Below are positions 1-64,000 of a DNA stretch of 64,000 bases, in pieces. The position numbers and the translations under genes are program-made. Where the stretch lies: assembly GCF_000315625.1 (NCBI RefSeq), contig NW_005434599.1:68846-132845 (forward strand), read 5' to 3'. Under the pieces are notes generated by a model that did not search any database, had not been told where the DNA came from, and was given only the letters and a program-made list of their open reading frames with translations. The stretch's first letter is position 1, and every line of letters begins with the position of its first letter. The DNA comes from Guillardia theta CCMP2712 (taxonomy: Eukaryota > Protista > Cryptophyta).

Positions 1-933
1 AAAAGTAAAGAAGAAAAAAAAGACCTCCTCCTCCTCCTCCTCCTCCTCCTCCTCCTCCTCCTCCTCCTCCTCCTCCTCCTCCTCCTCCTCCTCCTCCTCC
101 TCCTCCTCCTCCTCCTCCTCCTCCTCCTCCTCCTCCTCCTCCTCCTGTCGATCCCATCATCGCTCTCTCGGTCGCGTGCTTGCTCCCCTGCAGCTCCTTC
201 ACCACAGGAGCAGAAGCATCGGCACATTCAGCCGCCATCAGCGGCAGCAGCGCCTTCCCCAGCTTCCCGTAGAGGTCAGGAAAGATCTGCTCCTGCGCTG
301 CCAGCACCATCTTTATCCTCGCTCTCTCCTGCGGCGCCTCGAAGCATCCCGGGCAGTTCTCGTTGATCACCGGCAGCTTCTTCGCCATGGCGAACTCGCG
401 CGTCACCTGCTCCCGCACGTAGGTGAGTGGGCGAATGATCCGCACAGCATGCTCGCGCGCCAAGTAGTTGGCCTTCATCGTCCTGAGCTGCCCGTTGTGG
501 AAGGCCGACATGAGGAAGCTCTCAGCCTGGTCGTCCAGGTGCTGACCCAGGGCGAGCACGTTGAACCCCTCCCTCTCGCACACGCTGTAGAGGACCCCTC
601 TCTTCATCCGCGAGCAGAAGCTGCAGATGCTGTTCTTCTGCAGGCTGCAGGACGCCTGCTGGATGATTCCGTGAGACTCGTAGAAGTAGGCGACGTTGAG
701 CTCCTGCAGGTAGGTCTTGAGCGTGCTCGGGTCGTACTCGGGCGTCTGCGGGTCTACTGTGCATGCGGCGACGTCGAACTTGATCGGCGCCTTCCTCTTG
801 AGCGCGAGGAGGATGTGGAGGAGGGAGAGAGAGTCCTTGCCTCCTGAAAGACCGACCAGCACGCGATCTCCGTCCTGAGAGGAGAAGGAGGTTAGCGCGA
901 GGCAAGGGAATGAGCGGAGAGCTGAGACGCAAG

Positions 934-1018
<85 letters not shown>

Positions 1019-3515
1019 CGAGTGATGGGCACCTTGATCATTCCGAAGTCTTGGATCGCTTTCCCGACTGAACTCATGAGCTTTTTCTCTGCCTTCTGCG
1101 CTCTCTTGTGCATTGAAACCTCGTCTTCTCCTTTCCCTTCCGCTACTTTGCCACTGCTCATCTGCTTTTCAACTTCCTTCCCTCCTCCTACCCTCCCCTT
1201 TCCCTCCTTCCCCTTCCCTTCCCCTTTCCTCTTGTTCTCCTCTCCCTTCGTCTCCTCCTCCTTGTGCTCTTCATCCTTCGGCATGGCTCTCCATCTTTCC
1301 CCCAGCACACGCAGCATGTCCTCTGTGGTAGAATGCGGCTGACGAGCTAGCAGCTCCTGCAGGAGGCGTCAGTGATTGTGGGGGAGGGACAGGAGAGCAC
1401 TCGGACCTCCTGCTGCTCCCGTGCGAACCGCTCGAAGCTCGCTTGCCTCCGAAGAACCTCCTCCACCGCCTCCTCGTCCATCCCACAAGGCTCGTGACCC
1501 TCGGGCACGAAGGCGGAGGAGGGATGGGAAGCAGGAGCTGCCTCCTTCCCTCGCAGCTCCGCCAGCGCCTCAGAGGGCAGCAGGAACCAGCGGAGTCGGG
1601 CAGCGTCCGGACTCCCGATCGCCTTCTCCTCCCCTGCCAGCTGACTGTCTGTGACCATCGTCGGCCCCACAGGCTTCCCGCCCCTCGCTGCCTCCTCTAT
1701 CTTCCTGACAACCTCCTCTGCCATCTCCATGTTCCTCTTGAAGTTTGCCTCTAGCCTCTCCAAGAAGGTCCCATCCTCCTCCTCCTCCTCCTCCTCCCCA
1801 CCAGCGTCCCCAGCTGACCGCGAGCTCTTGTCCTGGCTGAACGAAACGTCGCTCATCCATTTCCTGTGTCGCAGCATGAATTTCCTCTCGCTCCGATGCC
1901 TCCACTCCCCCGTGCTTGCATTGAACGTGTACAGGGGGAGCATCCTCCACCCCTCCCGCGCCACCCACAGCAGGGCCTGCAGCATGTAGTCCACCACGAA
2001 CTCAGGGAGGAAGAAGGCGAAGTTCAGCCGCACGAAGCCAGGACGCAGCAGTTCATCACCCAGCAGTAGCGCATGCTCGTACTCCTTTGCCAGGAGGAAG
2101 TCGATCCCCAGCAGGCGCTGAGCATACGGCCCAGCACAGGAGCATCCGCTGCGAGCCTGGATGCCGAAGAGGTCGTTGAGGAGAGCAGAGACGAAGTTGA
2201 AGTGCAGCAGCTTCCCGCCATGCCGCACGTTGAACGAGACCACAGGCAGCCGAGCAGCCTTCACCTTCCCCAGCACCTCCAGCTCCGGCTGCTGTTCGAG
2301 TGCCTGCAAGGCCCTTCTCCATAGCTTCTCCTCCTCCTCCATGATCCTCTCAGCCCCGACGAACTCCTTGAGCCTCATCGCGAGCCCGCAGCGAATCGAC
2401 CCGACGACGTCAGGCGTTCCTCCTTCCTCCCTTTCCTCCAAGTTCTCCAGGTAGCGGTGGTCGTGCTCGGTAACGAAGAACACAGTCCCTCCTCCGGGTA
2501 CTGAGGGCCGCGCGCCTCCCCCGAAGATGAATCCCTTCCCCAGCAGCGACTTCTTGAAGGCCAGGACCCCGGGGGAGGAGACTCCTCCTACGAACTTGTG
2601 CGGGGAGAGGAAGATGGCGTCTTTGTGAGCCAAGTGCGCGTCCTCCCCGAAGGCAGGAGGGTTCATGTTCACAGGGCAGTAGGGGCCAGCAGTGGCGAAG
2701 TCGAAGAAGGCGAGGGCTCCATGCTTGTGCAGCGTGATGGCAACCTGGACGGTGTCGACGAGGATGCCTGTGATGTTGGAGGCAGCAGAGAAGGACCCGA
2801 TCTTGACCTTCCTCTCTTTGTGAAGCGACAGAACTTGTTCAAGGTGTGCAAGGTCGACTCCGCCCTCCTCCTGCTCCCTCACGACGATGATCTCGCTTCC
2901 TGTCTCTCTCCATGGCAGGAGGTTGGAGTGATGCTCGTATGGTCCCACAACCACCAGCGGTCGCTGACCTGCCTTCATGCACTCCCTCCACATCTCGCTA
3001 GACCTCAAAAGCTCCACCATCTTCACCACAGCTCCTGTGCATCCTGTGCCCGTGAAGATGAGCGAGTCTTTGTTGTTGTCGCAGCCCACGCATCTCCTTA
3101 CGATCGACCTCGCCTCTGCCCTGAACAAGGTGCTCTGCATGCCTGTCGCAGAGGCGGTGGTGTGGGTGTTGGCGTAAAGGGGCAAGACTTCTTTGCTGAT
3201 GAACGTCTCGATGGATCGCACGGCTCTGGCTGAAGCTATGTAGTCTGCAAAAACAACATTCCTTTCTCCGAAGGGAGTTCGGATCACAGACTGCACTCCG
3301 ATCTGATCCAAGAAAAGCTTCTGCCAGAACCCGGCAACGTTGTCGCTTGCCAACTTGAACTTCGCATTTCCCTTTTCAGTGATCTGTTTGTCTTGCCCCC
3401 TGCCCTTCTCCTCTTCCTCCGTCTCTTCTGCACCATCATCATCCTCTCGCATCACTGATACCTCCAGCTCTGCATTCTCGTTGAGGAACGAGGCGAAGCG
3501 CCTCCTAGCCGCCAT
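1..3515 (-). CDS. Fusion protein: class-V PLP cysteine desulfurase (SufS/CsdA-like) + HMG-box-like linker + TtcA-like PP-loop tRNA thiolase; 3' end runs into poly-Gly and off the window
   Basis: Exons 3515(or 3557)-1407, 1356-1033 and 874-<146 are joined by phase-0 GT-AG introns 1406-1357 and 1032-875. Desulfurase motifs: FADYIAS, DAIFLSPHKFVGG (PLP Lys), RSGCSCAGPY (catalytic Cys). TtcA exon by hand translation: DGDRVLVGLSGGKDS, CSFCSRMKRG, LALGQHLDD, IIRPL, NENCPGC. Confidence 0.85.
24..146. repeat. (CCT)n microsatellite
   Basis: Perfect trinucleotide run; reads as poly-Gly in the TtcA frame. Confidence 0.95.
936..1017. repeat. (CAG)n microsatellite inside intron 875-1032
   Basis: Perfect CAG run between the inferred splice sites. 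Confidence 0.95.
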
Positions 3516-4122
3516 GGGCACGTGTGCTTTACAGAAAGTGCCGAAACTTTGAAACATCGAAACTTTGAAACTTTAGCTCAGACTTACTTCGAAACTTTGA
3601 AAAATGCCGGTCCTAGGGCCTAGATGATGGAATGATCTCGAACAGGGTTAAGACCACCCATACCCTCCGAAAAACAAATAAAAATATTTACTTAATATAT
3701 TTTTCATATAAAATAGTGAAATTGGACCGTTGACTGAAAGATTGGATCCATCATTTCCCCGCACTACCCCTCACCCTTTTGGTTCCTACAACACTACCCA
3801 CCCCAAGTCTCTCTTTGCCCCCAGTACCCACCCCTCTTGCAAAAGTTCTCAAACTGAAGAATGGTAATCACTACCCCCTATTCTGAACTATAGTTTTGCC
3901 TTCTGAGGAGGGGTACATTTACCACCCCCTGCTACGAACCAGGTGAACCACCTACAGTCTCCACCAACACAATTTCATCCCCGGGTAGGTAAAAATCACC
4001 CCCACCCACCTTTTTCCATGATTATACCCCCTCTTTCCTCTCCCACTCTGCTCCAGAACCTCAGACCACCCACACAAAAAATCACCCTACCCCCACCTAC
4101 GACCCCTCACGATAGCTCGCGC

Positions 4123-4839
4123 ATGCTGAGCTCGGCGGAGGCAGCGGCGGTGGTGGAGAAGGCGGCGAAGGAGGCGGGTGATGTTGTGCGTTCTGTCTCA
4201 GATCCCAAGAAGAAGCCTCGAGAGCTCCGTCCTGCTACCAAGAAGGCGGTGGAAGAGGTCGTTCGCACGGGGAGCCCGGCGGCAGTTCTGCAGCACATCA
4301 AGGCCCACAGGAAGGAGTTCATCAGCGCCGTTTTCTCGAGCGTTTTCATGTCAGCTATCAGGAAGCAGCTGTCAGGAGAGATCAGTGAGGAGAAAGATGC
4401 TGAGAAGTCCTCAACGAGCAAGGCGGCTGGGTCGAACGGACACGATGATGTGAAAGTGGATGCTAGCTCCAAGAGGACCCAACCGGTCAGCGAGGAGGCG
4501 GACAAGAAGAGGAAGCGGAAGGCGGGGGAAATGGATAGCGAAACAGAAAAGAAGAAGAATGAAAAGGAAGCGAAGAAGGCACCGATCAAAGCAAAGGAAG
4601 AGGAATCAGATGAAGAGGCGTCCGACGACGACGAAGATGACGACGTAGAGCTGTCTGATGACGCAGAAGATGATGATGACGAAGACGACGACGACGATGA
4701 AGAAGATAGCGATGATGGAGATGAAGAAGAGGAACCCGTTGAGAGTCCTAAGAAAGCTGGGAACAATGGTCCTCTTAAGGGAGGGAAATCACAGAAATCA
4801 GCTGACAGCGGAAAGTCGAAGCAAGACAAAAAGAAATGA
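4123..4839 (+). CDS. Lys-rich/acidic hypothetical nuclear protein
   Basis: Open frame from ATG 4123 with coding-like GC. It has a helical N-terminus, NLS-like KKRKRK and a long D/E tract. The upstream part of ORF 3943 is intergenic ACCCC-rich sequence. Confidence 0.7.
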   Translation: MLSSAEAAAVVEKAAKEAGDVVRSVSDPKKKPRELRPATKKAVEEVVRTGSPAAVLQHIKAHRKEFISAVFSSVFMSAIRKQLSGEISEEKDAEKSSTSKAAGSNGHDDVKVDASSKRTQPVSEEADKKRKRKAGEMDSETEKKKNEKEAKKAPIKAKEEESDEEASDDDEDDDVELSDDAEDDDDEDDDDDEEDSDDGDEEEEPVESPKKAGNNGPLKGGKSQKSADSGKSKQDKKK

Positions 4840-5037
4840 AGGGCATGCATGTGTTTCTCAAGCCTCTGCATGCGACATGATTTAATTTTCTCCCATCTTC
4901 TTGTAATTACCCAACACTTAAACTTGCTCCTCCTGTACTCTGTTCTCGCAACGGAGTCGCAAACTTCCTCCCCCTGTTTCTCCCTCGCCTGCCTCTTCCC
5001 GCGCTCCTACCTCTGCCTTGCCACCGTCTCAGCTTGT

Positions 5038-10226
<5,189 letters not shown>

Positions 10227-11882
10227 CCTTGCCTAAGTTCCTGTATCTCGTCCTTTCAAAAACAGCTTTCCGTACCGCAAAATCAGAGATCAGGAGTCTT
10301 GGTGATGGCAAGAGGCTCTTCGTCGATGCTGGCCCTCAGTAGGCTTGTTGGTCTTCAACTTCTCAACCCTGGAACTTGAAAGAGTTCGCTCTCTTACAGC
10401 ATCATGTCCCTGGCACTTGCAAAATTTTCTCCATGCATGAACTGCTTTCCTCCGCGCCCCTCGCTTCGCACAGCGTCCATGATCTCCAGTTTACCAACGA
10501 CCCCCTACCCTTGTTTCTCTTGGTCTTATCACCCCCCCCCCCCCAGCATCACCTCGCGAAGACCCCTAATTTACTCCCCTACCCCACCCCTTCCGGTGTA
10601 CACTCATATAAAACTACCCCACCCCTTCTCACTAACAAGCCTTCGAAGTACCCCTCTTCGAGACAAAACCCTTCTTGAGAGTACCCTACCCTGGCAATAA
10701 GAACCCCCTCTCTCCCAGGCGCTACCATCGTTGTTCCTTATGCGTCGCGGCTTTATCTGGGTAGGGTGGTGTTAGCCCCATTCCCTGCAAGTACCCCTAC
10801 CCACCTCCAAGCCTTGACCCAAAACTTCTCCTAACAAGCACCGGTGGTGAAGCATTGCAAAACCACCCCTCCAGTCGAGAGTTGGTATCTTTCTAGTACC
10901 CCAGATATGACCTCCTAACACTTCCTACATCGCTAACTTTGGAAGATAAAAACCGCCTGAGCGGCGTAGGGGTTGTACCACCCACCCCTGTGGAGATAAC
11001 ATAATGGGAGGGATGACCCACCCCTCACATCTCCGAAGAATCTTCACGTTAGTGAAATGTCGAGACAATTTGATATTTTCACTAACTTTTTGGGGTTAAA
11101 TTTGAAAATTGGAAACAGCAAACTAATGTTGCCTTCAATTGGCCCCTCGACTACCAAGGTTGCGCTCGTGCACTTTACTACACCAATCACCCTAACAGAA
11201 CCCCCTATCTCCCTAGGAATAAACCCTACACACTCAATCACCCTACCCATCTTTCACAGTCAACGGCAGGGGTTCAAGATTCATCCTACTCCACCCACCT
11301 TTGTTCAGTAAAGAGTACCCCTAGTGAAAGGCTATCGTGGGGACCAGTACCCCCTGATTTACCACAAATCACCCTACCTTTCAAGATGATCTCCTTCACC
11401 CCACCGCAGTCCATGTTTTGTATGATTCCCACCGGGAATCTCGAAATTTTGGCTCGAAATTTTCGGGAAAAACTGGAAATTTTAAATTCTTTGTGAATTG
11501 ATTTCTTCGTACACCGAATTAGTGAAAATTGAGTAAACTATTTGGGAAATTGTACTGCCGAGCCTTTTTTGGTAATCAACAAAGTTGTAGCACTGGCCCC
11601 CCTAGCTCAAAGTTCACTCAAATTTCAATTCCAGTACAGATGTGTGGGTCCGCCCCAGGGGGAAGCGTCGCATTCCACCACCCCTCCTCAATGTGTCCAC
11701 GTCTACCCCCTCAATTGAGAGTAGATACTACCCCCTTGATTCCTACAACCCACCCCTTCCTACTCCAAGAGATCTCGGGTAAAAAAGTTGATGGTACATC
11801 ACTGTTTTATGTGATCAGGTGGACCAACAGTTTTGTTCGTCTTGGTTCCAACCTCCCTTCATGTTGTTCACTCCCCCTCACT

Positions 11883-11982
11883 NNNNNNNNNNNNNNNNNN
11901 NNNNNNNNNNNNNNNNNNNNNNNNNNNNNNNNNNNNNNNNNNNNNNNNNNNNNNNNNNNNNNNNNNNNNNNNNNNNNNNNNN
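11883..11982. other. Assembly gap (N run)
   Basis: Run of N. Confidence 1.
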
Positions 11983-12521
11983 GCCTCCCCTCTCTGACCT
12001 CCCCTCTCTGACCTCCTCCCCACCCCCCCCTACCATACCCCTCTGTTACCCATCATGCCTCACCTTCTACCCCTTTCCTCCCCCTTGCCTCCCACATTTG
12101 CCATTCCCAATTCCTCGAAAATCCATCCATCCCCCTCGCTCCTACCTCTGCCTGCCTGCCAGGAGCCTATCTCGTACGCTCTGGGCCTCAATGGCATGCT
12201 TGTTCATGCCTGTCCTCCCCTCCACCATGTTTATCAATCCCCTCCCCATCCCTCCTGTTCTCCTTTCATCTCTCTCTCTCTCTCTCTCTCCAATCTCACG
12301 GCAATTCTCATTCTAAAATCCAAAGTCAAGATCACGATGATGTTCGATGACTGATTGTTTTTTCGGTCTGCAGCTCATGGAATACTGTTGTAATTGGAAT
12401 TCCGTGAAGACTGCCATGAGGCAACACATGGTGAGAAGCCTCGTTGTTCTTGTTTCAACACTATTGACACGCATATTCAAGATGAAAGCATCTTGAAGTG
12501 TTAGGCGATAAACTTGTCGAC

Positions 12522-12812
12522 ATGGGCTGCGGGTCATCCACAAGAAAAAAATCAGGAAACACGACCATTTCGCCTATCGCATTCAGCTCAAATGGCAGCA
12601 AGGATGCTGAAGCGATCTATCGAGAGCGGCTTGGACCAAAATTCATACATCACTTCTCTCAGTCATCGGGGAAACTGCGGAGAATGTCGTTCGATCGATC
12701 ATCACAATCCTTGGATTCTCAACCAACGAGCCCCTTCGAGGTATCGTCAAATGCGGGAGATGTCACGATCATGCGTGTGGATGGGTCCGAGGAATCTGAG
12801 CCTCCTTCATGA
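12522..12812 (+). CDS. Small putatively N-myristoylated/palmitoylated protein
   Basis: Starts MGCGSSTRKKSG, a classic dual-acylation N-terminus followed by basic residues. The rest is a Ser-rich, disordered-looking 96 aa ORF. Confidence 0.5.
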   Translation: MGCGSSTRKKSGNTTISPIAFSSNGSKDAEAIYRERLGPKFIHHFSQSSGKLRRMSFDRSSQSLDSQPTSPFEVSSNAGDVTIMRVDGSEESEPPS

Positions 12813-13186
12813 TTCGAAACTTGATCCAAGTTGATGGTGCCATCACTCCGGCGGTCGCGAGGTCGGAAACCGCCGGGGACTGATTGATAAGTTGCCGCCG
12901 AGCTCCCCGGATCGGATAATCGCATAACCGTGAGCCTCACTAGTACGGTGAGCAACACATGCTCGGTCCGACTGGGCCGCCTGACGGCGGCAAAGACGGT
13001 CCGTCTCGGCCCAGCCCGCTGCTACATACCGTGACCCTAGTACCTGAGCCGCACTCAGCAACTTGCGGCAGCTACGGTGCGGACTCGGATCATACCGCCG
13101 TCGTTCCGATTCATTGAATAAAGTTGCTTAGAACAGGCTCAGGGAGTGTCAAGTAGATTGCGCGGCCCCTCGAGTGACCCCCTGCC

Positions 13187-14077
13187 ATGCACGTCTCGGT
13201 GCCAGGCCTCCACCTTCTGAGCCTCCTCGGCCTCCTCAGCCTCCTCTCCGCTGATGCCTCTACCAACTTCGAGCACGACCAGCATCCTTCGAGCTGTGCG
13301 CCAGCCACATCCTGCCCTGACTACACAGCAGCCAAGAAGGAATGCCAATCTGTGCATGACAGCATCACGACCAAAGGATCAGACCTTGCAAGTGTATGCC
13401 AGGCGGCAGCGAGCTGCAGCTCGAGGTTTCAGAGCCTGTACAATCAGTATAAGAGCACTGCTGGTTGCTCCGACCCGACTTCCTCTGAGGGTGTGTCAAA
13501 CATGTTGTTCGATCTCGGGTTTGGATGTTTAGAGTCTTGTACTTCAACATGCTACGCTCGGAGTGCGGTGCTGTGGTAGGTTCTGCTCGATGAGAAAGAT
13601 TCAGACTGTTCAAGATTTAAACGGATCTAACAGCTGCAATCGTACACCTCAATGACAAGTGATAACGTTACCGCCTACTACGAGTTCCTGTGCTCCAAGG
13701 GTAAGGCATCGGGCAGTGGCAAGTGAGGCGATCTGACGGCCAAGCAGATGGCAGAAAGTATTGCTTCCACAAGACTTACGCCTCGAGCTCCGTCAAAGCC
13801 TGCGACGCCACAAAGTCGACCTGCGAGGGGTCATGCAAGGTGAGCAGGAGCATCAGGCTTCCCCAGCCTGACTTACCTCGTTCCTGTGCTGTCATCAGAG
13901 TGGCATGAAGGCTTTGAAAGAAGTGGGCTGCTGCGCAGGGACCTACGCTTTTGCCAGCTATACTCCCTACGCTACAGTGGCGAGTCAATGCTCCGTGAAG
14001 CTAACAAGTCCATGTGAGCCTCAGCATCGCTACCTTCATGTGCTCCTCCTGGTGACAGCATGGGACCTTGTGTGGTA
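13187..14077 (+). CDS. Secreted cysteine-rich protein (multi-exon; 3' end uncertain)
   Basis: Signal peptide LHLLSLLGLLSLLSADA. Cys-rich exons are linked by GT-AG introns at ~13577, 13701 and 13840 (EFLCSK-DGRKYCF...CEGSCK-SGMKALKEVGCCAG). Confidence 0.7.
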
Positions 14078-14213
14078 GGTGGGAAGGGACCGGGATTCGA
14101 TGTCAAAGTCGAGGTGTCAAATCTCAAACAGTCCTGGCACTCTGCACTGGGCCGGCCCGGCGCAGTGCTGAGTGCGGCGATCGGACGGCGGCGGCGGTGG
14201 CAGCTGCGGACGG

Positions 14214-14214
<1 letters not shown>

Positions 14215-14258
<44 letters not shown>
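14215..14258. repeat. (CAG)n microsatellite
   Basis: Perfect CAG run. Confidence 0.9.
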
Positions 14259-16182
14259 CTGAGCAGCGGCTGAGCCTCCGCGGCAGCCGCTGTTCAACGG
14301 TTGACACGGTGAATCAGTGCGGCACAGACTCCGGCAATCTCAGCAGTGACCGTCGGGACCGGGGCCGGGCTCGATCCCCTTAGTTTACCGTGACATTAAC
14401 GACTAACTTAGGCTGGTACTCAGATACGGTAAGCGGCGCGGCCGCCGGGCCTCACCCACCGCGGCGACCGTACGCCGCGGCCGCGCCCCCGGGCAACTTG
14501 CGACGGCGGCCCGCTCGCCCGCGGCCCGGGGGTCCGGCCGCCGCCGGGGTTGGCCGGCCCGGACTCCGGCAACAGCGGCTGAGCCCGGCCTCTTGAGACT
14601 GGTTTTTGGTTTTTCCGGGCTTGAGTACAAGTGTACCTCAGTTCTTGAGATACCCCGGACCCGGTGGCACATCTCGCGGGCGCAAGATACCATGTCGGCC
14701 AGCCCTGAGACAACAGCATCGCCCCGGGCCCACGCCAAGTGAGTATGACAGTGAGGACCTGAGGTGGGAGATGGAATGTTCGGAGGAGGCTGGCTTCGTC
14801 TCAAATGACTTGTGCGATTGGTGTTTAGACCCGTGGGCGGCCGGTATCGACTAGGCATGTCACAGCTCGTAGCAACCCAAGCTCTCTTCAGATGAAGACT
14901 GGGCTACTGCGACTGAGGGACAGCATCTACAAGCGATCGGTAGCCCGAGTCTACTCTCACTCAAGGAGAATCGTTGTCGTGTGGTGCAGAGCTCAAGGTC
15001 ACTGCAAGAGGCTGCAAGGAACAAGCCCCACGAGGAGAGGAGCGCTTCGACATCTCGGGGAGAAGGCGCGTCAAAGGGCATCAGCCTGATCTGTCAACGC
15101 TGTGCACGTGTACACGGTGTATGTGTATGTGCAGTAACGGTACATCACGGTGCCTCAACGTAGGTTTGCGAACTGAATGAACATTAGTGAAGGGCCTTGA
15201 TGTGTATCAGGCAGTCTGACCAGCGGAGTTTATCAGTGTTAAAGCCAGTAGGAGCACGTACTTGCCCACTTGCGTCGGAGAGGCACTAGTGACACGAGCC
15301 CGACTGTCAGGCTTGCAGTGGGCCAGAAACTAGACTGACGTAGTACTGACACATACATCGTACCACACGCAGAACCATCAAAGCTGCCCTCGTACAGAAG
15401 ATCAGATTGACCGTCCTCTTCTTGAAGGGCCGATGATAATCATGGCAAGTTATGTTCCTTGACAGTCACATGGCGACGACTGCGGCGAAGCACGTGACTT
15501 CGGATCCAGACTCTGAGGGGCCTGGTGTCACGGTCACGGTCCTCGAGACTCCAGTCGCCACTAACAAATCCAACCGGCGACTGCCGAGTGGCCGCCCTGC
15601 CGCCTGATCATGCCACTGAGCCGTCCCGGCGTCCGGTAGTAGACTGGATCCGGCGACAGCCCGGCCTCTTGAGGATCCGCCGATGGGGATGACCTGAGCA
15701 TTTGGATGACTGGTTTTTGGTTTTTCCGGGCTTGAGACAAGTGTACCTCAGTTCTTGAGATACCCCGTGGCACATCTCGCGGGCGCAAGATACCATGTCG
15801 GCTGACGGTGTACTGACTTGGCTGAAATCTCCTCGCGCGAGCCTGTTTGAGAGTTGAGATCCGGATCCGATCTCGCGTCTGACAATAATATCTCCCCTAT
15901 GCCCCAGATACCGGGTGCCCTACGTAGGTGTATCTCATATAAACCTCCCGCATTAAATAACCTCCCCCGAAAGTACAAAGCAGTCGCCCTCCCCCTGAAC
16001 CGCTTCCATCCTCTCGACTGCTGCTCGCCTCCTCCCTCTCTACTGCTTGCTTTCCGATAGCCCTCCTGTCCTGTGTCCTTTGTCCTGTCCTGTGTCCTGT
16101 GTCCTTTGTCCTGTCCTGTCCTATCCTGTGCAGCCTTTCAACGCTTGTTGTCACCTGCTTTGCTTGCTTGTCAATCGCAGGC

Positions 16183-16766
16183 ATGGACCAACCTGCCATG
16201 AGCGCTTGGGACCACCTGCCTGAGTACATGTCGCCGTCAACCAATCCTTTAAGCGCCAACCCCTTTCAGACTGTCGAGTCCGCCAGCACGATCCGCTGTC
16301 CTCTCAAACTCAGCAGGAATGCTGACACCACCCGCACCAGGAAGCTCACGGCAGACGCTGCCGTCCGCATCTTCAAAGAGCGAGTATCGCTCGAGGCCAA
16401 GAGTAAGTTCGCAGAAAGCGAGGTAGTAGGGAAATGTTATGGGGTGAGCCCAAAGACCGTGCGAGACATCTGGGACAGAAAGTCATGGGCACGACACACG
16501 GAGTCGTTGGTTGCCAAGCATGAGCAAGTGCCAGCAAGGCAAGAGGTCAGGGACGACACGCAGGTCCAAGGAGTGGCGTGCGACGGCCCGGGAGCGAGCA
16601 GCTCGAATCACAAGTCAGCCTACCCCCCATCGCATGCTCTACAGATTTCCCATTCTTTGACAGCATGGAGGATGCGATGGTTGGGGCGCCCAGCCCTGAG
16701 ACAACAGCATCGCCCATGCCAGGTATGCATGGGTGTCTAGACCCGTGGGCGGCCGGTATCGACTAG
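16183..16766 (+). pseudogene. HTH-motif family gene, copy 1 (4-nt insertion frameshift at ~16586 plus a 3' deletion)
   Basis: Encodes KLTADAAVRIF...YGVSPKTVRDIWDRKSW. It reads gacggcccgggagc versus gacgggagc in copy 2, and lacks the SEYDSEDLRWE segment. Confidence 0.7.
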
Positions 16767-18028
16767 GCATGAAGACTGGGCTACTGCGACTGAGGGACAG
16801 CATCTACAAGCGATCGGTAGCTCTACTCTCACTCAAGGAGAATCGTTGTCGTGTGGTGCAGAGCTCAAGGTCACTGCAAGAGGCTGCAAGGAACAAGCCC
16901 CACGAGGAGAGGAGCGCTTCGACATCTCGAGGAGAAGGCGCGTCAAAGGGCATCATCTGTCAACGCTGTGTACGTGTACACGGTGTATGTGTATGTGGTC
17001 CCGGTACGTCAACGTAGGTTTGCGAACTGAATGAACATTAGTGAAGGGCCTTGATGTGTATCAGGCAGTCTGACCAGCGGAGTTTATCAGTGTTAAAGCC
17101 AGTAGGAGCACGTACTTGCCCACTTGCGTCGGAGAGGCACTAGTGACACGAGCCCGACTGTCCTTGCAGTGGGCCAGAAACTAGACTGACGTAGTACTGA
17201 CACATACATCGTACCACACGCAGAACCATCAAAGCTGCCCTCGTACAGAAGATCAGATTGACCTTCCGGCGTCCTCTTCTTGAAGGGATAATAATCATGT
17301 TCCTTGACAGTCACATGGCCCGCCAACCGTGCGGCGAAGCACGTGACTTCGGATCCAGACTCTGAGGGGCCTGGTGTCCTCGAGACTCCAGTCGCCACTA
17401 ACAAATCCAACCGAGTGGCCGCCCTGCCACCTGATCATGCCACTGAGCCGTCCCGGCGTCCGGTAGCAGACTGGATCCGGCGACAGCCCGGCCTCTTGAG
17501 GGCGATGATCCGCCGATGGGGATGACCTGAGCATTTGGATGACTGGTTTTTGGTTTTTCCGGGCTTGAGACAAGTGTACCTCAGTTCTTGAGATACCCCG
17601 TGGCACATCTCGCGGGCGCAAGATACCATGTCGGCTGACGGTGTACTGACTTGGCTGAAATCTCCTCGCGCGAGCCTGTTTGAGAGTTGAGATCCGGATC
17701 CGATCTCGCGTCTGACAATAATATCTCCCCTATGCCCCAGATACCGGGTGCCCTATGTAGGTGTATCTCATATAAACCTCCCGCATTAAATAACCTCCCC
17801 CGAAAGTACAAAGCAGTCGCCCTCCCCCTGAACCGCTTCCATCCTCTCGACTGCTGCTCGCCTCCTCCCTCTCTACTGCTTGCTTTCCGATAGCCCTCCT
17901 GTCCTGTGTCCTTTGTCCTGTCCTCTCATTGACCCGCTTCTTCTCCACAGTCCGTGTCTTGTCGCGTCTCCGCCGTGCAGCCTTCAACGCTTGTTGTCAC
18001 CTGCTTTGCTTGCTTGTCAATCGCAGGC

Positions 18029-18679
18029 ATGGACCAACCTGCCATGAGCGCTTGGGACCACCTGCCTGAGTACATGTCGCCGTCAACCAATCCTTTAAGC
18101 GCCAACCCCTTTCAGACTGTCGAGTCCGCCAGCACGATCCGCTGTCCTCTCAAACTCAGCAGGAATGCTGACACCACCCGCACCAGGAAGCTCACGGCAG
18201 ACGCTGCCGTCCGCATCTTCAAAGAGCGAGTATCGCTCGAGGCCAAGAGTAAGTTCGCAGAAAGCGAGGTAGTAGGGAAATGTTATGGGGTGAGCCCAAA
18301 GACCGTGCGAGACATCTGGGACAGAAAGTCATGGGCACGACACACGGAGTCGTTGGTTGCCAAGCATGAGCAAGTGCCAGCAAGGTAAGAGGTCAGGGAC
18401 GACACGCAGGTCCAAGGAGTGGCGTGCGACGGGAGCGAGCAGCTCGAATCACAAGTCAGCCTACCCCCCCTCGCATGCTCTACAGATTTCCCATTCTTTG
18501 ACAGCATGGAGGATGCGATGGTTGGGGCGCCCAGCCCTGAGACAACAGCATCGCCCATGCCAAGTGAGTATGACAGTGAGGACCTGAGGTGGGAGATGGA
18601 ATGTTCGGAGGAGGCTGGCTTCGTCTCACATGACTTGAGCGATTGGTGTTTAGACCCGTGGGCGGCCGGTATCGACTAG
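18029..18679 (+). pseudogene. HTH-motif family gene, copy 2 (216 codons, single in-frame TAA at 18386)
   Basis: ORFs 17954-18388 and 18419-18679 are in the same frame. The TAA corresponds to CAA (Gln) in copy 1. Confidence 0.7.
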
Positions 18680-19733
18680 GCATGTCACAGCTCGTAGCAA
18701 CCCAAGCTCTCTTCAGATGAAGACTGGGCTACTGCGACTGAGGGACAGCATCTACAAGCGATCGGTAGCTCTACTCTCACTCAAGGAGAATCGTTGTCGT
18801 GTGGTGCAGAGCTCAAGGTCACTGCAAGAGGCTGCAAGGAACAAGCCCCACGAGGAGAGGAGCGCTTCGACATCTCGAGGAGAAGGCGCGTCAAAGGGCA
18901 TCAGCCTGATCTGTCAACGCTGTGCACGTGTACACGGTGTATGTGTATGTGCAGTAACGGTACATCACGGTGCCTCAACGTAGGTTTGCGAACTGAATGA
19001 ACATTAGTGAAGGGCCTTGATGTGTATCAGGCAGTCTGACCAGCGGAGTTTATCAGTGTTAAAGCCAGTAGGAGCACGTACTTGCCCACTTGCGTCGGAG
19101 AGGCACTAGTGACACGAGCCCGACCGTCCTGTCCTAACTAGACCGTGGCTGACATAGTAGCGACCGTGCACCGTGACGGTGACATACATCCGATACCGGT
19201 ATCGCGGCGGCCACATGCGGCAGAACAACGGGGGCCGGCGAAGATCAGAGTCAGATTGACTGCCACCGGAACTGAGTTCTTCACGGATGATACGATCATG
19301 TTACTTGACAGCATTGCCAACCGTGAACCGCCGATGATTGGCCGCCTGCACTGCCGCCTGATCATGGCGCGGCCCTTGAGAGAACGGAAGTTACTGATTT
19401 TGGGCTTGACTCGCGGTAGTAAGTTTGTGAAAGACTCGAATCTTGTCGGAAGGATTCCGAAGTTTAGTTAGCTTGAGAAATAAAAAAATTCTTCGACAAG
19501 ATTCTTGGCACGCTGTTGAGACTGAGCCGGCCCCCGAATCATCGGCTCCGACGGCGGCGGGCCTGGCGGGGCTGGCCGGGCCCGGCCCCCCGGGCCAGGT
19601 CACCCGGGAGCCTCGGAGTGCAGCCGGGCCCGGGGAGCCCGGCGGCCACCGGCGGGTCAGTGACCGCCGCGGGAGCTGCCTGGTCCGGTGGGTGAGCGGG
19701 GATGTGGGTGTCAAAAGGTGCACGTCAGCCGCG

Positions 19734-22606
19734 ATGGGTGGCGGTGGGAACACAACGATGGGGATGAGGAGGAGGAGGAGGAGCGATGGGGAGAGGGCGG
19801 GAGCTATGATGCTAGCTCTGTGCTTCCTAGCTATGGCTGTGCATGCACAAGAACTGCCTCTTGATGGCGATGGCTTGCACTCGAACAATGTTCTGTCGTT
19901 CAACCCGTCAAAGGATCCGCTGGGAGACGTGGACACGTACAGGATGATATCCTCAGGAGATGTGGAGGGAGAGTGGTCCAAGGACGATGGCAGAAACATC
20001 ACAGAGAAGATGAAGGAGCTGATGACTTTCGGGAGCATTGTTCATGTCGATGTCAAGCTGGTTGGATTCGATGGTGATGGAAACTACGACGTGAATGTGA
20101 ACGAAGCTGATTTCCTCCGCTACTTCGAGACCGTCTTGGAAGAGCATGAGAAGGAGGCCATGGTCTTGAATGCACGCGCAGGGGCTCCCCACAGCCTTCC
20201 AATCAGGCGCAAGTTCTTCTTCCGCGTAATGAAGGCCAAAAAGAGTTTAAATGAGGACCTGGCGAGCAGGATACGTTCCTGGATCGTGACGGAGATGAAG
20301 GACGAAGACAGGGAGCGAGTCATCAAGAACGGATCTCCTGTGCCCGTCTCCATCGTTGATGACGTCATTCGCAAGGATTACTTGGAATCAGACCCATCCC
20401 AGACCCATACCATCTACATCCTGAACCCGAAGAAGGTTTCTGCCCCTCCTAAGAAGGAAGAGGCTTCCAAGGCCGTAGAGGCGCACGACCCCGATCATCC
20501 TCCCTTCCATGAAGGCGACCTGCCGCACGAGCCTGATCCTGCATGGATGCATGCGGCGTCCGAGCCGGAGTACATTCCGTACTGGTATGACGGGGCTCTC
20601 AAAGGGGGTAGCTCTCCTGGGGAGCAGAAGCAAAAGTCAGCATGCGGGACGACGATGTGGGCAGGACTGGAGAGGTACATGTGGATCGACCTGACAGCAG
20701 GCCCGATCCTCTTCGGGCCTCACACCTCCGGGGAGGGCCTCGTGTCGGAGCTTTCGATCCCCAGGCTGGACAACTTTCAAGTGGAGAGCCTAGACTGGAA
20801 CGGAGGCCATCACTTCGCCTACATCCAAGAGTTCCTTGCCGAGCTAGTGTCCTTGGTCTGCAAGACCAGCGACCTGCTCATCGAGCCCTCCCTGCATCAC
20901 TTTCCTGTCCCGCTGGCCAAGAAGCTTCGCCTGCACCTCGTTCACATTACCAACGACCCCAAGGTCAGGACGCAGTACGCGGACGAGACGGGATTCCTCG
21001 ACGGGGTGCCGCAAGTGCGAGGGTGGGACAACATTAAGTCGCAGCTGGGGCATCTGGGAGGAAACATCGCCGTCCAAGGGCAGACGATCCTCTACAACCG
21101 CACGGTCGTTCAGCTCAATGACTGCAAGTTCTGCCTGGCGGCCTACGCCGCGTCCTTGAAGAGCCACACCAGCACAGTGTTTCGCGGGCAGCTGAAGACG
21201 CAGGTGCACGAGTACCTGGACAGCAAGGAGCTGCACGAGCAGCTGCTCAACTTCCTGAACAAAGAGGAGCTCGGCTTCGCTCAGGAGCTCGGGATCTTTG
21301 GGTGGGTTCCGACTCAGTTCCTTGACTTGGACTCAGCTTACAGGGAGCACTGGACGATCCCCATCTTCCTCTTCGACCTCCAGGACACGGCACTCATCCT
21401 CCTCGACCGCTTCCACCAGGCAGTGTCCTTCCCGGAGATGGTGATTGCCCTCCAGACCCGCTCTAGCCCGGCGACTGTTGACTTCTCCTGCGCCGACGAG
21501 ATGATCACGGTCGACCCTCGAGACGCGACTCGCCCAATGCTGGGAGCGCTCCTGCAGACAGGCTGGGGGGTCGCTCCCACCCACGAGCACTTCAGCGGGA
21601 AGAAGCAGCAGGCGGAGGTCAACTACATGTGGTCCGCTGCCGCCACCCCCTTCGGTCCGTTCTCTACCTCGGAGAAACTGACGTTCTCCCTCGTCGATGC
21701 TGCACGGAGGAATCTAGTCTTCTCCGCTCTTAACTTCTCGATCGCCCAGGTGATCCTTCGACCTTTCTCCGAGAAACTCTCTTTCTTCTCCCCTCATTGC
21801 TTCCTTCAACCTCTATCTTCACCTCATCACTCTTTCCTCAACTTTTGCTCTTCTTCTCATCTCTGCGTTTCCTCTCCCTCTCCTTTCAATAATCCGCTCC
21901 GTCGTGCTCTTCCATCCTTCATAACTTCCCTTCCTCACATCCTTGTATCGTCCAGGTCTCCTTGACCCTTGAGCAATTCTCGAAGTTCGGCAAGAACATG
22001 GAGGACGTGCTGCTGGTGACCTGATCCTGTCTTCTTGACACCCGATGATCCTCCTTCAGCCTAGCGAGCATGTTCACTTCGTCCGCCGATGGAACGTCTT
22101 GAAGTTCAAGATCCTCAGAACCTCCACCTACCTCTCGCTCTTGAACTTCAACACGGCTCTCTTCTACGCCAGAAGGTCAGCACTCCTCCATGCCAGCCGC
22201 ATGCTGAATCTCATCTTTGCGAAACAGCACAAGGCATGACGTGAAGGCGATAAGGAATACTGTGCTGCATGCCGGCAAGTTCGTTCACACTTACATCGGA
22301 TGCTTGCACGACGAGAAGGTAGTTCACTGCTCGACGCTTTACTTCTGATTGGTTCTCAGCCCTCCATCCTGGCATTTCTCGTCTACTTCTTCGCAGGAGC
22401 TGCTCTGCTGATCATGGCCTACGTCTTCCTGCACAATCTCCTTGCTAAGGTCTCTCCCTCCTCCTCTGCTTCTCCACTTTCTGCTACTCTCTTCCTTGCC
22501 GTCTCCACCTCCTCTTTCTCTCCCTCCCTCCCTCCCTCCTTCCCTCCCTCCCTCTCTGACTCACAACCTGCAGAGGTCGAAAGCTGCTTTCAAGAAGAAG
22601 TTGTAA
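19734..22606 (+). CDS. Signal-peptide, C-terminal TM protein resembling the conserved plant/protist family with the 'RYxWIDLxAGPxxYGP' motif (DUF7906-like)
   Basis: Signal peptide MMLALCFLAMAVHA and motif WAGLERYMWIDLTAGPILFGPHTSGEG. Later exons give HFVRRWNVLKFK, a TM segment ILAFLVYFFAGAALLIMAYVFL, and C-terminal FKKKL* (KKxx ER-retrieval-like). Confidence 0.75.
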
Positions 22607-22869
22607 GCAGTCAGACGAGGAAGCGAGACAACGTCTCCACGAATGGTTCCATCGTAGATCCCTGGCAAGGTGGAGGAGGACAGACTCTTGCTCGTTTCTG
22701 AGGAGGATGGATATGAGGTGCGGAGGTACCTCCTCCTCCTCGTCCTCAGAGCGTGTCAGCCACCGAGTGAGATCCAACGAGTGAGACCTCCTCTAATACA
22801 GGCGCGCACGGGACTGTCTCCTCAGTGTACATACAGATGTGAAGGATGAAATTCCTGTCATAAACTCTA

Positions 22870-23754
22870 CTTGTAACGTGTGACATGTAACATCTCCATT
22901 TCCATCATCTGCCGCGGCATCATGCGAAGGCGAGAAAGCTTTGCAGCAAGCAACAACCTGTTACAACCTTCTTGTATCTCCACATCTCTCACCTCCCGTG
23001 TTCATCCACTCACTAGCTCTCTCTTCACGCATCCGATAGACAGCATCGTCACAATACTGCTCTCCTCGCCTCTTTGCCCAATGAACACAGCATACCCAGC
23101 GTCACAAGATCGTTGCCAGCACATCCCACAGCGCTCTGTGCCCCAATCCTTTGCAAGCTAGAGACATTGACTTCTACCCGTCAACACAGCCAGTCTCATC
23201 AGTCTTCACCCGCAGCTCCAAACCATAACCCGTTGGACGATGGCTTCATGAATCATTTAGAATGTGATTTCATAAGGATTGTTATTAGCGTACAAGGACT
23301 TCATGGTCAAACCCTGTTTACCATCCATCGCAAGGGGCAACATCGGAGACCTGGGGGGCCAGGTGCTTGGCAACACAAGGAGAGGGCTGGTATACGTGAA
23401 TATCTTCGTTGTAAGTATTGTAGTTGAAATCTATGAATCAGTTAGCTCCCCCCTCTCCCCACCCCCCCCACCCGCCTCCTTCTCACCTGTCCAGGTGACG
23501 GTATATGGGCTCACAGGAGCTTCACGAGGATTGACTTCAGCAACCGACTCAAGCATCATCCTGGGGGCAAACGGGCGAGGAAGGAGAGTGAGGGAGGAGG
23601 TTGAAAGTCTTGGGCGAGAGAGAGACCCTCTTGAAGAGGAGAGCAGTGAAGCAGACGTCCGTGACCTTGTTGAGGAGGAGAGGAAGACGAGTAGAAGGAA
23701 CGCGGCGCCCCATGCGCATGCTGCGCCCAACCATACCGCCTTCCTTCCTGCCAT
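22870..23754 (-). CDS. Small signal-anchored, Cys-containing hypothetical protein (multi-exon; end approximate)
   Basis: N-terminus MAGRKAVWLGAACAWGAAFLLLVFL. It splices into DFNYNTYNEDIHVYQPSPCVAK... and WGTERCGMCWQRSCD exons. Confidence 0.5.
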
Positions 23755-25080
23755 TGGCCCAAGGGTCACAGACCACCTACCCCATTGAAATGAGGCAAAA
23801 GATGGGGTACGTATAACATTCCATGCTACCCACTGCTTTTCGACCAAATTGACCTAGTTGTGAGGGTAGGGGTGAAGAACATATGGTGGGGTTCATTTCC
23901 AGTAGAACACAGGGGTACTTCAGTAAGACAACCAGGGGTGCATTTGAGTGTGGATATTCAGGGTAGGGGTGGTATATACCCACCCCCATTTTCTGAATCA
24001 AGAAGTAGGGTAGTACCTCCAACGGAGGCGTAGAGCATGAACTCGGTACAAAAAGTTGGATTTTAATTCGCCTTTTACCAATAATATAATATTAACAAGT
24101 AGTATTTCAATATAAGTCATATAGAAATATAGTAACTCTTTCTAGACAAATTAGTAAGATTATTCTGTTTCTATTGGTTTTGTTCATTATTTAATTTTTA
24201 AAAGTCGTACAAATGATACCATTATTTGGTACTGTAGGAATTTGTGGTACAGATCCCTATTCTTGAGTTAGGTAGGACGGGTAGTGTATAGGAAGTAAAG
24301 ATTAGGGGTAGTACAGAACGAGGGGTAGAGGAGAGGAGAGCCGACGATGGTCGGAGAAGGATGAGGGTCAATGACGATGAGAGGAGAGGAGGAGGGAAAG
24401 GGAGGGAGGAAGATAACGAGAAAGGGGAGAGGATATGAGATGAGAGTAGAAGAGAGGAGGATGAAGAGGAGGATGAAGAGGAGGAGCGGATGAAGAGGAA
24501 AGAGGGAAAGAGAGTGAAAAGAAGTGGATTCCAGGAAACGAGGGGGCAGGGGTAAGCAGTCAGGAAGATGTACGATATTGATGCGAGTGGAGAACGACTG
24601 ACTGGAGGAGATGTCTACTGGAGAGGGAAAGAAAAGGAGAAGGGGGAAGATAGGAATAGGGTGAGGGAAGAGGCGCGGGCAAGGCATGGCGGGATGGGAT
24701 GTGGGATTGGAACATGTGCTGTGAAGCAGATGCGATGCAGCGAGTGCTGGAGATGAACTAGGAGAGAATAATGGCTGTGAATGTGGTGAATGAAGTAGCC
24801 AAAGCAAAGGGACAAGAAGAATGTATCATCTGAACAGGAAGCCATCACAGTTGGATAGGTTGAGACCTCTGGTGGGTCCTGTAGTTGGCTGTGGGGTCGA
24901 GGCTGTGGTGGATTCCTTGAAGCCGTTGTCAATCGTTGATACACCAATGAACATTGAAGAGAAAGAGAGTGGGAAGAAGAGTATTATTTTGGCAGGAGCG
25001 CGTTTTGTCGAACAGCCGCCACTTGTCTGTCAGCTTCTGACCTCTGGCTTGTTATCAACAGGTTTCTATCGTTGTGAAAC

Positions 25081-26431
25081 ATGAGTGGCCAAAAAGTTCT
25101 TCCCTCTCGAATGTGAGTGATTTTCATCAGCTTTTCAGGAAGGGCTCATGCATGTCTTGTAGGACATTTCAAACGACGAAGACCAGGCTCAAAGGCGCGA
25201 GCACTGGTCACAAGCTGCTCAAGAAGAAGTCAGATGCGTTGACAGTCAGGATTCGTCAGATTCTTAAACAAGTGCGCCTTGTTCTCGTCATTCGTCTCCT
25301 TATTCTTCCTCTTCCCTCCACCTCCTCCACCTCCTCCTCCCCCCCTTCCACCTCCCTCCTCCTGCTCCTGCTCCTGCTCTTCTTCCTCCTAGCTCAACGT
25401 GTTCTCATTGCCTTTGGTTGTGATTCCACACCTCAACAGATTGTGGAGAACAAGAACCTCATGGGAGCAGCTCTGAAAGAGGCGAACTTCTCTCTAGCTG
25501 GCGTGTACTACTCAGGCGGAGATGATATCAAGTATCAGATCCTCCAGAACGTCAGCAGCAAGGCTGGATCGAGGGTTGCGATGAAGGTGGATAACGTAGC
25601 AGGCGTGAAGATACCTGTCTTCGAGAAGAATGAAGGAGAGATGAAGTCAGCAGATCTAACGGGTGAGGATGATCTCCCTCGACAAGCCTCTGTTGACGCG
25701 CCCCTAGGTCTCGCACGAGGAGGGCAGAAGTTAGAAGAGAGCAGGACAAGGTGACTGGGAGGATGCTATAGAGGGAGGGAGGGAGGCTGATCTCTTTGTT
25801 TGCAGCTTCAAGAAGGCTCTGGATGCCCTCATCGTCTTGGCCTCCTTGCAAACTGCCTTCGTGGCCTTGGACGAGGTGCAGTGACGGACGGCGAGCTGAG
25901 CCCGCCTCGCAGCCTCACTCCCATCCTTCACAGGCCCAGAAGATCACCAATCGTCGTGTGAATGCCTTGGAGTATGTCGTTATCCCCCGTCTTGAGGTAG
26001 GAACTGCTCCTGCTCCTGCTCCTCCTCCTGATCCCGCTCTCTTCCATTTCCACATTGTACTCATCTTCTCCTGCTGAGAAAGTTGCAGGAAACGGTTCGT
26101 TACATCGCGACAGAGCTCGACGAGCTTGAGCGCGAGGAGTTCGTGAGGCTCAAGAAGGTTCAGGTGAGGACGAAAGTTAAGGCTAGGAGCGGCGGGAACG
26201 AGGAGGAGGAGGAGGAGGAGGAGGAGAGGAAGTGATAGCGCTGCAGGCCTACAAGAAGAAGCGCATTGAGGAAGAGGAGGAGAAGCTCAAGGAGCTCAAG
26301 TCTGCCGGAAAGGTTCGTGGAGGAAGAGGAGAGAGGAGGATGCTGGATGTGGCTGACGTGGATGTTAGTTGCCCGACGAGGTCCCCAGCCTGATCGGCAA
26401 GCCAGCAGATCCCGACGATCTCTTCTCATGA
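25081..26431 (+). CDS. ATP6V1D: V-type H+-ATPase V1 subunit D
   Basis: Spliced sequence MSGQKVLPSRM-TFQTTKTRLKGASTGHKLLKKKSDAL, DNVAGVKIPVF, GLARGGQ, KITNRRVNALEYVVIPRLE, ELDELEREEFVRLKKVQ, ending DPDDLFS*. Confidence 0.95.
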
Positions 26432-26545
26432 GGTGCCGGGGGGAAACGCGAGGGAAGCACGAGAGAGGACGTGTTGATCACAGTACAAGACGAGATCCTA
26501 GTCGCCTCTTGCTATCCCCGCGGCCTCTCCTCCTGCTCCACTCTT

Positions 26546-29500
26546 TCACACTTGACTCTCTTCGATGCGCTTGAAGGCTACTCCAGCTCCTCCTGCCTTC
26601 TTGAGCACCTCCAGCACTGCATCGAAGGAAAATGTTAGGAAGAGCGGTCAGAGAGGAAGGGGGAAAGGAGAGGAGAAGAGGGGGAGATGGGGAGAGGAAT
26701 GTAAGGAGGAGAAGACATCGAGGGAGGGAGCAAGGGAGGAGGAAGAGGAAGAGGAGTTACCCGATTGATACTCGACGATAAGAGATCTGTGCTTCTCGAT
26801 CATCTGCATCCCCGTCATCCTCCTCGAACGTCGATGGCTCCTCACCTTGTCCTTCTCCTTCATCTCCTCCTTGCAGGCCGTGAGCTGAGCTGCAGAGACA
26901 CTTAGCAGAAGAAACCAGAAGATCACGGATTGTAAGGAGAAGGTGCAGGAGGTCGGAGCAGGAAGGAAGAAAAAGTCCACAAGGAAACGAAAAGGAAGAG
27001 GAGAACGAGAGGGAGGGAGGGAGGGAGGAGGAGGAAGAGGAACGGGGGGAGGAGGAGGAGAGTCTACTGACTTGCAAGATTGTCTCGTTTGATCCTCCAC
27101 CTCTCCGAGGCGTCTTCGACTCGTCGGGTTTGAATCTTCAAGGACGTCAGTCAGGCCCGCCCCACCTGGTCTCGACAGACCCGCTGCTTCTCTTCTAGGT
27201 CGAGGATCAGACCGTTGAGCCGAAGAATCTCCTGAAAGAGCGAAGATGGTGAGACAGGATGACGATGACGATGACGATGATGGCAATGATGATCATGGCA
27301 AGAATGATGATTCAGGGAGAAGGACAAGGATGGGTATGGGGATGTTGTTGTTGAGGGGATGTTTACCTGCTCCTGATTCTTCTCTGTATGTCTCAGACCC
27401 TCGACAAGCTGCATAGCGCGATCGTTCTCCCTGCCGCGAGCGTCAGCACCCAAGGCAACGAAAGGGGCAGCATTCCTGCTTTGTTCCAGCGACAAGTTTT
27501 GGAAGGACAAAATCTTCACGGCAAGTTAGAGGAGCTACGAGAGGAGCGGAGGGTCTCGCCTGCTCCTGGAGCGTTACAATAAGCTCGTCCTTCTCCTTGC
27601 TCGTAATCTTCGTCCGCAGCCCGTCAGCCCTCCATCGGCCTCACCGTCAGCCGCACCTGCTCATGGTCCACCACGTTGCGGATCTCGGCGAGCTCCTTGA
27701 GCATGAGGTCTTGTCTGGACTTGAGCTCCTGTGCCGACATCACTGGAGCAGAAGAGGGGAGGAGGAGGAGGAGGAGGAGGCGGAGGAGGAGGAGAAGGAG
27801 GAGGAGGAGGAGGAGGAGGAGGAGGAGGAGGAGGAGGTGGTGGTGGTGGTGGTGGTGGTGGAGGAGGAGGACGGAACATTGCAACTCACCTCAATCTCCA
27901 TGTTCTTGAACTCCAGCTCGTCTTGCAATTCACAGATCTACCACAAGTTCGTCAAACCGGCAACTTGTTCACAGAACATCATCGTGTAGATCTGAGTAGA
28001 TCCTCGTCACCAGCATCTTCCCTCACCTTTTGCCCTTGTGTGGTCGTCACATCCTACTCAGAGAGTCAGACGCTCTGGAGATGCATCGGGAGCATCCAAC
28101 CTTGAAGTGAGAGTTTTGTTGCACATCGTTTGTGAGGTGTTGCAAATGTCCATCCTTCGCCTGATTGCACCCATGTCAAGACTAAGATTGATGTGCAAGA
28201 AGATTTAAGAGACGTCAATGCAAAACAATGCTCAACAATCTCTACTGGCATCATCATCGTCAACACCATCCCTCGTTTATCACTCACCTCAATGTCGGCA
28301 TACGCCCTATCGAGCTTTCCTTGGAGATCTGAAACGGAACAGCATAAGGAGGAGGAGGAGGAGGAGCCTTTCTCTCTCCCGGCTGACCTTTAAGACTTTC
28401 TTTCAGCTTCTCATTCTCCTGAGTCAGCCTAGCGATCTCCTGCAAGAATTTCTCAGCTTCCTGCCTACTGACGTTAGGTAGACCCACCGTGAAGGTGTCT
28501 TCTCCTCCTGGACCCTGCGACTTGGTCTTCTGGCAGCTGCATGTCACCACGAGCGCGAGGAGGAGGAGGAGGAGGAGGAGGAGGAGGAGGAGGAGGAGGA
28601 GGAGGAGGAGGAGGAGGAGGAGGAGGAGGAGGAGGAGGAGGAGGAGGAGGGNNNNNNNNNNNNNNNNNNNNNNNNNNNNNNNNNNNNNNNNNNNNNNNNN
28701 NNNNNNNNNNNNNNNNNNNNNNNNNNNNNNNNNNNNNNNNNNNNNNNNNNNTCATAGGGGGGGGGGGGAACCTTAAGCGGAATCACTAGGGTGGGGGGGG
28801 GGAGGAGGAGGAGGAGGAGGAGAAGTCAGGATAGGGGGAGAGACCGGTGTGCCCTCCTTGGCAGATGCTCCTTGCTTCTCCGCGTCTTTCTTGACCAGCC
28901 CCTGCTGGTCTTCGAGCTGCTTGTCTCGCATCTCAAGCTTAGGGATCGATCATTCACAGTCTCATCACGCACGTCAACCCGCATCACCTGCAACTTGGTC
29001 TTGAAGTACAACTCCCGCATGCCCGCCAGCTCATTCAGCTCTGCCTGCAGCCTTGCCACCTCCTGCTGGTCCACTCGCCTCGCCTGCTGACGTCGGAGGT
29101 TCTCGATCGTCTCGAGCGCTTCTCGACGCTGTTTGACAACCTCCTCCACCTGAGTTTGACATCAGACCGACAAGACAGCTCGAGCAACAACAACCATCTT
29201 CACGCTGTTCCACATCAACAAGCTCTGGTCGCTCGCAGGCCCGAGGGCCCGGGCGAGCACGTGGTCGCCGACTTCTCTGCCTTCGCAGAGGTCTTGGACG
29301 CACATCCAGGCCTCAGGCTTCACCTTCATGTACTCTTTCACATCATCCGCATGGAGTTTCTGCATCAAGGACGGGGGAAAGCTTGACAGTCCCTGGGAGG
29401 AAGGGACCGGGCGTCGCTTCCGATGGAAGTCATACTTGCTGCTCTTCTCTGCCATCCTCGTCACGTTCACGATCCTCCCTGGCTCCTGCCCTTGCGGTCG

Positions 29501-29791
29501 GACTTGCAGCGTCACGCTGGTCTGCTGCGGCCCGAAGAGCATGGAGGCAGCGTCGGGGACCGAGAGGATCGACGAGTCGAGCCCGTCCAGGAAGTCAATG
29601 ACGTCACCTGCCTCGATACCCTCAAGTTGTGCTGGGCTCTCAGGGTAGACCGAGCGGACGATGAGAGGGCTGGTCTCGTCCGTCTTGTAGAGCTCTACTC
29701 CGATGCCTGCCAACTTCTGGAAATCGTCGTCCTTTGGCATGGGTGCGCTGCCAAGAAGGTCTGAAGAGCTCACGAGCTGCGACTGCATCAT
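26546..29791 (-). CDS. PDZ-domain + coiled-coil protein (many short exons, spans a gap; may be two genes)
   Basis: PDZ: AGIGVELYK...LIVRSVYPESPAQLEGIEAGDVI...GPQQTSVTLQV. Downstream exons are E/K/Q-rich heptads. Start and end are approximate. Confidence 0.6.
28558..28751. repeat. (GGA)n microsatellite running into assembly gap 28652-28751
   Basis: Perfect GGA run followed by N. Confidence 0.95.
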
Positions 29792-30779
29792 GTTCTCTTC
29801 CTCCTGCCTTGATTGCCGTCTGCCTCCTCTACCCCAAGTGAGCACTTGCGCTACTACTCAGTACAGACTGTTGGGCTTGGGAACCCCTTCGATGTCTGAT
29901 GTCCGATATTGCTTGATGGATGGCTTGGGCTTCTCCAAGTTAGGACGGATCAGATCTTTGCGTATGGAGGTCCTGATCCTCTACCTGCCTTCTCTTCCTC
30001 CTCCTCCTCCTCCTCCTCTCCTTTCGCCCCAGTTCTGCATCGCCTGCATGGAAGAGACGCGAAAATTCCAAAACTTTGACTTGGTGAAAGTTTTACCTAC
30101 CAAGTTTCCAACTTTCCTCAATTATCTGGGAGGTAGGTGGGGTCATGCAAAATTTCATTTAGATGGGAATCTAGGGGGTACTTTCATAGTATAATCGGGG
30201 TGATGATCCAAGGAAATTGGGGTTTGATGGGGTGGGTACTATTTGAAATACCGCGCCAGGTCATGGCGGGAAACTAGGGAACGGATGAGGGAGGGAGGGA
30301 GGGAGGGAGGGAGGGAGAGAAAGAGAAGGAGGAACAAGAAGGGAGGATTGACTTCTGATGGTAGAAGAGAAGGAAGCGAGGAGTGCAAGAGGAGGATACC
30401 ACCGTCATAGGAAGTAGAAGATTGGTAACATGTACCAGATGAAGTCGATTTTGACATGAGCGCATCTGAGAAGTAAACATAGCAAGGAGTGTTTCCCGAT
30501 TTGTCCTTGACTTGAAACGATAGAAGTGAGCAGCACATAGCAAGAAGAAAGTTAGCCATTCGCACTTAAACAGAATTTTGAGAAAGATTTCACTTTGTTC
30601 TATGAATTACGAGAAATCTTGATTGAATCTTAGTACGTGGACTTGTGGAAAAGCAGGGGGTAGCTTTGACTGAAGGCTCCCCTTCTTGTGATGGAAACTG
30701 TAAGATTTATGCCAGAGCTCAGTCACAACAGTAAGAGATGGGACCACGAGAAACTGATCCTAGTTGAACCACAGGAGCG

Positions 30780-31125
30780 ATGTCGGCGGAAGAGAAAGAC
30801 ATTCCCCAGAACACACAGGATCTCACTGTTTTCGTACAGAACCTCCTTCAGCAGATGGTACTTCAGTGTCTGAATCGCATCGACTGTATTTTCCAGCTGA
30901 CAAGTCTCTTGCAGCAACAGAAATTCCAAGACATGTCTGATGCCATCATTTCAAGAAGTATGGGGACCTCTTGTTGTGATCAATACCAATACGTTTCGCG
31001 CAGTTGACGACATGGGATCTCGCATCGACGACCTGGAGAAGTCCATCGGGGAGTTGATGGCTCAGGCGGGGATCGAGGAATCTCAGGCAAGCATCACCGA
31101 TGCGGATGCAGAAGCAGGATCGTAG
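30780..31125 (+). CDS. HSBP1: Heat shock factor binding protein 1
   Basis: Three exons: MSAEEKDIPQNTQDLTVFVQNLLQQM / QQKFQDMSDAIISR / IDDMGSRIDDLEKSIGELMAQAG, matching the canonical HSBP1 pattern. Confidence 0.93.
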
Positions 31126-31512
31126 GATTCGGGAGCGTTCTCATCGTCCTGTTCTCATCCAACTATTTTCCATGGAACCTTTTTCTCACGGATCTGCCAG
31201 TAGCGGCTCAGGCACAAAAGTCAAGAACTCAACGTCTGTGAGACTTCCTTGCTCGGAGATCTGAACTATCCCAGCAGTTCCTCGGTGTGTAGCTGTGCTA
31301 GATATGGAATAAATGCCAGGAGATACCCCGGGACTCCTCCGAGTCTTTTCCATCTATCGCTGAACCCCCAATCTTTCTGAAACCCACTGCTGCCCAGGAC
31401 TCGTTTGCTGAATGTGGGTGATCAGGGTGCAAGAGTCGCGAAACAGAAGCTTATAATCGTTATCAAAAAAAAAAAGGAGAATGATGTAGAGCAGAGAGGA
31501 AGCTTCATCTCT

Positions 31513-32766
31513 CTACGCCAATCCAGGAGGAACACTGTTAGGGGTGTCAGTGTCAGCAGATCTCAAGAGCTTTCCGTGATAATTGGGAGGAAGGCCCGCA
31601 GGCACAGGAGGAGAGATGTTCCTTTTGTTGGGCACAGGAGGGGAATTGCTTTCATGATGAGAAGATGTCTTGGAGGACAACTGAGTGATTCGCTCTTTTT
31701 GGCGAGCAAGCTCCGCTTGCAACTTGCTGTGCTCGCGCTCCATAGCAGTGAGCTCCGTTGAGAGTTTGTCCTTCTTGGCCTGCAACCCTCGATATCCCTC
31801 CTGCATGCCCCCCCCGAAGAGGTGAGCAGCATCTCTGCGAGCCAACCGATTCAGACCAGCCTTGATGATCTTCCTTGCCCGGCTCGTCCTGTACCGAATC
31901 TGCCTCTCGCAGCTTGCAAGGGACGAGTACCGCAGGACGTGCAACCCGCTCTGAGCAAGATGCCTCCTCCTGCAGATAGATCCCACATGCAAGTGCTTGC
32001 CCAACTTGTCATACAGACTCCTCATTTGAGCTTCGTCCTTCTCCGTCCCGTGCTTGCCCAAATGCTCCCCACGCTCAATCTCGGAGTTCAGACTAGAGAT
32101 CGAGCTAATGATCGCATCTCTACCATCGCTTGAGTCAGAGGTGTCATCGTTGCCACCAACAGTAGCATCTGACTGTGTCAAGGAACTCGCCGCTTTGCCT
32201 TCTTTCCTCAGCTTCTCTTCCAGCAGCATCTTCAGCTCATCCTGCAACTTCAACCTCTCCGACTTGTCTGATGACTTGGACGACACCTGGGCAAGCTCTG
32301 AGAACCTGGCAGGTTCCATGGATAGTGCAGGTTTCTTGTTCTTCAAACTTCCATCTCTCTTCTTCGCTTCTTGCATTAGCTGCTGCCAAACAAATTCTGG
32401 GTTGCCTGCACTTTCATAATCCCAGTTGCCGGAAGCAGGATCATACTTCAAGACGGGCATCTGGTTCACGTCGCATGGCCCTCCATCCTTGCAGGAGTTG
32501 ACTTGCAGTTGATGCTTGGAGAGCTTCAAGGCGGAGGAGGATGCCTCTGCCTCGGCTCTGTGAAGCTGAGCAGCTTGAGGCGAATCGCCGTCGCCCTCCC
32601 TCTTCAATAAGATGGCGTCTAACTTATCGATGAGCTTGTTCCTCATGTCCTCTTTCTGTGCTAGCACTGCCTTCTCCGTCCCTCGCCCCACCACCAGGCA
32701 CGTCAAGCCCACCATGAGCACTGCCAGCCCCGCCACCGCCAGCCCCGTCCGATTTCCCCACGCCAT
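31513..32766 (-). CDS. Signal-anchored coiled-coil hypothetical protein (true 3' end may extend to ~31270 via an intron)
   Basis: N-terminal hydrophobic LAVAGLAVLMVGLTCLVV in a 417 aa ORF with heptad segments. Confidence 0.65.
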   Translation of the reverse strand: MAWGNRTGLAVAGLAVLMVGLTCLVVGRGTEKAVLAQKEDMRNKLIDKLDAILLKREGDGDSPQAAQLHRAEAEASSSALKLSKHQLQVNSCKDGGPCDVNQMPVLKYDPASGNWDYESAGNPEFVWQQLMQEAKKRDGSLKNKKPALSMEPARFSELAQVSSKSSDKSERLKLQDELKMLLEEKLRKEGKAASSLTQSDATVGGNDDTSDSSDGRDAIISSISSLNSEIERGEHLGKHGTEKDEAQMRSLYDKLGKHLHVGSICRRRHLAQSGLHVLRYSSLASCERQIRYRTSRARKIIKAGLNRLARRDAAHLFGGGMQEGYRGLQAKKDKLSTELTAMEREHSKLQAELARQKERITQLSSKTSSHHESNSPPVPNKRNISPPVPAGLPPNYHGKLLRSADTDTPNSVPPGLA

Positions 32767-32923
32767 GCTGTGGCTCTTCGCTTGTCCGTTACCAACGTTA
32801 CATTTTTATTCTATCCTGCAGCCCGCCTCAGAGAAATTTAGCCGACCCGCCTCATCACTGCATCTGATGCCGCCGGTAGCACTAACGGCGAGTCGATCAT
32901 GCCGCCCGACAGTTGGACCGTAG

Positions 32924-33242
<319 letters not shown>

Positions 33243-33540
33243 NNNNNNNNNNNNNNNNNNNNNNNNNNNNNNNNNNNNNNNNNNNNNNNNNNNNNNNNNN
33301 NNNNNNNNNNNNNNNNNNNNNNNNNNNNNNNNNNNNNNNNNNTCGCTGGAGAAGCCCCGGCAGACGCCGGCTGGACCCCCGGGCGGTAGTTTTGCCCGGG
33401 GGGGGGCGAGGCATGGACGAAGATGGTGGACTGTGACGGGGCTGAGGCAGAGGGAGGAGGGGAGCCTAGCAGGCTAGTGTAGCAGCGCGCCGTGGCACCA
33501 CGAGCGGCCACGGAGCAGGAGCAGGAGCCTGGCAGGACCG

Positions 33541-33616
<76 letters not shown>
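33541..33616. repeat. (GCAGGA)n hexamer repeat
   Basis: Perfect tandem run. Confidence 0.9.
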
Positions 33617-33617
<1 letters not shown>

Positions 33618-33840
33618 CACGGCCTGTAGCGCTACTGAAACTTGCATGTAATGCAGGCCCTGCTATCGCTGAGTCAGTGGGAGTCCAACCATCAATGAAG
33701 TCGTGGGGAACCTCGGAGATGATTCAGGGCAGTAGGAAGACGTGAGGATGAAAAAAGAGTCTGATCGGGCAGGAAGGAGGGAGAGAATGAGACGCAGGTG
33801 TCAAGAGCAGCGGTGAAGCATCTTGCTATCAAGGTCGGTC

Positions 33841-35802
33841 ATGGCTGAGAGGACGATAGATGGGTCTACCGGGCAGTCGGAAGGCATCGCCATGCCCCCT
33901 CCTCTCCCTCCTCCTCCTCCCAAGGGTCGCAGACCTTTCACCGCACGGCCCTCCGTGAGCTCCAGGAGGCTTCGCAGTAGCCCCGAGTCGAGGCTTCTCT
34001 TCCCTGAGACCAAGTGGCCGAGCATAGACGTGCAAGTCAACGAGCAGGGATGGTTTTTCTCTGAGGAGCAGAGGCAGGAGCCGCCGGTCCGACGAGAGGA
34101 GGAGACAGGGGATACCAACGCGAGCATGCGATGGCGACGGCGCTACTATGCTGAGCTGGCAGGGAAGGGTGGGCCTCGAACCTTCGAGGTGACTCTAGCA
34201 GGTGACTTGCGCGTGTCCTCCTCCTCCTCCTCCTCCTCTTCCTCTTCCTCCTCCTCCTCCTTCCTCCTCCTCATGTCTGCGTGCAGGGAGAGAAGAGGAG
34301 CGAGATGCGTGTTCCTACCTCACCTGGTACTACTGTGACTTCCTGGCGGCCGAGGCCTCGACCGAAACGCCTCCCAAGATGGACGAGGAGACTCTGCATG
34401 TGGAGACGCTGATCTCGTGGCTGAACGAGTTCAAACCGAGGACCAGGATGGACGCGTTTCCGATGCTGCAGGTGAGAGAGAGAGCTCTTGGAGGCGTGCG
34501 AGTGAGAGGAGGGCAGGTGGCGATCTCAGCGCTCAATCAGCTCGTGGTCTCTAAAGCCAGCCTGCACTCCAACGTAGAGCAAAGTCTCTCTGTGAAGATG
34601 TAATGTTGTCATCTTGCGCGCAACGTGGCGTGACATGAGTCAGAGAGGAGCTCATGTGTCAACTGGCGGAGAAGGATGACCGCATCGCGTTCCTAGAGCA
34701 GCAGGTCGAGAGCATGGAGCAGCAAGCCAACGAGCTCATGGCTGTACGACATGTCTCGACCAAGCACCTCGCTGACGTCTCCCGCAGAGGGCCTCGAACC
34801 TAGACAAGAAAGCAGCTGATTCCACTGCCGAGACCTACGCGCTGAGCCTGACGTTTGAAGAGAAGGAGAAAGCGCTGAGGGAGATGATCCTTAGGAGAGA
34901 AAGAGAATCAGCGCACGCTCTGAACAAGGTTTCATCCTTGGAAGCAGAGGTTCACCTCTTGTGAGTCGCATGCCTCGCCCTCACTCCTTGCCCGTGACTT
35001 GTCGAACTCGCGCAGGAGGGAAGAGAACTCGAGGATCAAGAGGATGATGCGAGCGCAGGATGAGACCTACACCAAGGCCAGGAACAGGATGCTGGACAAG
35101 GTGAGGCACTGGGCCCTCAAGGCTACCACTAGGATGGAGTGTAGTCGGGCGCTGAAGCAGTGGAGGCATCACAGTCACCTCCTCGGCAGCCGCCGGGCGT
35201 CGCGAGCTGACTTGTCGCTGCAACGAGCGAGGAAGCTCTTCCATCGAGACCTCCACGTCGCCTTCCAGCGTTGGTCGCACCGACTTGCCTTCATCCGACA
35301 GGCGACGCGAGCAGAGAGCTGCATCGCGTCCATCAAGATCCGCTCTGCATGGATGAGATGGCTGCAGTTTGCCCACATGGAGCAGAAAGAGAGGAAGCAG
35401 GGGTTCGCTCAGAAGCTGAGCAGCAGGCTCGGCGCCAAAGAGATGGGGAACTTGTTTCTGGAGTGGAAGCTGCTGGTGGAGCAGCAGAGGAAGAGGAGGA
35501 AGGTGATGAGCATCCTCGTCTCCCAGCGGCATCGCTCAACGCTCGATCACTTCATGCACCTCTGGCGGTACGTGCTGGTCATGAGCATGCTGCGCAAGGC
35601 TGGCTTCCGACCTCGAAACTCAGTGTCGTCGGGCAGCCCTCTGAAACTCCCGGGGCTCAAGAAACCTCCGATGCTCTCGCCGAGGAGGACAAGCACTCAG
35701 TCAGCGGATCAAGAGACCGTCCACACGGCCGTGCAAGACGAGGTCTTCCTTCGAAACATCTTGATCGCTGCCACCCGGAGACCGTCGGTAGATGCAAGTT
35801 GA
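33841..35802 (+). CDS. Coiled-coil protein with Sfi1-like W-repeat region (multi-exon)
   Basis: Exons are joined by short GT-AG introns. The last exon has recurring helical motifs: ALKQWR, AFQRWS, AWMRWL, LFLEWK, FMHLWR. Confidence 0.6.
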
Positions 35803-35892
35803 GGGGGAGCAGAGCGGAGGACTTGTTTACGAGTCTTTTCATACAAGTACAGCACACGCAGCGCCGGCATCGCCGTCCCTGATTGCATTTTT

Positions 35893-37471
35893 TCATACGA
35901 GGATGACGCCGTCATCGTCCTCCGTCTCATCAAAGTTGAGGTCGGCTGCAGGCAAACATCTCTTGTCCGCCACGGAGATGGCGGGGTAGCCGCCAAGAGC
36001 TTGATTCATCGTAGTGAGACGCTCGCAGAGGTCCGCCAGGTCCGCCTCGTCTTTCACGTAGAACCCGAACGTCAAGGACGGGTCAACATGCTGCAGGAGG
36101 TGAGCGAAGAGGAGGAGCGGAGCACGAAACCTGGAGGAGCATCCGGTGGGCTGCGGAGGAGTGGAAACTGCGATGGCTGCAAGAAGGCGATGAGAGGGAT
36201 GAAGAGGAAGGAGACTAGACTGACTCTTTCTCGGATATGTTGATGAGGGGTTGAGGCGTGTGGGGGTCCAGGTAATACACCGCTTCTCCTTGCGAGGCGA
36301 TGAAGTAGTGAGCCGACGACTGATCCAGCATCGTCATCATCATCATCGTCATCACAGACCTCCTCTGACCGGCTTCCCCCCGATGAATCCGAGACTTTGA
36401 GGGAAGCTGAAAACGTGCGAGATCTTGGGGATGTAGGATGGGTCGACAGAGCTCACTCCAAGGCGTGTGGGCAGGAGGATGAAGAGCGGGCCCGCCTGTT
36501 GACTTGTCAGAAGAGGAGCCCCCAAGCAGATGGACGACCTGCAGAAGCTCTAGAGCTTCACTCTTGTAGATGGTGTTGTCGCCGTCGTTGCCGTCGTAGG
36601 CAAGGAGCTGAAGGTTGTTGTCGGAGCCAAGAGCGCCGCCGGCCTGCAACGAGTGCCGAGTGAGCGAGACGGACGAGATAAGATTACAAGACGATGACAT
36701 GAAGTTTGCTGAACGCAGAGCAGACAGTGTTGGGGCCGAACCATGTCCCCGCCTTCTTGCCGACCTGCAACTCCCTCAGCGCCCTTTGAGGAGGATCAGC
36801 TCTCAGCTCACCTGCTGCCCTGCCCGCACGAAGGAGTGGATGGAGAGGGGGGCACACGGATGATCGAGAAACATCTCGAGGACCTTGCGGTAGTCCGACG
36901 GCAGCTCGTTGTATCTGTGAAGGGTACGAGGAGGAGGTGAGTTTCAAGACGTCAACTCAATGCAGAGCTACTTGGACGTATGGGAGAGACGCCAATCGCG
37001 GCCAAGATGATGATGAACAAGTGCTTGGCCAATGAGCATCTGTCCGCTGCGTATCATACAGCCCCAACCCGTGTCTGTTGTGAGTTCTGTTCCTGAGATG
37101 GGGTGAAAGTTATATCTGTAACTAAACCACAGCCTTGACCACATGTCCAGCTTGAAATTCTGGCTCTCGTCAACGACTGTCTGCTCAGTTTCTCTGCCCT
37201 CTCCCCTCTGCCCCATCGGTGGAGGTGCGAGAGTGTATCGAACCCCCAACAGCCAGACCGTGTGCGGGAGTTTGTGCTCGAGGAGAACGTCGCTGAGAGC
37301 TTCCATGGTCAGAATGGACTTGACGCTCCTTCCTAGAGCATACAGGGCTCCTAGAGCTCTTCTCAACACAACCCTCACTGGCAAGTTGCAAAGGAAACCT
37401 GGGATGGCACGTCCGACGCGCGCGATCTTCTCTAGCAGCCCCTCGTCGGCTCGATCTCCGTACATTGCCAT
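35893..37471 (-). CDS. ATG4: Autophagy cysteine protease ATG4 (peptidase C54)
   Basis: SRLWFSYRYNF, LTTDTGWGCMIRSGQML (catalytic Cys), GTWFGP, SSAHYF, YYLDPH (catalytic Asp/His), DPSLTFGFY, acidic C-terminus. Confidence 0.93.
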
Positions 37472-38002
37472 ACGATTGTCCCCACGTCAGCGCGGAACTT
37501 TCTCTCAGTCATGGTCCTCCTGCCTATCTTCCTCCCCACAAGCTTCTGCTCTCCTCCTCGTTGGTCGGTAGCTCGCTGTCTCTTTGTTCTCTATCCCTCC
37601 TCCCATCCCTTCACCGCCGCAACGCCATCGGCGCTTCCTTGTTCTCGCCGCCTCAGAGTCATCTAGCTGTGCGTCAGGGTGCCAAAAGGAAAGATGAAAT
37701 CTAATCGTAATAATCCGACTGAACGGAGGCTGAGTCAAGCCGTTGCCGCTAACTCGTGCGGTAAGTTTATTCCTGGTCGGGTCAGAACTCGTACTTGACA
37801 AGCTGAGTATTTGTGAACCATTCATTCACATTACTACCATAGCAACTCCTCCTCCTCCTCATCATCATCATCATCATCATCATCCGATCATCATCATCAT
37901 CATCATCATTATCATGGCATCACGGCATAATGACTGACATCCGATGATCATGGCACATCATCATCCGATGATCAGCGGAATGGAGGAGGCGAGTCGTTGC
38001 CT

Positions 38003-40332
38003 TCAGTATTGTGCTATGACGTAAGAAGGTGGCATGGGCTGCATCTGAACATCATATGACTGGCGTCAGCGTCAAGAAAACAACAAGAACTGTAAAGTTA
38101 TGAGGGTGTCGTACCGGATAGACCTGTTGCTCTCCAACAACAGGAGCGTTCATGCCTTGTTGAGAAGCCATGGTGTGGTCTGACCCCTGATACACTGAGG
38201 AGTCTGTGGGGATGAAGTGTGCAAAGGAAAGCTCTGAGGCCTTTTCCTTCACCATGTCGTCGTTTCTAACAACGTTAGTCTCATCCTCCTTGTCGTTGGG
38301 AATCAGCAGGTGAAGCAACAGTGCTGTAATAGTCCCGATGCAGTAGGGCGTCGAGAGGACGATGACGAGCGAGTCGCTTGCGAGCTGAGCTGTTGCGGTC
38401 TTGCCGGGAGCAACAAGAGCGTTGGTCGCCCACTGGGGGGCGAGAGCGACGCCGATGCCGACAGCGAGAGAGGCGCATACGATGAATCTGTTCCTGCGAA
38501 CGGCGATGGCCGGCCCGAGGATGTTGACACCTGAAACCACGATGTTGACGAAGAGGAAGGTAGTCATGCCTCCCAGCACGCAGTCGGGGATGGTCGCGAT
38601 GACCGCAGCGACCTTGGCGATGATGCCGAAGAGGATGAGGAAGAAGCAGCAGCAGTAGCCCGCTCGGCGGTTGGCGCATCGAGTCAGGGCGATAACTCCG
38701 TTGTTCTGCGCGAAGGTTGTGTTGGGAGGGGTTGTGAAAAGGCAGGCCATCATAGCACAGAACCCGTCAGCCAGCACTCCTCCCTGGATCCTTGAGTCAA
38801 AGTCATCCCCGACGGTGGCGAGTTTGGAGGCCTCAGCAGAGGCGGTGATGTCTCCGATGGTCTCAACAGTCGTGATGATGTAGCAGATGAGGCAGGGAAG
38901 GATCGCAGGGGGATACACAGTCAAGGGGAAGGTCTTGACCCACAAGAAGGTGATGCCTGGCGCGCTCGAGATCTTGTCGTTGACTACGAACCATTCCTTG
39001 GTGCCATCGTTGTTGTACGTGGCGACGGCTGAGATGAAGAAACCGAAGAGGAGAGCGATGGCAACCTCGCAGTTGCGGAGGAAAGGAGAGCCGAAGACCT
39101 CGATCATTATGAGACTGAGGAACACGGCGAAGCCCAGGGTCACGTACTGCGGCGAACCGAAGGGAAGCTTCACTTGCCCGTTGTCTTGGCAGAACTGAAA
39201 CGACATCTGTACATCAGTCTGAGGAGGAAACACTCCCGGGGAGTCCATGAAGGCGTTGCAGACGGTTCGCTCGCCGATGGTCATGTTCTTGCTGGAGTCA
39301 AACTGAGGCGGGGTGTACTCGCACACTCCCGAGAGAGCTCCCTTGAAGGGAACGCATGCGCCGTTGGCGCATGGAGACGTCGACTTGTAGTTCTTGGTCC
39401 AGTCGCCCGGCAAGTTAGGCTGCTGGATGACCCTCATGCGCTTGAAGAAGTTGTCGCCGCAGTAAACTCCTCCTCCCCAGTACTTGAAGCCTTCTCCTGT
39501 CAACCCGAACCCGATGAGCATCACGCAGGTCCCCGTGATGATGGGAGGGAAGCATCTTCGGAGCTGATCCTTGGGCAGGAAGCTGAGGGCGATCTCAAGG
39601 AAGGCGCAGAAAACGGCAGTTCCGAGGAATGCACCGTATGCCTCTTGACCGCTGTACTTGCAGAACCCGGAGAGCGTGTTGCACTGACCGGCATTGGTCT
39701 TGCCGGGGATTGCAAAACCGCTCGTGTCCGCCCACGCTTTGGTGCAGTCGCTGTCAGTCATGCATGACATGCCCGAGTCTGAATCCATCATGAACTTCAT
39801 GGCTGCTTGCGCTATAGGAACAAACGTGAAGGAAGTGCCAAGTACGGAGATCAGACCAGTTCCAAGGAAGTAGCCGGTGTTGAATACCTTGAATCTTGTC
39901 ACCTAGCACAATGATCACCGTTGCTGTTATTCGAGGTTGTTGACGTTACCGAGATCAGCGAAAGGATTCCGGAAGAAAGCAAACCGGCCGAGATGAGGTA
40001 CTCAGTCTCAGCAGAGGTCAGCCTTGCGTTGTAAGGGCCTGTGAGCAAGAGAGGAACAGCAATAATCCCACCAATCATCGCTAGAGCATGCTGAAAGCCC
40101 ATCACCATGGCGACAGACAGCGGAATTTTAGTGTTCACGCCGTAGAAGGGAGGAGGTTTGGAGGGTTCCGACCATGGAAGCCTTGGCATGCACAACCACC
40201 ACCAGTTCATCGGCTCCGGCTCGTCTGAAAGTGCGTCAGCGATGCACATCCGAGTGCATAGAAACATGAATTTGAACCTTCAGGGCCGGTGTCTGCCTTG
40301 ATGCTGTTCCAGAACTCTTTCGCTTTCTGCAT
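38003..40332 (-). CDS. Uric acid/xanthine permease (NAT/NCS2, UapA-like)
   Basis: MGFQHALAMIGG, GTGLISVLGTSFTF, VETIGDITAS, NAT signature FAQNNGVIALTR, VLGGMTTFLF. The start is approximate. Confidence 0.92.
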
Positions 40333-41179
40333 CTGCAATTTCCAAGTTAACGTCACGTCAGCAGCAGACAAAGCTATTCTTGATCGTCAGCAATTATCAA
40401 ATTACGTCGTAACCCTCAAATTCGCACATCACTTGAGTTTGTTGATGCTTCGAGCATCGCTTGAGTTTGTTGTTATGTTGAACTATATGCTGTTCGAGCA
40501 TCGCTTGAGTTTGTTGCTATGTTGAATTCTTCCGGCCATCTCATCCTTCACAGCGTTCCTCTGCGTTCGACCTTCATTTATTCTCATCACATCTTCCATT
40601 ATCTTTTTCTATCTTCCTTTATCTTTTCTATCTTGCTTTATCTTCCCTATCTTCATCTATTTGGATGTCCATTATTCGTTTCTTTGAAGCCTCTTGCTTT
40701 TTTTTTTGTGTCCCCACCTTGCACCACAAGAGGTACTACCCCATCATATTCCCACTGATTCTAGTACCCCTACCCGGCAGTTTCTCACCCGCTGCTAAGG
40801 AAATTGACCCCTTCTGGCCACCCCACCATACCTTTAGACGAAGAGGACGGACATAACCACCCACCCCTCACTAAAGTTGTGACTCATTTTCAGTGAGGAA
40901 GATACGAATCAGTTCCGTACCCCCGGTTACCGTACACTCGGAGTAGGGGTGGTACCCGGAGGCCACTAGCTAGCTCTCATTGCTTACAGCAGATGCTCAC
41001 TAAGATGAGGGTGGGTGGTCACAAGTACATTTTCAAGTAGTACCTGGTATTGTGATGAGTAAAAAATAGGTTGTAAGTTTACTCAACCCCTTCTGTTCCT
41101 CAAAGCTCAAATCCCACTGAGTCGTCAGGTATCGGTCAAGAGCGAACATGCAGAAGCACCCAGATACCCTGATCATCAA

Positions 41180-41515
41180 GGCTGTCTGCTAAGATGCAAG
41201 TGCAAGCAAGCAGCTTAGCCGACTGCTTGCATGTCCTCTTTGAATTCCTTGGAGAAGAGCCAAGAAAGCGATCGGCGACTTGATGACGACACCAGCGTCG
41301 ACGTACACAAGGTACTCCCCCTCGTTGAGATTCTCGTGTAGAGTCTCAATGATATAGGGCTTCCAGAGCCAGAGACCAGCTCCTGTCGACATTGAACCAG
41401 GTCTCTTCGTGGTTTCTTGGCTGAAAGATCTGGTCGTTGTCACTCAGCGAAAGTGCTTTGTAGACATCAACATACTTAAGACAAAGATCATTCTTTAGTT
41501 CAATATTGTACGCAA
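41180..41515 (-). pseudogene. Frameshifted fragment of a 'GxWxWKPY' glycosyltransferase-like protein
   Basis: GAGLWLWKPYIIETLHENLNEGEYLVYVDAG. The plausible upstream part (KYVDVYKALSLSDNDQIFQPRNHEETWFNVD) is in another frame, switching at ~41385. Confidence 0.5.
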
Positions 41516-41748
41516 GCACTGAACTTTACTCGAGCTAAAGAGCTCAATGGAGCGCAAGATCTCAAGTGAGCGCAAGATCTTACGCAAGTACAATCTCACT
41601 CAAGACAAAGGTCATATGAGAGGACAGCATGTTCATGATGAGTGTGTAACGACCAACGATCTCATGGGTACAAGAGCATTATCTCGTTACACGTGGCAGA
41701 CTGAGCTGATTGCAGCAGAGTTTCTACTCCCCTGGAGCCATCACTAAG

Positions 41749-43239
41749 TTAGCAAGCAGCAAATCCTGGCAGTCTGAGCAGAGGCTCGCTCCTGGTCGCG
41801 TTTCTCTTCTGAGGACATACCATGAAGAATTCGCTCGCTGGGACTATGTACTTCCATCTCGCGATGTAGTGGAGCAGGATCCTGCAATCCAAGACCCTTC
41901 CTATGTACCCATCCCTCACGACCGTCAAGATCTTTTCATGGCCTGCGATCCTCCTGTGCCCGACTCTGTCCAGTCCAAAGTCGATGGCAACGATGGCGCT
42001 GTGCGGGGTGGGCCGGTAACCGGTGATAAAGTTGGCCGTCTGCTCTTCAACGTCTGTCCACACTGGCAGGAAGATGACTGTGGCGAAGAGCATCAAGCGA
42101 GTCTGAGAGACGCGCGGGTACTTCACGGGAGCTCTCCTTGTCTGCGCTGCAAGCCTCATGTCCCGATAGGCTGTGGCCGAGGATGACAGAGGAGCGGGGT
42201 TGCGAGACGCCCCCCACCGGCGGGGACCATAGGTTCCAACGAAGTAGTACCCTGCTACCATGCGCAATTTGCTGTATGCTCTTGCAATCAGGTCGTGATC
42301 ATCGTCTTCCTGGTAGAACCCGCCTTCATCAAGGAACTCGAGCTGCCGCAAGGAGGGCGCGTGCCAGAGGAGTGGCCCTCGGTTGCAAGTTCCCCGAATG
42401 GTGAAAAACTTCTTGGCAATGCACTGCTGGTAGACTGGTAAAGGATCGTTGTAATCGGTCCCACATCTTCCTACGAAAGTTGAGTTTCCATGAGCACAAC
42501 GAGCCGACACGGCGAAGACATCGTTGAAGACTCGGAGGGGGATGTACATCGCAAGGTTGAAACAAACTTCCTGCACGAGCATGTCGGCCTGAACAGAGAT
42601 GATCGCCTTGGTGGCCCGTGATAATCTGTATCCGATGTTCTCCGACGAAGTCTCCCACACTGGCGTCGGCTGCACGACAAGAAGGACCCGCGTGAAGATG
42701 GTCGTTTCCCTGAATTTACTGCTGTTAATCAGGCCCATGATCATTTCTTGCGTCGAGTCAGTGCAGGCGTCCAGGACCAGGAGGAGCTCAGCAGACCCGC
42801 AGGACATCTTGAGTACAGTGGGTAGAGTCTCAAGGACGTGAGATTGCGCGTTGTGAAAGGCGATCACGATGCTTTGATCAGGATCTTCCTCTGAAGTCAC
42901 CAGCTCGAACTCGATCCTTGCTGGATCTCGAAACGGTCCCAACCCGTAGTGAAGCGCATAAGTTTCATTCAAGTTATTCTTGGCAGTTCCCTTTTCCTGG
43001 GCTCCGTGGAGAGATTTCGACATGCGCGTCATCACAGCATTGAAAGTATCTTTCATCCGAGTTTGGCGTTGCAAGAATCTCCTCCGACTCGGCGATGACC
43101 TGTCAAGATGAAGCCTTTGCTTGACAATGACTGTCATCAGTATCCCCTGGACGAAAAGGATGCAGAAACATGTAGGCACCAAACACCGCCTCCTCCTCTC
43201 CGTCCTGCTCTGGGGCTCTATCAGTGCTGTGTCGCTCAT
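41749..43239 (-). CDS. Type II membrane GT-A (family 2-like) glycosyltransferase
   Basis: N-terminal TM segment, SIVIAFHN, ELLLVLDACTDST, VQADM (DxD-like), FLDEGGFYQEDDDHDLIARA. Confidence 0.8.
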   Translation of the reverse strand: MSDTALIEPQSRTERRRRCLVPTCFCILFVQGILMTVIVKQRLHLDRSSPSRRRFLQRQTRMKDTFNAVMTRMSKSLHGAQEKGTAKNNLNETYALHYGLGPFRDPARIEFELVTSEEDPDQSIVIAFHNAQSHVLETLPTVLKMSCGSAELLLVLDACTDSTQEMIMGLINSSKFRETTIFTRVLLVVQPTPVWETSSENIGYRLSRATKAIISVQADMLVQEVCFNLAMYIPLRVFNDVFAVSARCAHGNSTFVGRCGTDYNDPLPVYQQCIAKKFFTIRGTCNRGPLLWHAPSLRQLEFLDEGGFYQEDDDHDLIARAYSKLRMVAGYYFVGTYGPRRWGASRNPAPLSSSATAYRDMRLAAQTRRAPVKYPRVSQTRLMLFATVIFLPVWTDVEEQTANFITGYRPTPHSAIVAIDFGLDRVGHRRIAGHEKILTVVRDGYIGRVLDCRILLHYIARWKYIVPASEFFMVCPQKRNATRSEPLLRLPGFAAC

Positions 43240-43853
43240 GCGGCTACCGTATGATCCGGCAAGGATGAAACCTCGCGCCTAGTTTCCTTCATCACATGAC
43301 TCTCAGTCTGTGAGCAGCTTCACTGCCTCATCTCTCAGAAGGTCTCATCCTCAACTGTGACTACCGCAGTGCATGCCAGTAACTGGCGGCTCGACGCGTC
43401 TGCCACCTAGCGGCCGCATTTTCTTGCAAAATGAGTGACCCCCCCGGGGCCCGGGATGACCGGCGGGCCGCCCGACACTAGCAGCAAAATTTACTCATTC
43501 TTGCTAAGTGAAATACTAGTACTGTAGACTTTTCCAGAACCTTCTCAGATGTACCACATTGTTTACTTAAATCAAATACATACAAGAATTAGTACCTGAT
43601 TCATATTTTCGTTAGGACGGGGTGTTACGCTTTTCAAGATATGAGATGGGGTAGGGTGTAGATCCTTAACGATATCGAGGGGGTCATTTTCTATATAAAG
43701 AGAGGGGTACATAAAGAGTGAGATTGACTATAAGGAGGTAGGGGTAGTGATTAAGCTAGTGGGTAGGTGGGTGGGTGGGTGGTGATTGAAGGGGCAAGAA
43801 GGGGGATGAGGTAGAACTGGACAATGCTAACATGGCGCACATGGTGCAAACTT

Positions 43854-43884
<31 letters not shown>

Positions 43885-44349
43885 TCAGGAGCAGGAGCAG
43901 GAGCAGGAGCATGATGGTGACGCTGACGATGGTGAAAAGGATGAAGATCAAGATGAGGAGGAGGAGGGGGGGGAGAGGGGAGGGAGGAGATAGATGATTG
44001 GAGGCGAATCAGGAAGAGGTAATTATAACACAATTGACATGACAAAAGAAGGAGGCAGAGCATGTGTATGAAATTTAGAATTAATTTCATTTTGACGAAG
44101 AGGCTATCAAGTGTTGCGAAAGATTTTTGAGTTGAAGAATCTGAGGGCTTGGCCGCAAGGCTAAGATTTGACTTCAATGGAAATTCTTCAGCCAAAGGAA
44201 AAGCGATTGAAAGAAGTTTCCCGGTCCTTACGTCTTGAGCAGGTTTCATTCAAGGTCATGGATCTTTGACAAGGTAGCGGCAGGAGAGGCCGGGAGTGAA
44301 AGCTCATATCTTCAAGGTTTTTCTGTATGTGTAATCATGTTTCATGTAG

Positions 44350-46344
44350 ATGACAGCAGTTCAGGTTCCGCTTCGTCTAGATCAAAGGATTGAACATGCA
44401 CCTCCGCAAGTTGGAAGGCAAGGGTATCCAGAAGGGGTCTCTACGGCTCTACTCTGGTTTCCTCTTTCTCGTTGTAAGTTTCCTCTTTCTCGTTGTAACG
44501 TTATCGCCTCAACGTGTCTCACCTCCTACTGTGACAGATTGTTGGATACGCCGTCTTGTCGATGCTCCTGCAGAGTCTGTGGATGACAGGCCCCAAGAGC
44601 GATGCGCTGCTATCCAAGGCGCCCTCCCTTGAGAGGAGGAGCATGACCAACCTGGGGGGCATGGCGAAGAAGTCGACATGGATCGAGACAGTTTCCGTTG
44701 ACCCTCGCATCTTCATCGTGCACAACCTGCTGACGGAGGAAGAATGTGACCACCTGGTCTCGCTCGCGCTGCAGAAGGGTCTCTCCGCCTCCCTCATCAC
44801 TCCCTACGGCACAAACAAACTCGTCGAGAGCACGACGAGAACCAACAAGCAAGCCTGGCTGGACTTCCAGCAGGACGATGTCGTCAAGAGGGTCGAGGAC
44901 AAGATCGCGAAGCTGACAAAGACAACCCCTGAGCAGGGAGAGAACTTGCAGGTCTGACCCTTAGAGCGATAAGCTTCCCCTTCTACCTCTCCTCCTCTCC
45001 TCCTCTCCTCCTCTGATGATTCTCGATCCTCCTCTGCTTCTCTCCTCCTCTGAATATTCTTGTTCACCCTCCAACCTCCTCCTCTCCTCCTGTAGAGATT
45101 CTCGCCCCCCTCCCTTCTCATCCTTTCTTCCTCTCCAGGTCCTCCACTACGCCAAGTCGCAGCAGTTCACGGAGCACCACGACTACTTTGATCCCGCGAC
45201 GGACCCGCCGGAGAATTACGAGAAAGGAGGAAACCGATTGATCACTGTCATCGTCTACCTCCAGGTCCTCGTCTCCTCCTCCTCCTCCTCCTCCTCCCTC
45301 GTCCCTCTCCTTCCTTTTCTATCTCTGCCCCGCGGTCCCACGACCTCTCTTTTTCCCCTCCGCATCAGCAATCTTGCTGCACTGGGTGTCCGTCTAGGCT
45401 GACGGAGCAGCAGGCGGCTGAGGAGGGAGGGGAGACTCATTTTGGAGCTGCCAACTTGAAACTCACGGCGGCGAAGGGCGATGCCGTTATGTTCTACAAC
45501 CTCAAGCATGGATGCGACGGCATCGACCCTACCTGTGTTGACAAGGTCTGGCTGCGGTCCTGCCCTGACCTCTCCTCCTCTTCCTCAGTGTCCTGTCCAT
45601 GCTCGTCCTTCCCCTCCCTTCTTCCTTTCCCTGCTCATCCCACCGCATACTCTGCCCAGCCCTTTCAGGCATTTCCTCTTCCCATCCTCCCAACGCGCCC
45701 AAGACTGAGAATGTTTCTCCAGCAAACGCTGCATGCTGGGCTTCCTCCGATCAAGGGAGAGAAGTGGGTGGCTACCAAATGGATCCACGAGCGAGGATAC
45801 CAATCAGGTGCTTCTCCTGACCTCTTCTCCCTCCCCTGTTCCATCAGACCCTCCCACTCTTCTCTCCTCTCATCTTCTTCCCTCCTCTCCTTCTTTCCAA
45901 CTCTGGGACTTTCTCTGCAGCATCCTAATCCCTCATCCTCCTCGCCTCTGACTTTGACGTCAAGAAACGAGCGGCGGCTGCTTTGACAAGCATCCCAAGT
46001 GTACCTACTGGGCAGGAAAGACTCCAACGGAGTGTAAGGTGAGAAGGACAGGGGACACGGAGAGGAATGGGGAGAGGAAGGAGGGAGAGGAAGGAGGGGA
46101 GGGAACAAGAGTGTAGAGAACGAGAAGGACTGGAAGGAAGGGAAGAGGAGGAATGCAGGAGAAAGGAGGTTTGGTGAGGGGAGTCTGGGAGGCATGGGGG
46201 AACATAAAGATATGATGCTTATGGTTTCCGCAGTTAAATCCTGTTTGGATGAGCAAGAACTGCCGACGAAGTTGGTAGGCAGTCTCGTGACAGCCTGTCG
46301 TGACCTCTGACAGATTCTTTTACAGCAAAATCTGTCAACCATAA
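44350..46344 (+). CDS. P4H: Prolyl 4-hydroxylase (plant/algal type) with C-terminal ShK domain; start uncertain
   Basis: VSVDPRIFIVHNLLTEEECDHL, ENLQVLHY...EHHDYFD (HxD), GGETHF, TLHAGLPPIKGEKWVATKWIH. ShK: CFDKHPKCTYWA...WMSKNCRRSCKIC. Confidence 0.9.
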
Positions 46345-46602
46345 CGGCGGCTCGTCCTAACTCAATGTACAATCACACACAAGTAGCACATGGTGACGTT
46401 CTTGACCTCCTTTTAAGTTTTTTTTCCGTTGGTTTCACAAGAGAGATCATCACAAACTGTTACGTGCTACATAGTTCCACCACCACCACCACCACCACCA
46501 ACTCCTCCCCCTCCCCCCCCCTTCACCACCACTCCCCCCCCTTCCCCCCCGCCCCCTTCCCCCCCTCGCTTCTCCTTCCTGGCCGCTCGTCTTTGTTTTA
46601 CA

Positions 46603-49225
46603 TCATTCTCTCTTCTTCTTGCTGCACTCATTGTTAGTCAAATCTCCCCGCCAACAGCCTCCTCATCCTCTCACTCCCACACTCTCCTCCTCCTCTGTTG
46701 TCGTTCTCATCCTCCCAACTCCTTGTCTTCGTCCTTGTCCTCGCCCCTTTCGTCCTGGCCCCTCCCTCCTGACCTCCCTCCTCACCTTCCATATTTTCTT
46801 CCAAAACTGTCGACGAGGAGGAGCACGACCCATTCGATGAAGCTGATCGAGGGTCAGCACAGAGGCGGAGGAGGAAGCCAAAGAGATACGCGAGGAGCGG
46901 GAGAGTCAGCCATTCGAGGACAGCGTTGCTTCTCGGAGACACACCTGGATGGAAGTCAGCATGGAGCGCAGCGAGAGATCGCGCGCGGGGTAGATGTGGG
47001 GAAGGAGAGAGAGGACAGAGGAGGGGAGGAAGAAAGTGGAAGGAAGAAGTAAGAGAGCGATGCCAGAGCGTGTACATGCGGAGGAGAGGGAGATAGAAGG
47101 GATGAGAGAGGCGGGTAGGCAGGAGGCAGAGGTTGGGAGGGTTGTGTGAGGTTCAGTGAGTGAGTGAATGAGTGAGTGAAGGAGGGGAGGAGGAGAGGGG
47201 AGGGAGGGGAGGGGAGGGAAGGGGAGGGAGGGAGGGGAGGGAGGGGAGGGAAGGGGAGGGGAGGGAGGGGAGGGAGGGGAGGGAGGGGAGGGAGGGAGGG
47301 AGGGGAGGGAGGGAGGGAGGGAGGGAGGGAGGGAGGGAGGGAGGGGAGGGAGGGAGGGAGGAGGNNNNNNNNNNNNNNNNNNNNNNNNNNNNNNNNNNNN
47401 NNNNNNNNNNNNNNNNNNNNNNNNNNNNNNNNNNNNNNNNNNNNNNNNNNNNNNNNNNNNNNNNNNNNNNNNNNNNNNNNNNNNNNNNNNNNNNNNNNNN
47501 NNNNNNNNNNNNNNNNNNNNNNNNNNNNNNNNNNNNNNNNNNNNNNNNNNNNNNNNNNNNNNNNNNNNNNNNNNNNNNNNNNNNNNNNNNNNNNNNNNNN
47601 NNNNNNNNNNNNNNNNNNNNNNNNNNNNNNNNNNNNNNNNNNNNNNNNNNNNNNNNNNNNNNNNNNNNNNNNNNNNNNNNNNNNNNNNNNNNNNNNNNNN
47701 NNNNNNNNNNNNNNNNNNNNNNNNNNNNNNNNNNNNNNNNNNNNNNNNNNNNNNNNNNNNNNNNNNNNNNNNNNNNNNNNNNNNNNNNNNNNNNNNNNNN
47801 NNNNNNNNNNNNNNNNNNNNNNNNNNNNNNNNNNNNNNNNNNNNNNNNNNNNNNNNNNNNNNNNNNNNNNNNNNNNNNNNNNNNNNNNNNNNNNNNNNNN
47901 NNNNNNNNNNNNNNNNNNNNNNNNNNNNNNNNNNNNNNNNNNNNNNNNNNNNNNNNNNNNNNNNNNNNNNNNNNNNNNNNNNNNNNNNNNNNNNNNNNNN
48001 NNNNNNNNNNNNNNNNNNNNNNNNNNNNNNNNNNNNNNNNNNNNNNNNNNNNNNNNNNNNNNNNNNNNNNNNNNNNNNNNNNNNNNNNNNNNNNNNNNNN
48101 NNNNNNNNNNNNNNNNNNNNNNNNNNNNNNNNNNNNNNNNNNNNNNNNNNNNNNTATTGCCAGGGGGAGGAGGAGGAGGAGGAGGAGTGGAGGGAGGAGG
48201 AGGAGGAGAGGGAGGAAGAGTTAATCAGCATCGACTTGAGAGGATGAAAGGCTGCCTGCCTTTGATGATGTTGACGGTTCCCATGTAATTCCCTTCCATC
48301 GCTTTACGGAAGACGGAAACGTCCTAAACACAATTTCAGCTCCCCTCCCCTTCACTCCTCCACTTCCCTCTCCCTCCTCCACTTCTTCCTCGTCTTCCCC
48401 CCACCCCCTCCCTCCGCCTCTTCTTCTGCTATCCCCCTCCTTCCTTCCTCCCCTCCTCCTGGTTCTTTTCACCTGCTCAAGAAAATATCCCGGCTGAGAG
48501 GACCCAGCATTGGCGATCACGACATCGATCGGTCCTGCCTGCAGCTCGTTTCATTCCTCCACTACATCATCCGCAACTCTCCCCATGGCCCTCCTTCATT
48601 TCTCTCCCCTGACCTCTTCCTCCCCTTCTCCTTTTCCTCTTCTCCTCCCTCTCTTCCCTGTCGCCTCACCTTCTTCTCGGAGCTCTCTACCGCAGCCTTC
48701 ACTGCTTGGAAGTCGGAGACGTCAGCGACAGCATACTCGATCTTCTGCTCTGCTCCTGTCGCTCCTTTCCTGAGCTCCTCGCATGCTGCCTGCAAATTGA
48801 TGAGGCACATTCAAGCATGGACAAGGAGAGAAGGAGCAGAGGGATGGGGATGGAAACGTGAGGTGGTCGATGATGAAGAGGAAGGGGTGAACAGAGCAGG
48901 AGGAGTCCGGCATGCTTGCCTTCAACTTGGATTCCGTACGAGCTAGGATGGTGACATGGCTTCCATTGCGAACAAACTCACGCGCTATGCTCTTACCGAT
49001 CCTGATAGCAGACCTCAGCAACAGGAGGGAGGAGCATGCAGTAGCGGGAGCACCCGGAAGAACCTCCTGTGATCAAGACGTGCTTCCCAGAGTAGTCCAC
49101 CCGCCCTCGCAACAACCTGCCCTCGTGTCGGGAGATACTTCAACAAAGCTTGACATCTGGTACCTTTTGACCACAGGCAGAGCAATGCAGAGCGCAAGCA
49201 ACGAGAAAGCGGCTTGCAGGTACAT
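46603..49225 (-). CDS. KDSR: 3-ketodihydrosphingosine reductase (SDR), interrupted by gap 47365-48154
   Basis: N-terminal hydrophobic anchor, GKHVLITGGSS-GIGKSIA, HVTILART, GPIDVVIANAG, NYMGTVN. Beyond the gap: GVSPRSNAVLEW, TM AFIEWVVLLLV, and C-terminal KKKRE*. Confidence 0.8.
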
Positions 49226-49544
49226 GGCGGGGAAGCAACGAAGAAGGGCTGCACCGAGCGTCACAGTTTCCTCACAACTACAAACGCCTCAAAAGCACTT
49301 GATCGGACTGTTTCCACATGGTGACAATACTGGCTCTGGTAAGAATTTACTGTGATGCTTTTCATATCATGTTTCTCGCCCGTGAATTTGTTTAGCATCT
49401 CCTCGCTCCCTCTCCCTCTCCCTCTCCCTCTCCCTCCCAGCCAAATTCTCAATCAACTTCTGCTCTCGCCCTATCTGCAGTATAGTCTCTGACTTCCCCT
49501 CTCCTTCTTTTGCTCCTCTTGCAACCTTCAGGCCTCGTCCTCGT

Positions 49545-49548
<4 letters not shown>

Positions 49549-49575
<27 letters not shown>

Positions 49576-49629
49576 CATGTGGCTGTGGCTGTGTCTCTGT
49601 CTCTGTCTCTGTCTCTGTCTCTGTCTCTG

Positions 49630-49665
<36 letters not shown>

Positions 49666-50168
49666 TGTCTCTGTCTCTGTCTCTGTCTCTGTCTCTGTCT
49701 CTGTCTCTCTCTCCTCCTGCATCCATCCCTGCCTATGTCTCTGTCTCTGTCTCTGTCTCTATCTCTGTCTCTGTTTTTGTCTCTGTCTCTATATCTCTCT
49801 CTCTCTCTCTCTAACTCTCTTTATTTTCTCAGCTNNNNNNNNNNNNNNNNNNNNNNNNNNNNNNNNNNNNNNNNNNNNNNNNNNNNNNNNNNNNNNNNNN
49901 NNNNNNNNNNNNNNNNNNNNNNNNNNNNNNNNNNNNNNNNNNNNNNNNNNNNNNNNNNNNNNNNNNNNNNNNNNNNNNNNNNNNNNNNNNNNNNNNNNNN
50001 NNNNNNNNNNNNNNNNNNNNNNNNNNNNNNNNNNNNNNNNNNNNNNNNNNNNNNNNNNNNNNNNNNNNNNNNNNNNNNNNNNNNNNNNNNNNNNNNNNNN
50101 NNNNNNNNNNNNNNNNNNNNNNNNNNNNNNNNNNNNNNNNNNNNNNNNNNNNNNNNNNNNNNNNNNNN
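49549..50168. repeat. (GCCT)n/(TCTCTG)n/(CT)n microsatellites followed by gap 49835-50168
   Basis: Visible tandem runs followed by N. Confidence 0.9.
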
Positions 50169-51847
50169 GAGGGTGGGGAAATCAGGGGTGGTTATTTCTC
50201 GGGCCATATCAGACAATGACCGGTGGTCGCAGGTGAGTTTTCAACAAATGCTGACTCGATCAAAACTTCAAAATATTAATAAAATAAGAAAAAGAATATT
50301 TTCGATTTTTGACAATATTTTTAAAAACATGTTCAAGTAGGAGCTTTTGCCGGATACAGCGGTTCTGGGACCGGTGAATATTAGGTGGAATGATGGGATA
50401 TTGATAGGGTGGGTGGTGTAGAAGCGAGTAGAAAAGAAAAATTCCGTCATCTTGTCTGTGGGGGACTTTACATGCTGGACGAGAACGGGGGTACTTCCCT
50501 ATGAAAAGTGGGGTAGGGTACGGTACCAGTTTTGCATTGAGGAAAAGGGTCCAATGAAGTGAGGAAGGGGTCGAGATGAGGGTCATCGACGAGGTGAGGG
50601 GGGGGTCCGATGGAAATTAATCGGTTGCTACAGGGGGGTAGTATTCCCTGTTGCCCTAGGTAGGGTAATTACATATGGTGTATGATACATCGCAGTGCAG
50701 CGATTTGATAGGTGCACACCTATAAGATTATGACATAGTGTGCATGATATGGAATGTTGGGTAAGATCATGAGGCGAGGGGTGGTACTTAGATATTGTCG
50801 TTGGAGGTGTGGGTATTCTCCGAAACAGTCACAAGGCAGGGGGTGGGGTGGGGTGATGTTGAGGTGGTACATTTCTAGCCGAGGATCTGTGGGAAGGATA
50901 CTTTGCTCGACATATATGTGGGGGTGGTATCAATGATGATTTCGAGGGGTAGGGGTCTGCTCACTAAATTCCTTGGTAGGGTGGGGTATTTTGAAGGTCA
51001 AGACACTATAATGCACCACCTGGGAAGCCATGGGGAGATAGGGGTGATCAAATAGAAATTATGTGGTAGGGTACAAAAAAGCATGGGTTGGAGTAGGTCG
51101 AGGGTGGGAAAGGTAGGGGTAGGGGTACTGAGATTTCCTTTGAAAGACCAAGTCAAAACGATTAGTTGGAGGAGGGAGGGGTGGTAAACGGGATCATACA
51201 TCCAAAGATCAGAATCTGGGGGTGGGGGTGGAGGGGGGCAGCCGCAGCGATGTCATGAGATGTTAAAATTTTACGAGTAGCCAGCAGAAATATGATGGGG
51301 AGGATTGGGAGAACATGCTGATCTTAACAACAGACATGGCATGATATGCTACATGTTGATTGTTTGGTCGTTTCGTGTTGTTGTAACTGATCACTACTGA
51401 GCCATGCAAGAATTGTACACTGTTCTTAACGACTCAACAGCTTCCCGTGTAGACATACTTTGCTTTACAGATGGATAGGTAGCTCTTAGTTCATCTTCAT
51501 CGATGATGAATTTCACCTCATAGCTCACAGGTTCAGCTCACGATTCATCTTACGTTCGTGTTCATAGCAAGTCCCAAACCAGACGCATTCGTACGAGTCT
51601 CCACTTGCAGATTGGTCTCCACTACATTTTACCATGAGCTAGATATGATGAGGTGGACAAGAGGACTATTTTAAATCCTTCTGGTTGTATCTCCACAAAC
51701 AGATCATCGTCAATCCCTTAACTGTCTATCATTCTCTCAGCTTGCCTCATGCGCATGCATCCGTTACCCGCATCTGTTGGTCGCAGCCTGACGTGATTCA
51801 CAGGTTGTAGGAAGCGTGTGAAGTAGAGGTGTGTGGAGAGCGGGAAC

Positions 51848-54451
51848 ATGGTCTTCGAAGGGCTTGAGCACGGCGAACGGAACATGAGAAGTAGACCGAG
51901 GCCGTTCAGCGCATGCCGTCCTTCTAGCGCTGCCCGCCCGCAGAGCGCGTGTGCTAAGTCTTACTTCAACAAGGTCACCAGGGTCCCAGATATGAGTTTC
52001 GAGCGAGTGCCAGGTATTGATCGTATTTACTGCATTCTTGTACCATTATTCCACCCCCTTCTCTTCTCAATCTGTTATCTCGCGTTTGTTATGGGATTGA
52101 CGTCTGTGTCAGATGATGTTGTCTCGGAAGCGAGCACACGACGAAAGAGTCCGAGTGAGCATGTAAGTTCTATGCATGATGGAAATATGATGCCAGAAGA
52201 CAAGCACAATCAGGGAGTCTTTGTCAGAAGGTTCTTAACGAAAGGAATGCTCGTCGTTGGCAGCAATTTCAACCAAAGAAGTCGGCTACTGTCTCATTTC
52301 AGCGTTGCGATGAACCAAAAACCCGATGAGCCAGGAAGTTACATGAGAATGTATTATTCCGATTACCTTGAAACTGAACCCGCAAAACTTGAGCTCGAAG
52401 AAGAGAATGGAGCCTGCGACATCGAGCTGCTCTCAGAATGGCTCCTATCAGCAATCCCCAAGACCAGGGTCGATGCGTATCCCATGCTCCTCTTGTTGAA
52501 GGACGTGTTCCGCCGGTTTGTCAAGAAGGAGTCAAGAATTATCTCGAAGCAGATCGACGAGCTGCAACGGCAACTTGAACTCACCAGGATTTCCCTCGCG
52601 AGGAAAGAGGAGGAAAACGAGTCTCTGAGAGAGAACTTGTCTAAGTCAGAAGGAGAAGTTGCAAGATTGACTGGCATCTCTAGCGAATATCAAAACCTCA
52701 AGACAATCTTCGAGCAGAGCGAAAACTTGCGGAAACAAAGAGAAAATGAGCTGAAGGAGCTGCAGGAGCAGATGGCCAAGGAACAACAGGTCTTGATGCA
52801 AAAGGCGGAGGACAAGCAGCGGGAGATGAAGGCATTCCATGACGCCGACATGAGGTCACAGGCAAACCGACATGATCAACAGATGCACGAAGTGATTGCC
52901 AGTGCTGAATCAACAAGCAAAAGACTGATGGAAGTTGAGCTCCTGAACAAGAACCTGCAGCTGGAGGTGGAGTCCTTGAAGAAGCAGTTGAATCAAGCTC
53001 TGGCCAGTGATCATCCCAGCACGGTCACTGAAAGTGATCCACTCCAAACTTGGCAAAGTCCTGACAGCTTGAAAGCATTTCTGACGCATGCAGAGATAGT
53101 CGATCAGCTCTATTCTGTCTTCATAGACATGTCACATGCTGGCGAACAAACACAGTCCACAGGCAAGTTCGACAGAGTGAAGCAGGTGGATTGGGAGGTC
53201 GTTGCCCAACAAGCCCAAGGCAAGTTGGCGTCTGACTTCTGGTCCTCTCTTGCGCACATGATGGGAAATCACATCAAGAAGGTGCCCGGGACGAGCTTCG
53301 CTCACTTCTTGCAAGAGCTGGTGTCCCTGCTGGAGAAGAACATGGAGCGGATCACGGAGATGGAATCGAAGATCGCAGAGTATGAAGCCAACGAGGCGCA
53401 GATGAGAGAGGAGATTTCTCAATTGAAGAAGAGGGAGGAAGAATACCAGGAGCGTGCTAAAGCTGAGGAGACCCGGGCTGCGACCCCCGAGCCCGCTGCG
53501 GCGACTGAGATGGTCAGGACTGAGTCCATGAAGAGGATGCCGACTGTGAAGGACAACTTACTTCAGATGAGGCGTGCGAGCTTCAGGATAGACAACAAGA
53601 TCTTCAGGGGAAAGAAGATCACCGCTGCTCGCTTTGACCAGGTCATACAGCTGTCTGCAGCCATCTATGAAGGCAAGGCGCTGGCTGACACCGTTGACGA
53701 TCGTGAACACAATCAGAGGCAGAGCATGCCCGAGTACATCCGAGAGTTCCTGATCAACAAGTTCGGCCTGCGGAGCATCGCGCTCACCAACCTGCAGTCG
53801 CTGATCCTGGGGGTCGAGAAGTTCTCGGAGGGGGAGAATTTCAACCTCAGGGTCAAGACGTTCGGGCTGGTGTCGGGGATTTTGTACCATCCCTACTGGC
53901 ACGAGGACCTCAGTGACTTTGTTGTCGGGGCTCTTGCCTTCCTCTTCAACCTCAACAGTATCAAGGAGTCACTCGACAATATCAGGAACCAGAACCCCTG
54001 CATAGACCCAACGGCAGCCATGCAGGCGACCATGAAGGCCTGGCTCAAGTACGGGTTCGGGCAGTTTCCAGAGAAGATGGAGGAAGAGATTGGCGAGACC
54101 ATCAAGAAGCACGAGGGAGACCTGCCGTTGCACGAGTGGATGGCGATGATGACGCAGGTGTGGCTGCAGAAGTCGGAGGAGCACGACAGGTTCCTGAGGG
54201 GTAAGTTCGAGGAGCATGACACCAACGGGGACAATGTGCTCGACCTGCAGGAGTTTGAGATGCTCGTCATGGACGTCGGGGGAGGACATGCTCAGGACCC
54301 GAACCGCTACCACGTCTCCAAGCTCTTCATGCAGGCGCTACAGGAGAACAGCAAGCTGAAGGGAACTGACGACTCGGAGGACGCCATGTGCCCAGAAGCC
54401 TTCGTCAAGGTGGCGAGAAGAGCCAGACTGGGGATGTCTACCTCAAACTAG
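51848..54451 (+). CDS. Coiled-coil protein with C-terminal EF-hand (TSNAXIP1-like ciliary architecture, tentative)
   Basis: 872 aa ORF, probably including in-frame introns. It has long heptads, MPEYIREFLINKFGLRSIA, and EF loop DTNGDNVLDLQE. Confidence 0.75.
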   Translation: MVFEGLEHGERNMRSRPRPFSACRPSSAARPQSACAKSYFNKVTRVPDMSFERVPGIDRIYCILVPLFHPLLFSICYLAFVMGLTSVSDDVVSEASTRRKSPSEHVSSMHDGNMMPEDKHNQGVFVRRFLTKGMLVVGSNFNQRSRLLSHFSVAMNQKPDEPGSYMRMYYSDYLETEPAKLELEEENGACDIELLSEWLLSAIPKTRVDAYPMLLLLKDVFRRFVKKESRIISKQIDELQRQLELTRISLARKEEENESLRENLSKSEGEVARLTGISSEYQNLKTIFEQSENLRKQRENELKELQEQMAKEQQVLMQKAEDKQREMKAFHDADMRSQANRHDQQMHEVIASAESTSKRLMEVELLNKNLQLEVESLKKQLNQALASDHPSTVTESDPLQTWQSPDSLKAFLTHAEIVDQLYSVFIDMSHAGEQTQSTGKFDRVKQVDWEVVAQQAQGKLASDFWSSLAHMMGNHIKKVPGTSFAHFLQELVSLLEKNMERITEMESKIAEYEANEAQMREEISQLKKREEEYQERAKAEETRAATPEPAAATEMVRTESMKRMPTVKDNLLQMRRASFRIDNKIFRGKKITAARFDQVIQLSAAIYEGKALADTVDDREHNQRQSMPEYIREFLINKFGLRSIALTNLQSLILGVEKFSEGENFNLRVKTFGLVSGILYHPYWHEDLSDFVVGALAFLFNLNSIKESLDNIRNQNPCIDPTAAMQATMKAWLKYGFGQFPEKMEEEIGETIKKHEGDLPLHEWMAMMTQVWLQKSEEHDRFLRGKFEEHDTNGDNVLDLQEFEMLVMDVGGGHAQDPNRYHVSKLFMQALQENSKLKGTDDSEDAMCPEAFVKVARRARLGMSTSN

Positions 54452-54531
54452 AATGTGCAAATAGTTGTATAACATGTTACTTCCACGCGCATCGCCTCCT
54501 CCCTGTGCTCATCGCTCCCTCATCTCCCGAC

Positions 54532-55950
54532 TCACGCCTCCAACCTCCTTCGTCCGGCTGCTTCCCCAATCTCCTCTCCTGCCTCTCCGCCATCCCTCCC
54601 CTGCCTTCTCCCTGCCTTCGATCGCTTGCTCCTCAAGTACTGCCGCCGGCTCTCCAGTGCGAACTTGGTCCACTCTAGCTCGCGCTCCAGCTCCTCCTGG
54701 CTCTTGCTGAGCAGATCTTTGCTGACTTCTTCCTCTCTTCCCCTTCCTGCCTCTTGCAGGACCTTCTCCACCTCCCCATTACACGCCTCCAGCCCTTCCA
54801 CCTCCTCTGCCCCTGTGGCATGTGAACGATCAGCAGCACAATGGGGCTTTTCCACATCCTGCTCGCTGTCTGCTGAGTCGTCGGAGCTGCCGGCACCGAC
54901 TCGCTCGCCCTCTAGGGACGCTGTCTCATACTCCGACATGCTGGAATGTCCGATAAGCGAGTCTGCGCAGTAGAGCTCCTCCTGCCCGACCCCTAGACCA
55001 CCTGTTCCTGCACCCTCCGACTGCCTCCGTACCTCCTCCTCCTCCTCCTGGTTGGCAACGGGCGAAAGGGTTGCTCGTCCTGTCGCCGGGTCTGCAATGA
55101 GTAGGGAGCAGGGTGTATCGTCGTAGCTGCCATGGTTCTCATCATAGGCAACGTCAGAGGTTGCCTGCCAATCTTGAGAGGCGATGTGGTGTAAGTCTCG
55201 AGCTCTGCTCTCTGCCTGAACCAGGTTCTCGCTGCTGACGGAGAAATTGACCGCCTGCTGCTGACGGGCGGGGAGATCAGCGGTGGAGCAGGAGAAGTCA
55301 GACGCCATGGAGCGAACTGAACGGGCGCCCATGGAATTGTGGATAGACTCGTCGAAGCACTCAGAGAGTACGGAGATTCGCTCCACATCATCGTCACAGC
55401 GCCTCATAAACCTTGAGATCAGGTCGTCCTTGCCGCCGAACATGGCAGGGTTGCTTCCTATCCTCTTCATGATCTCGTCAAACTCCATGCAGACTGACGG
55501 CAGCAGCGAGTGAGTGAAGTACGCTCTCCTCATTACTGCCTGAGAGGAGAGGTCAATCCATCTTGTCAGGAGAGGCATATCCCCCCTGCTCTCTTACCCT
55601 CCTCCCAACTACATGTCACCCTCAAGTTCAATGAACCCCGCTTCTTGTCTTCTCCCCTCTCCTCTGTTCCCCTCTCTCCTGTCCTCCTCTCCACTCCTCT
55701 CTTTCTGTCCTGTCCTGTCCTGTCCTGTCCTGTCCTGTCCTGTCCTGTCCTGTCCTGTCCTGTCCTGTCCTGTCCTGTCCTGTCCTGTCCTGTCCTGTCC
55801 TGTCCTGTCCTGTCCTGTCCTGTCCTGTCCTGTCCTGTCCTGTCCTGTCCTGTCCTGTCCTGTCCTGTCCTGTCCTGTCCTGTCCTGTCCTCCCTGCTCC
55901 CTCCCATCGCGTACCTGTAATCTTTGCGCTGAAACATCCTTTCCCGCCAT
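54532..55950 (-). CDS. Acidic protein with degenerate IQ motif, IQCC-like (tentative)
   Basis: Exon 1 MAGKDVSAQRLQ splices over a (GACAG)n intron to AVMRRAYF...EFDEIMKRIG. The C-terminal part has ELEWTKFALESRRQYLRSK. Confidence 0.55.
55705..55890. repeat. (CTGTC)n pentamer microsatellite, intronic
   Basis: Perfect tandem run. Confidence 0.95.
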
Positions 55951-56151
55951 TTCAAAGTAGCTTTACCACCCCTACCCTGTCCATTTACCTACTACCCATT
56001 CATACCATCACCCACATTGAAGGTACCCATTATTTCAATATGAAATGAACCGGTGTAATCCACCTTCTGGTTCACCACTACCCCCATTTTGCGATCCGGT
56101 TGGGTTTCCTACCCCCCTGTCCAGAATTCAAAGGAGAGGCGGCGGGCGACA

Positions 56152-59100
56152 ATGCACGCCGATCCTACGAGGAGCGCAGCAATGAACAGCGCACGCAGTC
56201 CTCCTTCGCATCATCACTACTATGATCCTCCTCCCCATCATCTCTCCTCTCGCTCTCCTCCCTCCTCTGCTCCTCCTCCCTCCTCGGGGACAGAGGGCCG
56301 GGTTCAACCTCCCTCGTCAAAGGTCGGGTACCCTCAGACCTTCTCTCTCTCGAGCTCAGACTTGCAGGCTCGTCTGTCGTCCACACTGAAGATGAACGGG
56401 ACACTAGATGCACTCAAGGTGAGAGGCTGAATCCTCTTTCTCCTCCTCTCCCTGCCCAACAGCACAGACTTTTCCCTACTCCATACTCCCTCTCCCCGAC
56501 TCGCCTCCTCGCTCTCACCTCCCCTTCTCCCCTTCTCCTCTTCTCCTCTTCTCCTCTTCTCCTCTTCTTCTCCTCTTCTTTTCTTCTCTTGCTTCTCCGT
56601 CGTTTGCATCCTTCCCCTCTATCATAAACTGACAGCTTCATACCAGACACAACTGCGTGCAAAGTTCTTAGCAGAGCTGCGAGGAGGCTCCACTGGCAAT
56701 CGCCGCGTTCCAAACGCCGTAGAGCAGGCGGGCAACTTGCTGATCATGGACTACCTGCAGCAAGTCGGCTTCATGCACACAGCATCTGTGTTTGCACCTG
56801 AGAGCGGAATACAGCAGTACATCGGAGGAGGAGGAGGAGGAGGAGGAGGAGGAGGAGGAGGTAACAAGTTTGTGGAGTCATTCTTGGACCTGTTGCATCT
56901 TCATCCCGACAACAAACTCTACCAAGTGATCCAGCGGGCACCGCAAGACTCTTGTGCCTTGAGCACCCTCCTAGAACACATCATGCGCACTTCCATGCAG
57001 CCGCAGCACACGAGGAACGCGGACTGTCAGACGGTGACGATGGAGCTGGCCACGTTCGACAGAAAGATGGAGTTGATAAACGAAAGATATCGAGGGATGG
57101 CCAGCGAGAACGCACTGACGCCCCTCAAGACACTCGAGGAGAAGTTGGCAAAATTCCAGAAGGAGGCGGATGAGCGGGTGAAGGTTGAAGTAGAGGAAGC
57201 TGTTGCTCGGGTAAGCATTGCCTATCCCTCCTGCTCAGTCTCCCTCTCCCCTGCTGTAATCGTCTCCTTTTCCTCTCCTCTCCTCTCCTCTCCTCTCCTC
57301 TCCTCTCCTCTCCTCTCCTCTCCTCTCCTCTCCTCTCCTCTCCTCCTGTCTCCCTCTTCCTCGTCGTGATCTGACTGGTGTTGCTGCAGGTGAGGCAGGT
57401 CGAGATGAGCAAGATGCGGCTGGAGGAGCAGATGAAATACTCGCAGCTGCTGGAGCAAACCCGAGAAGACCTCGAGCACAACTACCAGAAGAAGTTGGAG
57501 AGCATGAGGACAAGGGAAGCTGAAACCAGCGCGAAGATGCTGCAGAAGGAGAAGGAGGTGGAGCAGCAGTTTTATCATCATCGGCAGAGGATGCTGGCGG
57601 ACCTGGAGGAGCTGAGGAGGAGGGAGGGAGAGCTCAGGAAGGAAGAGGAGTTCTCCAGAATGCGCATTGCAAAGAGCGAGAGCCGGTGCAAGGAGCTCGA
57701 GCATGCCCTTGAATTGAAGCTCGTAGAGGTTGAGAAGAAGAGGGTGGAGGAGGACAGGAGGAGAGATGAAAACGTTGCGCGGGAGAGGAGTGAGCTGAAG
57801 AAGAAGGCGGAGGAGGAGGAAAAGCGTCTAAGAGAGGGGAGGAAGGAGCTTGAGGAGCAGAAGCTGCAGCTGAAGATGGCGGAGGACGCGTTCGGAAGTG
57901 CCATGAACGAGGCGCGGCTGGCGCGAGAGGAATGTCTTGTGCTGCAGGCAGAGAACGAGAGCCTGACGAAGAAGCTTGAGAAGTCGCAGAGAGAGCTGAA
58001 GGAGCTGCAGGACTTCAACGTCGAGCTGCGCGAGCAGGTCAAGCAGAGGGAGGGCGAGTGCGAGAGGCTGCAGGAGAGGATGGCGGAGCTGCAGGTGGAG
58101 CAGGAGAGGAGGGGGGAGAGGAGCAGGACGACGAGCCAGAGCTACGAGGCCATCGGCAGCCAGCTGGAGGAGATGAGGTCTAGCTTCAGCCGCGAGAGGC
58201 TGCTGAAGGAAAAGCAGACTCTGCAGCTGGAAAACCAGCTGAAGTCGGCGAGGAGTGAGATCATCTCGCTGCAGCACCAGCTGTCGTCCCTCCAGAGGGA
58301 CAACGACGAGCTGAGCAGGTGCATGAGGGAGAAGGAGGAGGAGCTGATGGAAGGCAGGAGGGAGCTCGGGGAGAGCAGGGTGAGGATGAAGGTGATGGAG
58401 GAGGAGGTGAACGACTGCAAGAAGCTGCTGTGGCAGACGCAAGTGGCTCTCGATCGTGACCGGCAGAGAGTCTCCGACGCTGCTGCCGTTGAGAAGATGT
58501 TCGTGTCCTCCCACAGCCGCCTGCTCTCCTCCCCCCCGAGCCCTCCCACGGCAGCTCCCACCCTGGGAGGACGAGGAGGGAGGAAAGGGTCCAGCACGAG
58601 GAAAGTCAGAGCAGGGAGAGCGGAAGCAAGGAGGATGCGTGGGAGTTTGACATGAAAAGAATCCTCTCTGTCATCAACGACCTCGACCACGAGAACGACA
58701 TGCTGCGCAAGAACAGGGAGCGATACCTTGCGGAGAGGAGGAGAGAGAAAATGCTAAGGTCTTTTGAGGTACCGTACGCGGCTGCCCTCCTCTCGTGCTC
58801 ACTCAGTCGACAGGCCGCATCCTCCCAGCCGGGCAAGGGATGGACGGAGACGTCCAGGAGGAAGGAGGTGAAGGAAGAGGAAGAGGAGGCGAAGAGAGCG
58901 ACGCACAAGGTCAGCAGCCTCGTGAGGAACTGAGAGGATGTGAGAATCTGCTAGGTGAGGGCGACGAGGACAGAAAGCGAGAGGACGATGAGAGAAGACA
59001 AGGACGGCGAGGTCTTGACCTGCTGACGTGTAACTGCGATCTGAGAGTGTTGTCATGGGACAGGATCGCGGGCCATCTCTACATGTACAGGTGAGAGGAG

Positions 59101-61041
59101 GGAGAGGAGGGAGGGAGGGGGAGAGAGGAGGGAGGGAGAGAGAGAGAGAGCGAGGAGGAGGAGGAGGAGGAGGAGGAGGAGGAGAAGGAGGAGTCAGCTG
59201 GCAACGAAATTCAGTCTTGTTTCTCTGCAGGAAGGCGATCTGTCGATCGAAGAGATGGAGTTTTCAACTTCGTCTTCTCTAAGACAAGAAGACGGACAAT
59301 GGAAAATTCAGGTCAAAATCAACTTTTTCAGCTCTCTTCCTCCTTCTCTTCCTTGTTCTTGCCCTCCTCTCCTCGTTGTCATGCTGTCCTGCCTAGCTTT
59401 CCCCTCCTTCTCATCTGCCTCCAGGACAAGGGGTCAAGTCACCAGCTGGGGTCGACGACTGATGAGGAGGCGAGGTGGAAGGAGGAAGAGGCGAGGAAGA
59501 AAGCGGAAGAGGAAAAGGATGAAGCAAGAAAGGCAGCCGCAGCGGAGCAAGCAAAGCGCAAGGAGGAGGACGCGATCAGAGCAGCGGCTGCGGCGGCGGA
59601 GGAAGCGAGGAGGAAGGAGGAAGAGGCGACAAGAAAGGCAGCCGCAGCAGAGCAAGCAAAGCGCAAGGAGGAACAGCGGAAGAAGGAGGAGGAAGAAGCA
59701 AGGAAGAAGGAGGAGGCGGAAGAAGCAAGGAAGGAGGAAGAAGCAAAGAAGAAGGAGGAGGAAGAAGCAAGGAAGAAGGAGGCGGAAGAAGCAAGGAAGG
59801 AGGAGGAAGAAGCAAGGAAGAAGGAGGAGGCGGAAGAAGCAAGGAAGAAGGAGGAGGCGGAAGAAGCAAGGAGGAAGGAGGAGGCGGAAGAAGCAAGGAA
59901 GAAGGAGGAGGCGGAAGAAGCAAGGAGGAAGGAGGAAGAAGCAAGGAAGAAGGAGGAGGCGGAAGAAGCAAGGAAGAAGGAGGAGGCGGAAGAAGCAAGG
60001 AAGAAGGAGGAGGCGGAAGAAGCAAGGAAGAAGGAGGCGGAAGAAGCAAGGAAGAAGGAGGCGGAAGAAGCGAGGAAGAAGGAGGAGGCGGAAGAAGCAA
60101 GGAAGAAGGAAGAAGAAGCGAGGAAGGAGGAGGAAGAAGCAAGGAAGAAGAAGGAGGAGGAAGAAGCAAGGAAGAAGGAGGCGGAAGAAGCAAGGAAGAA
60201 GGAGGAAGAAGAAGCAAGGAAGAAGGAGGAGCGGAGGCAGCAGGAAGCGAGAAGGCTCGAAGAGGAGGAGGCGAGGAAGAAGGAGGAGGCTCGGCTAATC
60301 GCGATGGAGGTATGACTGTTGTTGACTCTTCACTTGCTTGCTCACTGTTGACCTCAGCGAGAGGCTGTCGAGGCGATGAAGCGCAAGGAGGAGGAGGAGG
60401 AGAAGGTCCGTCGGGAAAAGGAGCAGGTCAGGCACCGGCGGGATGTAGAGGAGCAGCTGGAAGACGCCAGGAAGCATCTTGCTGTGTTCGACTTGGTGCG
60501 AGCAGAGGAGGCTCTGCGTGAGGCGGAGTACCTCTGCAAGGATCATGGTCTTGAAGACGTCAGGACGCAGGTCGGGGTGCTAGAGGAGGAGCTGCGAGGG
60601 AAGAAGCGGAAGGCAGCAGAGGAGTCGGTCAGGTCCCTCTTGCAGAAGGCACGAGGGGAGTGGAAGGGATCGTCCTCCTCCAAGCCCGACTGGAAGCTCA
60701 AGTTTGCGAAAGCCCGTGACTTGCTGCAGGAAGCGAGAAAACTGATGAGGGGGAGCGGGGAGGAGGCTGAGATGGAGGAGGAGCTGAAGGAGGTCGAGGA
60801 GGAGATGGCGGCTGCGGAGAGGGAGGCAGAGGCAACCAGGGAGGAGAAGCCTGCCGGAGCTCAAGATGCCCTCAGCTTCTACATGAACTTCGTACCCAAG
60901 GAGGAGACCAAGAACGACTCGAGCGCGTCTGGGCAGGAGGAGACGATGGAGCCAACGTTCGAGCTGAGCGACAACAGCATCGAGGACGAGATTGTGTTCG
61001 AGGCTGAGGAGGAGGACGGGGACGACCTTGACGACTGGTGA
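56152..61041 (+). CDS. OFD1: OFD1-like centriolar protein (LisH + coiled coils) with a long E/K/A/R repeat; the 3' half could be a separate gene
   Basis: [18 protein letters not shown], Lis[36 protein letters not shown]...[10 protein letters not shown]...QRMLADLE, followed by spliced coiled-coil exons to DDLDDW*. Confidence 0.78.
59460..60300 (+). repeat. Coding minisatellite (~24-27 nt) encoding (KKEEAEEAR)n
   Basis: ORF 59299-60315 translation; almost purely purine on the + strand. Confidence 0.9.
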
Positions 61042-61151
61042 AGGTGGAGGAGGAGAAGAATGTAACTGTACATGAAACAAGTTGATGATGATAATGAAGT
61101 TTGCACGATTACACAGCAGTCTTATTTACACTAGTTTACATCTCATCTCGC

Positions 61152-62243
61152 CTATGCGTGCGGCGTGTTGGAGTGAGAGAGATCTTCAGGTCGAGGAGCA
61201 GACGCAAGGCCGTGAGACGACAGGTCGAGGCTGTCATCCACTGGCGACATGGCAGTCGCCGGCATCAGGCTGGAACCAGCCATGGAGGACGCGGGAAGAG
61301 GCTGGGAGGCCTTGCGGAAGTGGCTGAGAGAGTTCTTCATGCGGAGGATGAAGGCTGTGAGGATTCCAGACTCCCACATGGCAAGGCCGATCAAGTAGAC
61401 GTAATGGCAGATCATGGAGAAACACACGCGAGATTGGAGCGGGATCAAACTGCGAGCGCCAGGGTCAGCCATGTCGAGCTAGAGATTACGACAAGCTCAC
61501 CCGAAGAGGATGACGTTGAGAGGAGCCCACGTCTTCACCGTCACAGTCGTCAGCTGCAGCAGGTTCTTCTGCACCTTCTCTTGAATCGACTGGAGGCTCT
61601 TCCCTTCGAGGATCCCCATGACAAGCAGGAATCCCAGGCAGTAGAGGGGAGTGTACACGAGCGAGGACGTGAGGATCTGTCAAGAAGCAGAGATCAGCAC
61701 CGCATGCAACCTGAGCGATGGATGTCTCACCATGCCTGTGACCTTCAGCAGCGGAAGATGCGCCGGAGCAGCCGCCTCGATGAACCAGTACCACGCATGC
61801 GTCATGTACCCGTCGAGCAAGCCCATGGTCGCCCATCTCGCATAAATACGTTTCTTTGCCCATGGCCTGTGATTGAATGCATCGCTTGTCACCTTGCCAA
61901 GTAGGTAGAGAACCATTCCCGTCATAGCATCCATCACTTGCGGGTAGAGACCGAGATAATGTTGGTACAGCCTCAAGATCACAAAGGGGGCTGCGAGAGA
62001 AAGCTGAACCAAGGATGTGAACTGAGTCGGATTACGTCCGAAGAGATTCAGCTGCATCTGACTTCTCCTCAGAGATGGCGTCTGAAGCGCAACTTTCATG
62101 TTGTACACATTGCATACTCCGTGAGGTATTCTGAGGTTTGGCTGTTTCGCGCAGAAAGACGAAGAGAAAGAATAGACTTGAGGCAAGAAGCCAATCAAGA
62201 TGAGGGAAACCAGCACGCGCTCCGAGGTCGAAGATGAAGGCAT
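61152..62243 (-). CDS. Mpv17/PMP22-family membrane protein with bipartite (signal peptide + Phe-transit) presequence
   Basis: VLVSLILIGFLPQVYS|FSSSF and a Ser/basic transit-like region, then YLLGKVTS...RWATMGLLDGYMTHAWYWFIE, and later W..AQFDP..RV.F.M..YVYL motifs typical of Mpv17/PMP22. Confidence 0.8.
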
Positions 62244-64000
62244 GATCGAAGATTATGGAGTGTTGTGAGATGAGAGTCAAGAGGAAAGGGTGAGTACGAA
62301 AGGAAGTACGACAGGAAGTGAGGAAACGGGGAGAGCAGGTGAAGAGAGAGAAGGATAGGAAGGAAGTGCGAGGCTGGGAGGGGGAGGGGAAAGAAGAACT
62401 AGTTCGTGCCACAAGGAAGAAGCAGGAGGAACGGGAAGTAGTCAGTCAAGCGGGGGAGATGGGAGGGATCGCAGGGGTAGGCGTGGAGGAGGGAAACAGT
62501 GAGGAAAAAAGTGGGTGGGGGGTGGTGCTGATGACCCCCAAAGATAGGTTGAGATACAAGGTTGTTAATGAATGGGGGTAGGGGTGACTAGCTCTGGTAC
62601 TGAACTATAGGCTAGAATGGTACAAATTATCAGTTAATACAAATATTTTGGGGTGGTGTACTGCAGAGACTGTGATAAAGGGTGTTGGCTATACGAGAGT
62701 TGTGATGCGTACAGCAGTACAATAAGGGGTGGTATCTAGGGCCAAAACGTGCCCAAGGACGGGGTTAAATTTCAAACTGAAGTCAGAGGGGGGGGGGTGG
62801 GGTGGTTGGAGCGAGGGTAGGGAGGGAAGCGCCACAACGGACGATGAGCCCCCTACTGGTCAAATGCTTTGATGACGGTCAAACTTCTTATCTATTTGAC
62901 CACGGTCAAAACAAGGTCAAATTTCCCTATTAGGAGTGTAGTAGTAACTAACAGTTTGACCGCGGTCAAAATTGAGTCAGCTAAAATTTTGACCACAGGA
63001 AGGTTTATTGACGTTTGAGAATTCAATTTCAAATTTGTCTACCAGTTCCACTGTACCCACCCTGGTCCATCAGTACCCTACTTGTTTCATCTATTTGTAC
63101 CGGGTACTGGGGCCATCGATCCCTTCCCCACCCCCCTCGTTCATCGCCAACGGCAATACGTCTCTCTGGTTGCACCTGCACGACACTTGATGGCAACGGT
63201 CAGCCGCCTATTTCCGTCTGGGCTATACGCCCCCTGAGTGACGGGAGGAATTCAATTAAACATTAGAGTCCCGGGGCCGGCGACCGCGGCGGTGACTCGA
63301 CCGGGTACGGTCTCGGATCGGATCTCCCCGAGAGGCTCCCGGCGCAGCCCGGCCCGCCCGGCCGGCGGCCGGCCGCGGGCGGCGCGGCGCGGCTTACTCA
63401 GTTCACAACGGTCCGACTGCCAGGGCCGGGCGCTGAGCCGGGCTCCCGCGCGCCGGGCGCTGGCGCCCGGGCTGCCCTGGCACGGCCCGTGACTGCGGCG
63501 GCAGTCATGAGCTCACTGAGGCAGGCGTGGCCGCGCGGGAGCAACCTGATGAGGGGACAGCAAAGAGACATAGGTCCCAATTACTATCCAAAATTTGGAG
63601 ACCTCAAGAAACATTTACTTGACTAAAACTATAAGAACAATGAGTAAAACTTCTGGATTCTTTTGCGCGTGAGGATGACCAACCCCTACCCGTGCTTCTC
63701 ACCCACCACCCCCTTCTTTTTGACTACCCTACCCATAAATTATGACTGAAAATAGAGGAAAAGTGGGGTACAATGTTCACCCCACGGAGAGGCCGTACTA
63801 CCATCACCCACCAAGGCAAATCCGAGCTATGCAGCCGCCTGCGCAGGGAGGGAGGGAAGGGGAGGGGAGGGGAGTGAGAGGAAAGATGCTTTGAGAGAGA
63901 AGGTGCAGGTGATAATCTATAGCAGTGATGATGCAGCTCGCTGGGCTAGCATGGAGGATGGATCGAAATAGGATATAAAGAGGAAGAGGGAAACTGAAAT

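Follow-up and report, generated by a model that had tools for sequence, protein, structure and literature searches.

The first 3.6 kb of the window (the whole stretch of DNA analysed, 64,000 nt of contig NW_005434599.1 of Guillardia theta CCMP2712) holds a minus-strand gene, GUITHDRAFT_158402, that is already annotated as a hypothetical protein with both a desulfurase and a TtcA-type domain. The features of the locus, with motif assignments made by alignment, are as follows:

3557-1347, minus strand: open reading frame of 736 aa that holds the Aminotran_5 domain
1407-3515, minus strand: exon 1, coding part; the likely start codon is M15 (MAARRRF...)
2112-3251, minus strand: predicted type II (SufS-like) cysteine desulfurase core (Aminotran_5, Pfam E 1.3e-36)
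2910-2933, minus strand: HHSNLLPW, aligning with the SufS active-site His motif (EHHSDLLPW / EHHANIIPW)
2592-2606, minus strand: SPHKF with the PLP-binding lysine, aligning with SGHK / SSHK of SufS
2127-2153, minus strand: RSGCSCAGP loop; in the alignment its second Cys takes the place of the SufS cysteine that forms the persulfide (RxGHHCAxP)
1566-2111, minus strand: C-terminal extension of the desulfurase, specific to the family; its last residues are LRWFLLPSEA
1267-1442, minus strand: HMG-box-like module, from homolog alignment, split by intron 1 (ASFERFAREQQE / ELLARQPHSTTEDMLRVLGERWRAMPKDEE)
1357-1406, minus strand: intron 1, 50 nt, GT...CAG, absent from the contigs of transcript runs X1, X2 and X4
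1347-1349, minus strand: TAG ending the unspliced ORF, out of frame once the mRNA is spliced
1033-1356, minus strand: exon 2, encoding what remains of the HMG-like module, then a linker rich in Lys, Glu and Gly, then the first TtcA helix
1033-1086, minus strand: N-terminal helix of the TtcA domain, KKLMSSVGKAIQDFGMIK, aligning with LRRNVGEAIADFNMIE of E. coli TtcA
875-1032, minus strand: intron 2, 158 nt, GT...AG, mostly CAG repeat, with loose contig ends at 1032
1-874, minus strand: exon 3, 3' end incomplete; TtcA-type PP-loop domain followed by a tail and a poly-Gly stretch
830-847, minus strand: PP-loop SGGKDS (ATP binding / adenylation), aligning with SGGKDS of E. coli TtcA
614-625, minus strand: CSFC, aligning with CSLC of E. 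coli TtcA (Fe-S ligands)
344-355, minus strand: CPGC, the second CxxC, aligning with CNLC of E. coli TtcA
26-145, minus strand: GGA repeat, poly-Gly in an open frame, after which the gene exits the window

Splicing was examined in assembled transcripts. In three runs, each from a different study, the contigs lack exactly the 50 nt 1406-1357, and their loose end at 1032 carries 30 letters equal to window 844-873, a match that is unique in the window, adjoins the first base of exon 3 (874) and joins 1033 to 874. The mapping covered 1021-4300, with exon 3 and intron 2 visible only via these loose ends. Depth was zero over intergenic 3551-4100; the contigs therefore represent transcripts and not DNA. 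Since both junctions are spliced in them, one mRNA spans the desulfurase to the TtcA exon, although the GAG repeat 1766-1809 interrupts the contigs, so that no single one covers the whole gene. The initial annotation, made from the letters alone, had proposed that removing intron 1 and the CAG-filled intron keeps the frame open into exon 3, which the sequence confirms, and had called for an RNA check across both junctions, which these contigs supply. Its 50-nt GT-AG intron stands, but the stop of the ORF, which it had placed inside that intron, lies 8 nt past the acceptor; this TAG is bypassed because removal of 50 nt shifts the reading frame. Homologs agree with the splicing pattern: they are uninterrupted across the intron-1 junction, the HMG-like module being contiguous in P0009 and P0011, and TtcA homology in the N-terminal helix carries on across intron 2. 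In the related-species protein P0011 (1195 aa), a single ORF occupies nearly the whole of a 3965-nt Logan contig that we infer to be a transcript. A raw RNA-seq run (X19) gave only 3 reads and was uninformative.

Minor unspliced or alternative isoforms may exist besides the spliced form, as the contigs are compatible with them. Retention of intron 1 would yield the complete 736-aa desulfurase ORF ending at the TAG, and the linker is Lys/Glu/Gly-rich, of low complexity and poorly conserved; two separate working proteins could thus arise from such an mRNA or by linker proteolysis, the fusion serving only to coordinate expression. Cleavage of the homologous Aplysia protein has been raised as a possibility (bioRxiv 10.64898/2026.09.27.754811), and G. 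theta has three stand-alone desulfurase paralogs besides the fused gene. Against this, the spliced form alone was present in all three transcript assemblies, an unspliced mRNA has no obvious route to TtcA translation, and the two domains are kept together across distant eukaryotes (see below). We regard separate proteins as quite unlikely. The reading that we prefer, to which we assign a probability of roughly 0.65 as a whole, is that of a nuclear gene whose three-exon spliced mRNA encodes a multidomain protein composed of a SufS-like desulfurase, an HMG-box-like module with linker, and a TtcA thiolase making s2C32.

The JGI model of the gene, P0001, needs correction at three places. It starts at 3452, compared with the likely start codon at 3515; the Hanusia phi transcript protein P0002 begins MAARRRFASFLNENAELE, corresponding to Guillardia residue 15 onward, and the Guillardia transcript contigs reach 3499 at the 5' side. 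Exon 1 also has an earlier in-frame ATG at 3557. The model's intron-1 donor at 1457, giving a 101-nt intron, is ruled out by the RNA contigs, which use 1406; the 17 residues that it drops contain FERFAREQQE, conserved in homologs. Its 43-nt terminal intron and stop were likewise rejected, as P0009 and Hanusia P0256 continue uninterrupted through ...AAECAD...KELQGSKHA.ERAMM. Exon 3 runs into 4086 N that precede the window start, so the 3' end of the gene lies outside view, and no coding tail was evident in the sequence beyond these N. Searches of Pfam and other collections were made with the exons queried separately and, for an uninterrupted TtcA domain, with the database protein P0001.

The N-terminal domain had been assigned to the SufS/CsdA (group II) type, and sequence matches and fold agree. 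The best NCBIfam model is TIGR01979 (sufS), the best PDB sequence matches are all SufS, and the AlphaFold model (pLDDT 84.5) superimposes on SufS with TM 0.84-0.87, normalised to target. The top 50 Foldseek PDB matches are SufS-type (type II) desulfurases (TM 0.80-0.87), among them CsdB, plastid Nfs2 and an encapsulin cargo desulfurase. H195/H196 and H306/K307 are invariant in an alignment of 39 family members (A4). The loop R-x-G-C-x-C-A-x-P occurs in 54/56 family members, fused and stand-alone, with A-G-P in 52; its SufS counterparts in the alignment are RSGHHCALP and RAGHHCAQP, and the catalytic cysteine is likely to be the second Cys of GCxCAGP. The C-terminal extension contains the GAG repeat near 1766-1809; its L641, W643 and F644 hardly vary, either among eukaryotic members or among the bacterial ones of ~584 aa, and model residues 580-660 are well-predicted helices. 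Judged by sequence, the domain is a separate "GCxCAGP" subfamily with predicted cysteine desulfurase activity, its scores falling far below the curated cut-offs for SufS (TIGR01979, 121.4 vs 475 bits) and CsdA (49.8 vs 607 bits).

Type II desulfurases ordinarily require a partner (SufE or SufU), and none is evident within the fused protein. SufS-type enzymes classically serve Fe-S assembly, and bacterial s2C32 depends on an Fe-S assembly route leading from IscS to IscU, its proximal donor being only proposed (PMC5372739). The desulfurase might accordingly serve the TtcA domain to which it is fused by assembling or repairing that domain's oxygen-labile [4Fe-4S] cluster, while a different carrier or free sulfide would supply the sulfur that enters the tRNA. 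We consider this unlikely: a Pfam search of the fused protein found no scaffold domain (SufU/IscU/SufB-like), and the class V enzymes that G. theta otherwise keeps include an NFS1-like locus (234 bits) that could handle general Fe-S assembly.

The two exon pieces flanking intron 1 align end to end with a contiguous HMG_box of P0003, P0009 and P0011. The exon-2 piece by itself scores 15.2 bits (E 0.031) against a Pfam (PF00505) cut-off of 25.4, and the contiguous relatives score 25.7-28.5 bits. The P0009 module is modelled as three helices with a core pLDDT of 86-88; its 50 listed fold matches are all HMG boxes or HMG-box-like, yet with E 0.016 or worse. C-terminal hydrophobic tails, possible tail anchors, occur in the close relatives P0009, P0011 and P0235. 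It is conceivable, and we put it forward only tentatively, that the cryptophyte fusion gained an HMG-box-like grip on tRNA or other nucleic acid together with a tail anchor, making it a membrane-tethered, self-sufficient s2C32 synthase with the CxC-loop persulfide as direct TtcA donor.

Exon 3 matches the PP-loop family PF01171 (E 1.4e-18) and encodes the SGGKDS, CSFC and CPGC motifs that the initial annotation had read there, located at 847-830, 625-614 and 355-344. The TtcA model NF007972 gives 225.8 bits (P0001 residues 700-997, profile positions 10-248 of 295), compared with 73.2 for TilS_N, 56.9 for TtuA and 37.4 for NcsA. Grouping with TilS or Ncs6, named beforehand as the outcome that would count against TtcA identity, was not found by these profile scores. 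Membership of the TilS, Ncs6 or TtuA families was rejected, as TilS_N (cut-off 93.6) and NcsA (cut-off 500) fall short and TtcA scores far higher; a separate TilS-like gene (154 bits) is present in G. theta. A sequence search of the PDB for a solved TtcA structure gave no match, the nearest being TtuA and TilS. The C-terminal domain is TtcA-type, clearly not TilS, TtuA or Ncs6, and is presumed to form s2C32 and to bind a [4Fe-4S] cluster. In TtcA, the two CxxC motifs supply three Cys ligands of this cluster, one Fe of which has been proposed as sulfide carrier (PMC5372739).

The TtcA score lies below the NCBIfam equivalog cut-off of 272 bits, and the domain is therefore best filed in a TtcA-like subfamily and not as a strict equivalog; together with ~35% identity to E. 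coli TtcA, this means that position or substrate could differ. The enzyme might then thiolate a tRNA position other than C32, a tRNA of an organelle or some other RNA, and the very long branch from E. coli TtcA, the HMG-box-like module and the possible tail anchors of relatives hint at a special context. TtcA is nevertheless by far the best model, with every motif aligned, and s2C32 has been mapped in Aplysia, an animal with the fused gene (10.64898/2026.09.27.754811), so that a different target seems improbable.

Making s2C32 remains the function that we favour, and a model can be proposed in which L-cysteine is the sulfur source: the desulfurase would hold the sulfur as a persulfide on the second cysteine of its CSC loop and hand it over, either in cis or within a dimer, to the free iron of the cluster in the TtcA domain. 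In cytosolic tRNAs, cytidine 32 would be adenylated at C2 by the PP-loop, and s2C32 would result when sulfide displaces the oxygen. The enzyme activities, sulfur hand-over, substrate and location in this scheme, and with them the "self-contained thiolation machine" of the initial annotation, are what we infer from the domains and motifs described above.

The suggestion that such two-domain proteins would prove uncharacterised rather than unique was borne out: the co-occurrence is annotated in this very gene and is common in protists and invertebrates. More than 100 sequence clusters contain the fusion, among them clusters of oomycetes, ciliates, choanoflagellates and corals, and databases and trees place it also in heteroloboseans and cnidarians. 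There are 869 proteins among the long candidates, with both Pfam domains in most of the 120 listed, and long proteins predominate among the top 150 of the 50% clusters. P0009, P0011, P0100, P0179 and others share the domain order, desulfurase N-terminal and TtcA C-terminal. Retention of both domains in one protein by distantly related eukaryotes points to selection for their physical connection.

The desulfurase and TtcA trees show broadly alike groupings, and in each the bacterial stand-alone proteins form one clan (support 95/93 for TtcA, 100 for the desulfurase). A TtcA tree rooted on E. coli, with bacteria "inside" the eukaryotes, was distrusted because the E. coli branch measures 8.16 changes per site, a saturated root, and an AU test was used instead. 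Monophyly of eukaryotic TtcA was not rejected in a data set that left out the Aplysia sequence (p-AU 0.63, the constrained tree being 2.2 lnL better), and the animal members Acropora and Rhipicephalus lie within the eukaryotic group. These trees are compatible with a single origin of the eukaryotic fusion. In the four contexts examined, no bacterial operon joins the two families: ttcA is absent beside the ~584-aa desulfurase homologs, and no desulfurase gene lies beside the short ttcA genes.

To our knowledge, s2C32 was believed absent from eukaryotes before the 2026 Aplysia preprint, and for bacteria there are so far only proposals as to what donates sulfur directly to the [4Fe-4S] cluster of TtcA. 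The RNA evidence places an expressed desulfurase-TtcA fusion in a cryptophyte alga; since the fusion occurs there and in many other eukaryotes, s2C32 may be a widespread, overlooked eukaryotic tRNA modification. Physical fusion is moreover "Rosetta-stone" evidence on the sulfur donor, and, if the proposal is true, this ancient and apparently single fusion would mark the CxC-loop persulfide of a type II desulfurase as the direct physiological donor to the TtcA cluster. The fusion in G. theta is real, but it is already annotated and of a known kind, a member of an already recognised, biochemically uncharacterised protein family. Added here are trees compatible with a single origin, the likely catalytic Cys, three corrections to the gene model, an HMG-box-like module across intron 1 and possible tail anchors.

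Several known systems can be compared with the Guillardia protein. Our literature search found the fusion described only in a September 2026 preprint, which reports the fused gene in molluscs, birds and insects (bioRxiv 10.64898/2026.09.27.754811); a search pairing TtcA with Guillardia found nothing. The s2C32 on Aplysia tRNA-Lys(UUU) is the first in a eukaryote and is tied to the fused gene by correlation only (10.64898/2026.09.27.754811). Aplysia californica IscS-TtcA (LOC101861551) has a like order, with a CsdA/COG0520-type desulfurase, a long weakly conserved linker and a TtcA-like domain. It shares SGGKDS and CSFC...CP(A/G)C with Guillardia, its conserved pair Cys448/Cys450 is taken as the Guillardia CxC loop, and both genomes carry a stand-alone desulfurase paralog. 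Guillardia, in contrast, is a cryptophyte alga and not an animal, its linker has the HMG-box-like module, and its close relatives have the hydrophobic tail. The preprint, using a comparison with IscS, could not identify the catalytic Cys, whereas the SufS alignment used here points to the second Cys of GCxCAGP.

SufS and CsdA share with Guillardia the fold, the PLP lysine, the His and the short RxGxxCAxP loop, but identity is only ~22-24%, and Guillardia has the additional Cys that gives GCxCAGP, an N-terminal extension and a C-terminal extension of roughly 150 residues. Closer are uncharacterised bacterial "aminotransferase class V-fold PLP-dependent enzymes" of ~584 aa from Myxococcota, Acidimicrobiia and Alphaproteobacteria, with 45-52% identity including the extension and GCSCAGP; these are stand-alone and form their separate clan, whereas the Guillardia desulfurase is fused. 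For the other domain, E. coli TtcA (b1344) aligns in the PP-loop, both CxxC motifs, the GHH/GQHLDD motif and the N-terminal helix; the Guillardia domain is without the E. coli C-terminal tail and has a desulfurase on the same polypeptide, in contrast to E. coli TtcA, which relies on separate IscS/IscU. The short (~250 aa) TtcA proteins of sulfur-oxidising Proteobacteria (Thermithiobacillus, Thiobacillaceae, Hydrogenophilaceae, Gallionellaceae), which are encoded by stand-alone genes and form their own clan, show 55-62% identity across the whole domain and are as near as eukaryotic orthologs are to one another.

The minus-strand gene at the start of the window is a 100% identical match in protein searches to GUITHDRAFT_158402, a 997-aa "hypothetical protein" annotated with both PF00266 and PF01171. 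This identity places the locus as a nuclear gene of the cryptophyte alga and indicates that public annotation already assigns both domains to it. The features of the gene are as follows (C75 is the Guillardia theta contig; P0001 is the stored JGI model protein):

C75:68846-132845, placement of the window; genome of 87 Mb in 669 contigs
3557..1347, minus strand, desulfurase open reading frame, 736 aa
1406-1357, minus strand, intron 1, 50 nt, GT...CAG
1356-1033, minus strand, exon 2, frame open
1032-875, minus strand, intron 2, 158 nt, GT...AG, mainly CAG repeat
874 down to the window start, minus strand, exon 3, frame open
1407-3557 and 150-230, window regions where the P0001 model appears wrong

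Exons 2 and 3 are open in the frames that the initial annotation predicted, and Pfam assigns Aminotran_5 to exon 1 (E 1.3e-36) and the PP-loop family to exon 3 (E 1.4e-18). Exon 3 encodes SGGKDS and GQHLDD along with the two claimed CxxC motifs, CSFC and CPGC. The exons were searched separately, and P0001 stood in for them whenever an analysis called for an uninterrupted TtcA domain. The stop of the desulfurase frame had been placed inside intron 1; instead, the TAG at 1349-1347 sits 8 nt past the acceptor and is bypassed because removal of 50 nt shifts the frame. Exon 3 passes through a GGA repeat into the 4086 N (C75:64760-68845) that precede the window start. Long trinucleotide repeats lie at three places in the gene: GGA at 26-145 (poly-Gly), CAG at 935-1018 (intron 2) and GAG at ~1766-1809 (poly-Glu).

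Transcript contigs from three runs of three separate studies (X1, X2 and X4) were placed on 1021-4300 of the window and bear out both predicted junctions. In all three, exactly the 50 nt of intron 1 are skipped, with ends reading CT..AC on the plus strand, i.e. GT..AG on the gene strand; past 1032, the contigs continue with letters that are unique in the window, at 844-873, directly adjoining the first base of exon 3. Depth is zero over the intergenic stretch 3551-4100, indicating that the contigs derive from transcripts and not DNA. In X1 and X2 a single contig runs from exon 3 through exon 2 and on into exon 1 for 360 nt. The spliced form, the only one in all three assemblies, speaks against the less probable alternative of separate products from the locus; rare isoforms may still be compatible with the data. 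Trinucleotide repeats in the gene interrupt transcript assemblies, the sole contig break being the GAG repeat at 1766-1809, where X2 depth is alike on both sides (14.5 vs 13.8). The raw RNA-seq run X19 contributed three reads only. One X1 contig (record 3, window 3374-3499) is self-folded, with 3374-3403 placed on both strands, which probably arose as an artefact of assembly at the 5' end of the transcript. A neighbouring, divergently oriented plus-strand ORF of 298 aa at window 3943-4839, very acidic and lysine-rich, shows strong expression in these runs, at a depth of 114-416 from ~4180 onwards.

Alignment to relatives likewise supports both splice junctions. The relatives P0003, P0009 and P0011 have one contiguous segment that matches the exon 1 tail ASFERFAREQQE and the exon 2 head ELLARQPHSTTEDMLRVLGERWRAM over their full length and at identical spacing. 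The last part of exon 2, taken together with the first part of exon 3, corresponds to the N-terminal helix and the PP-loop of E. coli TtcA. P0001 appears to be wrong three times. Its intron 1 donor, 1457, deletes a conserved block and is contradicted by RNA (donor 1406) and homology. Its 43-nt terminal intron and early stop seem spurious, P0009 and the Hanusia phi fragment P0256 reading through the same residues. Finally, it starts at M36 rather than the conserved M15: the Hanusia phi transcript protein P0002 begins MAARRRFASFLNENAELE, residue 15 of the G. theta ORF, so that the start codon is likely 3515 and not 3557 or the JGI 3452.

The C-terminal domain scores 225.8 bits with the TtcA equivalog model, under its 272-bit cut-off, vs 73 for TilS_N, 57 for TtuA and 37 for NcsA, and every TtcA motif aligns with E. 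coli TtcA. The TtcA-type assignment thus holds, and the grouping with TilS or Ncs6 that would have overturned it was not found. The G. theta genome has a separate TilS-like gene; a search of it for a second TtcA found none. Elsewhere in the genome, one ORF (contig C171, L006:721-1878) shows an odd pairing of DUF924 (PF06041) with a partial, weakly TilS_N-like PP-loop.

As the initial annotation anticipated, the domain pair recurs in other eukaryotes. A homologue search with the TtcA region, limited to long proteins, returned 869 matches; of the 120 listed, the majority have both Pfam domains. Many oomycetes are among the named sources, as are Salpingoeca, Acropora, Blepharisma, Percolomonas, a pelagophyte and Paraphysomonas. 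The best 150 clusters of the 50% library are also mostly long proteins. The nearest bacterial TtcAs, of ~250 aa and 55-62% identity, come from Thermithiobacillus, Thiobacillaceae, Hydrogenophilaceae and Gallionellaceae. In the TtcA-domain tree, whose E. coli root lies on a saturated branch, the 20 short bacterial TtcAs form one supported clan (95/93), and forcing all eukaryotic rows into one clade slightly improves the likelihood (p-AU 0.63). The desulfurase tree again gives a single bacterial clan (100) and places the stand-alone paralogs of cryptophytes, among them three G. theta copies on C51, as sister to the cryptophyte fused copies. Groupings are broadly alike between the two trees, a pattern compatible with a single old fusion that would have been inherited vertically. 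No link between the desulfurase and TtcA families was seen in the bacterial gene neighbourhoods examined.

One fused homolog, P0126, has an additional thioredoxin domain, and a bacterial short TtcA, P0296, directly follows DsbD and thioredoxin-like genes (L027:2522-5717); these associations hint at a thiol-redox link. Cryptophyte-type relatives narrowly pass the Pfam HMG_box threshold in a linker module (25.7-28.5 vs 25.4 bits), while the G. theta pieces, searched separately, reach 15.2 bits. The P0009 module is modelled as a three-helix unit, and all 50 of its listed PDB matches are HMG boxes or HMG-box-like, at E 0.016 or worse. Several fused relatives finish on a hydrophobic stretch of 18-20 residues, possibly a tail anchor: in P0009, P0011 and P0235 basic residues come after it, as they do in most of the set, which also includes P0229, P0387 and P0403. 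Any such tail of the G. theta protein would be masked by the 4086 N that precede the window start.

Fusions of this kind already exist in annotation and have lately entered the literature. In a bioRxiv preprint dated 28 September 2026, s2C32 is reported for Aplysia tRNA-Lys(UUU) and described as the first eukaryotic s2C, along with a 1177-aa "IscS-TtcA" fusion in 28 molluscs, also in birds and insects; its authors were unable to pinpoint the catalytic Cys and left open how the fusion arose (10.64898/2026.09.27.754811). Our literature search found the fusion nowhere beyond this preprint, and no paper pairing Guillardia with TtcA. The accepted TtcA mechanism has a [4Fe-4S] cluster on three Cys, with one Fe proposed as sulfide carrier (PMC5372739). 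We favour, at roughly two chances in three, a relay in which the desulfurase domain would pass sulfur in cis to the TtcA domain to make s2C32. In a less probable alternative the desulfurase domain would maintain the cluster; in another, also less probable and in line with the sub-cut-off TtcA score, the thiolase would act on a different substrate, the Aplysia modification standing on the side of s2C32. The relay in cis agrees with the initial annotation, whose observation and interpretation stand, apart from the stop-codon position; the function of the protein is inferred.

In the desulfurase domain, the putative sulfur donor, HHSNLLPW, SPHKF and RSGCSCAGP align with the His, PLP lysine and catalytic-Cys loop of SufS, respectively, all PDB sequence matches are SufS, CsdB or CsdA, and the AlphaFold model (pLDDT 84.5, pTM 0.86) predicts a fold that SufS structures match at TM 0.84-0.87. 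The R-x-G-C-x-C-A-x-P loop is present in 54 of 56 relatives, fused and stand-alone (52 in the A-G-P form), and three stand-alone GCxCAGP paralogs with open frames of 817-839 aa lie on another G. theta contig, C51 (L008, L009 and L010, the first and last almost identical to each other). The best NCBIfam score is SufS-type, but far below the curated cut-off (121 vs 475 bits). Like the uncharacterised bacterial proteins of ~584 aa to which it is 45-52% identical, the G. theta desulfurase has a C-terminal extension ending in LRWF.LP.EA.
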